Below, piece by piece: positions 1 through 64,000 of a DNA stretch of 64,000 bases. Made by a program: the position numbers and the translations under genes. Position 1 is the first letter of the stretch, and each line of letters opens with the position of its first letter. The stretch lies in contig CBDEUM010000009.1 of assembly GCA_965242925.1 (NCBI GenBank), positions 1-64,000 on the forward strand, in the 5' to 3' direction. The notes under the pieces are model-generated. The model ran no database searches. It was not told the DNA's origin and saw only the letters and a program-made list of their open reading frames with translations. This DNA is from Roseibacillus sp. GTDB lineage: Bacteria; Verrucomicrobiota; Verrucomicrobiia; Verrucomicrobiales; Akkermansiaceae.

Positions 1-258
1 CCTTCCAGATCATCGGAGCGGAGCTGGTTGACGTCAGCGCCGAAACCTATCGCCTAGGCGTCTGGCAGTGGAATGAGGGGCAGGATGACAACGCTGGTTC
101 AACCGTCGCCTTCGCCGCAGGTGGCGGTGGCGGGATGTTCCAGCAGAATCTCAATGGAACGCTTGGTGCCGGTGCCATTTCAATCGGCCACGATGTTTCG
201 GGCGGGCAGGTGCACTCTGCAGCCGCAGGGGGCCGCGACTACCACATCGACGTGGTGG
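1..258 (+). repeat. Intragenic direct repeat, copy 1 (truncated by window edge); copy 2 at ~1018-1275
   Basis: gaaacctatcgcctaggcgtctggcagtggaatga at 42 matches gaaacttatcgcctgggcctctggcagtggaatga at 1059 (offset 1017 nt, in frame). Similarity continues to GGRDYHIDV. Confidence 0.9.
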
Positions 259-2054
259 CCACCCGTGTTGTGACCGCCGACGGAGACGGCGACGGGTTGC
301 CGGATTCGTGGGAAACCCGCAACAACCTCGATCCAAACGACAATGGCGAAGATCCGAATAACAACGGTGTTGCGGGCGATCCAGACCAAGGCGCTGACGG
401 CGATCCGGACAACGACGGCCTGACGAATCTGGAGGAACTCAACCTCCACACCGATCCGCAAGAGGGCGATACCGACATGGATGGGCTCCTCGACGGGGTT
501 GAATCCAATACCGGGACCTGGAACGGCGCCGATGACACCGGCACCGATCCGAATAATGCCGACAGCGATGACGACGGGCTCAGCGACGGTGTCGAGAACC
601 CGGACTTGGCCCACAATCGCCTGGACCCGAGCCAGCAACCGGGCACCGACCCCAACCTCGCGGATACCGACGGCGACGGCAAGGATGACAGCGTAGAACT
701 CGCAGACGGGACGGACCCCACCAACACGAATGACCTGCTCGTGCCCACGGGTGTCCTCATCGGCGAAGGCGCGGAGCGTCCATTCACGGGAGGAACTCCC
801 GACGGCTGGTCCGGAGTCGGCGTGCTTGAGACCGCCATCATCGACGATTCGACTCTTCCCGGCGCGGGGGACCTTGTCGAGATACTCGAGGTGTCAATGT
901 TTGCCGGGGCTGGTCGCGCTGCCGGATCACACCACTTCATGCCTCTCCTCGTCGACTCCTCGAACCAGATCGCCTGGATCGGTCCGGAGCTGACCCCGAT
1001 GCAGGATGGCCACAATGTCTTTCCCATTACCGGAGCGGACCCGATTGACGTCAGCACCGAAACTTATCGCCTGGGCCTCTGGCAGTGGAATGATGGGCAG
1101 GATGACAACGCTGGTGGAACCATCGCCTTCGCCGGAGGTGGCGGCGGTGGGATGTTTTACCAGAATCTCAATGGAACGCTTGGTGCCGATGCCATCTCAA
1201 TTGGCCACGATGTTGCGGGCGGGCAGCAGCACGCTTCAGGAGCAGGGGGCCGCGACTACCATATCGATGTCTTGGTGGGTCTTTCCGAGCCCAACGTGAT
1301 CATCCTCACCGACGTCTCTTCCGATCCTGGGGCCGGAACCATCAGCTTGAGCTGGGAAAGCAAGGCCGGAGAGCTCTACAATCTGCGCAGCGAGGCCGAT
1401 CCCGCACAGATCGCAGGGGTGGCTCCCCTCGACTGGCCCATCTTCGGCGGCAACGTCGACATCGCAGCCACTCCGCCAGAGAACACCCTGACCATTCCCA
1501 TGCCCGATGACCTGACGCGGCTGTTTGTGGTTGAAGGTTTTCCGGCCCCGCCCGTGACCCTCTTCACGGATGACCTTGAGTCGGGAGCCGAGGGCTGGAC
1601 CACCGTCGTGAACGATGCCATCGGAAGCACCCGGTGGGAACTCGGATCACCCTCCGGTTCCACCGGACCCCTCGCCGGCGCCGATGACTCCGCCACTGCG
1701 TGGTCCACCAATCTCGGCGACTACGGTCCGAACTCCGACATTTCCCTGCGGTCCCCCGCCTTCGACCTGAGCGGTGTGGCCAGCGCGGAATTAACCTTCA
1801 AGGCCTTCCGCGATGCCGACGGATTTGGCGACTCCGCGGTGGTGCGCTTCCTGCGTGCTGCCGACTTCGTGCAACTGGGCGGGGAAACGGCCCTCGACAT
1901 GACAGAATTTGATGTCGGCTACACCACCCTTGAGGTTCCCGTCCCGGCGGAGGCCCTGGGCGAGAATGTGATCATCGAATGGAATTTCGTGAGCGACGGC
2001 AGCGCGGATGACTTCAGCGGACTGACCATTGACGATATCGAGGTGATCGAATAG
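1..2054 (+). CDS. Large extracellular repeat protein, 5'-truncated: duplicated beta-rich module, TSP3-like Ca-binding DxDGDG repeats, C-terminal MAM-like domain
   Basis: Frame 3 is open from the window edge (FQIIGAELVDVSAETYRLGVWQW...) into ORF 135..2054. It has many DGDGDG/DxDxDGLxD motifs, and the C-terminal LFTDDLESGAEGW...LRSPAFDLS...IDDIEV resembles MAM/adhesin-type domains. Confidence 0.75.
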   Translation, partial: FQIIGAELVDVSAETYRLGVWQWNEGQDDNAGSTVAFAAGGGGGMFQQNLNGTLGAGAISIGHDVSGGQVHSAAAGGRDYHIDVVATRVVTADGDGDGLPDSWETRNNLDPNDNGEDPNNNGVAGDPDQGADGDPDNDGLTNLEELNLHTDPQEGDTDMDGLLDGVESNTGTWNGADDTGTDPNNADSDDDGLSDGVENPDLAHNRLDPSQQPGTDPNLADTDGDGKDDSVELADGTDPTNTNDLLVPTGVLIGEGAERPFTGGTPDGWSGVGVLETAIIDDSTLPGAGDLVEILEVSMFAGAGRAAGSHHFMPLLVDSSNQIAWIGPELTPMQDGHNVFPITGADPIDVSTETYRLGLWQWNDGQDDNAGGTIAFAGGGGGGMFYQNLNGTLGADAISIGHDVAGGQQHASGAGGRDYHIDVLVGLSEPNVIILTDVSSDPGAGTISLSWESKAGELYNLRSEADPAQIAGVAPLDWPIFGGNVDIAATPPENTLTIPMPDDLTRLFVVEGFPAPPVTLFTDDLESGAEGWTTVVNDAIGSTRWELGSPSGSTGPLAGADDSATAWSTNLGDYGPNSDISLRSPAFDLSGVASAELTFKAFRDADGFGDSAVVRFLRAADFVQLGGETALDMTEFDVGYTTLEVPVPAEALGENVIIEWNFVSDGSADDFSGLTIDDIEVIE

Positions 2055-2169
2055 CCGGCAGGACTGGCCCCTGCGAGGAAGGAGCACATCTCATGGAGAC
2101 CCAGATATCGGGCAGCCAGTTTTGCTGTTTGCGCTGACAGACACTCCCGTAACCCCGGTATAAAAGTCT

Positions 2170-3440
2170 ATGAAAGCGCTCCTCGGCACCCTCTTTTGTC
2201 TGTCCCTTTTCCCGGCCCCCGGATTTGCCGAAATCTCCAAGAGCCAATTCGAACAGCTGACCGAATTATGCACCCCGGAGAAGAAATCCTCCGGTTGGCT
2301 GGACCTCAACTGGGAAATCGATCTCTGGAAAGCACGTCAACGCGCCGCCAAAGAAGGCAAGCCCATCTTCCTGTGGGAAATGGATGGGCATCCCCTCGGG
2401 TGCACCTGAAACAACGGGGTGGCGGACCGTGAGTTCGTATTCGGCCGGACTGATGTCCAGAAGCTGTTGCGGGAAAACTTCGTGGTGGTTGCTGCCGACG
2501 ATTGGTACCAGCGGCGCCAGAACGATGCCGCAGGAAGGTTTTTCCGCTCCGTGGCTGACCAAGGCCCCCGCAAAGGAGCGGGGGGGGCAACGCGACAGGG
2601 TCGCTACACTTTCAGCGCCTCTGGAAAGTTGTTGGGATTCAACAACAATCGAGATCCCCGACGAATGATATCAATGCTGCAGGACAGCCTGCGCAAGTTC
2701 CGGGCCCTCCCGCCCACCGAGCGCACACCTGGTGCCGTGCAGGTTCCACCCCTGCCCTTCAGTGCACGCGACCAGCGCTACACCCGGGCTCTCCCCAAGG
2801 ACATCATCCCTGTCAAGGTCCATGCCCGTGTCCTGACGGAAAACGGCCAGGGTGAATACGCCGCTTGCGGACAACCGGGGACCAACACCGAAACCTACCG
2901 GCACAGTGGCTTCGGAGTTGCCACTGATCACCTCTGGATCAAGAAAGTGGAACTCGGAGCAGTTGAGCAAGGCTCGCCCGGGAAAAGCCCGGACAGAAAG
3001 TGTCCGATTTACTCGCCATGCGTATTGCCCGCTTCCACCTCGTGGACAATACCCGTGGTGAACCACCCCACTGGCGCAGGGACGAAGTCCGCAAACTCGA
3101 ATGCAGGACCAGCCCGATGACAACTGCCTCCGGGGCTCCTTACAGGAATGCCTTCCGCATCGCAGGAAAATTCCACCTGGAGACCAAGGATGGCAAGCGA
3201 GGCTACCAGGGTGAAATCGACGGTTACATGCGCACTCATGTCAATACCGGGGAGTTCGATCTCCACCTAGTCGCCCTCGGTGATCACTGGGGCGAAGGCC
3301 CATACACGCGGGGTGCTCGTTCCGGTAAAAATCCTCTGGCAATTGTCTTCACCGCCGCGGACCGCAGCATAATCCAAAATCAAATCCCCCCCCAGGCTGC
3401 CCGTTGGGAACAGGGCTACTTCGAGGCTCATCGGCACTAG
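2170..3440 (+). CDS. Putative exported thioredoxin-like selenoprotein (CxU motif, in-frame TGA at 2407-2409) with a probable sequencing frameshift near 2955-2966
   Basis: ORFs 2170..2409 and 2419..3120 are in one frame, separated only by TGA-AAC-AAC-GGG, giving WEMDGHPLGCT-U-NNGVADREFVF...VQKLLRENFVVV. There is an N-terminal signal peptide, a hairpin right after the TGA, and a protein-like continuation in frame 3 (3000..3440). Confidence 0.7.
2410..2435 (+). promoter_or_regulatory. Candidate bacterial SECIS hairpin
   Basis: AAC-a-ACGG-gg-T [GGCGG loop] A-CCGT-ga-GTT can pair directly 3' of the in-frame UGA, with a G-rich apical loop. Folded by eye only. Confidence 0.45.
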
Positions 3441-3615
3441 TTCGCATGCAACTTCGCGTGGTGACGGATTCGTCTTCTTCAACAAATGCGGGGTCAAGCT
3501 GCCAGAGATCGAATACGACGCCCACCCATGGAAGAGAGGTCACAAACTCTTTCTGATTGCACCGCGCCCTGAGAATGCGGAACGTGCCCGGTAGAACCTT
3601 ATCTTGCCCAGTCCC

Positions 3616-4368
3616 ATGAAGAGATTCCTTGCCCTTGCATTCATCTGCGCCCTCCCGCTCACCTCCCCCGCCGACACCAAGTCAGGCGAACAGAAGGAGA
3701 AGGTGGACGCCCCGTGGCCCAGTCACTACTCCAAGGGACGCAAGACTTTCGATGGAACCGGCAAGCATTACATGGGCCGGGAGATTTCCTACGTGATGGG
3801 CCACCAGGCCATCCGCTGGCTGGAGCGTGCCAACCGCGAGGAAGAGGAAGCGCCCAGCAAGGCGATCGCAGCCCTCAACCTGAAGCCCACTGACGTCATC
3901 GCCGACATCGGGGCCGGCTCCGGCTACTACACCTTCCGCCTCGCTCCCCTCGTGCCCAAGGGCAGGGTGATCGCGGTTGATATCCAGCCCGAAATGATCA
4001 CCTTCCTTGAGACAAAGGAAAAGAAACTGGGACTGACCAACGTGGAAGCCCACCTCGGGGAGATCGATGACACCAGGCTCAAACCCAACTCGATCAATGC
4101 CGCCCTCATGGTCGATGCCTACCACGAATTCTCCCACCCGCGGGAGATGATGGAGTCCCTCTTCAAGGCCCTCAAGCCGGGCGGTCGCATCATCCTGCTG
4201 GAATACCGCGCCGAGGATCCCACCGTTCCGATCAAGCCGCTCCACAAAATGACTGAGGCACAGTCACGCAAGGAGATGGAAGTCGTCGGATTGAAGTGGA
4301 AGAGCACGGACTCCAAGCTGCTTCCCTGGCAGCACTTGATGATCTTCGAGAAACCGCCGAAGAAGTAA
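3616..4368 (+). CDS. Class I SAM-dependent methyltransferase with N-terminal signal peptide
   Basis: VIADIGAGSGYY motif I, VIAVDIQPEM, VDAYHEF, LKPGGR. N-terminus MKRFLALAFICALPLTSPA. Confidence 0.85.
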   Translation: MKRFLALAFICALPLTSPADTKSGEQKEKVDAPWPSHYSKGRKTFDGTGKHYMGREISYVMGHQAIRWLERANREEEEAPSKAIAALNLKPTDVIADIGAGSGYYTFRLAPLVPKGRVIAVDIQPEMITFLETKEKKLGLTNVEAHLGEIDDTRLKPNSINAALMVDAYHEFSHPREMMESLFKALKPGGRIILLEYRAEDPTVPIKPLHKMTEAQSRKEMEVVGLKWKSTDSKLLPWQHLMIFEKPPKK

Positions 4369-4555
4369 CCTGATCTCGCAACGATTGGGGAAAATCGGGG
4401 TGAAGGTTAATACGTAAAAAATCCTCCGCTGCTTCCGGAGAAGTCCTTTCCTCTCACAGGAAAAGACACCTCGTCCGTTTACTCCCTAATCTCATTCTGC
4501 TCCATTTGGTTCTTGCCGTAAAGGGTTAGAATTTGCCAATTATCAATGAGACCAA

Positions 4556-4696
4556 ATGAACTCCACAAGCAAGATCCTGAAAGTTGTGTTCCTCCTTGGC
4601 AGTCTCATTGCCTTCTCCGCCCTGACCTCCTGCGAAACCATGGCGGGTATCGGACGTGATCTGCAGAATGCCTCCCAGGCTGCGCAGAACAGGTAG
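4556..4696 (+). CDS. Entericidin EcnA/B-family small lipoprotein (46 aa, not in the ORF track)
   Basis: Manual translation MNSTSKILKVVFLLGSLIAFSALTSCETMAGIGRDLQNASQAAQNR*: lipobox LTSC followed by C-x-T-x-x-G-x-G-x-D. The upstream region is AT-rich. Confidence 0.8.
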   Translation: MNSTSKILKVVFLLGSLIAFSALTSCETMAGIGRDLQNASQAAQNR

Positions 4697-4911
4697 CACT
4701 TGCTACTTCCGCAGTGCCCAGCATCCCCGCTCCCGCAGTGGAGACTCCCGTAGTGCCACGGCCCATCCAGCGCTGATCACCTTCCCGGCCTATTTCCCCG
4801 GAATCCTCCGGGAGGGCGCCAATTTCTGTCGGCAGGGGAAGAGACGGTCCGGTGGGTCCGGATCGGTTGCAGGGTTTGCCCAACTTTCCAACGTAGCCTA
4901 GGCTCGCACCC

Positions 4912-6018
4912 GTGAGCGACGTTCCCGAAAGCCCCCCCCGCTCCTGGGCCGAGGTCGATCTCTCCGCCCTGCGCCACAACCTGGTGGCGGCAAGGGGGCT
5001 GAGCGACCAGCAGGTCATGGCGGTGGTCAAGGCGAGCGCCTACGGCCACGGTCTGGAAGCCGTGGCCTGCGCCCTGGAACAGGAAGAGATCGCATTTTTC
5101 GGGGTGGCCAATGTCGGGGAGGCCCGCCGCCTTTCAAAGACCGGGGTCCGGACGCCAATCTACCTCCTGGGAGGAACCTTCCCCACCGAACGGGAAGAGG
5201 TAGTGGCTCAGCGCTGGCTGCCCTGCCTCAATACCATGGAAGAAGCACGCCACTTTGACGAACTTGCCCGCAATGGAGGCACCGTTGTGGAAGCCCACCT
5301 CACGGTGGACACCGGGATGGGACGGGGTGGCTTTCTCCCAGGCGACGCACCAGCGGCCCTGGAGGCCATCCGGACCCTCCCCGGAATCCAGGTCACCGGA
5401 CTTGGTTCCCACCTTCCCTCCGCCGACGAGGATAGCGAGTTCACACACGACCAGTTCGAAGCCTTCGACTCCCTGGTCGAGTCCCTTCCCCGCCGAAACG
5501 AACTGAGACACGTCCATCTGGCCAATTCAGCCGGTCTCCTCGGCTACCGGTCCCGCACCACCACCCTGGTGCGGCCGGGGCTGCTCCTCTACGGCGTCTC
5601 ACCCCTGGACGGGCACGGCACCACCCTGCGCACCGTGATGACCCTCAAGTCGCGGGTCGCCGTCATTCGGGACCTCCCGGCCGGGCACGGCATCTCCTAC
5701 GGACGGACCCACGTCACCACCCGTCCCACCAGAGTGGGCACGATCGGGATCGGCTACGGCGACGGCTACCCCCGTGCGCTCTCCAACCACATGCCCGAAG
5801 TTTTTATTCGTGGACACCGGGCTCCCCTTCTCGGCCGCGTAACCATGGATCAGGTCATGGTCGACCTCACCGATCATCCCGGCTGCGACACGGGTGACGA
5901 AGTGGAGCTTTTCGGTCCCAATATTCCTGTCGAGGAAGTGGCCAGCAGGGCCGGAACCATCCCCTGGGAAGTCTTCACCAGCATTACTCCACGGGTGGAG
6001 CGGGTTTACTCCGGGTGA
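4912..6018 (+). CDS. alr: Alanine racemase
   Basis: MAVVKASAYGHG (PLP lysine), VDTGMGRGG, HLANSAG, GYGDGYPR, GRVTMDQ. Confidence 0.97.
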   Translation: MSDVPESPPRSWAEVDLSALRHNLVAARGLSDQQVMAVVKASAYGHGLEAVACALEQEEIAFFGVANVGEARRLSKTGVRTPIYLLGGTFPTEREEVVAQRWLPCLNTMEEARHFDELARNGGTVVEAHLTVDTGMGRGGFLPGDAPAALEAIRTLPGIQVTGLGSHLPSADEDSEFTHDQFEAFDSLVESLPRRNELRHVHLANSAGLLGYRSRTTTLVRPGLLLYGVSPLDGHGTTLRTVMTLKSRVAVIRDLPAGHGISYGRTHVTTRPTRVGTIGIGYGDGYPRALSNHMPEVFIRGHRAPLLGRVTMDQVMVDLTDHPGCDTGDEVELFGPNIPVEEVASRAGTIPWEVFTSITPRVERVYSG

Positions 6019-6062
6019 CCTCGAACCTGGATGAGCCCGTTCATTATCAAAGCCTGGGGCCG

Positions 6063-6836
6063 CTAGTTTCCAACCTCCGGGCGCACCGGAATTCCCCGCT
6101 CCTGCAGGTAGGTCTTTGTTTCCGACACCGTAAACTCCCCGAAGTGGAAGATGCTGGCCGCCAGGACGGCATCAGCATTGCCCTCCCCCAGGACCTCCAC
6201 CATGTGATCGAGAGTTCCGCAACCACCGCTCGCAATGACAGGAATGCCCACCGCATCGCTCACCGCCCGGGTGAGTTCGATGTCGTAACCGTCCTTGGTG
6301 CCGTCCGCATCCATACTGGTGAGGAGGATTTCGCCCGCGCCGCGATTGTAAACTTCACGGGCCCACTCGATGGCATCCAGGCCCTCCACCGGATTCCGTC
6401 CGCCATGCGTGTAAACACCCCACTGGCCCGGTCCCTGGCGCTTGGCATCGATGGCCACCACGATGCATTGGCTCCCAAAGGTGCCGGCTCCTTCGTCCAC
6501 CACCTCAGGACGATTGATGGCAGCGGTATTGACTCCCACCTTGTCGGCCCCGGCCAGAAGCATGCGCCGCATGTCCTCCACCACCCGGATTCCGCCACCA
6601 ACGGTAAGGGGCACAAAGCAGCGTTCCGCGGTCTTGCGCACGACCTCCACCATTGTCTCGCGTTCGTCGGAGGAAGCCGTGATATCAAGAAAGACAATCT
6701 CATCAGCCTCCTGTTCGTTGTAGGCCACCGCACAGTCAACCGGGTCCCCCGCGTCACGCAGGTCGACAAAATTGACCCCCTTCACCACCCGACCATCGGT
6801 CACGTCAAGACAGGGAATGATACGTTTGGCCAGCAT
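6063..6836 (-). CDS. hisF: Imidazole glycerol phosphate synthase cyclase subunit
   Basis: [50 protein letters not shown]. Confidence 0.98.
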
Positions 6837-6922
6837 GCGGACGCCGCGACTATGACCGATTCACACCACTTGCCAACCCTCAGGCGGCTTTCCTCCCGGA
6901 CCTGCCTGCGGACACCGCCAGG

Positions 6923-7723
6923 CTACTTCCAGCCAAAGTAGACCATGGCCGTAATTCCCACCACGAAACAGTAATAGGCAAAGTACTCGAACTTGCCTTT
7001 CCTGATCGTCTTGAGGACGAGGTAGACCGCAAGGAGACCGGAGAGAAAGGCGGCCACGAATCCACAGACATAGGCCGCCGCCGCATCGCTCTGCGCCACT
7101 GCCTGCAGATCCTTCAGCTTCACCAGGGTGCCTCCGCCGATGGCCGGCAGAAACATGAGAAAGGAAAACTCCGCTGCCTTTGAAGCCCGCGCCCCGGAAA
7201 GAAGACCCGCCGTGATGGTGGCCCCGCTCCGCGAGATTCCCGGCAGGATGGCCAGGGACTGGGCCACGCCCATCCAGATCGCATGCTTGAGACCGAACTC
7301 CTCTTCCCTCGGACGAACCAGCTTGGGCAGGAGCAGGATCACTCCCGTCCCAAGCAGACAGCCCCCCACCAGAACTGGATAAGCGTAGGCTCCTTCGAAA
7401 AAGCTCTTGGCGCTGAAGAAGGCGAGGGTGGCCGGGATGGTCGCAATGATGAGCCAGAGAATCATCTTCCGTTCCTCGATCCGTTCCTTCTGCCACAAAC
7501 TGAGAAGCAGACCCACCAGACGGTGTCGAAAATAGAGGATTACACTCAGGAAAGTGCCAAGGTGCAGGACCAGTTCAAAGGTGATGTCCTGCTGAGCCCC
7601 GGCGCCCGCTTCCCGCATGCCCAGGGCGTGCTGCAGCAATGCGATGTGCCCCGAGGAGGAGATGGGCAGAAACTCCGAGAGCCCCTGCACGATTCCCACC
7701 ACGATTGCTTTCCAGATCTCCAT
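6923..7723 (-). CDS. uppP: Undecaprenyl-diphosphate phosphatase (BacA/UppP)
   Basis: GIVQGLSEFLPISSSGH, PGISRSGATI, AAEFSFL; multiple TM segments. Confidence 0.95.
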   Translation of the reverse strand: MEIWKAIVVGIVQGLSEFLPISSSGHIALLQHALGMREAGAGAQQDITFELVLHLGTFLSVILYFRHRLVGLLLSLWQKERIEERKMILWLIIATIPATLAFFSAKSFFEGAYAYPVLVGGCLLGTGVILLLPKLVRPREEEFGLKHAIWMGVAQSLAILPGISRSGATITAGLLSGARASKAAEFSFLMFLPAIGGGTLVKLKDLQAVAQSDAAAAYVCGFVAAFLSGLLAVYLVLKTIRKGKFEYFAYYCFVVGITAMVYFGWK

Positions 7724-7860
7724 GTCTTTAGGATTGTAAGGGTGGGAGTTACGCAACGGAGGGCGACGGCCTCAAGCGGGGATGTTTCCGGAACCGGAGA
7801 ATGCTTCTCCCCGATTCCTGGTGACACGTCCTTTCCGGAGCAGATCGTAACAGCAAACCA

Positions 7861-8469
7861 TTATGCCTCGTCCTGTTCCTTGTCCGCCTTGGACGCCGCT
7901 TCACTACGAAACGTTGAAAGAATCAGGAAAAAAGCTGCCACGCATATACAGGAATCCGCCACATTGAACGAGGGCCAATGTCCTTCAGAGGCGGGAAACA
8001 GCTTTCCGTAGAGCCCGATTCTGAAATCGAGAAAATCCACGACGTAGCCCTGCGAAAGGCGGGAGAAGAATCCCTCCTCCCGGTAGGCTGGCAGGACAAA
8101 TCCCTGCAGGACCCGATCGGTGAGATTCCCCAGGATTCCTGCTATCAGCAATCCTGCCGCCAGTCGCAGAAGAAGGGTATCAAAGGCCCCCCGCTTCCAG
8201 AAGTGGAGAAGGGCTCCCAGCGCAACGACCGCAATCACGAAAAATACAACCGGCGCCCAGGGGGTTCCATTGCCCAGCCCGAAGGCCGCTCCCTGGTTGT
8301 GCACGCGCACGATCGTAAAGAAGTTCTCCACCACCACGTGGGACTCCTGCGAAAAGTTGGATCCTGGCGCGGGCGGAGAAAAGTTCCAGACTACCAGCCA
8401 CTTGGAAACCTGATCGAGCAGGTAGAGTGGCAGGACAAATGCCAGGAGCAGGCGCCGGAGGGAATTCAT
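7861..8469 (-). CDS. lspA: Lipoprotein signal peptidase II
   Basis: LDQVSK, HNQGAAFG, GILGNLTDR, VVDFLD, WPSFNVADSCI. Start overlaps the ileS stop (ATGA). Confidence 0.95.
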   Translation of the reverse strand: MNSLRRLLLAFVLPLYLLDQVSKWLVVWNFSPPAPGSNFSQESHVVVENFFTIVRVHNQGAAFGLGNGTPWAPVVFFVIAVVALGALLHFWKRGAFDTLLLRLAAGLLIAGILGNLTDRVLQGFVLPAYREEGFFSRLSQGYVVDFLDFRIGLYGKLFPASEGHWPSFNVADSCICVAAFFLILSTFRSEAASKADKEQDEA

Positions 8470-11261
8470 GACACGGCCCCCGACAATACTTCCTCGCAGC
8501 GCCCGCACAACCCCGTCCCGTCTTCTTCCACGGACTGCCCCGCGGCCGGCGGCTCGTAACGGCGACAGCGGGGACACATGGGATGATCCGTCCTGGACGC
8601 ACTGGCAGAGACCCCCTCGCCCTCTGCCAGTTTCAGGTCGGAGAGAATGAAGAACTCGGTAGCGAACTCGCGGTCGCCGAGGAGTCCGCACAACCCGTGC
8701 CCGGCGGGCAGTGCCAGTTCAACTGCCGCCTCGTTGTTCTTGTTGAAAACCTTGGCCTGTACCTGGGATTCGATGGCATTCTGGATCACCTCCCGCAATT
8801 CCAGGAGCTGGTTCACCTCCGTGGTCGCCTCTTTCCCCGAGAAGCGCTCGTCAGGGACGGGAAAGTCCTGTTCGTGCACGCTGCCCTCGCGTCCCGCGTG
8901 CTCCCAGGCCTCCTCCGCGGTAAAAACCAGGATGGGAGCAAGGAGCCTGGCCAGCGCGTCGACCACGTTGTTCATGGCAGTCTGGCTCGCCCGTCGACGC
9001 AAAGAGTCTCCCGCATCGCAGTAGAGTCGGTCCTTGGTGAGATCAATGTAGATGGCGCTGAGATCCCGCGCGCAGAACTGGTTGATAACAGTGAAGACCT
9101 TGCGGAATTCGTAGGCGTCGTAGGCTCGGCGGCACTCACTCACGACTTCGTGCAGACACTCGAGAATCCAACGGTCCACCAGGGTCATCTCCTCCGGGAC
9201 GACCGCATCGCTGGATGCATTGAAGCCATGCAGGTTCCCCATCAGGATGCGCAGAGTGTTACGGATTCGCCGGTAGGGCTCTGCCACCTGCTTGAAAAGA
9301 TCTTCGCCAAAGGGCACTTCGTTCTGCCAGTCCACGCTGCTCACCCAGAGACGCAGGATGTCAGCACCGTACTTGTTGTAATAGTGAGCCGCATCGATGG
9401 GCTTGCCCGCCTTTTCCGCCTCGCTCTTGGAGAGCTTGCCCTTCTTGTCCTGATCAACCACGAACCCATGCGTCATCACCGTCTTGTAGGGAGCGCTTCC
9501 GCGATAGGCCACACTCAGCATGAGCGAGCTCTGGAACCATCCGCGATGCTGGTCGGTGGCTTCGAGATAGAGGTCTGCCGGGCTCTGCAATTCCTCATGA
9601 CGATCCATCACCGCCACATGGCTGCTGCCGGAATCGATCCAGACGTCCAGGGTGTCCCTGCACTTGTGCGTACCCTCGGGCAGGCCCAGGCGCGCCACCA
9701 ACTCCGCTTCCTCCAGTTCGAACCAGATGTTGGTTCCCTCGCGCTCCACCAGGTCGGCCACCTTGCGGACCAGCTCCGCGTCCAGGAGGACTTCTCCCCC
9801 AGGCGTGAAGAAGACCGGCAGGGGCACGCCCCAGGTGCGCTGGCGACTGATGCACCAGTCCGGCCGCGACTCCACCGTGCCACGAATCCTGTTACGCCCC
9901 CAGTGGGGGAGCCACTCGGTCTTGTCAATCTCCTCCAGGGCGATCTCCCTCAACCCCTCCAGCGAAATGAAAAACTGCTCCACCGCCCGGAAAATAATGG
10001 GGGTCTTGGAGCGCCAGCAATGCGGGTACTCGTGCTGATAATCCTCCCGCCCAAGGAGGACTCCCAGACTGGACAGCATCGAGATGATCTCCTCATTGCT
10101 CGCGAACACGTGACGGCCCACCAGTTCCGCCACACCGACCTCCTCGGTAAACTTTCCGTCGTTATCTACCGGCGAGAGCACCTCGAGGCCGTGCTCACGG
10201 CCCGCCACGTAGTCGTCCGCGCCGTGACCCGGGGCAATGTGTACCATTCCCGTTCCCGTTTCAGTCGTGACGAAGGATCCCAGGATGACCTTGCTCAGAC
10301 GGTCCAGGAAGGGATGCTGCACTTCCAGTCCCTCGACCTCTCTTCCCTTGAACTCGACCAGATCCCCGGCTGGCGAAAATCCGGTCTTGCCCGCAAACTC
10401 CTCCACCAGGTCCTTGGCTACAACCAGGTCGTGACCCTCCCCCGCTTCATTCGCGAAGCGTCCGGCCACGTAGAGGAAGTCCTTGTGCAGGGCCACTCCC
10501 ACGTTGGCGGGAAGCGTCCATGGAGTGGTGGTCCAGATGACCAGGCTGTAGGGACCTTTTCCGGCCGCCGCAGTCACCTCGCGAAACTTTGCTTCCGAAC
10601 CGTCCGTAAAGGCAAACCGCACCCAGATCGCCGGGCTCGTCTTCTCCTTGTATTCCACCTCTGCCTCCGCCAGGGCGGTATGCGCTCCGTAGGACCACTG
10701 CACCGGCTTCTTGCTCTGGTAGACCGTCCCCTTCTCGACCAGGGTGGCGAAAACCCGGATGATCTCGGCCTCGTAACCCGGATCAAGAGTAAGGTAGGGA
10801 TTCTCCCAGTCGCCAAAGACGCCCAGTCGGCGGAAACTTTCGCGCTGGATGTCAATCCACTCGCGCGCAAACTTTTCGCAGCGACGCCGGATCTCGGCCG
10901 GTTCCTCATCCCGCGCCTCCTGGACGACCTTGAACTCGATGGGAAGCCCGTGGCAGTCCCAACCGGGAACAAAGGGCACCTCGCAACCCGCCATGGTGCG
11001 CGACTTCACCACCAGATCCTTGAGCACCTTGTTGAGCGCCGTCCCCATGTGAACGTCGCCATTCGCAAAGGGGGGACCGTCATGCAGGATGAATCTGGGT
11101 GCTCCTTCCGCCCGGCGGCGGGCCACAATTTTCCTGTAGAGGCCGTCTTCCTCCCACTGTGCAAGGCGCGTGGGCTCGTTCTTCACGAGATCGCCCCGCA
11201 TCGGAAAACTCGTCTGCGGCAGTGACAACGTGTCCTTGTAGCCCTTTTCCTGAGCGCTCAT
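8466..11261 (-). CDS. ileS: Isoleucine--tRNA ligase (type 1)
   Basis: LHDGPPFANG-HMGT, GWDCHGLPIE, WTTTPWTLP, DWCISRQRTWG, KLSKS, C-terminal CPRC...CGRC zinc finger. Confidence 0.97.
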   Translation of the reverse strand: MSAQEKGYKDTLSLPQTSFPMRGDLVKNEPTRLAQWEEDGLYRKIVARRRAEGAPRFILHDGPPFANGDVHMGTALNKVLKDLVVKSRTMAGCEVPFVPGWDCHGLPIEFKVVQEARDEEPAEIRRRCEKFAREWIDIQRESFRRLGVFGDWENPYLTLDPGYEAEIIRVFATLVEKGTVYQSKKPVQWSYGAHTALAEAEVEYKEKTSPAIWVRFAFTDGSEAKFREVTAAAGKGPYSLVIWTTTPWTLPANVGVALHKDFLYVAGRFANEAGEGHDLVVAKDLVEEFAGKTGFSPAGDLVEFKGREVEGLEVQHPFLDRLSKVILGSFVTTETGTGMVHIAPGHGADDYVAGREHGLEVLSPVDNDGKFTEEVGVAELVGRHVFASNEEIISMLSSLGVLLGREDYQHEYPHCWRSKTPIIFRAVEQFFISLEGLREIALEEIDKTEWLPHWGRNRIRGTVESRPDWCISRQRTWGVPLPVFFTPGGEVLLDAELVRKVADLVEREGTNIWFELEEAELVARLGLPEGTHKCRDTLDVWIDSGSSHVAVMDRHEELQSPADLYLEATDQHRGWFQSSLMLSVAYRGSAPYKTVMTHGFVVDQDKKGKLSKSEAEKAGKPIDAAHYYNKYGADILRLWVSSVDWQNEVPFGEDLFKQVAEPYRRIRNTLRILMGNLHGFNASSDAVVPEEMTLVDRWILECLHEVVSECRRAYDAYEFRKVFTVINQFCARDLSAIYIDLTKDRLYCDAGDSLRRRASQTAMNNVVDALARLLAPILVFTAEEAWEHAGREGSVHEQDFPVPDERFSGKEATTEVNQLLELREVIQNAIESQVQAKVFNKNNEAAVELALPAGHGLCGLLGDREFATEFFILSDLKLAEGEGVSASASRTDHPMCPRCRRYEPPAAGQSVEEDGTGLCGRCEEVLSGAVS

Positions 11262-11373
11262 CGACCTTCCTGTAGCGGTGCACCCCCATCGCCGCAAGCC
11301 CTGCGTTCCCCTTGATTACAGGGATTACCGCTGGGTTTTTGACTTTTCCACGGGGATGGAGCAAGCTTCCGCC

Positions 11374-12135
11374 ATGAACATGATCACGGCGCTCCTCGGG
11401 GCCACCGGCCTGCTCCTTGTGGTGGCGGTCGTCCTGTCCGTCATGAAGATGAGCAATGCCAGCGAAGAAGCTGAGCTCAAGGAGCTGCGGGCCGAACTGG
11501 CCGCCCTGAATGACCAGCAGAGTCGGCTCAACCCTCCTGCTCCGGCCCCCCCGCTTGATCCCGGCCCCACTGCATCCGCGCCGATCACCCCGATTCCTGC
11601 CCCAATTTCCCCTCCCTCCCCGAATCCCGGCAATGGGGTGGCAGTCCCGCCCGCAGCGCCCACCCTCCCCTCCCCGGTGAGCGAGGTTCCGGCTCCCGGG
11701 GAAGGGGTAGTAACCCGCACCCAGCTCGAGGCTGAGCTGGCCAAGGCCGAACGCGAAAACGAACTCCTCAAGGAAGAGGCCAATCAGGGCCTGATCTCGA
11801 AGCCCATGATCGAGGCGGCCAAGAAGCAGAAGGCCCGGGCCTCAACGGTCCGGCAGGCCTGGCTTCAAGCCAAGGTGGTCGAATGGGTGGACAAGCAACC
11901 GGACCAGCAGGCGGGCGGCTTCGCCATCATCGAACTCCACCGGGAGATCCAGCCGGGCACCATCCTCGCCATCCGCCGACAAGCGGGAATCTACGGGCAG
12001 CTCAAGGTCGCTCACATCTTCGAGCCCGAAAAAACCAAGGCCTCTGCCAACCCCGTAAGAGGCACCTTCCCTGATGGGGCCCCCCCGGTCATCAAACCCG
12101 GAGACGAACTGATCCTGCCCCCATTCGGGAACTAG
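11374..12135 (+). CDS. Hypothetical membrane-anchored protein with coiled coil and Pro-rich linker
   Basis: N-terminal hydrophobic helix, EEAELKELRAELAAL coiled coil, PAP-rich segment and a globular C-terminus. Divergent from ileS. Confidence 0.7.
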   Translation: MNMITALLGATGLLLVVAVVLSVMKMSNASEEAELKELRAELAALNDQQSRLNPPAPAPPLDPGPTASAPITPIPAPISPPSPNPGNGVAVPPAAPTLPSPVSEVPAPGEGVVTRTQLEAELAKAERENELLKEEANQGLISKPMIEAAKKQKARASTVRQAWLQAKVVEWVDKQPDQQAGGFAIIELHREIQPGTILAIRRQAGIYGQLKVAHIFEPEKTKASANPVRGTFPDGAPPVIKPGDELILPPFGN

Positions 12136-12183
12136 GCAGCCGGGTGGAAGGTTCCCGGTTCATGCCGTGGGGCCAGAGCCAGC

Positions 12184-13494
12184 TCAGACCTTTGCCTCCC
12201 CCAGCCAGCGAAGAAAGGCCTCCTCGTCCGGAGGCATCTTAACCGCCACCTTTTCACGATCGGCCAGGCAGGCCAGGCGCTCCGGAATCTCAACTGCTCC
12301 CTCGCCCAGTTCCTCCTCCATCACATCCAGGAACTTGGCGGGATGAGCCGTCTCCAGCACGATCATCTCATCCCCGGGGTGATCCGCCCGCCACGCTCCC
12401 GCGGCAAGGCAGCCAACCGCGCCGTGAGGTTCGATCACATAGCCGGTGCTGGCCTTGACCTCCCGGATGGCTGCCCGCGTCTGCTCGTCGTCGAAGCGGC
12501 AGCCCACGATCCGATCCGCCATCAGGCCGTGCTCATGACGACAAAGATCCAGGAGACGGACAAAGTTGCTTGGCGCACCCACATCCATCGCGTTGGAGAT
12601 GGTCGGCTGACTGGGTCGTGGCTCATAACTCCCGCTCTCCAGGTAGGCGGGAACCACGTCGTTCACGTTGGTGGCCGCAATGAACTGGCTCACCGGTAAC
12701 CCCATCAGGTTCGCAAGGAGCCCTGCAGTAAGGTTCCCGAAGTTCCCGCTGGGCACCACGAAGACGGGCTCGGCGCCCTCCGGAAGCTGCCGGGCGGCAT
12801 GAAAATAGTAGAAGGCCTGTGGGATGAGCCGTGCGATGTTGATCGAGTTGGCGGAAGTCAGGTTCCGCTCCTCCGCCAATTCGCAATGGAGAAAGGCCGC
12901 CTTCACCAGGCGCTGGCAATCATCGAATGTTCCTGCCACTTCGAGCGCGGTGATGTTGTCCCCCAGGGTGGTGAGCTGCTTCTCCTGCAGGTCGCTCACC
13001 TTGCCACTGGGATAGAGCACCACCACCTTCGTTCCCGGCACGCCATGAAAGGCGCTCGCCACCGCTCCCCCGGTATCCCCCGAGGTGGCTACCAGCACGA
13101 TGAGATCCCGTTCATCATCGCGCGTGAGCCAGGCCATCAGGCGCGCCATGAATCGTGCTCCGAAGTCCTTGAAGGCGAGGGAGGGCCCATGAAAGAGTTC
13201 GAGAACGTGCATCTTCTCCGCGATCGTCACCAGCGGCGCATCAAAATTGACCGCATCCGTCACCATCCCCCGCAGGGGTTTCTCCGGCACCGCTCCTGCA
13301 AAGATTGACGAGACAATCCGGTAGCCCAGTTCCGCAAAGGACCACCCACGCCAGTGAGCCCAGAACGCTTCGTCCATCACCGGCACGCTCCTCGGCATGT
13401 AAAGCCCGTTGTCGGCAGGCAACGAGCGCAGCACCGCCTCCCGGAGATCGACGGATTCATCCGTCGAACTGGTGCTGTAGAATCGCTGCGCCAC
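12184..13494 (-). CDS. thrC: Threonine synthase
   Basis: LELFHGPSLAFKDFGARF, ATSGDTG, NSINIAR, VPSGNFGN, TAHPAKF. Confidence 0.96.
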   Translation of the reverse strand: MAQRFYSTSSTDESVDLREAVLRSLPADNGLYMPRSVPVMDEAFWAHWRGWSFAELGYRIVSSIFAGAVPEKPLRGMVTDAVNFDAPLVTIAEKMHVLELFHGPSLAFKDFGARFMARLMAWLTRDDERDLIVLVATSGDTGGAVASAFHGVPGTKVVVLYPSGKVSDLQEKQLTTLGDNITALEVAGTFDDCQRLVKAAFLHCELAEERNLTSANSINIARLIPQAFYYFHAARQLPEGAEPVFVVPSGNFGNLTAGLLANLMGLPVSQFIAATNVNDVVPAYLESGSYEPRPSQPTISNAMDVGAPSNFVRLLDLCRHEHGLMADRIVGCRFDDEQTRAAIREVKASTGYVIEPHGAVGCLAAGAWRADHPGDEMIVLETAHPAKFLDVMEEELGEGAVEIPERLACLADREKVAVKMPPDEEAFLRWLGEAKV

Positions 13495-13570
13495 GAGGGA
13501 AGTTCTCGGTTGTCAGGTGCCGGTTGTCAGTCCCGAATTCGAGCTTCCGCTCACTCTCCCCTGCTCCCCG

Positions 13571-14518
13571 CTACGCAACCACATGCACTCCGTGCGGGTT
13601 GACCATCGACACGTAAACCTGATTCTCAATGGGCACCTCGCTGAATACCCGCGCGATCTCGCCGCCCACGCGCCTGGCCGTTTCCTCTCCTTCACAAAGG
13701 GCAAAAACGCTCGGTCCCGCCCCCGAGATGCTGAATCCCAGAGCGCCCGCAGCCATGGCATCGCGTTTGGCCCGGTAAAATTCGGGAATGAGTTTCTGCC
13801 GACGCGGCTCCGCAATGACATCATGGATGGAGCGGCTGATCAGTTCGTAGTCTTCCTGGATCAATCCACACAACAATCCCCCCAGGTTGCCTACCTGCTG
13901 GGTCACATTATCGAGAGGCACCTCCCGGGGCAGAATCTCCCGGGCAACCTTGGTCAGAATCTCGATGTCGGGATGGACAACCGCAGCCCAGAGATTCTCC
14001 GGCACGGGCAACTGTGCGAGATCGAGTTCCTGATTGGACCGAATGAAGACAATCCCACCCAACAGGCACGGGCCCACATTGTCAGCGTGCCAGGCGCCGT
14101 CCGCACTCGACTCTCCTGCCATGGCAAAAGGCAGGAGCTGTTTCTTGGTCAGGGGTTCCCCGATCAGCTTGTTCACCGCGTAGGCTCCGGCCACTGCGCT
14201 GGCCGCGCTCGAACCCAGTCCACTGCCGAAGGGCATCTTCTTGTGAATCTCCAATTCGACCCCGCGGTCAAGCATCCCGAGGTGACGGAGAAGATCCAGC
14301 GCCGCCACACCCGCGGTATTCTCGGAAACCTCCGTGGGCAGCTTCCCGTTGTCTCCGGTGATCTCAACAATGCGCAACCCCGGCTCCGGAGAATGCCGGG
14401 CCACAATCTCGTCACCCGGAGCTTCAATGGCGAAGCCCAGCACATCATAGCCACAGGCCACGTTCGCCACCGAGGCGGGGGCAAAGACACGCACTTCCTT
14501 GAGCTCTTCCTGGACCAT
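13571..14518 (-). CDS. thrB: Homoserine kinase
   Basis: APASVANVACGYDVLG, PFGSGLGSSAAS (GHMP), HADNV, ISGAGPS. Upstream of thrC. Confidence 0.95.
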   Translation of the reverse strand: MVQEELKEVRVFAPASVANVACGYDVLGFAIEAPGDEIVARHSPEPGLRIVEITGDNGKLPTEVSENTAGVAALDLLRHLGMLDRGVELEIHKKMPFGSGLGSSAASAVAGAYAVNKLIGEPLTKKQLLPFAMAGESSADGAWHADNVGPCLLGGIVFIRSNQELDLAQLPVPENLWAAVVHPDIEILTKVAREILPREVPLDNVTQQVGNLGGLLCGLIQEDYELISRSIHDVIAEPRRQKLIPEFYRAKRDAMAAGALGFSISGAGPSVFALCEGEETARRVGGEIARVFSEVPIENQVYVSMVNPHGVHVVA

Positions 14519-14627
14519 GATTCGTGGGAGGGGCGACGCTCCTAACAGCTTTCTCCTTCCCAGACCAGTGATTTGTAGCCTCTACCCGGCTTGGGCTGAA
14601 AGGCCGCATGCCCAGGCCGTCCTCCAG

Positions 14628-15137
14628 CTAAAGAAACGGCACCAGGGGAATTCCCCTGCTCTGCTTTCGCTTGTACCGCCCGTCCCCTACGCTGAGACAT
14701 TCAACCCGCACCCGGGCCAGACCCCTGCCCTTGAAGCCGAGCTTGCTCGCGGCGCGGGGAGTGACGTCGATGATACGCCCTGTTATGAATGGCCCACGAT
14801 CATTGAGGCGCATCTTGATCGATTTACCATTGGCAAGGTTGGTCACTTTCACCTGACACGGTAACGGCAGCGTCTTGTGGGCACCACTCACGGCAAAGCG
14901 CCCCACCTTCTCCCCGAGGGAGGTTCTCCCCCTCTTGAAGCCCAGAAAGCTGCTCTCATCATACCATGAGGCTATTCCGGTTTCCTCATAACGCAGCGCC
15001 TGCTCCACACTCATGGGATGATAACGCACCCCCTTGATCGTATAGGACCGCGTCATGTAGCCCCTGTAGGCACCTCCCCCGCAGGAGGTCAGCAGAACGG
15101 ACCCCAGCACCGATACAAGAAACCAGTATTTCCCCAT
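14628..15137 (-). CDS. rlpA: Septal ring lytic transglycosylase RlpA-family lipoprotein
   Basis: Lipobox LTSC; GIASWY, AHKTLPLP, VTNLANG, NDRGPF, RIIDV. Confidence 0.9.
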   Translation of the reverse strand: MGKYWFLVSVLGSVLLTSCGGGAYRGYMTRSYTIKGVRYHPMSVEQALRYEETGIASWYDESSFLGFKRGRTSLGEKVGRFAVSGAHKTLPLPCQVKVTNLANGKSIKMRLNDRGPFITGRIIDVTPRAASKLGFKGRGLARVRVECLSVGDGRYKRKQSRGIPLVPFL

Positions 15138-15187
15138 GTCCTCATCCTGACAGAACACGCGCAGCCTGACAATGCTCCCCGCTTTCG

Positions 15188-15376
15188 GATCGGAGAGGGG
15201 GATCAGGGTGCCCCTGCCGATAATTCCGCCCTCACCGGCCCCCTTGGCTGAAGTCGAACCTACGCTCGACCCTGTAAGCCTGTATGGGGTCCACGCAGAA
15301 GAATCAACCCTGACAAGGGTGTCGGCCCATCCAGCTCGATCACAGCGAACCCACCGTCCAGCGGTCTCTCTGGATC
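15188..15376 (-). ncRNA. ssrS: Probable 6S RNA
   Basis: A ~189-nt intergenic rod on the minus strand. The ends pair (gatc..agagag / ctct..gatc), ggtg pairs with cacc, ggcc-gaca-cccttg pairs with caaggg-ggcc, and an unpaired central bubble precedes an apical stem (ctgcgt-ggaccc / gggtc-gagcgtag). Size and architecture match 6S. Folded by eye. Confidence 0.6.
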
Positions 15377-15410
15377 TCTTTCCACGGAGTAATCCGGGCG
15401 AAAAAGCCGA

Positions 15411-15743
15411 TCAATCAGCCTGATCCACCTGTCCCTGCTGCTGGATGACGGGAAGAATCCGAGCCACCTTCTCCTTCATCTCCTTGCCAGGCTTGAACTT
15501 CACCACCGCGCGGGGCGGGATGGGGACATCCTGCCCCGGGTTCTTCGGGTTGCGGCCCACCTTCGCCTTGGTCTGACGGACTTCAAAGGTCCCAAAATTA
15601 CGCATCACCACTGTATTCCCCTGGGCCAGCTCCAATGTGACGGCGTCCAGAGTCTTCTGGACGACGTCGAAAACCTGCTGCTGGGTCAATCCCGTTTCAT
15701 TGCTGATCCGGACCACTAAATCTCGTTTCGTAATCGTCGACAT
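15411..15743 (-). CDS. HU/IHF-family DNA-binding protein
   Basis: TITKRDLV, NFGTFEV, GRNPK, VVKFKPGKEMK. Confidence 0.93.
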   Translation of the reverse strand: MSTITKRDLVVRISNETGLTQQQVFDVVQKTLDAVTLELAQGNTVVMRNFGTFEVRQTKAKVGRNPKNPGQDVPIPPRAVVKFKPGKEMKEKVARILPVIQQQGQVDQAD

Positions 15744-15817
15744 GGAATAGCTTACGGTTTCTATGGACACCACATCCCGCGCCAATTGTAACGCCAAAAC
15801 GAGTGACAGATTAGGAG

Positions 15818-16741
15818 TCATCCTATCTTGTCACCCGTCAACTGATTTGTCGTCTTAAAGTGCAATTTGGCGACTTTGCACAATTCCTGCGCTCCGTGCC
15901 TTTCGAGGAAAATCCGACCCGCCTCCAGCACAGGTGGACCAGCCCCCAGAGCCAGGGAGATTTTCCACTGTTCAGCCGCTCTCGCCATCCACCCCACAAA
16001 GGCCTCTCGAGCCAGAATGGAAGCGGCGGCGACCGCCACATCACTCTCACCCTTCGTCCGCTGCTGCAGCTCAAGATCCACTCCCTTGCGCTCCAACGCA
16101 CGCTGCAGGACGCGCGGGTTCGCAAATTGATCACTCAGGGCACGCGGACAATCCGGCACTCTTTCCGCCAACTCTTCAATGGCTTTGGCGTGACCCCAGG
16201 CAAGTAACTCATTCAGGTTAGAAAATCGTTCGTAGAGGTCATTGTAGCGTTCCGGGCCAATCAGGACCACGCACTCCACCACGCCACGCGTCTTGCGAAT
16301 TACTCCCGCCAAGGCCCGGATTCGATCACTTGAACTCACCCGCTTGGAGTCCATTACACCCGCCTCAATGAGAGATCGGGTGCTCGCCCCGTCGGTGTAG
16401 ACCCCGGCAATCACGAGGGGGCCAAAGTAGTCCCCCTTGCCGCTCTCATCGATCCCGAAGTGGGGCTGGAACATCTCCGGATTATGAACCTCCTCGTAAC
16501 CAAGCCGCGCCTCCCCCAGGATCTCCGGCTCCAGAGTGAACTTGACGAAATCCTCGGTCTCCTTCCCCTGCACCAGCACCTTGGGGCCCTTCTCATAAAC
16601 CGTGATATTGAGCTTCCCCTTGCGCGCCCCGTAATGGGCATAGGGCTTCTCCAGGAATTCAAAGCCATCACGGTCCAGGATTTCCCGCAACTTTTCCACA
16701 TCCTCCTCCCCGATCTCCTGCGTGTAGGTCGTTAATGCCAC
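15818..16741 (-). CDS. rnhC: Ribonuclease HIII
   Basis: N-terminal TBP-like domain (ITVYEKGPKVLVQG), GIDESGKGDYFGPLV, DSKR, DQF, VAAASILAR, KLHFKT. Start estimated at a GTG. Confidence 0.92.
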   Translation of the reverse strand: MALTTYTQEIGEEDVEKLREILDRDGFEFLEKPYAHYGARKGKLNITVYEKGPKVLVQGKETEDFVKFTLEPEILGEARLGYEEVHNPEMFQPHFGIDESGKGDYFGPLVIAGVYTDGASTRSLIEAGVMDSKRVSSSDRIRALAGVIRKTRGVVECVVLIGPERYNDLYERFSNLNELLAWGHAKAIEELAERVPDCPRALSDQFANPRVLQRALERKGVDLELQQRTKGESDVAVAAASILAREAFVGWMARAAEQWKISLALGAGPPVLEAGRIFLERHGAQELCKVAKLHFKTTNQLTGDKIG

Positions 16742-16777
16742 CACGGGACATTTTCCAGGTTCGACCTCTCTTCTGCA

Positions 16778-17824
16778 ATGCCCGATGTTCTCCCCGTGCC
16801 CAAACCTGTCGCTACCCGACACGCCCTGCGGAACGTCCGGGCCTTCCGCAGTGCACTCCTCCGCTGGTTCGACCAATGTGGCGCAGACTATCCCTGGCGG
16901 CGAACCACCGATCCCTACGCCATCCTGGTCTCCGAGGTCATGCTCCAGCAGACCACCATCGGCGCGGTGATCCAGAATCGCCGCTTCGAGCGCTTTCTCG
17001 AGGAATTCCCTGACCTGAGAGCCCTCGCCGGGGCCTCCGAGAGCGAACTGCTCCGCAGCTGGGAAGGCCTCGGCTACTACAACCGCGTGCGTAATCTGCA
17101 AAAGACCGCCCGCACGATCCTCGAAACCCACGGTGGAGTATTTCCAGTCGACCCCCCGGTTCTGGAATCTCTCCCCGGCATCGGTCGCTACACCGCCGGC
17201 GCAGTGGCCAGCTTCGCCTTTGATCATCCCGCGCCGATTGTGGAAGCCAATATCACCCGCGTCCTGAGCCGCCTCTTCAGTTACAGAGAGCCCATCGATA
17301 CTCCCGGCAGCCGCTCCCAACTCTGGTCCTGGGCAGAAGCCCTGCTCCCCCCCTGCAACGCGCGTGCCTTCAACTCCGCTTTCATGGAACTCGGACAGTC
17401 ACACTGCTCCCCGCGGTCTCCTCATTGCCCGCAGTGTCCGGTCCACGATTTCTGCACCACCCGGGACCCCTCCACCCTTCCCCTCAAAAAGCCCCGGCGC
17501 CCCACCGAGGAAGTTGACGAACATGTTCTCTTCGTGCGCAAGCGCAGCGGTCCCGTCCTCCTCGCCCGGGAAGAGGGCTCCCGCCGCAAGGGCCTGTGGA
17601 AGCTGCCCGAACGGAGTCACGATCAGCTGGCGGATTTCCCTCTCCTTGCCACGAGGAGGTACGACATCACCCACCACAAGGTGACCATGCGCATCTACCG
17701 CTGCTCCCTCTCCCAGCTTCCTCCCGCCTCCCGTGGCACCACCGAGGAATTCCACTGCTCCAAGGCCCTCCGGAACCTGCCTATGCCCTCCCCCTTTCGG
17801 AAGGCCCTCGCCGATCTGCTCTGA
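16778..17824 (+). CDS. mutY: A/G-specific adenine glycosylase
   Basis: PWRR..DPY.ILVSEVMLQQT, WEGLGYYNR, HhH LPGIGRYTAGA, CxxxxPxCxxCPxxxxC Fe-S motif. Confidence 0.93.
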   Translation: MPDVLPVPKPVATRHALRNVRAFRSALLRWFDQCGADYPWRRTTDPYAILVSEVMLQQTTIGAVIQNRRFERFLEEFPDLRALAGASESELLRSWEGLGYYNRVRNLQKTARTILETHGGVFPVDPPVLESLPGIGRYTAGAVASFAFDHPAPIVEANITRVLSRLFSYREPIDTPGSRSQLWSWAEALLPPCNARAFNSAFMELGQSHCSPRSPHCPQCPVHDFCTTRDPSTLPLKKPRRPTEEVDEHVLFVRKRSGPVLLAREEGSRRKGLWKLPERSHDQLADFPLLATRRYDITHHKVTMRIYRCSLSQLPPASRGTTEEFHCSKALRNLPMPSPFRKALADLL

Positions 17825-17890
17825 ACTTCAAGCATCGACCCCGCAACCTGTCCTTTCCCCCGATGTTCTTTCATGTAACACTTCAAGCCC

Positions 17891-18625
17891 ATGAGACTCA
17901 TCAATTCCGTTGCAAGTTGCTCAACCTGCCACCGTCGCAAGTTTCTCCGCAGTGCCCTCGCAGGATCCGCCGCCCTCTTCACCGTGCCCGGTGCCCTGGC
18001 AGAGGCCCTCACCCGTACGCCCCGCGACGCGGAAGGGCCCTTCTATCCCGACAACCTTCCCCTGGATACCGACAATGATCTCCTCATCGTCAACGACAAG
18101 ATCACTCCCGCGGTAGGTGCCGTGAGCTACCTCGGCGGCGTGGTGATGGACACCAAGGGGCAGCCGCTCCGCAATGCCGTCGTCGAGATCTGGCAGGTAG
18201 ACAACCAGGGGATCTACCTCCATTCCAAGGCCAACGGACAGGACAAACGGGACAGAAACTTCCAAAGCTATGGACGCTTTCTCACCGGCTCCAATGGTCA
18301 TTACCACTTCCGCACCATTAAACCCCCTGCCTATCCCGGACGCACGCCTCACATCCATGTTGCAGTCTCGCACAGGAACAAGCGTATCCTCACCACTCAG
18401 ATGTATATCGAGGGGGAAAAGCAGAACGCCAGTGACTTCCTCTACAAGCGGCTCGGCGGCGGTGATCCCAAGCTGCAGAAACTCGTCACTATTCCCTTCA
18501 CCCCGCTCAAGGGATCCAAGGCTGGCGAACTCACCGCCCGACTCGACCTGGTGGTAGGGCTCACTCCGCAGGACCCCGGCAAGACCGAACGGGACGGCCA
18601 ACCGCGCAGGCAGAAACGCCGGTAA
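17891..18625 (+). CDS. Tat-exported intradiol ring-cleavage dioxygenase-like protein
   Basis: RRKFL twin-arginine signal; EGPFYP, VEIWQ, GIYLH, YPGRTPHIH (Tyr/Tyr/His/His iron ligands). Confidence 0.85.
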   Translation: MRLINSVASCSTCHRRKFLRSALAGSAALFTVPGALAEALTRTPRDAEGPFYPDNLPLDTDNDLLIVNDKITPAVGAVSYLGGVVMDTKGQPLRNAVVEIWQVDNQGIYLHSKANGQDKRDRNFQSYGRFLTGSNGHYHFRTIKPPAYPGRTPHIHVAVSHRNKRILTTQMYIEGEKQNASDFLYKRLGGGDPKLQKLVTIPFTPLKGSKAGELTARLDLVVGLTPQDPGKTERDGQPRRQKRR

Positions 18626-18860
18626 TGGCCCCGGGTATGGGACGGGCCTGGCCAGGATGCCGCCAGATTCAGGAGAGGTATTTGAGCGACCACGGAAGTG
18701 CTGGATTCACTGCTTCTCCCTGAAAGGGCGCAGGTAGTTTACATCGAAATGTTCCGCGCAGATCTATTGCTCATGAAGAGTTGAGAGAGAACTCCGCCAG
18801 GACAAACCGGGCGGCCCAGAACCTTGCAACCCTCTCCCCAACCCTCCACCCCTTTCTCTC

Positions 18861-19769
18861 GTGAAAGCGCCGATTAAGAAAGCCTTTCTCCTTGGAGCCG
18901 GTTTGGGCACGCGTCTGCGTCCGCTCACCGATATTCTTCCCAAACCGCTCATCCCGGTCTTTCACCGGCCCCTGATAGAGCACCTTCTCGACCACTGCCT
19001 GGCCTCCGGAATCGAGGAGTTCGCCATCAACACTCACCACCTGCCCGGGAAATGGGAGGAAGCATTCCCCGACGGGGCCTATCGAGGTGCACCACTCACC
19101 TTCTTTCACGAACCGGTCCTTCTCGAAACCGGAGGGGGGCTCAGGAACATCGAATCCTGGATCGAGGCCGAACCGTTCCTCGTCTGCAACGGCGACATCC
19201 TGACCACCCTGGAAATCGATCGCCTCATCGATACTCACGTCCGCTCCGGTCGAACCGCCACCATGGGACTGCGCTCAACCGGACACGAACCTCATATTGC
19301 GATCGAAGGCGAACGTATCGTGGACATCAAGAACATGCTCGGCATTGCCCCTGGAACGCATCAGTTCGCCTGCGTCTACTGTGCCCAGCCCGAATTACTC
19401 CAGCGCATCCCCCCCGCCGAAAAAATCTCCATCATCCCCACCTTCCTGGACCTCATTCGCGACGGCGAAATGGGCGCCTCCTTTCACGACGAGGGGATCT
19501 GGCTCGATCTGGGCACCCGCGAATCCTATCTCGATGCCCACCACCACGGAGAGTTAGGTGAGCTGCGCCACCCCGAGGCTCACATTGACCCCACGGCCAT
19601 GGTGGAGGCCTCCGCAGTCGGCCCGGGTGCTTCCATCGGGGCCGATGCCACCATCCTGTCCTCCGTTCTCTGGCCCGGCGCCAAAATCGAGGAGGGTGCG
19701 CAATTGACAAACTGCATCGTCTATTCGTCCACTCCCGCCACCGGCGCCCAACACAACGTCGATCTCTGA
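18861..19769 (+). CDS. Nucleotidyltransferase (MurU-like) with C-terminal left-handed beta-helix
   Basis: LGAGLGTRLRPLT..PKPL, INTHH, LETGGGL, NGD, WLDLGT. Adjacent to an AmgK-like kinase. Confidence 0.85.
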   Translation: MKAPIKKAFLLGAGLGTRLRPLTDILPKPLIPVFHRPLIEHLLDHCLASGIEEFAINTHHLPGKWEEAFPDGAYRGAPLTFFHEPVLLETGGGLRNIESWIEAEPFLVCNGDILTTLEIDRLIDTHVRSGRTATMGLRSTGHEPHIAIEGERIVDIKNMLGIAPGTHQFACVYCAQPELLQRIPPAEKISIIPTFLDLIRDGEMGASFHDEGIWLDLGTRESYLDAHHHGELGELRHPEAHIDPTAMVEASAVGPGASIGADATILSSVLWPGAKIEEGAQLTNCIVYSSTPATGAQHNVDL

Positions 19770-19856
19770 TACCAGCTCCCCTTCAAACCGAACCAGCCCG
19801 GGGTCCGGAACCATCATCCGGCATTCCACCTCAACTCCACTCCATCATTCCAACCT

Positions 19857-19884
19857 GACGGCGACGGGGACGTCGCCGTCCACC
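19857..19884. repeat. REP-like palindrome
   Basis: Perfect 10-bp inverted repeat gacggcgacg-ggga-cgtcgccgtc; on the minus strand it reads GTGG-ACGGCGAC-GTCCCC-GTCGCCGT. Confidence 0.5.
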
Positions 19885-19896
19885 AGCCTTCCCCTC

Positions 19897-20853
19897 ATGG
19901 CCGCCGATACCCTGCTCACCGCGGTTCGCGCTCACCTCAAGCTCGATCCGAACCACGCCGTCATCCTGGAGCCCATCAAACGTGGAGCATCAGGGCGCAC
20001 CATCGTTCGTCTCAAGGCGGAGGGGCACCCCGCCTTCATCGGCATCCACTACACGCTCGACCGCAAGGACAACCGCTATTTCCTCCCCGTCGCCCGCTTT
20101 CTCAGGAAGAACCGTATCAACGTCCCCGAAGTCCTCTATGACAATCCAGGGCGCAATATCGCCCTGGTGGAAGACCTGGGCGAAGAAGACCTTCTCTCCC
20201 TTGCGGACCAGCCGTGGGATCTGCGCGAGCCCTACTACCACAGCGTGCTCGAACAACTCGACCGCCTTTTCTACACCCGTCCGCCCAAGGACCTCGAACT
20301 CTCCCCTGCCTTCGGGCCTGAAACCTATGCCTGGGAACAGGATTACTTCATCGAAAACCTGGTGGAGAAGCACCTCGGCCTCGACGGCACCGAGCTCCGC
20401 AACAACGAAGATCTCATCCGGCTGCGCGAGAACCTCGGTTCTTCTCACCGCAATCTCGTCCATCGCGATTTTCAGTCCCAGAACATCATCCTCCACGACG
20501 GCAAGGCCTGGCTCATCGACTTCCAGGGCCTGCGCCTGGGCCGTCAGGAATACGACCTCGCTTCCCTTCTCTACGATCCCTACCTCGATCACTCCGAGGA
20601 AGAGCAGGAAAAACTCCTCGATCTCTGGGAGGACATCGCCGAGGAGCGCCCCGTCCCCGAGCTCCTGCGCGACTGCGCCACCCAGCGCCTCATGCAGGCT
20701 CTCGGGGCCTACGCCAACATCCTGCACGAACAGCACATCGACTGGTATGCCCAGCACATACCTCCCGGAGCAAAGCTCCTCCTCTCTCAGGTCCAAAATA
20801 CCACGCTCGAGGGACCCCTGCGCCCCGTCCTGGAGAGAGCCATGGAGGAATAG
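19897..20853 (+). CDS. APH-family phosphotransferase (AmgK-like sugar kinase)
   Basis: GASGR, LVEDLG, VHRDFQSQNI, LIDFQG, YDLASLLYDPY, QRLMQALGAY. Confidence 0.85.
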   Translation: MAADTLLTAVRAHLKLDPNHAVILEPIKRGASGRTIVRLKAEGHPAFIGIHYTLDRKDNRYFLPVARFLRKNRINVPEVLYDNPGRNIALVEDLGEEDLLSLADQPWDLREPYYHSVLEQLDRLFYTRPPKDLELSPAFGPETYAWEQDYFIENLVEKHLGLDGTELRNNEDLIRLRENLGSSHRNLVHRDFQSQNIILHDGKAWLIDFQGLRLGRQEYDLASLLYDPYLDHSEEEQEKLLDLWEDIAEERPVPELLRDCATQRLMQALGAYANILHEQHIDWYAQHIPPGAKLLLSQVQNTTLEGPLRPVLERAMEE

Positions 20854-20936
20854 AATTCCGTTTTCCGCGTTCAGTCGTCATCCTGCCCGCTCCCTCCTCT
20901 TCACCGAACCCGGCGTCCTGAACACCGACCCCTCCC

Positions 20937-22283
20937 ATGACTCCCTGGCTCGTTCGCCTCATTCTCGCCCTCCTCGCCCTTGAGGCCGGGGTGTGCGTGG
21001 CCTTTCTGGCGGACGACTGGAAACCGCTGCGTGAAAAAGAGGATGCCCTCTTCGAACGACTCCTCACCAAGTCCCGCGAAGGGGATGAATTTATAATCGA
21101 CGCATCAGAGCCGGCCCCACGCGTCCGCCTCGTCCGGCCTCTCGTCGAGGGCACGGCCCAGCCTTACCTTCACGTCAAAATCGACGAGAAGGCCGCGGAG
21201 GATCTCCATTACCCTCTGGAGCCGGAGGACTGGTGGGGTCTCCTCAACCACATGCACGACGTCGGCTGCCGCGTGGCCGCCATCGAGGAACCCCTCACCT
21301 GGGAAGGGGAAGGGATCGCCCACCTCGGCCGTCTCGCCAGTCTCAACACGGCTCTTTCCCGGTTCGAAACAGTCATCCTCACCGTCGATCTCCATCGCCC
21401 CTCCAAGGGCCAGCCGATCCCCACCTACCTGCAGGCGTGCGCTATCCCACTCTCCAACGTGACCGGCGAAACCGGTCGACTCGTCAGAGTCAATCGCGTC
21501 CTCCTCCCGCCCTCCGCCACCCCGGCGCCCAACGTCCAGTTCTCCTTCCGAATGCAGGAGAGCATCGAAGAGGCCCGGCCCGAAATCCTGCGCTGGGATG
21601 ACTATCTCATCCCCTCCTTCCCCCTCGCAGTGGCCATGGCGCAGGCCAACGTCTCGCCCGACCAGGTTCACATCCAGCTCGGTCATCACATCCGACTGGG
21701 CGACGGTCCCATTATTCCCATCAATGAGATTGGCGAGTTGGAGATCGAACTCATCGAAGACCCCGCCCACATCGAACGCCTCGCCATCGAAGCCTACAGC
21801 CCCAGCCAGATCGGAGACACCCACGAGGCGATCAAGGAAAAAACCACTACCATCCCCCGTTGTGTTCTCTTTACCGATGCCAGCCGCGACAATCCCTCTC
21901 CCTGGAGAAAAAGCCTTCACCTGCAGAAGATCGTCAGCTCTCTGGATGTGCTTCCCCGTCCCGAGGGCGTGGAGACCCATCAACGTCTGAGCGTGATGGA
22001 TGAAGTCGCCCTCCTCGGCACTATCGCCGTGATTGCAGCCCTCCTGCTCGGCCTGCCGGGTTTCTTCCGTCACCTTTCCTACTTCGCCCTGCTGATCGCT
22101 CTTCCCTCCCTTCTTGTCGCCCTCTACCTCGGTTCGCAGAAGTGGACCCCCTTCGCCCCCGCAGTCGCCACCGTGCTGACGGGCTGGATCCTAGCCACCC
22201 GCATGGCCCGCTACCTCCCCGGACGCGGCCCCCGGGATCCGGACCGGAATGCCGAGTCTGCCCCGGCTCCCGCGACCGATTAG
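20937..22283 (+). CDS. Membrane protein with CHASE2-like extracytoplasmic domain and three C-terminal TM helices
   Basis: N-terminal TM, IPSFPLAVA...IRLGDGPIIPINEIG segment similar to CHASE2, three terminal hydrophobic helices, no cytoplasmic output domain. Confidence 0.55.
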   Translation: MTPWLVRLILALLALEAGVCVAFLADDWKPLREKEDALFERLLTKSREGDEFIIDASEPAPRVRLVRPLVEGTAQPYLHVKIDEKAAEDLHYPLEPEDWWGLLNHMHDVGCRVAAIEEPLTWEGEGIAHLGRLASLNTALSRFETVILTVDLHRPSKGQPIPTYLQACAIPLSNVTGETGRLVRVNRVLLPPSATPAPNVQFSFRMQESIEEARPEILRWDDYLIPSFPLAVAMAQANVSPDQVHIQLGHHIRLGDGPIIPINEIGELEIELIEDPAHIERLAIEAYSPSQIGDTHEAIKEKTTTIPRCVLFTDASRDNPSPWRKSLHLQKIVSSLDVLPRPEGVETHQRLSVMDEVALLGTIAVIAALLLGLPGFFRHLSYFALLIALPSLLVALYLGSQKWTPFAPAVATVLTGWILATRMARYLPGRGPRDPDRNAESAPAPATD

Positions 22284-22418
22284 GGCCTCTTAATGTATTT
22301 TCCACTTTCCGCCCGAGCGAGCCGCCCCTAAGTCCTTCTTTCCCATACCTCCGTTTTCCGATTTGTCCTGCCCGCGCCCAGCACCGGCGGGACCAACCAT
22401 TTTACCGGTCTCCTTTCT

Positions 22419-23288
22419 TTGACCACCAAAGACAAAGCCTCCATCCTGGTTGAAGCCCTGCCCTACCTGCAGCGCTTCCGGGGGAAGACGTTCCTCATCA
22501 AGATCGGGGGATCCGCCATGGACGATCCCGACCTGCTGAGCTCCCTCATGTGCGACATCGTCTTCCTCGAGGTGGCCGGCATCAATCCCGTCCTCGTCCA
22601 TGGAGGAGGCAAGGCGATCTCAGCCGCCATGGAGGCAGCCGGACTCGAGGCCAGATTCCTGGGAGGGCTCCGCGTCACCAGCCCCGAAGCAATCGCCACC
22701 GTGGAGGAAACCCTGGGCAACACCATCAACCCCGAACTCGTCGACCTCATCAACCGGCACGGAGGTCGCGCCACCGGCATTCCCGGAACCGGTGTCTTTC
22801 AGGCCAGGCGCATCCAGGGAGAGGGAGAAGATGGAGACCCTGTCGATATCGGGCGGGTGGGAGAGGTCGAGTCCTGCCAAACCGACGATGTCCTCTACGC
22901 CACCACCTCCGAGATTGTCCCGGTCGTTTCACCCCTCGGCCGGGAAATCGACACCGGCAAGACCCTCAACATCAACGCCGATCTTGCCGCGGCGGCTCTC
23001 GCCTGCACCCTGCAGCCCGCCAAGCTGGTCTACGTTTCGGATGTCCCCGGCCTCCTCGCCGACCCCGGGGACCTCGCCAGCCTCATCCCCTCCGTCACTC
23101 CCGGGGCGGCAGAGGGCCTCATCGATTCCGGCATCATCTCCGGTGGCATGATCCCGAAGATCCGTTCCGCCATCGGAGCCCTGCAGGCGGGTGTCGACAA
23201 GGTCCACTTCGTTGACGGACGCGTCCCGCGCACCATCCTGCTGGAGATCTTCACTCCCGAAGGAATCGGGACGGAAATCACGCGGTAG
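22419..23288 (+). CDS. argB: Acetylglutamate kinase
   Basis: EALPY, IKIGG, VHGGG, NINAD, SDVPG, GGMIPK, GIGTEI. Confidence 0.96.
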   Translation: MTTKDKASILVEALPYLQRFRGKTFLIKIGGSAMDDPDLLSSLMCDIVFLEVAGINPVLVHGGGKAISAAMEAAGLEARFLGGLRVTSPEAIATVEETLGNTINPELVDLINRHGGRATGIPGTGVFQARRIQGEGEDGDPVDIGRVGEVESCQTDDVLYATTSEIVPVVSPLGREIDTGKTLNINADLAAAALACTLQPAKLVYVSDVPGLLADPGDLASLIPSVTPGAAEGLIDSGIISGGMIPKIRSAIGALQAGVDKVHFVDGRVPRTILLEIFTPEGIGTEITR

Positions 23289-23352
23289 CGTCGCGGCGCC
23301 CTTCACGCACCGCGCCAGCTCCACAATTCCTGACCTTCGACCCACTCGCCTC

Positions 23353-24606
23353 ATGACCACAGCCGACAAACTCGCTCACTACGTCCTCCCGACCTACGCC
23401 CAGTTCCCGGTGGCACCGGTGAGGGGCGAGGGAACACTCCTCTGGGACGAAAACGGAAAGCGCTATCTCGACTTCTGCTCCGGGCTTGCCACCTGCACCC
23501 TGGGACACGGCGAAAACTCCCTCTCGCGCGCCATTGCCAGACAAGCCAGGGAGCTGATCCACTGCTGCAACCTCTACCAGATCGACAAGCAGGCAGACCT
23601 CGCCAAGTGCCTGGTCGAAGAGTGCCTCAACCTGCCCGGGCGCGTCTTCTTCAGCAACTCGGGAGCGGAATCCAACGATGGCCTCATCAAACTGGCGCGC
23701 CGCTTCGGTCATGCCCGCCCCGATGCCGAAGGCCGGGCGCGCTACGAAGTGATCACCTTCCACCGATCCTTTCATGGGCGCACCCTCGGGGGCATCGCCG
23801 CCACCGGTCAGGACAAGGTCAAGAAGGGATTTGATCCCCTCCTTCCCGGCTTCCGCCATCTCGAACTGAACGACCTCGACTCCCTGGCCTCCAGCATCCA
23901 GCCCGAAACCTGCGCGATCCTCCTGGAACCGATCCAGGGCGAAGGAGGCATTCACCTTGCTACAGGAGAGTTCCTGCAGGGGATCAGGGAGCTTTGCCGG
24001 GAGCATGACCTCCTTCTCCTGCTCGACGAGGTCCAGTGCGGCCTCGGACGCACGGGCGAGATGGCAGGCTGGCGCACCATCGAGCCCGGTCTCGTCCCCG
24101 ACGCAGTCTCCTGGGCCAAGGGCCTGGGAGGCGGATTTCCCATCGGGGCGTTCTGGATTTCCGAGCGCATCGTGACCGGCGACAGGCCTCTCTTCGACCT
24201 GATGGGAACTGGTTCTCACGGCTCCACTTTCGGCGGAAATCCCCTTGCCTGCGCTGCCGGTCTCACCGTTCTCCGTGAAGTTCTCGACCAGGAACTGCCC
24301 CAGCGTGCGCTTGAGCACGAGAAGAACATTCGCGAAACGATTGCGGGCTGGCATCATCCCGCCATCACGGAGGTGCGCGGAAAGGGGCTCCTCCTCGGGA
24401 TCGGACTCAATCCCGGAGCCCTCAGGACCCCTGAAAACGATGATGCCTCCATCCATTTCTCAAGACAACTGGCCAGTGCGGGCCTCCTCTCCCCACCCGC
24501 CGGATCCGACACCGTGAGGCTCATGCCACCCCTTACGGTCTCCCCTGCGGAAATCGATGAAGCTCTCGAAATCTTCCGTCAAACCCTCACCAGGGTTTGT
24601 GCCTGA
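23353..24606 (+). CDS. argD: Acetylornithine aminotransferase
   Basis: NSGAE, FHGRT, EPIQGEGG, DEVQCG, AKGLGGG, HGSTFGGNP. Lies between argB and argF. Confidence 0.93.
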   Translation: MTTADKLAHYVLPTYAQFPVAPVRGEGTLLWDENGKRYLDFCSGLATCTLGHGENSLSRAIARQARELIHCCNLYQIDKQADLAKCLVEECLNLPGRVFFSNSGAESNDGLIKLARRFGHARPDAEGRARYEVITFHRSFHGRTLGGIAATGQDKVKKGFDPLLPGFRHLELNDLDSLASSIQPETCAILLEPIQGEGGIHLATGEFLQGIRELCREHDLLLLLDEVQCGLGRTGEMAGWRTIEPGLVPDAVSWAKGLGGGFPIGAFWISERIVTGDRPLFDLMGTGSHGSTFGGNPLACAAGLTVLREVLDQELPQRALEHEKNIRETIAGWHHPAITEVRGKGLLLGIGLNPGALRTPENDDASIHFSRQLASAGLLSPPAGSDTVRLMPPLTVSPAEIDEALEIFRQTLTRVCA

Positions 24607-24735
24607 GAAAGCGAATTTTTCCCCGCTTTCCTTGCCTCCCACCTGATTCCCCGGCAAACTCCTCTCTTTCCCGTCTCCAGACAGGCATCCTTGGCCCTGT
24701 AGTCGATCCCCACCAACCCCGAATCCTCAGATTAC

Positions 24736-25644
24736 ATGGAACACCTTCTCTCCATTGAGGCGATGTATCCGCAGAACATGGTCAAGTATATCGACCATGC
24801 GGTAACCCTCAAGACTCGCCGGGGCCAACACGAGGAGTTCCCGCTGGAGGGACAGGTCTGGGCTCTCCTGTTCTCCAAGTCCTCCACCCGCACGCGGGTT
24901 TCCTTCGAAGTGGGCATCCGCGAACTGGGGGGCTCTCCTCTCTTCCTCAGCTCCAATGATATTCAGCTGGGCCGCGGTGAACCGATCAAGGACACGGCCC
25001 GCGTCCTCGGGCGCCTGGTGCATGGAGCGATCATCCGCACCTTTGCCCAAAGCGATGTGGAAGAGTTTGCTGACTACTCCGGCATCCCCACCATCAACGC
25101 CCTTACCGACGACGAACACCCCTGCCAGATCCTCGCTGATCTCCTCACTATCCGGGAGAAACTGGGTGGCTGGGACGGCCGGAAGATCGCCTTCGTGGGA
25201 GATGGCGGCAACAACATGGCACGCTCGTGGTGCTGGGCTGCCAAGCACCTCGGCTTCTCGCTGACAATCGGCTCACCTGAATCTTGCCAACCCCTGCCCG
25301 ACTTCCTCGGCAGGCTCGACACCTCTAACATCACCATCACTTCCGATCCCGCCGAAGCCGTCGCGGATGCCGATGTGGTCAACACCGACGCCTGGCTCTC
25401 GATGGGCCAGGAAGGACAGACCGACAAGGAAGCGCAGTTCGGTTCCTACCAGGTCAACAGTGCTTTGCTCAAGGGCTCCGCCCCGAACCATATCGTCCTC
25501 CACTGCCTCCCTGCCTACCGCGGGAAGGAGATCAGCGAAGACGTCCTTGAGCAACACGCCGACACCATCTTCCAGCAGGCGGAAAACCGCCTCCACATCC
25601 AGAAAGGCATCATGGCTCACATGGCCAAGCACCGCATCCTTTGA
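24736..25644 (+). CDS. argF: Ornithine carbamoyltransferase
   Basis: SSTRTRVSFE, HPCQILAD, SMG, LHCLP, AENR. Confidence 0.96.
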   Translation: MEHLLSIEAMYPQNMVKYIDHAVTLKTRRGQHEEFPLEGQVWALLFSKSSTRTRVSFEVGIRELGGSPLFLSSNDIQLGRGEPIKDTARVLGRLVHGAIIRTFAQSDVEEFADYSGIPTINALTDDEHPCQILADLLTIREKLGGWDGRKIAFVGDGGNNMARSWCWAAKHLGFSLTIGSPESCQPLPDFLGRLDTSNITITSDPAEAVADADVVNTDAWLSMGQEGQTDKEAQFGSYQVNSALLKGSAPNHIVLHCLPAYRGKEISEDVLEQHADTIFQQAENRLHIQKGIMAHMAKHRIL

Positions 25645-25921
25645 TCAGAACCCGGCCGACAAGACCGACCACGCTATCCGCCGCGACGGATCCGGAAGGC
25701 GCCCGCCTCCTTTCCCCGGACCCCGATGACCGGGCGATCAGGCGCCTGCCACGCCCCCGGCAGCTTGCAGATGAAATCATCCTTCCCGGCCTGAAGACGG
25801 CTCTTCCGGCCCCCAATCACTTCATTTGTCGTGCTATTGGACTGAAATCACGCTTTCTTCCCTCGCATCTTCGCCCCCCAGGCGGGCAAAAGTCCCCCGC
25901 GATAATCGTCTCCCGGATAGG

Positions 25922-27721
25922 ATGTCCATCGAACTGACCAGGAACTTCTCCATCATCGCCCACATCGATCATGGGAAGACGACCCTTTCCGATCGTCTTC
26001 TCGAGCGCACCCAGACGATTTCGGAGCGGGAGAAGCAGGATCAACTCCTCGATTCCATGGACCTTGAACGCGAACGCGGAATCACGATCAAGTCGCACCC
26101 GGTAACCATGTATTACCAGCCCCGCAGCGGGGAGCGCATCAAGCTCAACCTTCTCGACACCCCGGGCCATGTTGACTTTTCCTACGAGGTTTCGCGCAGC
26201 CTCGCGGCCTGCGAAGGTGCTCTCCTGCTGATCGATGCCGCCCAGGGCGTGGAGGCTCAAACCGTCGCCAACGTCAATCTCGCGATGGAACAGGACCTCG
26301 TCATCATCCCGGTCATCAACAAGATCGACCTTCCGGCTGCCGATATCGAAAAATGCAAGAAACAGCTGGAGGATATTCTGGCGATCCCGGCCGAGGACGC
26401 CATCCCGGCTTCCGCCAAGGAAGGGATCGGCATCGAGGAGATCCTTGAAGCTGTCGTGGAGCGCATCCCGGCACCTTCGGGCATGGAGGACAAGCTTCTT
26501 CGCGCCACGGTTTTCGATTCGATCTACGACTCCTTCCGCGGGGTGGTGTCCTACGTGCGTCTCATCTCCGGGTCGATGAAGCGCGGCACGCGCATCAAGC
26601 TCTTCGCAACCGAAAAGACCTACGAGGTCAAGGAAGTCGGTCACTTCACCCCCAAGATGACCAAGGTGGACACGCTGGAAACAGGCGACGTGGGTTACGT
26701 CATCGCCAATATGAAGTCCGCCAGCGAGGTGAAGATCGGGGACACCATAACGGACAGCGTGCACCCCTGCCCGCAACCCCTGCCCGGCTTCAAGGAAGTA
26801 CGACCCATGGTCTTCTCCGGGGTCTATCCGGTCGATTCCTCCGATTATGAGGCGCTCAAGGCCGCCATGGGCAAGCTCCAGATCAACGACGCGGCCTTCA
26901 CCTTCCAGCAGGAGAGTTCGGTTGCGCTGGGCTTCGGCTTCCGCTGCGGATTCCTCGGCCTCCTTCACATGGAGATCGTCCAGGAAAGACTCCGTCGCGA
27001 GTTCAACATGGATGTTATCTCAACTTACCCGTCCGTCATTTATGAAGTCAGCAAGACGAACGGCGAACAACTCCTCGTCGACAATCCCTGCCTCCTGCCC
27101 GACCTCTCCGAAGTCGATGAGATACGGGAGCCCATGGTGAAGGTCTTCATCATGACGCCCTCCGAGTATATCGGGGACATGATGGCACTCGTGATGGAAA
27201 AGAGGGGCAGTGTCGATCATACCGAAACGGTAGACGAGTCCCGTGTCATACTGCATGCCGTTCTCCCCCTCTCAGAGATTCTGGTTGATTTCAACGATCG
27301 CCTCAAATCCGCCACGCGCGGCTACGGCTCGATGGACTACGAGCATCACACCTATCAACCCGCTCACCTCGTCAAGATGGACATGCTTATCGCGGGGGAA
27401 TCCGTGGACGCCTTCTCCACCATCGTGCACCACGAAAAAGCCCCTGCCTACGGACGCCGCCTGGCCGAGAAACTGAAAGATGTCATCCCTCCCCAGCTTT
27501 TTACGGTCGCCATTCAGGCCGTTCTCGGGGGCAAGATCATCGCCCGGGAGACCATTCGTCCCATGCGCAAGAACGTAACCGCCAAGTGCTACGGCGGCGA
27601 CATCTCCCGCAAGCGCAAGCTCCTCGAAAAGCAGAAGAAGGGAAAGGCCAAGATGAAGGCCATCGGCAAGGTCAACATCCCACAGGATGCCTTCATCCGC
27701 GTCCTGAAGAGTGGTGATTGA
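25922..27721 (+). CDS. lepA: Elongation factor 4 (LepA)
   Basis: RNFSIIAHIDHGKTTL, DTPGHVDF, GFRCGFLGLLH, KCYGGDISRKRKLL. Confidence 0.98.
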   Translation: MSIELTRNFSIIAHIDHGKTTLSDRLLERTQTISEREKQDQLLDSMDLERERGITIKSHPVTMYYQPRSGERIKLNLLDTPGHVDFSYEVSRSLAACEGALLLIDAAQGVEAQTVANVNLAMEQDLVIIPVINKIDLPAADIEKCKKQLEDILAIPAEDAIPASAKEGIGIEEILEAVVERIPAPSGMEDKLLRATVFDSIYDSFRGVVSYVRLISGSMKRGTRIKLFATEKTYEVKEVGHFTPKMTKVDTLETGDVGYVIANMKSASEVKIGDTITDSVHPCPQPLPGFKEVRPMVFSGVYPVDSSDYEALKAAMGKLQINDAAFTFQQESSVALGFGFRCGFLGLLHMEIVQERLRREFNMDVISTYPSVIYEVSKTNGEQLLVDNPCLLPDLSEVDEIREPMVKVFIMTPSEYIGDMMALVMEKRGSVDHTETVDESRVILHAVLPLSEILVDFNDRLKSATRGYGSMDYEHHTYQPAHLVKMDMLIAGESVDAFSTIVHHEKAPAYGRRLAEKLKDVIPPQLFTVAIQAVLGGKIIARETIRPMRKNVTAKCYGGDISRKRKLLEKQKKGKAKMKAIGKVNIPQDAFIRVLKSGD

Positions 27722-27946
27722 TCGATCCGGAGGAATCGCTCTCACCCTCATCAGACCCGCTTCCGCCGGGACTGCCTGTTCGGCTGTCCGAACGTCGAAT
27801 CGAAGTTGCACAGACGATGTCCCCTGCAGGTTGTTCATTCCCCTGACCCTGATCCGATCCCCGGAATCACAATGCTCATCAGATCCAATCATCCCTCCTG
27901 CCGTTCACGGTATTCCAACTCTTCCCCTTGCCCCGGATCGGTCCCC

Positions 27947-29278
27947 GTGCTAGCTAGCGCGACCTTGCGGGACTTCTTCGTCACGATCCTCGCCTTGCTT
28001 GCCTGTGGTGCTGTCTGTGCCCAGAGCCGCCTGACGCCCCCTGCGCAAAACAACGTGGAACCCGCCACGCCCGGGGAGGGAGCCCAACGCTCCCCCGGGA
28101 AGCATCTGGCCGCTGCGGAGAAATCGCGCAAAGCCTACCTCACCTTCCAGATCAGACGAGCCGGTCTCTCCGCCGACGACCTGATCACCTATCGCGGATT
28201 CTACATCTCGAAAGACGGACTGGCCGTCGCCCCGCTGCAGGCCTTCGACAGCGGAGATTTCATGGCCCGGAACGAAACCGATGGCAGCGAAGTCAAGGTA
28301 GTGGGTCTGATCGCGGTGGAAGCCGACTACGGATTCGCGATCATGCGCACGGATCAGAAGGAACGGCCCTTCCTCAGGTTCTCACCGACCAGGACCCCGG
28401 TCGGTGCCCGTATTGCCATTCCCCGGCCCAAACAGAATGGCGGGAGCGTTACCGCTCCCGTTCTGGCGCGCCGTAAGGCGCCCCTTTCCCGTGCCCAGAA
28501 GTATCTCGAAGTGCTCAGCCTGGGTGTCAATTTCGGGGGAAACGGCATTCTTCACGTGCCCGCCGGCACCCCCGTCCTGAACCAGAAGGGCGAGGTTGCC
28601 GGCTGCCTCTATCAACCCACCATCAACTCCCGGCAACGCTTTCTCCTTGCCGCTCCCGTCTCCGCCATCGCCCTGAAATCTCCCGTTGACCCCAGGACTG
28701 CGCCCATCATCCCCTTCCCCCTTCCCCCCGGATTCCAACCAGCCGATCCCCTCGCCCTCGACGCCGCCTACCTGCTGGGACGCGATGCCCAGCTCGCGGG
28801 CGAAGTGGTGCAGGCGGAGCAACTGCTGCGCAAGGCCCTCGCCAGGCACCCCCAGAGCGCGGTGGGCTGGCAACGCCTCGGTCTCGTGCTCCGCGACCGT
28901 AACAGGGGCGAGGAAGCGATGAAGGCGTTCCAGAATGCTGCCGACTACGGCAACAACCTGGGCTCTTTCCTCCTCAATCAGGCCGATCAACTCAGTCTCA
29001 TGGGCAAGCTGGAGGAGGCCACCGCCCTCCTCGCTGAATCCTGCAAGACCACACCCTTCGACTATGATCTGCATCGCGCCTACGCGGTGGCTTTGCGCGC
29101 GCTAAAGGACGAGACATCCGCCGAAAAACACCTCAGGATAGCCACCGTGCTTGCTCCCGATTCCCTGCGTTGCTGGAACCTCCTCTCAAAATGCCTCGCC
29201 AGGCAGGGCAAGTGGCCCAGTGAAAAGAAGGCTTCCGACAAAATCTACGAACTGGAGAGCCTTTACCGCCCCCGCTGA
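27947..29278 (+). CDS. Exported protein with degenerate trypsin-like domain and TPR repeats (start uncertain)
   Basis: Signal-like ILALLACGAVCA; GFYISKDG, PVLNQKGEVAG resemble HtrA-type folds; helical TPR-like C-terminal half. Confidence 0.65.
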   Translation: MLASATLRDFFVTILALLACGAVCAQSRLTPPAQNNVEPATPGEGAQRSPGKHLAAAEKSRKAYLTFQIRRAGLSADDLITYRGFYISKDGLAVAPLQAFDSGDFMARNETDGSEVKVVGLIAVEADYGFAIMRTDQKERPFLRFSPTRTPVGARIAIPRPKQNGGSVTAPVLARRKAPLSRAQKYLEVLSLGVNFGGNGILHVPAGTPVLNQKGEVAGCLYQPTINSRQRFLLAAPVSAIALKSPVDPRTAPIIPFPLPPGFQPADPLALDAAYLLGRDAQLAGEVVQAEQLLRKALARHPQSAVGWQRLGLVLRDRNRGEEAMKAFQNAADYGNNLGSFLLNQADQLSLMGKLEEATALLAESCKTTPFDYDLHRAYAVALRALKDETSAEKHLRIATVLAPDSLRCWNLLSKCLARQGKWPSEKKASDKIYELESLYRPR

Positions 29279-29305
29279 TCGCAACCCCTTCAAAGTTTCT
29301 TACCC

Positions 29306-30577
29306 ATGTTTGCTCCCCGCTGGAAAAAAGAATCCAGGCTCCTCTACAAGGGCGCCAAGAAGTTCCTCAATTACAAACGCGATCTCCTCACGGAGGAAAA
29401 GGTGGCGAACATCGGGGAGACCCGCGCCAAGTTGCTCGAAGCAATCAAGGCGGGAGACCGCGACAAGGCGAAGGAGGCCGAGAAACTCGTCGCCAAGGCC
29501 TGCGAGAACGCCCTCCCACGCTATCGCCGACCCAATGCCCTGGAGGAGAACATAGAGGTCTTCTTCGTCGCCATCGTCATCGCGTTGGGCATTCGTGCCT
29601 ACTTCCTCCAGCCTTTCCGCATTCCCACCGGATCGATGCGGCCAACCTTGAACGGCATTATTGGCGAACCGCTGGCAAAAGAGAAGTTTCCCGCCTTCCC
29701 GGTCAAGGCCTGGCAGGCCGTCGCTGGCGGCCGAAAGTACATCTACAAACGCCTGAGCAGCGAGGAGGAGCGCTACATTCTCCCCCATCCCACCAGTAGA
29801 GCCCCTCAGGGAGCTCCCATCCCCTGGATCGAGCAGAGGCAGAAGTGGCAATTCTTCACCGAGACCACCATCCACTTCGAGGACGGGGCGGTGGTCAAGC
29901 TGAAGGCTCCCAGAAGTGCTCTTGAGAACATGGGAGCGCTCGACAAGGAGCACCTGAAGCACAACATGGACGGATCACGATGGTGGCTCGTTCCCAACAC
30001 CATTGCTTCCGGCTATACCACCAGCGGGGACCTCGTGCTCGTCGACAAGGTCTCCTACAATTTCCGCCGGCCAAGACGTGGCGAAGTCTTCGTCTTCGAC
30101 ACTCGCGGTATCAAGGGCATCCAGGAGCGCTCCGACAATCCTCAGGGTGCCGGCTCGCACTACATCAAACGGCTCGTGGGCGTGCCCGGCGACAACCTCC
30201 AGATCGTGGGAAGCGATCTCTACATCGACGACAACCCGGCCGGGGAGAAGAAAATCCGCCAGGTCATGAGAGGAGAGGGATCGCACGAGAACTGGCCTGG
30301 TTACCAACTGGCCGCCAGTGAGGGCCGCATCGGATGGCAGCGTTTTCTCGACGATCCCGAGGATGTCCTTGCGCTGAAAAGCAGGGAAGACCAGCTCGAG
30401 GCAGGCATGGACCCGATCGAGGCCACTCTTCGCCGCGAATACGCCGCCATGGGTGACAATACCAGGAACTCCCTCGACTCCCGGTACTGGGGACAGGTGC
30501 GGGAGTACAACCTTGTGGGTCCCGCTCTCCTCGCCCTCTGGCCCTTCGGATCCGGCCACTGGGGACTGATAAAATAG
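29306..30577 (+). CDS. lepB: Signal peptidase I, copy 1
   Basis: PFRIPTGSMRPTL (Ser), YIKRLVG (Lys), MGDNTRNSLDSRYWG. Confidence 0.93.
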   Translation: MFAPRWKKESRLLYKGAKKFLNYKRDLLTEEKVANIGETRAKLLEAIKAGDRDKAKEAEKLVAKACENALPRYRRPNALEENIEVFFVAIVIALGIRAYFLQPFRIPTGSMRPTLNGIIGEPLAKEKFPAFPVKAWQAVAGGRKYIYKRLSSEEERYILPHPTSRAPQGAPIPWIEQRQKWQFFTETTIHFEDGAVVKLKAPRSALENMGALDKEHLKHNMDGSRWWLVPNTIASGYTTSGDLVLVDKVSYNFRRPRRGEVFVFDTRGIKGIQERSDNPQGAGSHYIKRLVGVPGDNLQIVGSDLYIDDNPAGEKKIRQVMRGEGSHENWPGYQLAASEGRIGWQRFLDDPEDVLALKSREDQLEAGMDPIEATLRREYAAMGDNTRNSLDSRYWGQVREYNLVGPALLALWPFGSGHWGLIK

Positions 30578-30653
30578 ACCCTCGCCCAATTCCAGGGAAT
30601 CGGATCGTTCCATCTTCAGACCTGCGATCCCGACCATTTGAACCCCCCTTCTC

Positions 30654-31916
30654 ATGTTCTCCGCCCGCTGGAAAAAAGAAGCGAAGCTTCTCTGCAAGGG
30701 GGCCCGCAAGTTTCTCAACTACAAGCGGGACCTCCTGACGGAAGAGAAAATCGCCCGCATTCAGGACGCCCGCGCCCAACTGCGCGCCGCCATCAGGGAT
30801 CATGACCGGGAAGCAGTGAACGCTGCTGAGCAACTCCTCACCCGGTCCTGCGAACAAGCTCTCCCCGGTTACCGCCGGTCCGGCGTCATCCCCGAGAACA
30901 TCGAGGTCCTTTTTGTGGCCATTGTCATCGCGCTGGGAATCCGCGCCTACTTTGTCCAGCCCTTCCGCATCCCCACCGGTTCGATGCAGCCCACTCTCAA
31001 CGGTATCGTCGGTCACAGGCTCTCCGGGGAGCAATTTCCCTCCTTTCCCGTAAAGGCCTGGCAGGCCGTGATGAACGGACGGAGGTATATTCACCGCGAG
31101 ATGAACAGCTCGCCATCGGAAAGACGTTACCTTCTGCCGCACCCCGACAATGGGGCCGGGGATTTCAATGCCTGGATCACCGAAGGCCAGCGCCTGCAGT
31201 TTTTTACCGTCACCGGACTGCACTTCGAGGATGGCGAGGTTATCACCCTCCCTGCCCCCCGCAGCGCCCTCCAGCAGATCGGTCTCAGGATCGAGACGGA
31301 CTACGAACGCCAGCTCTCCTACATCCCACCCGCCACCAGGGTGTCCGGATACACCACCACCGGTGATCTCGTCCTCGTCGACAAGGTCTCCTACAATTTC
31401 CGACGACCCAGACGGGGCGAGGTCTTCGTCTTCGACACCCGGGGCATTGAGGGCATCCATCTGCGGAGCCAGCGCGAACAGGGAGCGGGATCCCACTACA
31501 TCAAACGTCTCGCCGCGCTACCAGGAGACAAGGTTCACATCGAAGAGCCTGTCCTCATGATCAATGATCAGCCTGCCAGCGAGACCTCCCTCCGCATGGT
31601 GGGAAACCGCGAGGGCATCTACGCTGGACCGGTTGGCGTCGGCTACCAGCCCACGAGAAACTATCGCGACATTCTTCCCCAGTTCATCCGAAAACAGGGT
31701 GATGCCGTCCACCTGCAGGATCGTGAAGATCTCCTGGCCCAGGGACGAACAGGAGTGGACCTCGCCCTCCAGCGGGGTTACTTCGCCCTCGGCGACAATA
31801 CCGATAATTCCCTGGACTCCCGCTACTGGGGACCGGTCCGGGAATACAATCTCGTCGGACCCGCTCTCGTTTCGCTCTGGCCCTTCACCACCGGGCACTG
31901 GGGGTTGATCAAATGA
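30654..31916 (+). CDS. lepB: Signal peptidase I, copy 2
   Basis: PFRIPTGSMQPTL, YIKRLAA, LGDNTDNSLDSRYWG. Full-length paralog of 29306..30577. Confidence 0.93.
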   Translation: MFSARWKKEAKLLCKGARKFLNYKRDLLTEEKIARIQDARAQLRAAIRDHDREAVNAAEQLLTRSCEQALPGYRRSGVIPENIEVLFVAIVIALGIRAYFVQPFRIPTGSMQPTLNGIVGHRLSGEQFPSFPVKAWQAVMNGRRYIHREMNSSPSERRYLLPHPDNGAGDFNAWITEGQRLQFFTVTGLHFEDGEVITLPAPRSALQQIGLRIETDYERQLSYIPPATRVSGYTTTGDLVLVDKVSYNFRRPRRGEVFVFDTRGIEGIHLRSQREQGAGSHYIKRLAALPGDKVHIEEPVLMINDQPASETSLRMVGNREGIYAGPVGVGYQPTRNYRDILPQFIRKQGDAVHLQDREDLLAQGRTGVDLALQRGYFALGDNTDNSLDSRYWGPVREYNLVGPALVSLWPFTTGHWGLIK

Positions 31917-32749
31917 AAAGCGCATCCGCGATGAGCGAAACGGAAGAAATCACCCGCCGCGCCAAGTCCAACCTGGCCTTTGCCTTCCTGTGTGTCCCGC
32001 GAGAACGCCGCGCCGATCTCAATACCTTCTACGCCTTCTGCCGGGTTGTCGACGACATCGCTGACGACACCACCATCCCGACCGAAGAAAAGCGGGCCGC
32101 TCTGGGGGCCTGGAAGGAAGCCCTCGAACGAAGCGACAATCCAGATGGCAGCCTTGAATCCGAGGTCGTGGCCATGCGTGATCGCCACTCCATCGATTCA
32201 GAACTCATGCAGGAGATCATCCGCGGGTGTGAATCCGACCTTACTCCCCAGCGTTTCGAAACCTGGGACGATCTCCAGAATTATTCCTACCGGGTCGCCT
32301 CCACGGTCGGCCTCATCCTGCTTCCCCTCTTCGGTGCAAGCGAGGAAGCTCGTGACTACGGCATCAGTCTCGGCCACTCCCTGCAGCTCACCAATATCCT
32401 TCGCGATATCGGAGAGGATCTCGACAACGGACTGCGCATCTACCTCCCTCTCTCCGACCTCCACCGCTTCCAGTATACCGAACGCGACCTCATGGACCGC
32501 GTCCACGACGATCGCTTCCTCGCCCTCATGAACTTCGAGGCGGAGCGGGTGGAGCGCCTTTTCGAGGAAACCGTGAATTTGCTGCCTCCCGCCGACCGCC
32601 GGGCCCTTCGCGCCGCCGAGGTCATGCGCAAGATCTACCGCGCTCTCCTGAAGCGCATGCGTGGCGACCAGTTCCACGTCTTCGACCGGCGCTACCGCAT
32701 CTCCAGCTTCCGCAAATTCAGCATTCTGCTCCGTCAGTTTATCTGCTGA
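31913..32749 (+). CDS. Squalene/phytoene synthase family (HpnD/CrtB-like)
   Basis: YAFCRVVDDIAD, YRVASTVG, LQLTNILRDIGED, RIYLP. Confidence 0.9.
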   Translation: MKSASAMSETEEITRRAKSNLAFAFLCVPRERRADLNTFYAFCRVVDDIADDTTIPTEEKRAALGAWKEALERSDNPDGSLESEVVAMRDRHSIDSELMQEIIRGCESDLTPQRFETWDDLQNYSYRVASTVGLILLPLFGASEEARDYGISLGHSLQLTNILRDIGEDLDNGLRIYLPLSDLHRFQYTERDLMDRVHDDRFLALMNFEAERVERLFEETVNLLPPADRRALRAAEVMRKIYRALLKRMRGDQFHVFDRRYRISSFRKFSILLRQFIC

Positions 32750-32828
32750 AAGGCAATTAAGGGTGGTTCCGATTTCCATCTGCGACTATGATCCGTGGAT
32801 CGATGGTAATTCAATCATCGCCTGAGTC

Positions 32829-33155
32829 ATGATCTCCCCGAGAATTCCATTACGACGCTGCATCCCGGCCGGCCTGGCTGCAGTCTCACTGCTAATCCTG
32901 TGTTCCTGCACAGAGGATCAGAACCAGGGGACGGGGATCGGAACCGTGCAAAAAAAACCGGCCCGCCCGGCTCCAAAGCCCCGCCCCGACAGCTACAAAA
33001 AGGGCTACAAGACCGAGAATCCCCAGCAGATCATCAGTCCCTATCCGCCCCACAACCTGATCGATATCAGCAAGAACCCCAAAACCGGCGAACCCTTCAG
33101 GAAGGGAGACTTCGCCAAGGATCCCAGCAACGGTCAGATCTTCCGGATCCCGTAA
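32829..33155 (+). CDS. Hypothetical lipoprotein
   Basis: Hydrophobic signal ending LCSC; ISPYPP...KDPSNGQIFRIP small domain; followed by a terminator. Confidence 0.7.
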   Translation: MISPRIPLRRCIPAGLAAVSLLILCSCTEDQNQGTGIGTVQKKPARPAPKPRPDSYKKGYKTENPQQIISPYPPHNLIDISKNPKTGEPFRKGDFAKDPSNGQIFRIP

Positions 33156-33185
33156 CCGGGTTGCCCGGTCATCCGGATTTCCATC

Positions 33186-33219
33186 ACCGCGCTCTCCAGC
33201 AAGAGTGCGGTTTTCTTTT
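33186..33219 (+). terminator. Rho-independent terminator
   Basis: accgcgctct-ccagca-agagtgcggt stem followed by tttctttt. Confidence 0.7.
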
Positions 33220-33267
33220 CCCACGCCGCCCCCCCGGGAACCGGCAACCCGGGACTGACACGCCACC

Positions 33268-34371
33268 TCAGGTCTCCCCCCGCTCCTCCTTCTCCAACTC
33301 GATACGATCGGCCAGGTTCCGTGCCTTCACCCTGCGGTTCCGCTTGGCCCAGCGCTCCGTGGTCATGCGGCGTTTCCTGCGCCTCCTGTTGAGCTCCTCG
33401 ATCTCTTCCTCCAATCGCAGATAACTCTGGTAGCGCTCCGGATCGATCCTCCCTCCTTCCACTGCGGTCTCAATGGCACAGCCGGCATCCTTCTGGTGCT
33501 TGCAATCGGCAAAGCGACATTGAGTCGCCAGTTCCTCCACGTCCGCAAAGCTCTCGCGCAGGGTCGCTTCGTCGGTCCACATCTGGATCTCACGCACCCC
33601 CGGATTATCGATGAGAAGTCCGCCTTCCGGCAGCACGATCAACTCACGGTGGGTGGTGGTGTGCCGGCCCCTTCCCGTGACTTCATTGACCTCACTGGTG
33701 TCCTGCCACTCCCCTCCCAGCAACTGGTTCACCAGAGTCGACTTGCCTACTCCGCTGGAACCCATCAGGGTGATCGTCACCCCGGGCCGCAGGTAACTCT
33801 GCAGGACTTCGAGACCCTGCGATTCCAGAGCACTCGTAACGTGGATCCCGGCCACTTCGCTCAACTCCCTCACCTCGCCTGCTGCAGCGGCACAGTGCCC
33901 CTCTGAAAAAAGGTCGGCCTTGTTCAGCAGGATCACCGGCCTGGCCCCGCATCGCTCGATCAGCATCAGATAACGCTCGATACGGCGGAGGCTGTAGTCC
34001 GGCCCCGGATCGGTCACCACCACCACAATATCCACATTTGCCGCCATCACCTGCTCCTGGGCACTCTTCCCGGGCATCTTCCGGGAAAAGCGGGAGAACC
34101 GCGAAAGACGCCCGCGGATGACCACCTCGTCACCTTCTTCTCCCCGGTCCAACACCACCCAGTCGCCCACCGCTGGCAGGTCCGCATCCGTCTCCGCTTC
34201 ATGCCAGGCCTTTCCCCCGAGGACACAGTCAATCTCCTCCCCTCCCTCCAGCAGGGCACTGAAGTTGATCTTCGTTTCCCGGATTAACCGACCGGGGACA
34301 AATCCCTGCCCGGTCCAGGACGCAAACTCCCCGGCAAAGAACTTGTTCCAGCCCAGGTCTTCCAGCGTCAT
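33268..34371 (-). CDS. rsgA: Ribosome small subunit-dependent GTPase A
   Basis: [44 protein letters not shown]...GC zinc motif. Confidence 0.95.
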
Positions 34372-34473
34372 TCCTCCGCAAGGTTCATCCGGATTCAGGA
34401 CGCTGGAAACCGAAATCTTCAGCGAAGGCGATTGCAATCGCACCTGACACAACATAGCCCATGGCGAACAGGC

Positions 34474-35499
34474 ATGCGCGCATTGCTCAAAACCCGGCCC
34501 GAACCGGGACTCGACCTCCTCGATGTCCCGGTCCCCGACATCGGCCCCATGGATGTGCTCATCCGCATTTCCAGGACTGCCATCTGTGGAACCGATCTCC
34601 ACATCTGGAACTGGGATTCATGGGCAGGAAAAACCATCCCCATTCCCATGACGGTGGGCCACGAGTACTGTGGCTACGTGGAGAAAACCGGCTCGGGCGT
34701 AACCGATCTGGTCCCCGGTGACTACGTCTCTGGTGAGGGGCACCTCGTGTGCGGACGCTGCCGGAACTGCCTCGCCGGCCGCCGCCACCTCTGCCCCAAC
34801 ACCGAGGGCGTGGGGGTAAACCGGCCCGGAGCCTTCGCCGAGTTCCTCTCCCTCCCCTACCGCAACGTCTACAAGCTCGACCCCGCCATCCCCGAGAACC
34901 TGGCCGCCATCTTCGATCCTCTCGGAAATGCGGTTCATACCGCCCTCTCCTGGGACCTCGTCGCCGAGGACGTCCTCATCACCGGCGCCGGGCCCATCGG
35001 CTGCATGGCTGCCGCCGTCTGCCGATTCGCCGGTGCCCGCCACGTGGTGGTGACCGACCCCAATCCCTTCCGCCTCGATCTCGCCAGACAATTGGGGGCC
35101 ACCCGCACCATTAATATCGATCAGGAGTCGCTGGCTGATGTGAAGGATGAACTCGACATGAAGGAGGGATTCGACATCGGACTCGAAATGTCCGGGCACC
35201 CTTCCGGACTGGCCGACATTCTGGAACACTCCTCGCATGGTGCCCGTATCTCCCTCCTTGGTATCTTTCCCGACAAGTTTGAGATCGACTTTGACAAGGT
35301 CATCTTCAAGGGGCTCATCCTGAAAGGCATCTACGGTCGCGAAATGTTCGAGACCTGGTACAAGATGAGTTCCATGATCCGCGCCGGCCTGGATCCCACC
35401 GCCGTGATCACCCACGAGTTTCCCGTGGCCGATTTCGAGGAGGCCTTTCAAACCATGCTCTCCGGAAAGAGCGGAAAGATCGTCCTCAACTGGTCCTGA
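34474..35499 (+). CDS. tdh: L-threonine 3-dehydrogenase
   Basis: [56 protein letters not shown]. Confidence 0.95.
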
Positions 35500-35653
35500 A
35501 CGGCCCGGCCCACAACGCTCCGCAGTTAGAGGTTCAACTGCCCAGCCAGTCCCGCCTGACGGAAGCGGTTTTCTCTCTGGTTTGACTGTATTTCTGGCCA
35601 TAATTCCCCGTTTTTGCTCGGAAGTGATCACATTTTGTTCATTTTTGCGCATA

Positions 35654-37012
35654 GTGTTCAATCAACTTCCAGGGCGGCGCGGCAGCCTTTACCGGCGCCT
35701 CGTCATTCCGCTCTCCGCCTTCGTGCTTCTGGCCTCCCTTGGGCTGGCGATCTGGATTTCCTCCCTCCACCGACGGGAGTCCATGCGCCGCTTTCAGCAA
35801 ACCGCCGTCAGCAATGCCGGCTTCATGGGCCAAGTCCCCCTCCCGCGCTCGAGTGAAATGGCCCGGCGGCTATCCGCCATTCTCGAGGTCAGAGTCGCCT
35901 TCCTTCGGGCGGACGGAACCATTGTCCGTTCTTCCGAGGACGGATGGCCCAGGGATCTTGGAACAGTTCTCAAGGAGATCGCAGGAAGCGAAACCACCGC
36001 CACCCGGGTCGGGGACCATGATCTCGCCATCACCCCGCTCACCGGATCGCAGGACCATCTCATTCTCGTACGCGGGAAGGAAGGCGGCCTGGCCGGGCTG
36101 GGAGGGTGGGTCCTCGCCCCCACCCTTTTTCTCACCGGCGCCTTCGGCTGCCTCGTCTTTCTCCTTGCTCACCGTATCGTACGTCCCCTGACGGTTCTTA
36201 CGCGCTGGCTTCCCAACCTCAAACACGACGAAGAACCCGCCGAGTCCATTCCCCCTGCCCTCTCCGCACGCAGCGATGAACTGGGCCAGCTTGCCCGCTC
36301 CCTGCAGGAAACCCATCAATCCCTCCTCCACGAACAGAAACTGCGCCACCAGTCCGAACGGCTTGCCACCCTCGGCCGTATTGCCACCAGTCTCGCTCAT
36401 GAAATCCGTAATCCCGCCGCGGCCATCCGTATGCACGCCGATCTCATCGAACCCGGGGTAGAGCCCGGGGGATCTGAATCCATCTCCCTCATTCGCGAAG
36501 AAGTCGAACGCATCACTGACCTCGTCAACCAATGGCTCTTCGTCGCCCGGGCCGCCCCGCCAGAACGCCGGTCGCATGACCTCGGCGAGATGCTCACCGC
36601 CGTTGCCCGGCGCCAGAAACCGGCTCTCCGCCATGCCGGATCACACCTCAGAATCGAGGCGGGCAACCCCGCCCTGATCGCCTGCGACAAGCTCCGGATC
36701 GAACAGGTCATCCGCAACCTCATCGTCAACGCCAGCCAGGCCATGCCGGACGGCGGTGAGATCATGGCCTGCGTCAAGCCGGGTGAAGAACGCGTCCAAC
36801 TGGCCATCCGCGACTCCGGAACCGGATTCAGCGCCGAGGCCCTCGACCGTTTTGGTGAACCGTTCTTCTCAGAACGGGAAGGCGGGATGGGCATCGGCCT
36901 GACCCTCGCCCGGGAAGTCGTGCAAGCCCACGACGGATCGATCCAGGTTTCCAATGCCCCGGAGGGCGGAGCCCTTGTGACCATTACCCTGCCTCTTCAT
37001 TCAGCCTCCTGA
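35654..37012 (+). CDS. Membrane sensor histidine kinase (HAMP-HisKA-HATPase); start estimated
   Basis: Two TMs, DELGQLA HAMP, LAHEIRNP, NLIVNASQA, DSGTG, GMGIGL. Confidence 0.92.
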   Translation: MFNQLPGRRGSLYRRLVIPLSAFVLLASLGLAIWISSLHRRESMRRFQQTAVSNAGFMGQVPLPRSSEMARRLSAILEVRVAFLRADGTIVRSSEDGWPRDLGTVLKEIAGSETTATRVGDHDLAITPLTGSQDHLILVRGKEGGLAGLGGWVLAPTLFLTGAFGCLVFLLAHRIVRPLTVLTRWLPNLKHDEEPAESIPPALSARSDELGQLARSLQETHQSLLHEQKLRHQSERLATLGRIATSLAHEIRNPAAAIRMHADLIEPGVEPGGSESISLIREEVERITDLVNQWLFVARAAPPERRSHDLGEMLTAVARRQKPALRHAGSHLRIEAGNPALIACDKLRIEQVIRNLIVNASQAMPDGGEIMACVKPGEERVQLAIRDSGTGFSAEALDRFGEPFFSEREGGMGIGLTLAREVVQAHDGSIQVSNAPEGGALVTITLPLHSAS

Positions 37013-37021
37013 GACTCACCC

Positions 37022-38320
37022 ATGAACCTTCCCCGCGTTCTCATCGTCGAAGACGAACACGCCCTGGCCCTGGCTCTCGCTGCCGCAGTCCGTCAGGCCA
37101 GTGTCGACAGCGACCTCGCCCCCACCGCGGCCCAGGCGCGCCGACACCTCGACTCGGCCACGAACTACGAGGCCATGATCCTCGACATTGGCCTGCCGGA
37201 TCAGAATGGCCTGGAGTTCCTGGAGTCACTTCCCCCGGAGAACCGCCCTCCCACCATCGTCATCACTGCTCACGGCGAGATCCAGAATACGATCGCCGCC
37301 CGCAAACTGGGCGTGATCGACTTCCTTCCCAAACCCCTCGACTTTGATGAGTTCCAGTCCGTCCTGCGGCGGGTCGTCAAACCGAACCGCCGCCAGCCGG
37401 ATCCAGCCGCTCCCGCTCCCGAAACCGTGGCCTTTCTCGGTGCCGCCCCGAACATGCGGCCGGTCTTCCAGCAAATTGCCCACTCCTGTGCCTCCGATGA
37501 TCCCGTTCTGGTGCGTGGGGCTACCGGCACCGGCAAGTCCCACGCGGCCCGGCTCATCCAGAGCAACAGCATGCGGAGTGGACCGGCTGAAACTCTTGTG
37601 ATCGGACCTTCCTCCACCACCGAGGAGCTGAACGCCGCCCTCCAGCAGGCAAACAACGGGGTCCTCATCCTGGAGGAGGTGGCCTCCCTCAACAATGAAG
37701 GACAGGCCGAGCTCGTCCGCCAGATCGAGGCGGGAACGGAGGGGGTGTTCCCCCGCCTCATCGCCACCACCCACGAGAACCTGCGCGAGCTGGTGGGTGC
37801 GGAGGCCTTCCGGAGTGACCTCTTCTACCGTCTCCAGGTCCTGGAAGTTCGCCTGCCTTCGCTCTCCGACCGCATGGAGGATCTTCCGGCCCTGGTCTCC
37901 TACTTCATCGGTCAGCTTCTCCCTGATCGCAACCTCGGCATCACCGAGGCAAGCCTCGGCCGACTCATGTCCCATGACTGGCCCGGCAACCTCCGCGAGT
38001 TGCGCAATTCTATCGCCTTCGCCCTGACCGTGAATTCCGGTGCGGCTGCCATCGAGGGAAGCGACCTCCCGGATTACCTCAGGAACGAAACGTCCGCCGT
38101 CGACGAGCAGGCACCCGCCCTCCTCGTGCAGGCCCTCGACAGCTGGCTCGATTCCCGCCTCCAGGAAGAGGAAGAAACGGTTTACCGTGACCTTGCCGAA
38201 ACCCTTGAAGCCACCCTTATCCGCCGCCTGCTTGATCGCTATGACGGTAAGCTGGCCCGCATGGCCTCCGCTCTCCACGCCAATCGGACCACCCTGCGAC
38301 GCCGTCTGCAGAATTCCTGA
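37022..38320 (+). CDS. NtrC-like response regulator (REC-AAA+-Fis HTH) lacking the GAFTGA loop
   Basis: VLIVEDE, LDIGLPD, ITAHG, KP; GATGTGKS, FRSDLFYRL, WPGNLRELRN; C-terminal HTH NRTTLRRRL. Confidence 0.9.
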   Translation: MNLPRVLIVEDEHALALALAAAVRQASVDSDLAPTAAQARRHLDSATNYEAMILDIGLPDQNGLEFLESLPPENRPPTIVITAHGEIQNTIAARKLGVIDFLPKPLDFDEFQSVLRRVVKPNRRQPDPAAPAPETVAFLGAAPNMRPVFQQIAHSCASDDPVLVRGATGTGKSHAARLIQSNSMRSGPAETLVIGPSSTTEELNAALQQANNGVLILEEVASLNNEGQAELVRQIEAGTEGVFPRLIATTHENLRELVGAEAFRSDLFYRLQVLEVRLPSLSDRMEDLPALVSYFIGQLLPDRNLGITEASLGRLMSHDWPGNLRELRNSIAFALTVNSGAAAIEGSDLPDYLRNETSAVDEQAPALLVQALDSWLDSRLQEEEETVYRDLAETLEATLIRRLLDRYDGKLARMASALHANRTTLRRRLQNS

Positions 38321-38321
38321 C

Positions 38322-38360
38322 TGCTCAGTTCGTGGTCAGCAACTGATCAAAACCTGATCC
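38322..38360 (+). promoter_or_regulatory. Four TG-x-TC(A/C) boxes at 11-bp period; candidate operator for the adjacent regulator
   Basis: TGCTCA (38322), TGGTCA (38333), TGATCA (38344), TGATCC (38355), between the regulator stop and the TonB receptor start. Confidence 0.55.
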
Positions 38361-38432
38361 CGATTCAAATACCGGAGACACGCCTTCTCGAACACCTTGT
38401 CTTCCCGGGCACCTGTGGACACCGTCCCCGGC

Positions 38433-40567
38433 ATGCACCACCCGCTGCCTGTCTGCATCCGGACCCTCTCCCCCGGGTTCCCGCAGACAGCAACCTGCAT
38501 CGTCCTCACCGTTTCGCTCTGGTCCGCAGCCCCTGCTCCCCGACTCCGGGCGGCTGAGCCCCTTCTCCTGCCGGAGACCGTCGTGACTGCCAGCCGGACT
38601 GATGAGGACTCCCTGCAGTCCATGAGCTCCATCGGAGTGGTCACCGCCGCACAGTTCCAGCAGCAGAGCTATCGGACCATTCCCGAGGCTCTCACCAACA
38701 CTCCCGGGGTAATGGTCCAGAAGACCACCCACGGGCATGGCAGTCCCTTCATCCGCGGCTTCACCGGACGGCAGAACCTCCTTCTCGTCGACGGAATACG
38801 CATCAACAACAGCACCTACCGCAGCGGTCCGGTACAATACTGGAACACCGTAGACGGCTTCTCCATGGACCGCCTCGAACTGGTCCGCGGCCAGGGGTCC
38901 GTGCAGTACGGCAGCGACGCCCTGGGCGGCACCATGAACATTCTCACCGCCGGGACTGGATTCCTTGACGCTGATCCGGGCTGGTTTCACCGGGGAAGCG
39001 CCAATACCGCTTCAACACCAACAGCAGCAGCCACGTTGGTCGCCTTGAAACCCGCTTTGGTGAGGGCGGAGTGTGGGGGGCCTCCCTCGGGGTGACCGGG
39101 AAGGAATTCGGCGACATCCGTGACAGCGGAGTGGGACGAATGAAAAACACCGGCTACCCGGAACAGAATCTCGATCTCAAGGTCGAGGCTCTTCTCCATC
39201 CCGGCACCACGGTCACCATGGCTCACCAGTATCTCAACCAGGACGATGTCTGGCGGTGGCACAGCACCATTTTCAATGACACCCCCTGGAACGGCACCAG
39301 GACAGGCTCCTTCCCGGTCCGGATCTACGACCAGAAACACAGCCTCACCTCCCTCAAGGTCGTCGGCGAGTTGGAGGACGGCATGGTGCAGAACTACAGC
39401 GCCACCCTCTCCTTCCAGCGCACTCAGGACAGCGAGTTCCAGAACCGCAGCCCTGCCGATATCCGGAACCAGGTCATCGACGTGGACACCTACGGAATCA
39501 ATCTCCAGCTCGAGAGCGAACTGCTCGGTGGTGATCTGGTCTATGGCCTCGACTACTACCGGGATGAAATCGACTCCGCCGGCACCCGCACCGGCCGTGA
39601 TCCCCGCAGCCGCCGACCGGTGGCCGACGATTCGACCTACCATCTCTTCGGGGTCTTCGCCCAGTTGCGCCGTCCGGTCACCGGGAATCTGGAAACCACC
39701 GTGGGTGCCCGCCTGACCCACGCCGAGGCTGATCTCGGGAAGGTCTGGGATCCTGCCCACGGAGTCGACATCTCCGCCCGCGACGACTGGACCAACATGG
39801 TCTTCAATGCCCGCACCCTCTACCGGCTCAGCGACACTTGGAACCTCTACGGTGGCGCGAGCCAGGGATTCCGGGCACCCAACGCCAACGATCTCAGCGG
39901 CAACATCACCTCCCGCAGTGGACAACAGCAACTCGGCTCCCTCGACCTTGAACCCGAGAAGTCGTGGACCTTCGAGGTAGGATCACGCTTCAACAACGAC
40001 ACCGTGAGCCTGGGGGCGACCGGCTTCTGCACCCTGGTCGATGACCTGATCATCAGCGTGCCCGCTGCCCCGGGTGGCAACACGGTGTCGGCTGCCAACG
40101 CCCAGGAAGCTGAAATCGTGGGCCTGGAACTGGAAGCGGCCGTGCGCATCCTCGAGAACCTCACCCTCTCCGGTCATCTCACCTGGCAGGATGGTGAAAC
40201 CACCAGTCCCGCCTTTCTCGACGGTCCCGGCGTGGAGGCACCGGTCAGCCGCCTCTCACCCCTCGTGGGCAGCGTGGCCCTGCGCTACGACTCCCCCGAC
40301 CAGCGCTGGTGGGTGGAAGGGCGGATCACCGCCGCCGCCAGGCAGGACGAGCTCAGCGCCCGCGACCAGGGCGACACCCAGCGCATCCCCCCGGGGGGAA
40401 CTCCCGGTTACCTCGTGGCCTCGGTCCACGCCGGGGTACAGGTCACCGAGAACCTCCAACTGAACGCCGCCCTCGAAAACATCACTGATGAGGACTACCG
40501 CATCCACGGCTCGGGCGTGAACCAGCCCGGCATCAGCGCCATCATCGGGGGGAAACTGAGCTGGTAA
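38433..40567 (+). CDS. TonB-dependent receptor, frameshifted near 39001 (probable missing C)
   Basis: ETVVTASR TonB box, plug IRGF...LVDGIR, LELVRGQGSVQYGSDALGG in ORF 38397. Frame 2 continues QYRFNTNSS... into the barrel ORF 39071..40567 (LEPEKS, ENITDEDY, terminal W). Confidence 0.85.
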
Positions 40568-40627
40568 AAGCCGAAGGCGCCCCCCTGTGCCATTGACCGC
40601 GAGACTGTCCAGACCAACCCGTTCAGT

Positions 40628-41962
40628 CTAGAGGATCCAACCCTTGCGGTAGGGACGGTGGAGGAGTCCGCTGGCACCCGGATGGTCCGGGATCTCGCCG
40701 GTCAGGGGATCGTAGTGGAAGGGCTCGCCCACGATCCCGGCCACGTTAGCAAGTTGAATCAGTTCGGTGAGCGGACCACCGATCGCAAAGCTGGAGAAGG
40801 CCTCCCCCTTGCCCTTGCAGGCCTCGATCCACTCACGGTGGTGACCGACTCCACGGGGCAGGGTCCTGGGCGGCTCCTTGAGAGCCCCCTTGTTCTTGGA
40901 AAGAATTTCCGAACTCGTGTTCCAGGGGTTGGAGGAGTAGATGCTGCCCTTTGTGCCAACGAGCAGGGACCCGAATGATCCCGCTTGCTTGCCATGGAGG
41001 AGCTCCGATCCCGGACGCATCTCCTTCCCGCTGGAAACGGTCAACTTGACCGCTGGCAGGTCACCCCGGGCGGGGATGTGAAAGTGAACGCGGGTCGAGG
41101 AAGGATAACCCTCTGCATGTACCCCGGTGGCCTCGCCCTCGATCCGGATCCGCTTGGCGTTGCTGGAACCCCCGGGCTCCCAGAGCTTACCAAGCTCCAG
41201 GCAACGGAAGAGAAAGTTCCCGGTGTGGCACCCCATGTCCCCGAGGCTGCCGCTGCCGAAATGCCGCCAGCCCCTCCAGATGAAGGGCAGGTAGCTGGGG
41301 TGATAGGGACGCTCGGACGCCGGACCCAGCCAGAGATCCCAGTCGAGACTCTTGGGAACCGGGGGCGTATCCTTGGGCCGGGTCATCGTCCCGCTACCAT
41401 CGCCCACCCAGAGGTAGGCCTCGCGGACGGGACCAACCGTTCCGGCTGCACCCCACTCGGTGGCGCGGCGCACGCCTTCCGAGGCCGAACCCTGGTTGCC
41501 CATCTGGGTCACCACCTTGTGCTTGGCCGCAGTCAGGCGCATCATGCGGGCCTCGTGCACGGTGCGAGTCAACGGCTTTTCGCAGTAAACGTGCTTGCCC
41601 TGCTTCATGGCTCCGACCGCGGCCACGGCATGGGTGTGGTCCGGGGTGCACACCACCACCGCATCGATCTGCTTGTCCATCTCTGAGAGCATGCGCCGGA
41701 AATCCTTGTATTGCTTGGCCTTGGAGTGTTCCCGCAGCATGCGTGCTCCCCGCTTTTCATCCACATCGCAGACGGCCACCACGTTCTCGCCGGACACACT
41801 CCTGACATTGCCTTCCCCCTGGCCTCCGACCCCGATGCAGGCCATGTTCAGTTTTTCGTTGGCCTGGTATCCGAAGGCCACCCGGCTGCTGCAGATCAGG
41901 AGACCCGCCCCCGTGCTCCCCTTGAGAAATCCCCGTCGGTTCAAAGATGTTTGCTTGGACAT
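40628..41962 (-). CDS. Tat-exported Gfo/Idh/MocA oxidoreductase
   Basis: RRGFLK signal; IGVGGQG, TPDHTHA, YCEKP, WDLWLGP, LGDMGCH. Confidence 0.92.
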   Translation of the reverse strand: MSKQTSLNRRGFLKGSTGAGLLICSSRVAFGYQANEKLNMACIGVGGQGEGNVRSVSGENVVAVCDVDEKRGARMLREHSKAKQYKDFRRMLSEMDKQIDAVVVCTPDHTHAVAAVGAMKQGKHVYCEKPLTRTVHEARMMRLTAAKHKVVTQMGNQGSASEGVRRATEWGAAGTVGPVREAYLWVGDGSGTMTRPKDTPPVPKSLDWDLWLGPASERPYHPSYLPFIWRGWRHFGSGSLGDMGCHTGNFLFRCLELGKLWEPGGSSNAKRIRIEGEATGVHAEGYPSSTRVHFHIPARGDLPAVKLTVSSGKEMRPGSELLHGKQAGSFGSLLVGTKGSIYSSNPWNTSSEILSKNKGALKEPPRTLPRGVGHHREWIEACKGKGEAFSSFAIGGPLTELIQLANVAGIVGEPFHYDPLTGEIPDHPGASGLLHRPYRKGWIL

Positions 41963-42025
41963 ATCCCCTTGTTCGCCCAATCCAGCCCCGACCGCAAGAA
42001 AACTATAGGGTGCCGGCCCTCGGTC

Positions 42026-45000
42026 TCACCGTCCCCTCAGGGTTTCCAGCTCGGCCTGGGTCCAGGGCCTGTCACGCTCCTTGTCAGCAGCCCGTGTTTC
42101 AGCAACCTGCTTTTCACGCACTGGATCGCCCGGCCCCCACCGAAACCGCAGATAAGAGAGGACCGCGGCGATATCCCTGTCTTTCGTCAGGCCGAGAGCG
42201 GCGGCGGGAGCCATGAAGCCGCCTTGGTAGGTCTTCCCCTCAAGGGGCCCGGACAATCCATGAAGCAGGATGAACACGAGCGGTGCCGGAGCCCCGTCAA
42301 TACGTGGTGAATCAGTAAGGGCCGGAGCAAGGCGAACATCCGTTCCCGGAACCATGACCCCGTTGCCATCGGGACCATGGCAGCTCACGCAGGATCGGAA
42401 ATAGTGCACTTCCCCATCCCGGACGAGACGCCGGTGGTCCGGGCTCATGGATTTCGGGTAGTCGATTCCCCGTTTCCAGTTCGTGAGAACCGCCTTCCAC
42501 TGGGCACCACTGACACCATTGGGATGCTCCCCGTTCTGCAACTTCCGGATCAGGGGAAGATCGTCACTACCCCACAACGCCACCCCCACGGCCAGCATCA
42601 TCCCGCGACTGCGCAGATGGTGCTGCGCCACCTCCTGGATCAACTCCTCGGCAGCCACGCGCGATTCCCCGCCGCTCATCCCGAGGGTGAGCACGAGCTG
42701 CTGGGCCACCTCCCCGTCCCGTTCCCCTGCAAGGCAACGGAGACCTGCAACCGCCGCAGGCTCCGCAATCCAGCGCTCCGAGACCTGGATCGCAGCACGC
42801 CGGACCCGGGGATCACGATCGTGGTAGAGAGCCTCCACCAATCCCCGGTCAAGATCACCGATGCCTTCCAGCGTCCACAGCGCGTGCAGCCGGTAGAGGG
42901 GGTTCTTCGCGAAGCGAGCCGCTCCCTTCAGGAGGGGAACCACTCCCTCACGGTCCTCACGCAGGATGATGAGCTTCTGGGCGGTATCCCTCCACCACCC
43001 GTTGTCATGCGAAAGGTGGCGCACAAGCTCAACCGTTGTCTCTTCCAGCATACGCGGACGGAGCCCCGGGGTGTGGTCCACATGCCGGATCCGCCAGATG
43101 CGCCCGTGCCGTATATTCCGGTCGAGACCAGCCTCCACGATAGCCTTCCGGGGGCCCGGGGAGAGCCACGGGGCATCCTGGATGATCCCGCGGTACATGT
43201 CGGTCACATAAAGGCAGCCATCCGGCCCAGTAGCGGTATTAACAAAGCGGCAATTGATATCCGACGACCGAAGGAACTCACCATCTCCCGTTTCGGCCTT
43301 TTCGAAGAATTCCAGGCCATCCTTCCTGGTGACGGTTGAACGGCGAACGACATGAATGGTGGGATCACAGACGAAATGGTTGCCCTGATTCTCCCAGGGC
43401 AGCGCGTGCCCCCGGAAGATGGACTGGCCGCAGGCAGAGGTGAATCCCCGCTCCTCGGCCGCCCGGCCACCCCGGTCATTGAGCAGGCAGAGGCTTTTCA
43501 CCATGCGAAACCCCGGTTCATAGGGTGGGGCCATCTCGACCGGGGTCCCAAAAATCTCCCGCCCTGCGAGACGCCCCACGTTGGACCAGTACTTCGGGTG
43601 AAGATAGGGTGAGGCCACGGGATCGGAATTATGCACCCAGTAAAGGTCTCCCATGTCCCCGTGGGTCAGGCCCCACTGGGTCCAGTGCCCACGCTGCCGC
43701 TCCGCCTTCCACTCGCCATCGGTAAAGCGATAGCGTTCCATGTTGTAGGAGAGGTAGATGTGGTTATCGAGATTCCAGACCAGTCCGGAGTCCTGGTGCT
43801 CGACGGAGGTCTTCGGACCGTTCCGACTGTAGGCTCCACGCTTGTAGAGGGTGGTCGATTCATCCGCGACACCATCCCCATCCGTGTCCCGCCAGGCCAC
43901 GATGTCCATCGTGTCGGTCTCGCGCACCGCAATCCGGTCATCCAGTGGAAGGATCATGCGGGGCAGGTTGAGGTTGTCGACAAAGATGGTGACCTTGTCC
44001 ATCCGGCCGTCCCCGTTGGTGTCTTCCATCCTCTTGATCCTCCCGTTCCTCAGCGTTTTCGTTCCCGTGCCCTCCACGTCCTGCATGTAACTGCGCATCT
44101 CGGCGACATACATCGCTCCATTCCCGTCGAAGACCGTCAATACAGGTTCCTCGACCTCTGGTTCCGCCGCCACCACCTCCGCGAGATATCCGGGTTGCAC
44201 CTCGAAGGTTGTCGCCTCCTCCTCCGGCGAGAGCAGCACATAGGGATTCTCCTGCTTTTTCTGGCTGGCGCGATCTTCTGTTTCCGAATGCCTTCTCCCC
44301 TGCCCCCCCTCCCTCCAGGACACCGCGCTGGGGGTGAGAACCGAACTTCTGTTAATTCCAGGAAATCCCGGGGGAACCGGCAGGGTCACCTTCCCCGTGG
44401 CCAGATACTCGCAACTGCGGGCCACGATGGTCTGGAACCCCACACAATGCAGGCTCTCCCAGAACTTTTCGTCGTGATAACAATGGCCCATGGAGGTCAC
44501 GATCGCCCGGCCCCGGCCGCAGGTGACCTCCCACGTGATGGGTTCATGCTGTCCGGTCCCCCGTTGCCCCGGGTCAGACCACGCGGAGGAAAGGATTCTC
44601 AGGTTCCTCGCCGGACCACGCATATCGTGACACAGCTCATCTTTCGCGTGCATCCACCTGCCCGGCAACCCCTGCATGACCGGATGATCCGGTTGTCGCA
44701 CCGTCACCTGGAAAGAATGCTTCGAACCGTGGGCGGAACTCCCGGCTGCCTCATCCTGGAATTCTTCGCCGTTCCCCGGATCCACCTTGATCGCCTTCCC
44801 ATGGGTGGCGGGCCTCCAGCCAAGACCGATGATTTCATTATACTCCTTCCAGTTGCGGAATGCATTAGTTGCCCCGTGGACAAGAAACACTCCCCCGCCG
44901 CTCCGGACATAATTCACGAAGGCGGTGCGCACGTTTGCCGGCCAGTCACGACCCGTGTAATTCAGGATGACGACGTCATGACTGTCGAAGTCCGGCCTCC

Positions 45001-45340
45001 ACGCCTGCCATGCCTTGTCCGCATCCGGTTTCAACATTCGGACCGTCCCCGCATAGTTCTCCAGGGCCTTTTGATAGGCAGACTGCACCCCGGCGTCACT
45101 GGAGTCCGGCCTCCGGAGCGCTCCTGGCAACTTCTGTCCCGGAGCAGTAGACACCGAAACCTCGAATCGGCCGGTCGCATTGAGAGTTGCCCGCAGGGCA
45201 TCAGTCGTAATGCGCCAATCGTGACTGTTACGCCCATCTACGATGAGGACCCTGATCGAGTCACCAGCCGCCGCCAGGCGGGAAGGCCCGAAGGCCAGGA
45301 AAAGAACAACCCCGAAAAGAAGCGGGATAGAAAACTTCAC
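42026..45340 (-). CDS. ThuA-like domain fused to PVC-type beta-propeller dehydrogenase, HEAT repeats and cytochrome c
   Basis: Signal peptide; VLIVDGRNSHDW...HPVM..LP..W.H..DE (ThuA-like); YVAEMRSYM, DTNGDGRMD, GPDGCLYVTDMYRGII, GWWRDTAQ, LHALWTL; CVSCH heme motif. Confidence 0.85.
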   Translation of the reverse strand: MKFSIPLLFGVVLFLAFGPSRLAAAGDSIRVLIVDGRNSHDWRITTDALRATLNATGRFEVSVSTAPGQKLPGALRRPDSSDAGVQSAYQKALENYAGTVRMLKPDADKAWQAWRPDFDSHDVVILNYTGRDWPANVRTAFVNYVRSGGGVFLVHGATNAFRNWKEYNEIIGLGWRPATHGKAIKVDPGNGEEFQDEAAGSSAHGSKHSFQVTVRQPDHPVMQGLPGRWMHAKDELCHDMRGPARNLRILSSAWSDPGQRGTGQHEPITWEVTCGRGRAIVTSMGHCYHDEKFWESLHCVGFQTIVARSCEYLATGKVTLPVPPGFPGINRSSVLTPSAVSWREGGQGRRHSETEDRASQKKQENPYVLLSPEEEATTFEVQPGYLAEVVAAEPEVEEPVLTVFDGNGAMYVAEMRSYMQDVEGTGTKTLRNGRIKRMEDTNGDGRMDKVTIFVDNLNLPRMILPLDDRIAVRETDTMDIVAWRDTDGDGVADESTTLYKRGAYSRNGPKTSVEHQDSGLVWNLDNHIYLSYNMERYRFTDGEWKAERQRGHWTQWGLTHGDMGDLYWVHNSDPVASPYLHPKYWSNVGRLAGREIFGTPVEMAPPYEPGFRMVKSLCLLNDRGGRAAEERGFTSACGQSIFRGHALPWENQGNHFVCDPTIHVVRRSTVTRKDGLEFFEKAETGDGEFLRSSDINCRFVNTATGPDGCLYVTDMYRGIIQDAPWLSPGPRKAIVEAGLDRNIRHGRIWRIRHVDHTPGLRPRMLEETTVELVRHLSHDNGWWRDTAQKLIILREDREGVVPLLKGAARFAKNPLYRLHALWTLEGIGDLDRGLVEALYHDRDPRVRRAAIQVSERWIAEPAAVAGLRCLAGERDGEVAQQLVLTLGMSGGESRVAAEELIQEVAQHHLRSRGMMLAVGVALWGSDDLPLIRKLQNGEHPNGVSGAQWKAVLTNWKRGIDYPKSMSPDHRRLVRDGEVHYFRSCVSCHGPDGNGVMVPGTDVRLAPALTDSPRIDGAPAPLVFILLHGLSGPLEGKTYQGGFMAPAAALGLTKDRDIAAVLSYLRFRWGPGDPVREKQVAETRAADKERDRPWTQAELETLRGR

Positions 45341-45541
45341 GAATGATCCATCCTTCCCGGGGTTTCAGGATAAAGTGTCCGGGTTCTCTCCAGGGATTGC
45401 GAACTAATTTTCAGGCCGGAATCGATGCACAGAAACAGTTGAAGGACCTGGAAGCGAAGTTGGCATATCCTGATCCCTTTGAGCGCTCCCTTGATCGATC
45501 CCAGGTTGGACTATGGGAACGGATGAGATAGCGTCCCGGGC

Positions 45542-46763
45542 ATGCTCCGAATGCTCGGGACCATCACCCTTCTTCTCGCCCAGGCCCTGTCCTCATGGGC
45601 TGCCGAACCGGAATGGCCGCGTTTCCGTGGCAGGAATGGTGAGGGTGTGGTGACGGGTGCGGACATTCCGGCGAGTTGGAAGGTTGATGATTTCATCTGG
45701 AAGATCGACCTTCCGGGGGTTGGACATGGTTCGGTAGCAATCGTTGGGGAGCGGATCTTCCTGCTCTGTGGGGACCCCAGGACGAGCGAGCGCACTGTTG
45801 TCGCGGTGAGCCAAAGACGGCAGGATCCTGTGGCAGAAGTCCTACCGGACCGCGAAGTTCAAGGGGCATCGCTTCAATTCTCCGGCCTCAACAACGCCGG
45901 CAGTTGACAACGAAAACGTCTACCTGACCTGGGGGACAAGGGAGCAGCTCACCCTGACCGCCCTGACTCACACCGGGGAGCAGGTCTGGCAGGCGGACCT
46001 CGGGGCGATCAAAGGGGGCCACGGTTTTGGAGCCTCCCCGATGGTTCATGGTGATCTGGTGGTGATCAACAACGACCAGGACGGGGAGAGCAGCCTGGTG
46101 GCGGTGGATAAGAAAACGGGACAGAAGCGATGGGAGATTCCGCGCAAGAGCGTACGATTGAGTTACTCGGTGCCGGTGGTAACCAGGGACGGGACCCTGG
46201 TGTTTACGAATTGGCAGCATGGCTTCACCGCAGTGGATCCAAAAAGCGGCAAGGTCCTGAGCGATGTCAGCGTGTTCAATTTGAAGAAGAAGGAACGGGC
46301 CGTCAGTTCGCCGGTCCTGGCGGGCGATCTCATCATCGGAACCTGTGGGTTCACCAACGAGCCGAAGCACGCCGTGGCGATGATGCTCAAGGACGGCCAG
46401 TTGAGCGAAGTGTGGCGGATTGAGCGCAATGTCCCGCACATCCCGTGCCCGATCGTGATTCGAGACCGGGTCTACCTGTGGGAAGACAAGGGCATTGGGA
46501 CCTGTGTCGATCATCAGACCGGGAAAGTGATCTGGCGGGAGCGGATTGGGGGCGCGACCTACTTTGGGTCGCCCGTGAGTGACGGGAAGAAGATCTTCTG
46601 TGTCGATGCCGATGGCGTGGTGCGCTGTATCGCGGCAGCGGACGAATTCCAGGAACTGGGCCAGACCGACCTCGGCGAACTCTGCCGGAGCACCCCGGCA
46701 ATCGCGCACGGGAATCTCTATCTTCGCACAATGACCAGGCTGTTCGCAGTGAGAGGCAGGTGA
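45542..46763 (+). CDS. PQQ-like beta-propeller repeat (BamB-like) exported protein, frameshifted near 45811
   Basis: Signal peptide, EWPRFRGRNG, WKIDLPGVGHGS in ORF 45542. Frame 3 resumes KDGRILWQ...SPASTTPAVD into ORF 46041..46763 (TPAIAHGNLYLRT). Confidence 0.82.
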
Positions 46764-46819
46764 ATTCCTGCCCGCTCACACCCAGGCTGAATTTCACGAA
46801 GGAGCAGCCGGGACAACCC

Positions 46820-49800
46820 CTAGGGTGAGCGGGAGAACTCGACCCGCACGAAGCGTCGGGGCACAGCTGCGCTCACCAGTCCAGAAACACTTTGGTAGGT
46901 CCGGGTGGCCGTCCCATCGCCATGATTGGTGAACGAGAGCAGGGAGAATTCGGCGCCGGCATCGGTCCAGTTGACGAGGTCGCTTGAGAGCTCGAGCCGA
47001 TGGGTCACATCGTCGGCAGCCAGGTTCACCTGCAGGGTGAGCACGAAGCGACCGTCGCCGGTGGTTGCCAGGGCGACCGGGCTGCCATTGGGGACCTGGT
47101 CCGACGAACCCGTCGCGTGTTCCAGCAGGGCGCCGAGTCCATCGAAATCGAGATCGTCATTGGGATTCCCGGTGAAGAAAACGGCATCGCTGCCGCCGGG
47201 ATTGCCACCCGGCCAGGTGCTCTCCCGCCAGTTTGCGGGGTCATTGTGATCGGGATTGCCAGCCGGGTTCCTCAAGACCAGGCTGAACCCGCCACCGTCG
47301 GGACCGGTCGGCCAGGGCGCTTCGTCGTCGTAGGCAAACTCCCGGATGGTGCTATTGGTGGCATCCTCCAACTTGATGCGATCGCTGCCATTGTTGAAGC
47401 GGGAGCCATTCTGAAAATCGGTGAAGGGGACCACAATGCGTGCTCCGGGAGCCAGCACGGTTCCAGCGGGAAAGGTGTAATCAATGCCGGCGGTGAAATG
47501 CACTCCGCTCAGATTCACCGTCACGGAGTCGCTGATGTTCATCAGTTCGATGAACTCGGCATCGGGATTGAAACCGGCTGGATGATACATGAGTTCGCTA
47601 ACGACGAGGTAGCGCTGCGGATCGCTTGGATTGACCGGAGTCTGGAAGGCTGAAACGATCACCTCCGCGGGGTTCACGAGGTTGAGGGTCTCTCCGAAAT
47701 TGGATAGATGACCGGCGTAAGGTCCCACCACGAGGCGCTCTTCGTTTCCGGTTGGTGAAGTCCCCCGATTGCGAAAGGCGAGCGTGTCCGGAGAGAGGTA
47801 GAGGTCTCCCCCCCGCTCGATGACCGTGCCCGGGGCAAAGGTGAACTCCACGCCCCCGGTGAGCTTCCAACCCGAAATATCGATCTCGGTCGCTTCGTGA
47901 TTGGTCAGGACAATATACTCTTCGTCCTGATTGGCAGAAACCGGATTCTGTTCCACGGCACTGATGCGGATGTCGGGATTCGCCACCTGCGAAGCCGGAA
48001 TCAGGCCGGGGTAATTACGGAAGAGCACGTTGCGCCGGCTGTTCAGGTAATTGTTGATTGATGAGATGCTGGAGCTCAGCGGTGGACTGGCCGGGGCAAT
48101 GATCTCCGCTACGCGGTTCTCGAAGTAGCGCCGCGCCCGCGGAGTGGAGGACGGCTGCAGCACCTCGTCCATCACGGTGCGCAAGCGGCGCAGGTAGAGG
48201 CGCTGGGTGGTAGTTTCCTCGAAGAGAACATCGTAGAGCACGTTCCACTGATTCGCATTCTGCTTGGCATGTTCCTGGTCTCCGAAAAAGGGATGCGGCA
48301 GGTGCGTGCCACCGTCTCCAGTCACGCCGAAGGTCCAGTCCTTGTCCCACGGGAAGATCCGCCAGCGCTGATCGCCCCGGTTGTCGACGTAGCCGTAAAA
48401 GTTCTTGCGGACATCGTCGGCATCCTGGGTGATCGAGCGCACCGCGAGATAGTTCACGATCTGGGGCAGGTCCAGGTTGTCGATGACGTAACGGCGGCGC
48501 GCAGTGCTGGTTCTCCGATTGAGACCGGACACCAGGTTCTGCACGGTCGTCAAATCGCTCTGGTCACCGGTCTTCTTCTCGATCCCGGTGATGGTATCGA
48601 AGAATACCGGGTTCAAGTTGCTCCGCTGGACGAACTTGTAGAGATCGCTGGCTGGATCATACCCGTTGCGGTCGAGAAAATCTTCATCCACCTGTTCGAT
48701 GAAAACGCCGACACGATCGAAGATTCCGTTCAACCGCATGTACCAAAGAGCCGAATTGCAACCCGCGTTCCCGGCCGCCTGGTAGGCCTCGAAGGCCAGA
48801 GTCTGCCGCACGTAGGTGCTGTCGGATCCCCGCGCGTTCATGTTGATCTCGCCCACCGAGGGCATCTCGCTGTTGATGTAGAGGCCGTCCCCCTTGTTGA
48901 AGTTGAACTTCTGGGAACTCCCGTTGGTTGCGCCACCACGTTTCCGGACAAAGATATTATCATAGAATCTCTCGCCGAAGTAGACCGAGGCCCTCGTCCC
49001 GCTGCGCGTGTTGGCGGCCGACTCGCTTTGCGCGAACCACTGGAAGACGGGTAACGGCGAGGTGAGTCGGACATCCAGGATCACCGTGCCGAAATACTCC
49101 GGCGATTGGTTGTTGCCCGTGCGGTCGAGAAAGACGGGCGCGCGCCCGACATTTCCATCCCCATCGGAAGCGCTCACATACCAGCGCACCATATCTCCCG
49201 ATCGGTAGACCGACGAGGGGATGGAGGCGGTATAGCTGCCCGCGTCGACTGTCATCGGAATGACAACCTCCCCGCCGAAGTCGACTCGATACACCAGATT
49301 GACCGTCGTGATCGCAGCGAGCCGGGGCGCCACCTCGGCGGTCACCACGATATTCTGCAGCGAGGTCGGCTGCTGCGCAGGAAGATGAGAGACATTCTGA
49401 ATCACGGGTCCGGGAGTGGTAGAATCCGCGTTGGGAAGACCCGGCGTCGGTGAACTGAGGTAGCCGAAGGACAATGGACCACCACCCGACACGCTGGCTT
49501 CGAGCGAAACCTCAACCAGAAAATCTGAGCTGCCCGAGGATCGATTCAACCCGTGAACCGCAAATACGTTGGCGCCATTCTGCAAATCCCCAAGAAAGGC
49601 GGAGACATCGATGGTCTCCGAGTTGGCACTCTCGTTGACGTTGCCATCGGCAGTGTCGTCCCAAACGGGCAGGTCCGGTGCGTTGCGGTTGGCAATCTCA
49701 CTACCGTTGAGATAGGCCACGAATCCGTCGTCGTAGCGAAAGGACAATGAAAGTTCCGTCACGGTCGAGGCATCCACCAGGGCGAAGGGGAAACGGATAA

Positions 49801-51685
49801 AAGCCGAGGTCCCCTGTGTCCGCATCTCGCTCTCCACATCGGTCGTGATGTACTGGTCAAAGTCCTGCCCGGTATCATATCCCACGCCCTGCCCCGTTCC
49901 CGAGATCCAGTCCACACCGGGGCTGAAGGAATCAACCTGCCAGGTGTTCCCCAGCGACCCATTGGTGGGAATCAATACCTCGGCGTCGGAGCTCCCGATA
50001 AGATTATGGGAAGCTCCACCCGCTTGAAAGATCCCATAGGAAACATCATTGAATTGAGGAGGGAAGAGCGGAGCAAACTCGGTTACGATGGTCGTTCCGT
50101 CCCCCTTCACGAGTGCGAGATACTCGCCGCCCGTGCCCAGGCGAAAGTTGGTGTGAAGGAAGCCGGCGGCGTCGACATAATCATCGGTTCTCTGACCGGA
50201 TGCGAAGACGAGCAGATAACCGTTCGCAGGGATGGTGGTGGCGGCTGGAAACCGCCACTTCTCCAAATTGTCCCCCTCATCGGTCAGGTGCCACCCGGTG
50301 AGATCGGCCACTCCGGGACCGGCATTGTAGATTTCAATCCAGTCTGAGGAGTTGCCGTCGCCATCGTCCAGGGCAAGTCCATTGCTGGCCATGAATTCGT
50401 TGATGCGCACTCCGGAATCCGGGATCACAGCACCCACCCGGGCGGTGAGATTCACGACCGCGGTGGAATCGCTCGCATCATTCGAGGTGATGGTCAGTTG
50501 GGCGTCGAATTCGCCCTCCTCGCCGAGCGGATCGAAACTCAAACTGATCAATCCGGCCGCAAGGGGCAGGAGATTGGCGGGAGCAGCAGAGACCGTGAAG
50601 TGATCGGCATCCGCACCGCCGATGGAGGTGTTGGAGATCGTCAAGGTCTGTCCTCCGCCCCCGTTTGAGATGGGCAACGCCCCGTTCTGAACTCCCCCCC
50701 CAGCGGCGAACTGCCCCAAGTCATGACTGTCCGCTACCACCAGTTTCGGATCGTGGAGGAAGCCACTCAGGCCCACAACCGCAGTGGGCGTGTCCAGATC
50801 AGTGCTCTGCACCTGCAGGCCGGCTGAGATCGTTCCAGAGAGGCCGGTTGGGTTGAAGCTGATCTGGATGATGCCATTCCCCCCCGGTGCCAGGGATGCG
50901 GGGGCCGACAACTCGGAAAAGGCCCCTGCATGGACTCCCGTGAACGAGATCCCGTTGATGGTGAGGGTCCGGGTCGCTCCGAGGTTGCTGATCGCAACAT
51001 CGAAGGTCTGCACCGAGCCATCGAGATCCAGGCCGACATTGGCAGGCAGAGCGATGAGAGGATCGGTGGTGGGGGCGACAATTTCGAAGGCGATCTCTCC
51101 CAACCCGACGCGATCCCCTCCCGGTGGTGGTCCATTCCCCCCGTTCGAGTAAAAGTTGTCCGCGCAGGTAAACTCAACGTAGCGGGCCGTCACGGATTGA
51201 TCGAAGGCAAAACTTTGCCGCGCAACGTTGTCGATTACCGGATTGAAGATCGGATTGTAGGTGATGGAAGATCCGAAACTTCCCGTGCCCTCCGCGTCCG
51301 TTGCAAACTGCAGACTGAACTCGCTCAACCCGTTGGCATTGGTGGCGGAGTAACCCCACACGCTCACTTCCGTGAGCGGAAGATCGTCCCCCAGATCGAA
51401 AACCAGAACAGGCGCGCCGGCCACCGCGAGATAGTCCGACGGAAAACCACCCGGCGCACCAGTGACCCAGAGAGCTCCCGAACCACTCCCCGTCTGGTCA
51501 TGAGGTTCAGCATTTGCGAATCCCGATCCCGGGCCCTGGATCAGATTGGAAACCGGCCAGAGGTCGCCAGTGGACGACGTTGTGACGCTGTCGATCGGAT
51601 GAAAGTTGGCCGCTCCAGCGGGAAACGCGCCGATGACACCAAGAACCACGGCAACAGCCGCATTCATAAAATTGGGGCGATTCAT
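46820..51685 (-). CDS. Giant exported protein: conserved N-terminal domain, Ig-like repeats, lamin-tail domains, CotH-type kinase
   Basis: Signal peptide; FHPI..GDLWPVSNLIQGPG domain; INEFMASN..DWIEIYN and VSELMYHP..EFIELMN (LTD); VRKRGG, KNFYGY, PWDKDWTFG (CotH); C-terminal SSDLVNW...RRFVRV. Confidence 0.85.
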   Translation of the reverse strand: MNRPNFMNAAVAVVLGVIGAFPAGAANFHPIDSVTTSSTGDLWPVSNLIQGPGSGFANAEPHDQTGSGSGALWVTGAPGGFPSDYLAVAGAPVLVFDLGDDLPLTEVSVWGYSATNANGLSEFSLQFATDAEGTGSFGSSITYNPIFNPVIDNVARQSFAFDQSVTARYVEFTCADNFYSNGGNGPPPGGDRVGLGEIAFEIVAPTTDPLIALPANVGLDLDGSVQTFDVAISNLGATRTLTINGISFTGVHAGAFSELSAPASLAPGGNGIIQISFNPTGLSGTISAGLQVQSTDLDTPTAVVGLSGFLHDPKLVVADSHDLGQFAAGGGVQNGALPISNGGGGQTLTISNTSIGGADADHFTVSAAPANLLPLAAGLISLSFDPLGEEGEFDAQLTITSNDASDSTAVVNLTARVGAVIPDSGVRINEFMASNGLALDDGDGNSSDWIEIYNAGPGVADLTGWHLTDEGDNLEKWRFPAATTIPANGYLLVFASGQRTDDYVDAAGFLHTNFRLGTGGEYLALVKGDGTTIVTEFAPLFPPQFNDVSYGIFQAGGASHNLIGSSDAEVLIPTNGSLGNTWQVDSFSPGVDWISGTGQGVGYDTGQDFDQYITTDVESEMRTQGTSAFIRFPFALVDASTVTELSLSFRYDDGFVAYLNGSEIANRNAPDLPVWDDTADGNVNESANSETIDVSAFLGDLQNGANVFAVHGLNRSSGSSDFLVEVSLEASVSGGGPLSFGYLSSPTPGLPNADSTTPGPVIQNVSHLPAQQPTSLQNIVVTAEVAPRLAAITTVNLVYRVDFGGEVVIPMTVDAGSYTASIPSSVYRSGDMVRWYVSASDGDGNVGRAPVFLDRTGNNQSPEYFGTVILDVRLTSPLPVFQWFAQSESAANTRSGTRASVYFGERFYDNIFVRKRGGATNGSSQKFNFNKGDGLYINSEMPSVGEINMNARGSDSTYVRQTLAFEAYQAAGNAGCNSALWYMRLNGIFDRVGVFIEQVDEDFLDRNGYDPASDLYKFVQRSNLNPVFFDTITGIEKKTGDQSDLTTVQNLVSGLNRRTSTARRRYVIDNLDLPQIVNYLAVRSITQDADDVRKNFYGYVDNRGDQRWRIFPWDKDWTFGVTGDGGTHLPHPFFGDQEHAKQNANQWNVLYDVLFEETTTQRLYLRRLRTVMDEVLQPSSTPRARRYFENRVAEIIAPASPPLSSSISSINNYLNSRRNVLFRNYPGLIPASQVANPDIRISAVEQNPVSANQDEEYIVLTNHEATEIDISGWKLTGGVEFTFAPGTVIERGGDLYLSPDTLAFRNRGTSPTGNEERLVVGPYAGHLSNFGETLNLVNPAEVIVSAFQTPVNPSDPQRYLVVSELMYHPAGFNPDAEFIELMNISDSVTVNLSGVHFTAGIDYTFPAGTVLAPGARIVVPFTDFQNGSRFNNGSDRIKLEDATNSTIREFAYDDEAPWPTGPDGGGFSLVLRNPAGNPDHNDPANWRESTWPGGNPGGSDAVFFTGNPNDDLDFDGLGALLEHATGSSDQVPNGSPVALATTGDGRFVLTLQVNLAADDVTHRLELSSDLVNWTDAGAEFSLLSFTNHGDGTATRTYQSVSGLVSAAVPRRFVRVEFSRSP

Positions 51686-51770
51686 AAGATAGTGAGCCAA
51701 TCGTCTCCAGAGCGAGAACACCCTGGAGACGGATGCATGGTTGGGGGAATTACCTGGGCACGCTCGCCGC

Positions 51771-51804
51771 AAAATCGCGCGCCTGCAAGGCGAAGCAGGC
51801 GTGC
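51771..51804 (-). terminator. Possible weak terminator or processing hairpin
   Basis: Minus strand gcacgcctgc-ttcgcctt-gcaggcgcgc then gatttt, just after the stop of 51813..54410. Confidence 0.35.
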
Positions 51805-51812
51805 TGATCAAT

Positions 51813-54410
51813 CTAGCGGGCAGTCACCTGCACATCGTCCACGTAGAATCCGAAATATTCGGCGGGATCCACGAAGTTGTCGGATTCAAGGCGGAACTGG
51901 ATCTTGATCATCCTGCCCATGGCCGCTGCCGGCAGGGGGTGCCGGGAGTTCTCCCATTCGGTCGAGAGACCATCGATGCCCGTCTCGATATCTGCGATGA
52001 GAGAGTTGTCGGTCGCATCCAGAATCGAGACCGATCCAAAATCAAAAACAGCTTCGATATCGATAAAGCGCGCGTAATTCAGGGTCGCCTCGCTGGCCGC
52101 GGTCAGGTCAATTGCCGGCGAACGCAACCAGACATTGGCTTCGATTTCGTAGCCCCCGGACAGATTCGTTCCGAAGCAGTTCACCAGGCTATTGGCAGCC
52201 GGAGGGCCGACCAGGGATGGCGGCCCGAATTCCCAGGCTGTCCCGACTGCGCCGGAGGAGCCGGTTTCCCAATCGCCCGGGCCACTCTCGAAATCGTCAG
52301 CAAAGACCTCCACGGGCGGCACCGGAAACGATTCAGCCACGAAGAGCCGGAGCGGATCAACCGGACGCGGAATGATGAGCGTGTTCCGCGGAGGAGTCGC
52401 CGCAATCTCCATGTGCCCATCGTAGATCGGCCAATTCGCGGGCGGGCCATCGGCTGGTTCGGCCTCACTCCGAATGTTGTAAAGGAAGCCTGCCTGACTG
52501 TCCCAGGTCAGGATCAGATCCTCACCCGAATCCTCGACATTGAAGAAAAAAGTGGGCGTTTCACAGGTCGTAATCTCAAAGGCGACTTCACCGATCCCGA
52601 CGCGATCACCTCCTGGAATCTCGCCACCAGCCCCGGTGCCAGGGGCAATGAAGTGATTGTCCAGACAGGTCAGCTCAACATAGCGCGCAGTGATCTCCTG
52701 ACCGAAGAGAAAGCTGAAGCGCGAGATGTCGTCTTCATTGGGTAGCGCTCCGGAATCGATTCCTCCATAGCTGGGATTGAAATCGATGCTCGTTTCGAAT
52801 CCGTTCGGGCCATCCACCTCTGAGGCGAAGCGCAGGCTGAACTCACTCAATCCGTTCGAATTCGAGGCCGCGTATCCCCAGATGCTGATCTCACAGAGCG
52901 GAACATTTCCGCCCAGGTCAAAGATGAGGATCGGCAGCCCCGTCGTCTCAATGTAGTCGCAGGGAAACCCGCAGGCCGCGGTCACCCACAGCCCTCCGGC
53001 ACCACCTGCCGTCTTCTCGTGCGGTTGCACGTCAGAAAATCCCACCCCGGGTCCCTGGATCAGGTTGGAGGCCGGCCAGAGATCGTTGCCGGAAGTTGAG
53101 GCTTGCACGCTCGCTATCGGATAGAACTGATCCGCATCGCCAAGAACTTCTGCACTGATCTGAACCTCCGCCGTAGGCGTGTCGGGATCGTTACTCTCAA
53201 TTTGGAACGTGGCTGAAATCGGCCCGTCCAATCCTGCGGGATCGATCTCGATCTGAAAGAGTTCGTCACTGAGCATCGGAATCGAACTGGGTGGGTTGAC
53301 CACGCTGAATGCTCCCGCGTTCGGTCCCGTGAAACTGACCCCACTGATGGTGAGATCGGATCCTCCGCCATTCGTGATGGTGAGATCAAAGATATCGAGA
53401 GACGTAATCCTGCCCCGGTCAACCGATCCCGGAACCACTATGTCCTGCTCGGTGGGAGGGACCGTTCCGGTCAGGAGCACCTCTCGGACAGCGTCATCCG
53501 GATCATTGCTGGAGATCAGCAGCGTTGCGGAAACCGGCCCCGCCAATCCGGCAGGATTGAATTGCACTTCAATAATATCATCGGAGAGAGCCCCGAGGCC
53601 AGGCGGGAAAGAGGGCACTCGAAAGGCGTTCGCATTGGGACCAGCCAAATTGACCGAACTGATCAGTAGTTCCGAATTCCCAACATTGGCTACCGGGATG
53701 TCGAAGACGTCCACCATGGTGGTCAGAGAAAGAACGATCTCCGACTCGATCGAGATTTGCGGATCAGGCGAGATGAGCGTCTCCTCAAAGGCGATCTCAC
53801 CAACGCCCACCCGGTCGCCCCCCGCTGGCGGGCCATTCCCGCCATTGGTGATGTGCGTGGAAGTCACCTCCACCCGCACGTAGCGAGCCGTCACCGGATT
53901 GAAGCTAAAGCTCTGGCGAGGCGCAGTTTCAATGGTCGCTTCGAAAGATGGATTGGCCGTGATCGACGTGCCGTAGGATTCGTCTCCGAGCCCGGCGCCG
54001 CCGCCCTCGGCCTCAGTGGCGAAACTCACGTTGAATCCCTTCACCCCATTGGCATTGTTGGTGGAGTAGCCCCAGTAGCTGATCTCGGCCACCGTAACGT
54101 CCGACCCAAGATCGAACCAGAGGTATTCTGGCCCGGCATGCACGGCGACATAGTCAGAGGGAAAGCCCCCTGGAGCATCGGTATACCAGGTAGGACTCGG
54201 ACCAGCGTGGGGTTCAGCAGCTCCGAAGCCGATGCCGGGCCCCTGAATGATGTTGCTGATCGGATTATCACCGGGGTTGCCATCGTTCATGTTGGAACCA
54301 ATCGCATTGATGGGGTGGAAGTTGGCGGCCTGCAGACCAACGGTGCCGAAGAGCAGGCTGCCTGCCGCCAGGACCAGCTGCCGGCCTGGGTAGATTTGGA
54401 AGGATCTCAT
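51813..54410 (-). CDS. Exported scaffold-like protein: two copies of the conserved domain, two Ig-like (ASPM/choice-of-anchor-D-like) domains, C-terminal MAM-like domain
   Basis: Signal GSLLFGTVGLQA; two ISSND/IESNDPD-ending Ig repeats; C-terminal FADDFESG...LRSPAIDL...VDDVQV homologous to the end of gene 1..2054. Confidence 0.8.
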   Translation of the reverse strand: MRSFQIYPGRQLVLAAGSLLFGTVGLQAANFHPINAIGSNMNDGNPGDNPISNIIQGPGIGFGAAEPHAGPSPTWYTDAPGGFPSDYVAVHAGPEYLWFDLGSDVTVAEISYWGYSTNNANGVKGFNVSFATEAEGGGAGLGDESYGTSITANPSFEATIETAPRQSFSFNPVTARYVRVEVTSTHITNGGNGPPAGGDRVGVGEIAFEETLISPDPQISIESEIVLSLTTMVDVFDIPVANVGNSELLISSVNLAGPNANAFRVPSFPPGLGALSDDIIEVQFNPAGLAGPVSATLLISSNDPDDAVREVLLTGTVPPTEQDIVVPGSVDRGRITSLDIFDLTITNGGGSDLTISGVSFTGPNAGAFSVVNPPSSIPMLSDELFQIEIDPAGLDGPISATFQIESNDPDTPTAEVQISAEVLGDADQFYPIASVQASTSGNDLWPASNLIQGPGVGFSDVQPHEKTAGGAGGLWVTAACGFPCDYIETTGLPILIFDLGGNVPLCEISIWGYAASNSNGLSEFSLRFASEVDGPNGFETSIDFNPSYGGIDSGALPNEDDISRFSFLFGQEITARYVELTCLDNHFIAPGTGAGGEIPGGDRVGIGEVAFEITTCETPTFFFNVEDSGEDLILTWDSQAGFLYNIRSEAEPADGPPANWPIYDGHMEIAATPPRNTLIIPRPVDPLRLFVAESFPVPPVEVFADDFESGPGDWETGSSGAVGTAWEFGPPSLVGPPAANSLVNCFGTNLSGGYEIEANVWLRSPAIDLTAASEATLNYARFIDIEAVFDFGSVSILDATDNSLIADIETGIDGLSTEWENSRHPLPAAAMGRMIKIQFRLESDNFVDPAEYFGFYVDDVQVTAR

Positions 54411-54436
54411 GGGTGGTAGGGAGAGTGATTTGCGAG

Positions 54437-54479
54437 AAAAGGAAAACGCCCTTCCCGGCGTTGTCGACCGGAAAGGGCG
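54437..54479 (-). terminator. Rho-independent terminator after the PEP-CTERM gene
   Basis: Minus strand cgccctttccgg-tcgacaacg-ccgggaagggcg followed by ttttcctttt. Confidence 0.75.
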
Positions 54480-54510
54480 CTGTCGAAAATTCGTTGATCG
54501 CAGCGCCCGA

Positions 54511-55170
54511 CTAGCGGCGGCGACGGAAGGCGAGCCCGGCAAGCCCGAGGAATCCAAGGAGCGCGGAGGATGGCTCCGGAACGCTGAAGGCAACCTCACC
54601 AAGCCCAGCGCGATCCCCACCCGCTGGCGGGCCATTCCCGCCGTTGGTAATGTGGGTCGAGTGCACCGTCATCTCGACGTAACGCGCAGTCACCGCTCCG
54701 AATCCATTGGTCTGCATGGAGACATCATCGATGAGCATCGAGAGCATGGGATTCGAAGTGATTGAAGTTCCGAATCCACCGGTTCCGTCGGCATCCGTGG
54801 CAAAGCGTAAACTAAAGTCCTTCACCCCGTTGGCATTGCTGACGGAGTAGCCCCAGGTGTGAATCGCGTTGATGGGCGTATCGCTGCCCAGATCAAATGT
54901 CAGGATGGGCTCCCCAGCCACAGCAATGAAGTCGGAGGGAAACCCACCAGGAGCTCCCGTCACCCAACGGCTGCCACCAGCGTTACCAAGCTGATTGTGA
55001 GGATCGTTGGCATCGAAACCCACGCCAGGTCCTTGCACGAGGTTTGACGCCGGCCAGAGATCACCGGTGGTGGTAGTTGTCGCCGAAACCGGCGAAATTA
55101 AGACATGGCTACCATGGGACATCGCAGCCGACGCGAGAATCACTGCGAATACTGTTAAGGGCTTTCTCAT
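54511..55170 (-). CDS. PEP-CTERM protein consisting of one copy of the conserved domain
   Basis: Signal peptide MRKPLTVFAVILASAAMSHG; C-terminus VPEPSSALLGFLGLAGLAFRRRR. Confidence 0.93.
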   Translation of the reverse strand: MRKPLTVFAVILASAAMSHGSHVLISPVSATTTTTGDLWPASNLVQGPGVGFDANDPHNQLGNAGGSRWVTGAPGGFPSDFIAVAGEPILTFDLGSDTPINAIHTWGYSVSNANGVKDFSLRFATDADGTGGFGTSITSNPMLSMLIDDVSMQTNGFGAVTARYVEMTVHSTHITNGGNGPPAGGDRAGLGEVAFSVPEPSSALLGFLGLAGLAFRRRR

Positions 55171-55292
55171 TTTTGGGTGTTACTTTGAATCTCTGGACCT
55201 ATTTTTCTAGGGGTATTCTTTGGGAGTGAAAATCAAAATCTGCGGGAAAAGTAATAAATTCTCAGGACCGGCTCGGAGGGAGAAGTCAGGAC

Positions 55293-58200
55293 CTAATTGG
55301 AAACCTGCAAGAAAACTTGCACTGCACCAGAATTGGTGGCGATCACGACATCGTGCCGGGAATCTCCATTGAGATTGATAATCTCCACCGCCGTAGCATC
55401 CCCAGGGATTATGATACCGCTCTGAGCGGGCAGGATCGGGAGAAATCCTCCCGTTCCGTCGCCCTTCAGCAGGAGGCTCAGGCCGCCGTCCATGCGGCCG
55501 GTCTCACGCTGCGGACCAAAGAAATTCTGCGCGATAATCAGGTCCGGGTGCACGTCGGCGTCGGCATCCAGAAACGCGACGCCGAATCCCGGGGAAGCTT
55601 GGGCGAGTCGCGGGAGCGGGCGGAAGGCGAACGTCCCCATGCCATCATTGATGAGGATGCCGCTCTCAAGGGTGTTCACCTCCAAGCGCAGGCAATTCGC
55701 AAGAATGGCTTCATCATAGATCTCCTCCAGCTTCGCACTTGCATATTGATGGAAGGTCGGGAATTTCTCCCGAAGATGTGGCATTGCCTGGGTCGAACAG
55801 CTTTTACCTCGCACCGGGCGCAGTCCGCCTCCCTCCCCCGGCTTTGCCTCCACAAGATTCTTTCTCCCCGATGCCGCGAGGTCACCATGATAAATCACCT
55901 GCGGATTCTCGACAGACGGGTGATACTTGGTGTTTTGACCAAAGTTGGTGACCGCGAAGTCGAGATCGCCATCCCCGTCGATATCCGCTCCCGCGATCCC
56001 GTTCCACCAACCTAACAACTGAGCCAGCCCCGAATCCGTGGTGTGTTCAATGAGTTCGCCTTCCTGGTTCAGGAAGGAGCGCACCGGTCCATACTCGGCG
56101 GTCACCAACAGATCGGGCCAGCGATCACCATTGACATCCGCCCAGAGAGCATCGGTCACCATGCCAATCGCAAGCGGCCCGCCAGTTACTGTAAAGTTCC
56201 CGCCCTCGTTCTTCAGCAGGCGGCTCATGGGGGAAGACGGATAGGCCCCGGGCACCAGCCGTCCACCGACAAACAGGTCGAGATCGCCATCGCGATCAAA
56301 ATCGACAACCGCAACCGGCCCGGAGCTCTCACGCAGGTCGGGAACCGCCCCTCCAGCCTTCACAAAACGCGGTGACCCGCCCGTGCCTTGGTTGAGATAG
56401 AGGCGATCGAGGTAACTGGCATCGCCCACCGGAGCTTCCACGCCCCCGCTTGCCACATACAAATCGAGGTCGCCGTCGCCATCGGCGTCGAAGAACACGC
56501 ATCCCATGTCCTCGCACTCGCGGTCCGGGGCGAACCAGGTCTTGCCCTCAAGTTTGACGAACTTCCCCGGCTCTGCGCACAGGAAAATCTGTCCCACTTG
56601 CCCGGCCGCGCCTCCCAGGAAGAGATCCTTGTCGCCGTCGCCATCGATATCGCCCCACGCCATGGCCGGACCGGACTGCGAGAGTTTGTTCGGGAGCAGT
56701 GGTTGCAGGGCGAAGTCGTCGAATGGACGTTCGACGTGACGCGCGGCCGCGAGCATCTCGGATTTCTCAAAGAGGGGAGGAATCGGGGCAGGCGGTTCGG
56801 CCGGCGCCTCGGCGGTCGGTTCGGCGATGGTGTAAAGACGATCGGCCGCGAGGTTCCCGAACTCCTGGATCATGCCGCTCGGCCAGTGTACACTCAGGCT
56901 GATGATCCGGTCTTGGCTTCCGAGCCCGATGGAACAGATGCCTGGTTCATCAGAGGACATGAAGCCGCCTCCGCCATTGAAGAAACGCACATGTTGGCTC
57001 GAGCCAGTCGTCACTCGCACCAAGGCGCCGAAGCCCGAGCGGTTACTGCGGGTTCCCTGCAGGCGGATCCTGATCCGATGATGGCGCGCGGAGCGATTGC
57101 GGTAAAGGCTCGGCGCCGAGGAGAAGTTGTTGACGACAAGATCGAGGTCCCCATCACCGTCGAGGTCGCCCAACCCTGCACCGAAACTGATCGCGAGTTC
57201 GTCGATTCCCCAGGCGGGGCCTTGTTTGTGAAATCCGTAGTCGCCATCATTTCGAAATGCGAGGTTCCTCTCCGGGAGGCGCGGGGCCTTGCGCCAGGCG
57301 CTCGGATCGGAGGCGCGGCCGCTCTTGGCAAGCTGGGCCGCGAAATCGCTGTTGAGGTAATCGAAGGGGAAACCGTTGGTCGCGAAGGCGTCTTCGAATC
57401 CATCTTCGTCGAGATCCGCGATCTTCATCGACCAAGTCCAGTTCGAACTCGCCAGGCCGGTGAGATGGGCGACCTCCATGAAGCGCTCGGTCCCCGTGTT
57501 CAGGTAGACAGCATTGCGCATGTACTGGCGGGGTTCGGCGGTGTCGAGGAACCACGCCACGGCCTCCATCGCACCCATTGAAATCTTCTCCCGGTAATGC
57601 GTCGTCGCAGACATGTCGGCCGCCACCAGATCGAGACGGCCGTCGTTGTTCAGGTCTCCCGTTGCGGAGCCCATCGTGAACCAGGGGGTGTGAGGCAGCG
57701 CAGTGGCCAGGATGTTCTCGAAGGTCCCGTCCCCGCGATTGCGGTAAAACTTGTCCGGGTCGGTGAAGTCGTTCGAGACGTAAAGATCGGGGTATCCATC
57801 CGCGTCGTAGTCCCACCACGTCACGTCCAGTCCGTGGTCTGGTCCCTCGATGCCGGCGTTCTTGCTTACATCCACAAAGTCCAGCCTTCCCGTTTCCACG
57901 AGGAGGTTCTTGAAGAGGTGATCGAACTGCCCGGCCTTGGTGAACTTCTGCTCGCCCCCGGGCAGGTTGATGACGCTGACCAGTTCGCGGTATGGCTCCT
58001 TCACGGTGTAGGTTCCGGGACCTCCCTCGTACTCAACCTTGGGATTGCCGATCGGTTCACGCCGGTTGGTGACCAGATAGGCATCCAGGTCGCCGTCGAG
58101 GTCATAGTCGGCGAACGCCATTTTGACGTTCGCGCCGATGAAGCTTAGCCCGCAGGCCTTTGCCCGCTCCACAAATGTTCCGTCGCCCCGGTTGAGGTAG

Positions 58201-58733
58201 AGCTGATTCTCCGAGGCGTAGGCACAGACGTAGAGGTCGAGCATTCCGTCATTGTTCAGGTCCGCAAAGCTCGCCCCGGTGCACCACGATTCATGGCCCC
58301 TGAGCCCGGCCGACACCGTGACATCCGCAAACTTGAAGCCGCCAAGGTTCCGGTAGAGGCGGCCGCCGCCATGGGGACGGGTGAAGTAAATGTCGCACAA
58401 GCCATCCCCGTCGTAGTCGCCCAAGGCCACCCCGCCCCCCGTAAACCCCGTCTTCTGCAACAACTCCTCGTGCGGGCTGTCCGGGGCCCAGAGATGAACA
58501 AAGTCAATCCCCGTCACCCCGGCGTCGAGTTTTTCAAACAGCGCCTCCCCCACGACTGCCGCCGGAATCGATCGTTCGAGCGGTTGCGATTCGATTGACC
58601 CAGCCGGGAGACCAGATTGCACCCAGTTCCGCCCGCTCTCGACTTCCTTCTCCCCGTCCTTCTCCTTGTCCTTCCCGGAGCAACCAGGCAGGAGCGCCAA
58701 GATCACGACGAGAATTGGAAAGCGCAGATTCAT
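55293..58733 (-). CDS. FG-GAP/VCBS-repeat lipoprotein with ASPIC/UnbV domain (CRTAC1-like)
   Basis: Lipobox LPGC; many DxDGDGxxDL repeats; NRSGFGALVRV...GGFMSS...GLG...VHWPSG (ASPIC); second propeller ending GRMDG. Confidence 0.88.
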   Translation of the reverse strand: MNLRFPILVVILALLPGCSGKDKEKDGEKEVESGRNWVQSGLPAGSIESQPLERSIPAAVVGEALFEKLDAGVTGIDFVHLWAPDSPHEELLQKTGFTGGGVALGDYDGDGLCDIYFTRPHGGGRLYRNLGGFKFADVTVSAGLRGHESWCTGASFADLNNDGMLDLYVCAYASENQLYLNRGDGTFVERAKACGLSFIGANVKMAFADYDLDGDLDAYLVTNRREPIGNPKVEYEGGPGTYTVKEPYRELVSVINLPGGEQKFTKAGQFDHLFKNLLVETGRLDFVDVSKNAGIEGPDHGLDVTWWDYDADGYPDLYVSNDFTDPDKFYRNRGDGTFENILATALPHTPWFTMGSATGDLNNDGRLDLVAADMSATTHYREKISMGAMEAVAWFLDTAEPRQYMRNAVYLNTGTERFMEVAHLTGLASSNWTWSMKIADLDEDGFEDAFATNGFPFDYLNSDFAAQLAKSGRASDPSAWRKAPRLPERNLAFRNDGDYGFHKQGPAWGIDELAISFGAGLGDLDGDGDLDLVVNNFSSAPSLYRNRSARHHRIRIRLQGTRSNRSGFGALVRVTTGSSQHVRFFNGGGGFMSSDEPGICSIGLGSQDRIISLSVHWPSGMIQEFGNLAADRLYTIAEPTAEAPAEPPAPIPPLFEKSEMLAAARHVERPFDDFALQPLLPNKLSQSGPAMAWGDIDGDGDKDLFLGGAAGQVGQIFLCAEPGKFVKLEGKTWFAPDRECEDMGCVFFDADGDGDLDLYVASGGVEAPVGDASYLDRLYLNQGTGGSPRFVKAGGAVPDLRESSGPVAVVDFDRDGDLDLFVGGRLVPGAYPSSPMSRLLKNEGGNFTVTGGPLAIGMVTDALWADVNGDRWPDLLVTAEYGPVRSFLNQEGELIEHTTDSGLAQLLGWWNGIAGADIDGDGDLDFAVTNFGQNTKYHPSVENPQVIYHGDLAASGRKNLVEAKPGEGGGLRPVRGKSCSTQAMPHLREKFPTFHQYASAKLEEIYDEAILANCLRLEVNTLESGILINDGMGTFAFRPLPRLAQASPGFGVAFLDADADVHPDLIIAQNFFGPQRETGRMDGGLSLLLKGDGTGGFLPILPAQSGIIIPGDATAVEIINLNGDSRHDVVIATNSGAVQVFLQVSN

Positions 58734-58803
58734 CAGGCGAAACGGAGCGGAACGATACAGTCGCAGATCACCCCTCGCCAATGATTAAAGAACCGGCCGC
58801 CTC

Positions 58804-61800
58804 TCAATCCGCGGGTGAGATCGTGACACGCAGCCGGACAAAGAGTGTTCCGGAGACTATGGGACCAAGTTTCCAGATCTCGATGGTGGGAGATCCCGGG
58901 ATCACCTCCGGCCCGCTGGGCGCCACCGCGATTGTCCACTGTTGAAGATCGGTCGAAGTCTCGATTATTGCGATGGCGTCATCTGCCGAGGCATCGTGAG
59001 GGAAGGAGACCGACATCGCGCCGGACTGATCCACTGTGACCATCAATCCGAACAGGTGATCGAGCGGATCAAAATCAGAGCTCCCGTAGTAGTATTCGAG
59101 ACCCGCACTGCGCCCGTCTCCGTCGTGATCCGCGTTCGGGTCCCCCACGAGAGTAGTAGAGTCCGGCATCCCGGGTCGCCCCCCAACCCCGCCGCTGCGC
59201 CGCCAGCTGGCGGCGCTGCCATGATCCGGATTTGAAAGAGGATCGATTAAAACCAAACTGAATCCAGAACCGTCGGATGCCCTCGGCCAGGGCGAGCGGT
59301 CATTGTACTCGAAGTCGTGGATGGGGTTCAGGTCCGCCCCGGTGAGGACAATCCAGTCGCCGGCATTCTCGAGCCGAGTGCCATCCTGGAACTGCCCGGC
59401 GATCGGATGACCGGGGCCGTGGACAGACTCGAACACAGTCTGGTCGGCGACAAGCAGGATCCGTTCGCCGGGAGCGAGCACCAGGTCCGGGGGAAAGCTG
59501 AACGCGATGCCATTCGTAAATGAGGCTCCCGTCAAATCGATCGGCGCGTCCGCGATATTGAGCAACTCGATGAACTCCGCCAGGCCGTTGGGCGCAGCAG
59601 GATGATACATCACTTCCGAAATCACCAGGTTGGTCGCATCGGCCGGGATCCCGACCACGAACGTTGCATCATTCAACGCAGACCACTCACCGGTAGTCGT
59701 GCGAATGCGCGCCCTCACCTGCACCGAATTCGACAATGCAATCGGAGCACCATGGATCCGCGCTCCAGCCAGGATCTCGCCCCCCGGCAGGCGCGGATCG
59801 CGGCCATCAAGGGTATAGTAGATCGCCCCCTCTACGTTGCCCGGTTTGCGAATGACGAGCGAAACTCCGGCCCCTACGATCCCGCCCTCCTCGCTGAAGT
59901 CGGGTGGCGCAAAGAACTGCCCATCAATCCAGGCCGCTCTGGTGGTCAGATACGACTTCATCGACTGCAAACGACTATTCCAATTATTGACCGACAATCC
60001 CTGCGCTCTCACCAGGGCGGACGGAATCTGAGCGGACTGCCGATCGATAATGGCAACCATGTTGTCGTCAGCCAGCGGCCCTCTGCGCAACTCGTACCAC
60101 CGATCGATGTGCTCCTGCATGTAATCGGGATCATCGAAGAGCCTCGGGTACCACAAACGATCCGCGCGAAAGAACAAGGTCGATGTCGGCGAGTTCCCGA
60201 AGGCACCATTATTGAAGTCCCACATCGGCCCCATGTGGATCTTGCGCACTCCCGACGAAACCCACGGGAACACGGAAAGCAGCAGCCCGTCGCCCTGCTT
60301 GGCCAGGTTCAGCAGATGGAAGTAGTCAATGCAGTCGCGCGTGTTGAGATAGTTCCGGTAGCCCGCCGCGGGATCCCGCCAGCGCGCCTCGTTGTAGAGC
60401 ACACTTTCAAACCGTCGAAACCACGATTCAATCGCACTGCGCTGCAGTCCATTGATCCGATAGCCGTTGGGGTTCTCAAAGTTGATAAAGGCGTTGTACT
60501 GGCGCGGAATATCATCGCCACGTCCAGCTACGTTGGGCGCAGTCTGCTGGTCACGATTGGGACCGGCGGTGTGGAAGAACTGCGGTGAGGTCGCCCCGTT
60601 CTCGGTGGGATATCCGCTGATCGGTTCGGGATCCATGCGATTGATCCCAAGGAGCCAGCCACCCGTTCGGCCATCTTCACTCAGTGCTTCGAAATCGATT
60701 CGGTCGTTGCCCCGCGCCACCTTCTCGGCAAAGGCATAGACGCCCCGCCGGTCGGACGCCCGCAAGCTTCCTCCGCTCTCGTTCACGAAGACATCCACAA
60801 ACCGGAAGCGCGTCCCGTAGCGCCCCGTTTCCCGGCTGAGCGCCCAGATGAAAGTGTTGTTGAGCATACTCCGATCATAGTTGGGATGCGGATAGTAGAG
60901 AATCCAGTCGGACTCCTTTGGCAACCCGAGCGGACTCACCTTACGGTCATCGTCACCATTCTGTTTCCAGGTCTCCAGGCTGTAGGGTTTCGGAGTCCAG
61001 GTCGACGAGAAGGCTCCGCGCACGCGAATGCCAATCCGCGAATCGGTCTCGGCCGGGGCCGAGATGGATGCCATCCCAGTCATGGGATCAGTCGCGATGA
61101 TTCGCAGATAGGCCGACTGCCGTTCCGGTTGGATCAGCCCGCCTCCGGTCTGGCTTCCGGTGGACCATCCCTTATTCGGCACTGAGCCCCGTCCGAAGTT
61201 TTCGATGATCACAATCGGCAGCCCTGACTCGTAGCCTGCGAGATCCGGGGCAAGTCGCACGAAGCTCTCGGTCGCGATGGCCGGCGGTTGATCCCCGCTG
61301 AATGTGGCGGCGCGGATCTGAACCGTCTCGGTGATCGAGATCGAACCGTCATAGACCATGCCATTCGCAAGGGAGGGCAAGCTCCCATCGGTGGTATAAA
61401 GGATCTGCGCTCCCGGGGTGGGAGTGCTCAGCTCAAGCGCGAGGTCCTCGACAAAGGTGCCACCTTCCACCGAGAAGGTCGGCTTCACCGGCTCCGGCGA
61501 CACACAATTGATCCCCGCCTTCAGCAGGAGGCTGGTCAACGGCTGAGCGGGATCATTGGACCCGAGCTCAAGCTGCGCATTGAAGCAGCCCTCAGCTCCG
61601 CCGGAATCGAAAGTGACGGTGAACTCGTGCGCCTCACCCGCTGCGATGAAATCCGGAACTCCACTCACCGAAAAGTGCTCCGAGCCTGTTGCGTTCGTCA
61701 GGATCATGCTGGAGGTGAGCTCCAGAGGCAGATCACTCCCTGCGTTCGAAATGCTCAAAGGAAGGGTGACTGCGCCGGGGTCGCTCGCAACATTCCCAAA

Positions 61801-62451
61801 ATCGAGGGCCGCCTGTACCGCGAGAATCGGATGAGGATCCGGAACCGCGTCCGCAAACGCCACTTCGCCCAACCCAACCCGGTCGCCTCCGCCGGGCGGA
61901 CCACTGCCACCATTCGCGTAGAAGTTGTCCTCGCAGGTAAACTCAACATAGCGAGCTGTCACCACTTCTGAAAACGCAAAGCTCTGCCGCGGCGCGTCAT
62001 CGATCACGGAATCAAAAAACGGATTGTAGGAGATCGACGCGCTGAGCTGCTGCTCGCCTTCTGCGGCCGTCGCAAAGCGCAGACTGAATCGGCTCACCCC
62101 GTTCGCATTCGTGGTCGTGTATCCCCAGACACTGATCTCGGAGAGCGTTCGATCCTCCCCTAAATCGAAAATCAGGACCGGCTTTCCTGTTTGCTCGATA
62201 TAGTCCGAGGGAAATCCACCCGGCGCGGCAGTGACCCAGCGGTGTGACGCTCCACTTCCCAACTGCTCGTGCTCTCCGCTTGCAGCATAGCCGTTGCCCG
62301 GCCCCTGGATCAGGTTGGAAACCGGCCAGAGATCTCCCCCGGTGGAAGTCGCGACGGAGGAGATGGGATGAAAGTCGGCCGCCGTGACCCACTGCGAGAC
62401 CATCACGACAGTAGCGGGTGCGAAGAGGGCACGAAGGAACAGGGACTTCAT
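58804..62451 (-). CDS. Exported protein: conserved N-terminal domain, Ig-like, chitobiase-like Fn3, CotH-type kinase, lamin-tail domain
   Basis: Signal peptide; DFHPI domain; ILYTTDGSLP and YYTLDGRDP; IRVRGAFS, KPYSLE, DWILY, GPMWDFN (CotH); ISEVMYHP..EFIELLN; C-terminal STDLQQW...LFVRLRV. Confidence 0.85.
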   Translation of the reverse strand: MKSLFLRALFAPATVVMVSQWVTAADFHPISSVATSTGGDLWPVSNLIQGPGNGYAASGEHEQLGSGASHRWVTAAPGGFPSDYIEQTGKPVLIFDLGEDRTLSEISVWGYTTTNANGVSRFSLRFATAAEGEQQLSASISYNPFFDSVIDDAPRQSFAFSEVVTARYVEFTCEDNFYANGGSGPPGGGDRVGLGEVAFADAVPDPHPILAVQAALDFGNVASDPGAVTLPLSISNAGSDLPLELTSSMILTNATGSEHFSVSGVPDFIAAGEAHEFTVTFDSGGAEGCFNAQLELGSNDPAQPLTSLLLKAGINCVSPEPVKPTFSVEGGTFVEDLALELSTPTPGAQILYTTDGSLPSLANGMVYDGSISITETVQIRAATFSGDQPPAIATESFVRLAPDLAGYESGLPIVIIENFGRGSVPNKGWSTGSQTGGGLIQPERQSAYLRIIATDPMTGMASISAPAETDSRIGIRVRGAFSSTWTPKPYSLETWKQNGDDDRKVSPLGLPKESDWILYYPHPNYDRSMLNNTFIWALSRETGRYGTRFRFVDVFVNESGGSLRASDRRGVYAFAEKVARGNDRIDFEALSEDGRTGGWLLGINRMDPEPISGYPTENGATSPQFFHTAGPNRDQQTAPNVAGRGDDIPRQYNAFINFENPNGYRINGLQRSAIESWFRRFESVLYNEARWRDPAAGYRNYLNTRDCIDYFHLLNLAKQGDGLLLSVFPWVSSGVRKIHMGPMWDFNNGAFGNSPTSTLFFRADRLWYPRLFDDPDYMQEHIDRWYELRRGPLADDNMVAIIDRQSAQIPSALVRAQGLSVNNWNSRLQSMKSYLTTRAAWIDGQFFAPPDFSEEGGIVGAGVSLVIRKPGNVEGAIYYTLDGRDPRLPGGEILAGARIHGAPIALSNSVQVRARIRTTTGEWSALNDATFVVGIPADATNLVISEVMYHPAAPNGLAEFIELLNIADAPIDLTGASFTNGIAFSFPPDLVLAPGERILLVADQTVFESVHGPGHPIAGQFQDGTRLENAGDWIVLTGADLNPIHDFEYNDRSPWPRASDGSGFSLVLIDPLSNPDHGSAASWRRSGGVGGRPGMPDSTTLVGDPNADHDGDGRSAGLEYYYGSSDFDPLDHLFGLMVTVDQSGAMSVSFPHDASADDAIAIIETSTDLQQWTIAVAPSGPEVIPGSPTIEIWKLGPIVSGTLFVRLRVTISPAD

Positions 62452-62532
62452 GGGCAGGAGGTTGGAGCCGGTCGAAGAAAGACAAGATACCTGTGAACCC
62501 TCGGGGAGGCGACAAAAGAGACGCGAAAACAG

Positions 62533-62609
62533 TGGAGGCGGCGGGCGGATTCGAACCGCCGAATAACGGTTTTGCAAACCGTCGCCTTAGGCCACTTGGC
62601 TACGCCGCC
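62533..62609 (-). tRNA. tRNA-Cys(GCA)
   Basis: GGCGGCG acceptor stem, ACGGT-TTGCAAA-ACCGT anticodon arm, GGCGG-TTCGAAT-CCGCC T arm, U73 discriminator and encoded CCA. Confidence 0.97.
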
Positions 62610-62721
62610 GTCGCAAAGCGAGCCGCGTGGTAATCCCGTTGTCCGCCGCTGTCAATAATCAGTCTCTCCGGCGCAGGAGGCACGGCATCGACACAATACG
62701 TCGGCCCGTTAGAATCCAGCC

Positions 62722-63448
62722 GTGAAAGCACGCTGGTGGGGTCTTTTTTTCTGGGGCCTCGTCACGTCGATCCTTCCCCATGCAAGGGCGCACCAGGAAC
62801 TCCATCACAACATTGAGCTCGATCTCCGTCAGATGGATGAAGACCAGCGCCGCGCAGCTCACCTTCACCATTCACGCCCCGGAATTGCTGGTGGGACTCT
62901 CGGAGGCCGCCAGTGCGCTCTACGATTTGAACTGGCTTGAGCAGCAATCCGACCAGGAACTGGAGCAACTCATCACCCTGGGCCGGGACCATCTTGCCAG
63001 GAGGTTCACCTTGCGCCTCGATGATGGGGAGCCCGTCGACCTCGCAGCGAAGCTCACTTTCGAAAATCCCGATGCCATCCGGAACGGAGGAGCGCGGGGC
63101 CTGCCACCCGGATGCCTTGAGGCCTTCCTTGAATTATCCGCCCCGGAAGGAACCCACAAACTCCGGTTGGACCATGCCCGCAACTCGGGCAAGCGCCTGC
63201 TGCTGGTAATCGACCGTCCTGAATCCTTTCCCGGGGTCATTGATGTGGCGCCCGGGACGCATGCAGTGGTGGCCTTGCGCGGAAAGATCGATGAACCCAT
63301 TGCCCCGGAGCCTCCCGGACACCCGGAGCAGGCCCTCGGCCCCGGCCGGATGCTCGCGCTCGCTATCATCCTCACGGCCCTTGCAGGCATCACCGTAGTC
63401 CTCAGCAAACTGCGGAAGGCCTCGCGGGGCAAGGCCCCCGGTTCCTGA
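62722..63448 (+). CDS. Hypothetical exported protein with C-terminal TM anchor, probable frameshift near 62840
   Basis: Signal peptide ending ARA-HQELHH in ORF 62722; protein-like continuation AAQLTFTIHAPELL... in ORF 62780..63448, ending in a TM helix plus basic tail. Confidence 0.55.
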
Positions 63449-63482
63449 TTGCGATCCCGGAGCAGGCGGCCAAGATCCCGGG

Positions 63483-64000
63483 ATGCGCCTGCTCCCCGTC
63501 CTCGGCCTGCTCTTGCTTTCCTCCCTCCCGGGATGGGGAAAACTACCGGCAGAACTCTCTTTTAAGGAAGGACCGATCAATGCGGTCTCCCTCGAACGGA
63601 ACGAAGAACGATTGACCCTCTACCGGGGAATAGGCCCGGCCAGGGTGGTGCTGCTCACCCACGCCCGCCGGGACCTGGTGGAAGCCGTCCGACCGGCGGC
63701 TGCCGGGGCCCACGTGGTCGCCCCCGAGAAATCCCGATCCGCTCTCACGCAGGCCGAGGCCTTCTGGGAGCAGTTCTGGAAGAAGCGCTTCAATTACTAC
63801 GAGCAGCAGGTCAACAAAGTCCCGGTGCGATCGCTGGCCGTGAACCGGTTCGTGAAGGAGGACGAGGTGGTGAAGTGGCAAGGACTGGAATTTTCCGTGA
63901 TGGAGACCCCCGGCTATTCGCGGGACGCGGTCACCTACCTCACCGAGATCGGAGGGAAACGCATCGCCTTCACCGGCGATTTGATCTGGGAAGGAGGGCG
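63483..64000 (+). CDS. Exported metallo-beta-lactamase-fold protein, 3'-truncated
   Basis: Manual translation MRLLPVLGLLLLSSLPGWG...VLLTHARRD...ETPGYS...IAFTGDLIW, open to the window edge. Confidence 0.75.
   Translation, partial: MRLLPVLGLLLLSSLPGWGKLPAELSFKEGPINAVSLERNEERLTLYRGIGPARVVLLTHARRDLVEAVRPAAAGAHVVAPEKSRSALTQAEAFWEQFWKKRFNYYEQQVNKVPVRSLAVNRFVKEDEVVKWQGLEFSVMETPGYSRDAVTYLTEIGGKRIAFTGDLIWEGG

Follow-up and report, generated by a model that had tools for sequence, protein, structure and literature searches.

An in-frame TGA that almost certainly encodes selenocysteine in a thioredoxin-fold protein family of marine Verrucomicrobia and Planctomycetes

Whether a TGA codon ends a gene or is read through as selenocysteine (Sec) is the question posed by positions 2170 to 3440 of the 64,000-nucleotide stretch of Roseibacillus sp. 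DNA analysed here (the window). A 79-residue open reading frame (2170..2409) closes with WEMDGHPLGCT and a TGA at 2407-2409, and its frame goes on past that codon as NNGVADREFVFGRTDVQKLLRENFVVV. A sequence-only reading had singled out these two features, the GHPLGCT-TGA ending and the open frame beyond it, both of which are present in the window, and had proposed a protein of about 420 residues. That size agrees with the closest intact relative, L011, which has 422 residues and 92% identity to the window gene. The single open frame that it implies is not found in the assembly, where the gene occupies 1271 nt; without two extra bases it measures 1269 nt (422 codons and TAG). The region very probably holds one exported selenoprotein of about 422 residues rather than several short hypothetical proteins, with its gene intact in nature. 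The parts of this gene are as follows.

2170..3440, plus strand: the whole putative selenoprotein gene, delimited from the open reading frames and from L011.
2170..2229, plus strand: predicted signal peptide (MKALLGTLFCLSLFPAPGFA), judged by eye from the sequence.
2281..2724, plus strand: predicted thioredoxin-fold domain, residues ~38-185, of the Thioredoxin_7 / DsbD-gamma / AGR / UAS subclass, from an AF2 model and structure alignment.
2401..2403, plus strand: TGC codon of Cys78, which probably acts as the resolving Cys for Sec in a C-x-U motif, from the alignment.
2407..2409, plus strand: UGA almost certainly decoded as Sec, residue 80, from the conserved TGA, Cys homologues and contigs.
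2422..2438, plus strand: candidate SECIS mini-hairpin, stem 2422-2427 / 2433-2438, loop 2428-2432 (CGUGA), from the RNAalifold consensus and covariation.
2725..3437, plus strand: beta-rich C-terminal domain, residues ~186-422, from alignment A4 and the AF2 model.
2957..2972, plus strand: two single extra bases, at ~2959 and ~2971, which shift the frame, from alignment to relatives and from public contigs.

Comparison with homologous sequences indicates that the apparent stop at 2407 almost certainly encodes selenocysteine. An in-frame TGA occupies the Sec column in all 80 homologous loci from other genomes that were kept out of the 436 confirmed stretches of this family in GTDB species genomes, and the column is invariant in nucleotide alignment A2. 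Around it the 80 loci read, with near invariance, KPI.LWEMDGHPLGC[TV]-U-NNGV. In alignment A3 no residues of the protein are better conserved than those right beside the TGA, and Cys78 is almost invariant, its codon being TGY in 82 of the 82 rows of alignment A2. Both tandem paralogues at one locus (L035) have the TGA, and exactly one TGA is held by each of the 27 matches that span the column at E<=1e-20 in 41 related genomes. Full-length relatives free of a stop have Cys at this position in 12 of 32 cases and other residues in 20, with Trp never found; one Cys form, P0027, reads GHPLGCT-C-NHGV straight through. The sequence-only reading had looked to such homologues, with TGA or Cys at a column conserved on both sides, as the check on its proposal, and had named TAA or TAG in homologues, or TGC or TGG in reads, as evidence to the contrary. 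Neither TAA nor TAG occurs at the site in any homologue, and TGA-2407 is unchanged in contigs from X1, X2, X6, and X15, four runs that each come from a different study. One contig that keeps the TGA, covering 2353-2499, comes from an RNA library, such a contig being no proof of transcription. At 52 conserved positions, no residues cleanly separated 11 Cys forms from 20 non-Cys ones.

The same comparisons point to a candidate SECIS element in the form of a hairpin at 2422-2438, with a stem of 6-7 bp and a loop of 5 nt, which begins 11-12 nt past the UGA and spans nt 15/16-32/33 counted from its U. A seventh pair, 2421:2439, is present in many relatives and absent from the window. Over 80 distinct rows, the seven pairs are formed in 93.8% of cases, as compared with 80.8% in shuffles (0 of 500 as high) and 38-51% in slid controls. 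Double changes occupy 72 cells of the hairpin, with 16, 30, and 21 of them at column pairs 23:37, 24:36, and 26:34, respectively. The loop G at nt 23 (window 2429) is present in 82 of 82 rows, and a U is found at nt 24 in 47 of 80. The window's own hairpin has G-U at two of its pairs and differs from the minimum-free-energy fold, and folding of the window RNA alone gave results no better than shuffles (z -0.70; z 0.02), so that the support for the SECIS is comparative rather than thermodynamic. A SECIS-like hairpin after the TGA had also been claimed from the sequence alone, and a covarying one does exist, but the coordinates and pairing given for it were wrong. The hairpin then drawn at 2410-2435 (ACGG/CCGU, 2414-2417 / 2427-2430, with a 9-nt G-rich loop) is 80.9% paired, exactly as in shuffles (80.9%; 500 of 500 as high), has 0 compensatory changes and no covariation, and was dropped in favor of 2422-2438.

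The arrangement is similar to that of fdhF-type recoding in Escherichia coli, in which the mini-SECIS is described as covering nt 15-31, 11 nt from the UGA, with G23 and U24 in the loop (PMC8659212). Here, too, a UGA is followed at nearly the same distance by a hairpin within the coding sequence, with G23 invariant and U24 common, and selB, selC, and selD are present in the window's genome. The E. coli element differs in having a bulged U17, whereas nt 17 is paired here (column 23 with 37), and the short stem of the present hairpin includes G-U pairs in the window's clade and shows no conserved lower stem by RNAalifold.

A search for selA, selB, selC, and selD, also put forward in the sequence-only reading as a check, was borne out for the last three in the window's own genome, which has a tRNA-Sec (selC), a SelB at 287.5 bits (cut-off 242), and a SelD at 366.6 bits whose reading frame includes a TGA, in the U-A-S-K context expected for it. 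SelA was not found with either of two models in this genome, which is 89.9% complete, though it is above cut-off in 18 of the 19 other congeners. Across other genomes with the full-length TGA form, SelA is present in 12 of 13, the exception being a genome 70% complete, and the TGA form occurs in none of the 14 other genomes that are SelA-less.

Other decodings of UGA-2407 must be weighed against selenocysteine. Trp, Cys, or Arg might be inserted by readthrough or near-cognate decoding, with the hairpin serving as a readthrough stimulator, and some Verrucomicrobiota are reported to have reassigned UGA to Trp (PMC13462651). TGA is nevertheless the terminal stop of the very same gene in about 29 of the 80 loci and is therefore not globally reassigned. 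The Cys found among the stop-free relatives, where Trp never occurs, the co-occurrence of TGA forms with SelA, the SelB-type geometry of the hairpin, and the TGA at the known Sec site of SelD in the same genome likewise argue against such decoding, which is very unlikely. Alternatively, TGA-2407 could be an ordinary stop that separates a secreted peptide of 79 residues from a second protein of ~340 residues starting at GTG-2419, 10 nt downstream of the TGA. This is how gene callers treat the family, as 119 of 150 representatives among the matches listed do not span the Sec column and most begin just after it. However, the downstream piece would then start in the middle of the thioredoxin fold and lack strand 1, the active-site loop, and a signal peptide, and its start is not conserved, with called relatives beginning MADREF, MFVFG, MFGHKE, or MTDRLL. 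As conservation is highest right around the TGA and the stop-free Cys forms run straight through, the reading as two genes is extremely improbable.

A further alternative accepts the family as one of true selenoproteins and regards the window copy as a recent pseudogene, in which the indels at ~2959 and ~2971 are real and the product is a truncated Sec protein of 316 residues or nothing useful. Both extra bases, placed by alignment to L011, L012, and L013, are indeed in the given window. The frame of 2170 closes at TGA 3118-3120, and these two bases, a break overlooked in the sequence-only reading, put the C-terminal third (ORF 3000..3440) into a different frame; if the frameshift is real, the window copy would be dead. 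Against this, the extra bases are in no contig that crosses the site in three public runs (X1, X6, X15). In X1, the run with the best word coverage (0.86), two variants at depths of 5.91 and 5.3 account for all of the 11.2, and each is two bases shorter. Past the break, moreover, the sequence is still 100% in frame with the intact relatives and highly similar to them (91% identity to P0002), and indels that lie 12 nt apart where strains vary, and that look compensating, would be typical of consensus error. An assembly artefact is the most likely source of the two extra bases, and as no crossing contig has them the real gene is probably intact, leaving the pseudogene as an unlikely explanation.

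Read as a single selenoprotein, the gene would encode two domains behind an N-terminal signal. Hydrophobic N-termini are found in all full-length relatives that were aligned, and the predicted signal peptide of the window protein implies that it is exported. The AF2 model (pLDDT 84.1, pTM 0.85) has a strand at residues 66-71, a loop at 72-80, and a helix at 81-90, with U80 directly before the helix. Residues 38-185 adopt in it the beta-alpha-beta plus beta-beta-alpha core of the thioredoxin class, the redox motif lying where helix 1 begins. The closest structures by VIA-align are 3f9u (Z 13.6, rmsd 2.2, 109 aligned) and 3ph9 (Z 12.4) for residues 38-181, with 2ju5 (Z 10.4), 3ira (Z 10.4), and 2dlx (Z 10.0) as further neighbours of residues 38-185. 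Pfam Thioredoxin_7 (PF13899) is matched at 17.4-19.1 bits, below its gathering threshold of 27, and at E<=1 in 12 of 21 members, with a best E of 5.3e-4. A profile search of PDB sequences returned 3ira as its sole match, at E 0.69, and in this weak alignment U80 lies opposite the first Cys of C-H-W-C. The modelled loop before the helix and the weak 3ira alignment agree with the proposal, made from the sequence alone, that the TGA falls at the redox-motif position of a thioredoxin fold; the exported thioredoxin-like C-x-U protein proposed with it is likewise supported. Sec80 is likely to hold the attacking (first) Cys position of the classical CxxC, with Cys78 as its likely selenenylsulfide partner. 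Thioredoxin folds rarely have a C-x-U in which Sec takes the place of the first Cys.

The C-terminal domain, with the motifs FHLVDNTRGEPPxW, HWGEGxYTRGARPG, and PPQ (alignment A4), is modelled as tightly packed and beta-rich (pLDDT 90.5). Foldseek gave no PDB match at E<=0.001 with either the whole model or this domain by itself, for which 8xjc came closest (E 0.064, prob 0.14). A wide VIA-align comparison gave generic beta-barrels only, the best being 1uyo at Z 6.2. This is no proof of a novel fold. No Pfam match to this domain was found in 21 members.

The mechanism proposed begins with SelB, which with Sec-tRNA(Sec) would bind the small hairpin 11-12 nt past UGA-2407 so that selenocysteine is put in at residue 80. 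Sec-dependent export and signal-peptide cleavage would then yield a mature two-domain protein, in whose N-terminal thioredoxin fold Sec80 would attack and Cys78 of C-[TV]-U form the likely selenenylsulfide, with the C-terminal beta-rich domain holding the substrate. Such a protein might serve as a periplasmic thiol/selenol oxidoreductase or as a redox-reactive binding module. The TGA conservation, the Cys homologues, the SECIS covariation, the Sec machinery, the N-domain fold, and the fusions are shown by the data; from them we infer Sec insertion at residue 80, export, selenenylsulfide chemistry, and a substrate or signalling role.

Bacterial selenoproteins with a thioredoxin fold include Sec-Trx, a thiol:disulfide interchange protein, DsbA/DsbG-like proteins, Trx7/PDZ NF041199, VPGUxxT NF041383, and Trx-like Sec.1 with CxU, as listed in PMC13188914. 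The window protein shares with them a Sec at the redox motif, predicted export, and Sec/Cys pairs among homologues. It differs in its C-[TV]-U-N-N-G motif, in which Sec takes the first-Cys position and the partner Cys is upstream, unlike UxxC or CxxU, and in the addition of a C-terminal domain of ~235 residues; NF041383 has a VPGU motif in contrast to the GC[TV]U found here. The best structural neighbours, the Thioredoxin_7, DsbD-gamma, DsbH, AGR2-3, and UAS proteins, share the signatures W..A...A..egKPi.l and ...v..ll.e.Fv.v..D, but are not selenoproteins, their motif being CxxC or CxxS where they have a redox motif at all.

The sequence-only reading had also suggested a resemblance to eukaryotic selenoprotein N (SELENON, SEPN1), whose motif, which we take to be spelled S-C-U-G, is presumably followed by a helix and strand similar to those of the window protein. 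When all six frames of the window's genome were scanned for C-U-G-[ST], out-of-frame noise was the only result. SELENON is described as having a thioredoxin-like lumenal domain, a Cys close to Sec, and a 'CU' domain (PMC8148124), which is comparable to the predicted extracytoplasmic thioredoxin-like domain with a Cys near Sec seen here. Unlike in 'CU', however, one residue separates Cys from Sec in this family (C-[TV]-U-N-N-G, 80 of 80 loci). In addition, its Sec is near the N-terminus and is followed by the beta domain, and neither an EF-hand (Pfam scans) nor a membrane anchor was seen.

The family appears to be missing from selenoprotein inventories. The prokaryotic inventory of May 2026 has 119 families (PMC13188914, Table 1), and the comparison covered those not listed by cd or PTHR identifiers only. 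For two read-through proteins, no family of NCBIfam release 20.0 was above cut-off, the best match being NF041383 in the L052 protein (12.2 bits versus 275), which had no match in the L011 protein. Pfam scans of 21 members gave sub-threshold Thioredoxin_7 only, and no Pfam or NCBIfam selenoprotein model was matched. In the S9 Table of PMC4807772, planctomycete candidates, some of which may belong to the family, are given only by IMG number and generic name ('hypothetical ... (C) ... SECIS yes'), and searches of literature full text did not find a description of it. If the family is indeed absent from the inventory, the selenoproteome sizes of marine Verrucomicrobia and Planctomycetes are underestimated.

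The family is widespread in these two groups and is cut in two by gene callers, as the sequence-only reading had anticipated for the window gene. It forms 3298 clusters (50% identity) at E<=0.001, and its database proteins, annotated 'hypothetical protein', nearly all start right after the TGA. As these members start inside the thioredoxin fold, hundreds of species genomes are mis-annotated. Among 200 genomes drawn evenly across the phylum, none gave a match at E<=1e-30, so that the distribution is patchy. One carrier, Oceaniferula spumae NT6N (L052), is in culture and has a complete genome, which makes the prediction directly testable.

Longer relatives offer hints about function. Among 17 longer or fused proteins that were scanned, 7 have FecR, 5 an N-terminal Pkinase, and 2 ECF-sigma regions, with nothing detected in 3. 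The two-domain module (profile ~16-34 to ~400-412) forms the C-terminal, presumably extracytoplasmic, part of the fused proteins, and its presence on FecR anti-sigma, ECF-sigma, and Ser/Thr kinase fusions suggests that it recognises a ligand or a redox signal outside the cytoplasm. The window protein has the same full module as the periplasmic sensors of FecR anti-sigma factors and Hanks-type Ser/Thr kinases, from which it differs in being free-standing, with its own predicted signal peptide and with Sec. The fused copies are without Sec and mostly without Cys at this position, the column being Cys (e.g. P0127, P0169, P0257) or a non-redox residue (D, Y, G, S, P, A, or T). It is conceivable, though doubtful, that this selenoprotein family is new and abundant in aquatic Verrucomicrobiota and Planctomycetota, that its unusual C-x-U centre, with Sec attacking and the resolving Cys upstream, is coupled to a beta domain of unsolved fold, and that the free Sec protein is the redox-active form of an extracytoplasmic sensor module also carried on anti-sigma factors and Ser/Thr kinases. 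If the sensor reading is true, selenium chemistry would serve redox sensing or signalling at the envelope and not a housekeeping disulfide exchange, and the link to anti-sigma factors and kinases provides a testable lead to the module's ligand.

No recurrent neighbour gene was found in 90 hand-picked of the 133 longest flanking ORFs (one per side, L019-L090), which belong to heterogeneous families. An exported methyltransferase lies downstream of the window gene (3604-4368) and is syntenic in only 9 of the 80 loci, all of them close kin.

The stretch at 2170-3440 is almost certainly a real selenoprotein gene, to judge from comparison of its sequence with those of its relatives. Recoding follows the ordinary bacterial mechanism, with a standard SECIS; the C-x-U centre is unusual, and the C-terminal domain is without a fold match. 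The unannotated C-x-U selenoprotein proposed here by the sequence-only reading is borne out by a conserved TGA, by Cys forms of the family and by a covarying SECIS. Annotation mis-splits the family gene everywhere, and the window's copy is also garbled by two probable assembly errors.

A 79-codon ORF, whose N-terminus reads as signal-peptide-like, opens at ATG 2170 and terminates ...KPIFLWEMDGHPLGCT, followed by TGA 2407-2409. With this TGA taken as U, the frame is stop-free to 3117 (UNNGVADREFVFGRTDVQKLLRENFVVVAADDWY...), and the final third of the expected protein is found in another frame, in the ORF at 3000..3440 (...FHLVDNTRGEPPHW...HWGEGPYTRGARSG...PPQAARWEQGYFEAHRH). The interrupted ORF and continuing frame of the original proposal are real, but its single ~420-codon frame is absent from the window as assembled. 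Against the three closest intact loci (L011, L012 and L013), the window shows one surplus base after ~2958 and another after ~2970; leaving both out gives a gene of 1269 nt (422 codons plus TAG), equal in length to that of L011. Taken at face value, the broken frame could mark a true strain-specific pseudogene, and Logan contigs from four public sequencing runs of four studies (X1, X2, X6 and X15), compared over 2170-3440, bear on this reading. Every contig crossing the break site lacks two bases, namely 2959 and 2971 in X6 and X15; in X1, the run with the fullest match, the entire depth of 11.2 divides at the break between two strain variants, one without 2959 and 2971 and the other without 2957 and 2966, and in X2 no contig bridges the site. 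Because no contig of the four runs reproduces the window's two-base-longer version, the break at 2957-2972, with its extra bases 12 nt apart in a patch that varies between strains, is read as an artefact of the consensus and looks like an error from merged strains; a true pseudogene is improbable. The TGA itself is covered by contigs of all four runs with no letter differing from the window; an RNA-library contig among them spans 2353-2499, although by the tool's own caveat presence does not prove transcription.

A protein-database search with the read-through protein gave 310 matches at E<=0.001, and nearly all of the best 120 of these are proteins of 300-342 aa that cover the post-TGA part only. 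Eight of ten inspected matches start a few residues past the alignment column of the TGA (the Sec column), at differing start residues; also among the ten, P0046 (425 aa) is stop-free through the column (GVT-N) and P0027 has Cys in it (...WEMDGHPLGCT-C-NHGV). A locus scan using one genome per GTDB species yielded 468 candidate stretches, 436 of them confirmed as relatives, and the 80 best were retained for comparison. Each of the 80 has a frame that enters the called gene from upstream through a TGA in the same column, and the context KPI[FYL]LWEMDGHPLGC[TV]-U-NNGV is nearly invariant across these best 80 of the 436 loci. Carriers include Roseibacillus, Akkermansiaceae and the isolate Oceaniferula spumae NT6N in the Verrucomicrobiota, Gemmataceae, Pirellulales, Kuenenia and Phycisphaeraceae in the Planctomycetota, one Omnitrophota MAG and three MAGs labelled otherwise. 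One Planctomycetota MAG (locus L035) holds two tandem paralogues, at L035:1479 and L035:2924, each with the TGA and GCTUNNG. As TGA is also the true terminal stop of the same gene in about 29 of the 80 loci, it is not reassigned in the carriers.

A profile search of a library of 1.84 billion representatives returned 3298 clusters at E<=0.001 (438 at E<=1e-30), and 31 of the 150 listed clusters span the Sec column. Across 32 column-spanning relatives (these 31 and P0027), the residue is Cys in 12, given that weaker pairwise alignments may be one residue off, N, A, G, S, E, D, Y, T, P, K or R in the remaining 20, and Trp in none. Homologues that keep the TGA between almost invariant flanks and homologues with Cys, the two patterns that the sequence-only reading had looked to, are both found. 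Six related genomes (G009, G040, G017, G037, G030 and G039; nine matches each in G009 and G040) contain several more distant paralogues, at E 1e-20 to 1e-61, with a single in-frame TGA apiece wherever in the gene it falls; these paralogues suggest an expanded superfamily of Sec proteins. A stop-free paralogue in the source genome (G000:C29:85515-85805), with ORFs of ~267-272 aa in nearly all genus genomes, aligns with the profile over its first ~111 positions only (E 1e-6 to 1e-8) and is probably a separate Thioredoxin_7-like protein.

In an ungapped alignment of 82 sequences, with column 1 at window position 2401, RNAalifold finds one helix, columns 22-27 with 33-38:

2422-2427 / 2433-2438, + strand: stem of the SECIS hairpin, with loop 2428-2432 (CGUGA); from RNAalifold and covariation

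With a seventh pair, 21:39, 93.8% of 560 cells are paired versus 80.8 +/- 1.0% in shuffled alignments (0 of 500 as high), both-side changes are seen in 72 cells versus 24.8 expected, and pairing falls to 38-51% when the 3' side is slid by 1-3 columns. Pairs 23:37 (CG to UA, 16 rows), 24:36 (GC to CG, UG or AU, 30 rows) and 26:34 (AU to GC, 21 rows) covary as the peptide shifts among ADREFV, ADRLLV, VGRELT and AGRALA. The hairpin originally placed directly after the TGA (2414-2417 / 2427-2430) pairs no better than shuffles, with zero compensatory changes, and is without comparative support; the covarying hairpin is that at 2422-2438 instead. Counted from the U of UGA as nt 1, it occupies nt 15/16-32/33, with the loop G at nt 23 invariant in 82 of 82 rows and nt 24 a U in 47 of 80 distinct rows. 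In E. coli, the upper stem-loop is described as 17 nt long, covering nt 15-31 at a distance of 11 nt from the UGA; U17 bulges out, the loop contains G23/U24, and SelB is contacted by U17 and G23 (PMC8659212). The geometry of the family hairpin is the same as in this description, whereas its nt 17 is paired rather than bulged. Within the window's own clade, two of the stem's pairs are G-U and another fold has the lowest free energy; in L052 (O. spumae NT6N), L059 and L046, the stem is the minimum-free-energy fold.

The sequence-only reading had also pointed to selA-D, and the source genome (4.58 Mb, 42 contigs, 89.87% complete) holds all but selA: aragorn places a tRNA-Sec on contig C30, SelB scores 287.5 bits versus a curated cut-off of 242.25, and SelD scores 366.6 bits. 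This selenophosphate synthetase (C14:573853-574776; L001:1501-2424) is itself a predicted selenoprotein, its in-frame TGA (...SSCAG-U-ASK) falling at the UxxK site given for SelD in Table 1 of PMC13188914. Neither PF03841 nor TIGR00474 finds SelA in the 89.87%-complete assembly; since SelA is above cut-off in 18 of 19 other genus genomes (and in 25 of 41 related genomes), the gene probably sits in the unassembled part. A full-length one-TGA copy (E<=1e-140) is present in 13 other related genomes, 12 of them with SelA and the exception 70% complete, and a TGA-containing relative in none of the 14 other SelA-less genomes, a co-occurrence that counts as support rather than as a statistic, kin being non-independent.

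The 422-aa L011 protein, 92% identical to the window past the TGA, was modelled with AlphaFold2 from a 21-row alignment (mean pLDDT 84.1, pTM 0.85). In the model, and by comparison with solved structures, residues ~38-185 form a thioredoxin fold, in keeping with the thioredoxin-like identity first suggested; Foldseek agrees weakly with the neighbours found.

Structural neighbours of the N-domain
3f9u, DsbD-like C-terminal domain: Z 13.6, rmsd 2.2, 109 aligned
3ph9, AGR3: Z 12.4
2ju5, DsbH: Z 10.4
3ira: Z 10.4
2dlx and 2ec4, UAS domains: Z 10.0 and Z 9.5

In the model, strand 66-71 leads into a loop that ends with Sec80, and helix 81-90 follows immediately. In a profile alignment to 3ira, a weak one at E 0.69, Sec80 falls opposite the first Cys of C-H-W-C and Gly83 opposite the second, so that Sec would take the attacking position. 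The sole thiol near Sec80 is that of Cys78, two residues upstream, and a Cys78-Sec80 selenenylsulfide may form. Modelled by itself from 64 sequences, the C-domain (residues ~186-422) reaches pLDDT 90.5 and consists of two helices and a long, curved antiparallel sheet. Solved structures offer no convincing match to it (top Z 6.2 with VIA, lowest E 0.064 with Foldseek), and Pfam gives no family for it in 21 members.

Seventeen longer relatives carry the whole Trx + beta module at the C-terminus, preceded by FecR in seven (P0180, P0197, P0199, P0218, P0226, P0242 and P0257), a Ser/Thr protein kinase domain in five (P0125, P0127, P0139, P0169 and P0234), ECF-sigma regions 2 and 4 in two (P0217 and P0224) and nothing recognisable in three. 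Some of them (P0127, P0169 and P0257) have Cys in the Sec column, and most have a non-redox residue there. Given these N-terminal partners, the module presumably serves as the extracytoplasmic end of transmembrane signalling proteins. Most simply, the free Sec form would act as an oxidoreductase in the periplasm, or would be a redox-reactive protein that binds the same kind of ligand. The function cautiously preferred is that of an exported selenol/thiol oxidoreductase whose C-domain holds the substrate; a part in sensing or relay is a more doubtful prediction for the free Sec protein.

The family is apparently uncatalogued among families with NCBIfam or Pfam models, as opposed to cd or PTHR identifiers alone; one planctomycete candidate table identifies its entries by IMG number only. 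For two read-through members, NCBIfam release 20.0, which includes named models for catalogued selenoproteins, gives nothing over cut-off (best NF041383, VPGUxxT, 12.2 bits versus 275). Pfam, applied to 21 members, gives only a sub-threshold Thioredoxin_7 match. Table 1 of a May 2026 inventory of 119 families has four CxU entries, rhodanese form 3, UshA-like, ferredoxin-thioredoxin reductase and Trx-like Sec.1 (PF13192) (PMC13188914), and none of their models match the family.

Flanking genes are heterogeneous among 90 ORFs hand-picked from the 133 longest per side at loci L019-L090. Directly downstream of the selenoprotein gene lies:

3604-4368, + strand: SAM-dependent methyltransferase with a signal-peptide-like N-terminus

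This exported methyltransferase is shared by close kin only (9 of 80 loci). The large ORF at 3-2054 (+), open at its 5' end and rich in Asp, Gly and Asn, contains bacterial TSP3 (thrombospondin type 3) repeats as well as a duplicated internal segment of ~300 aa, and probably encodes a secreted calcium-binding surface protein. In a Phycisphaeraceae MAG, the gene's neighbour (L060:2278-2934, -) is a DUF3179 protein, a family counted among selenoproteins in the 2026 inventory (PMC13188914).
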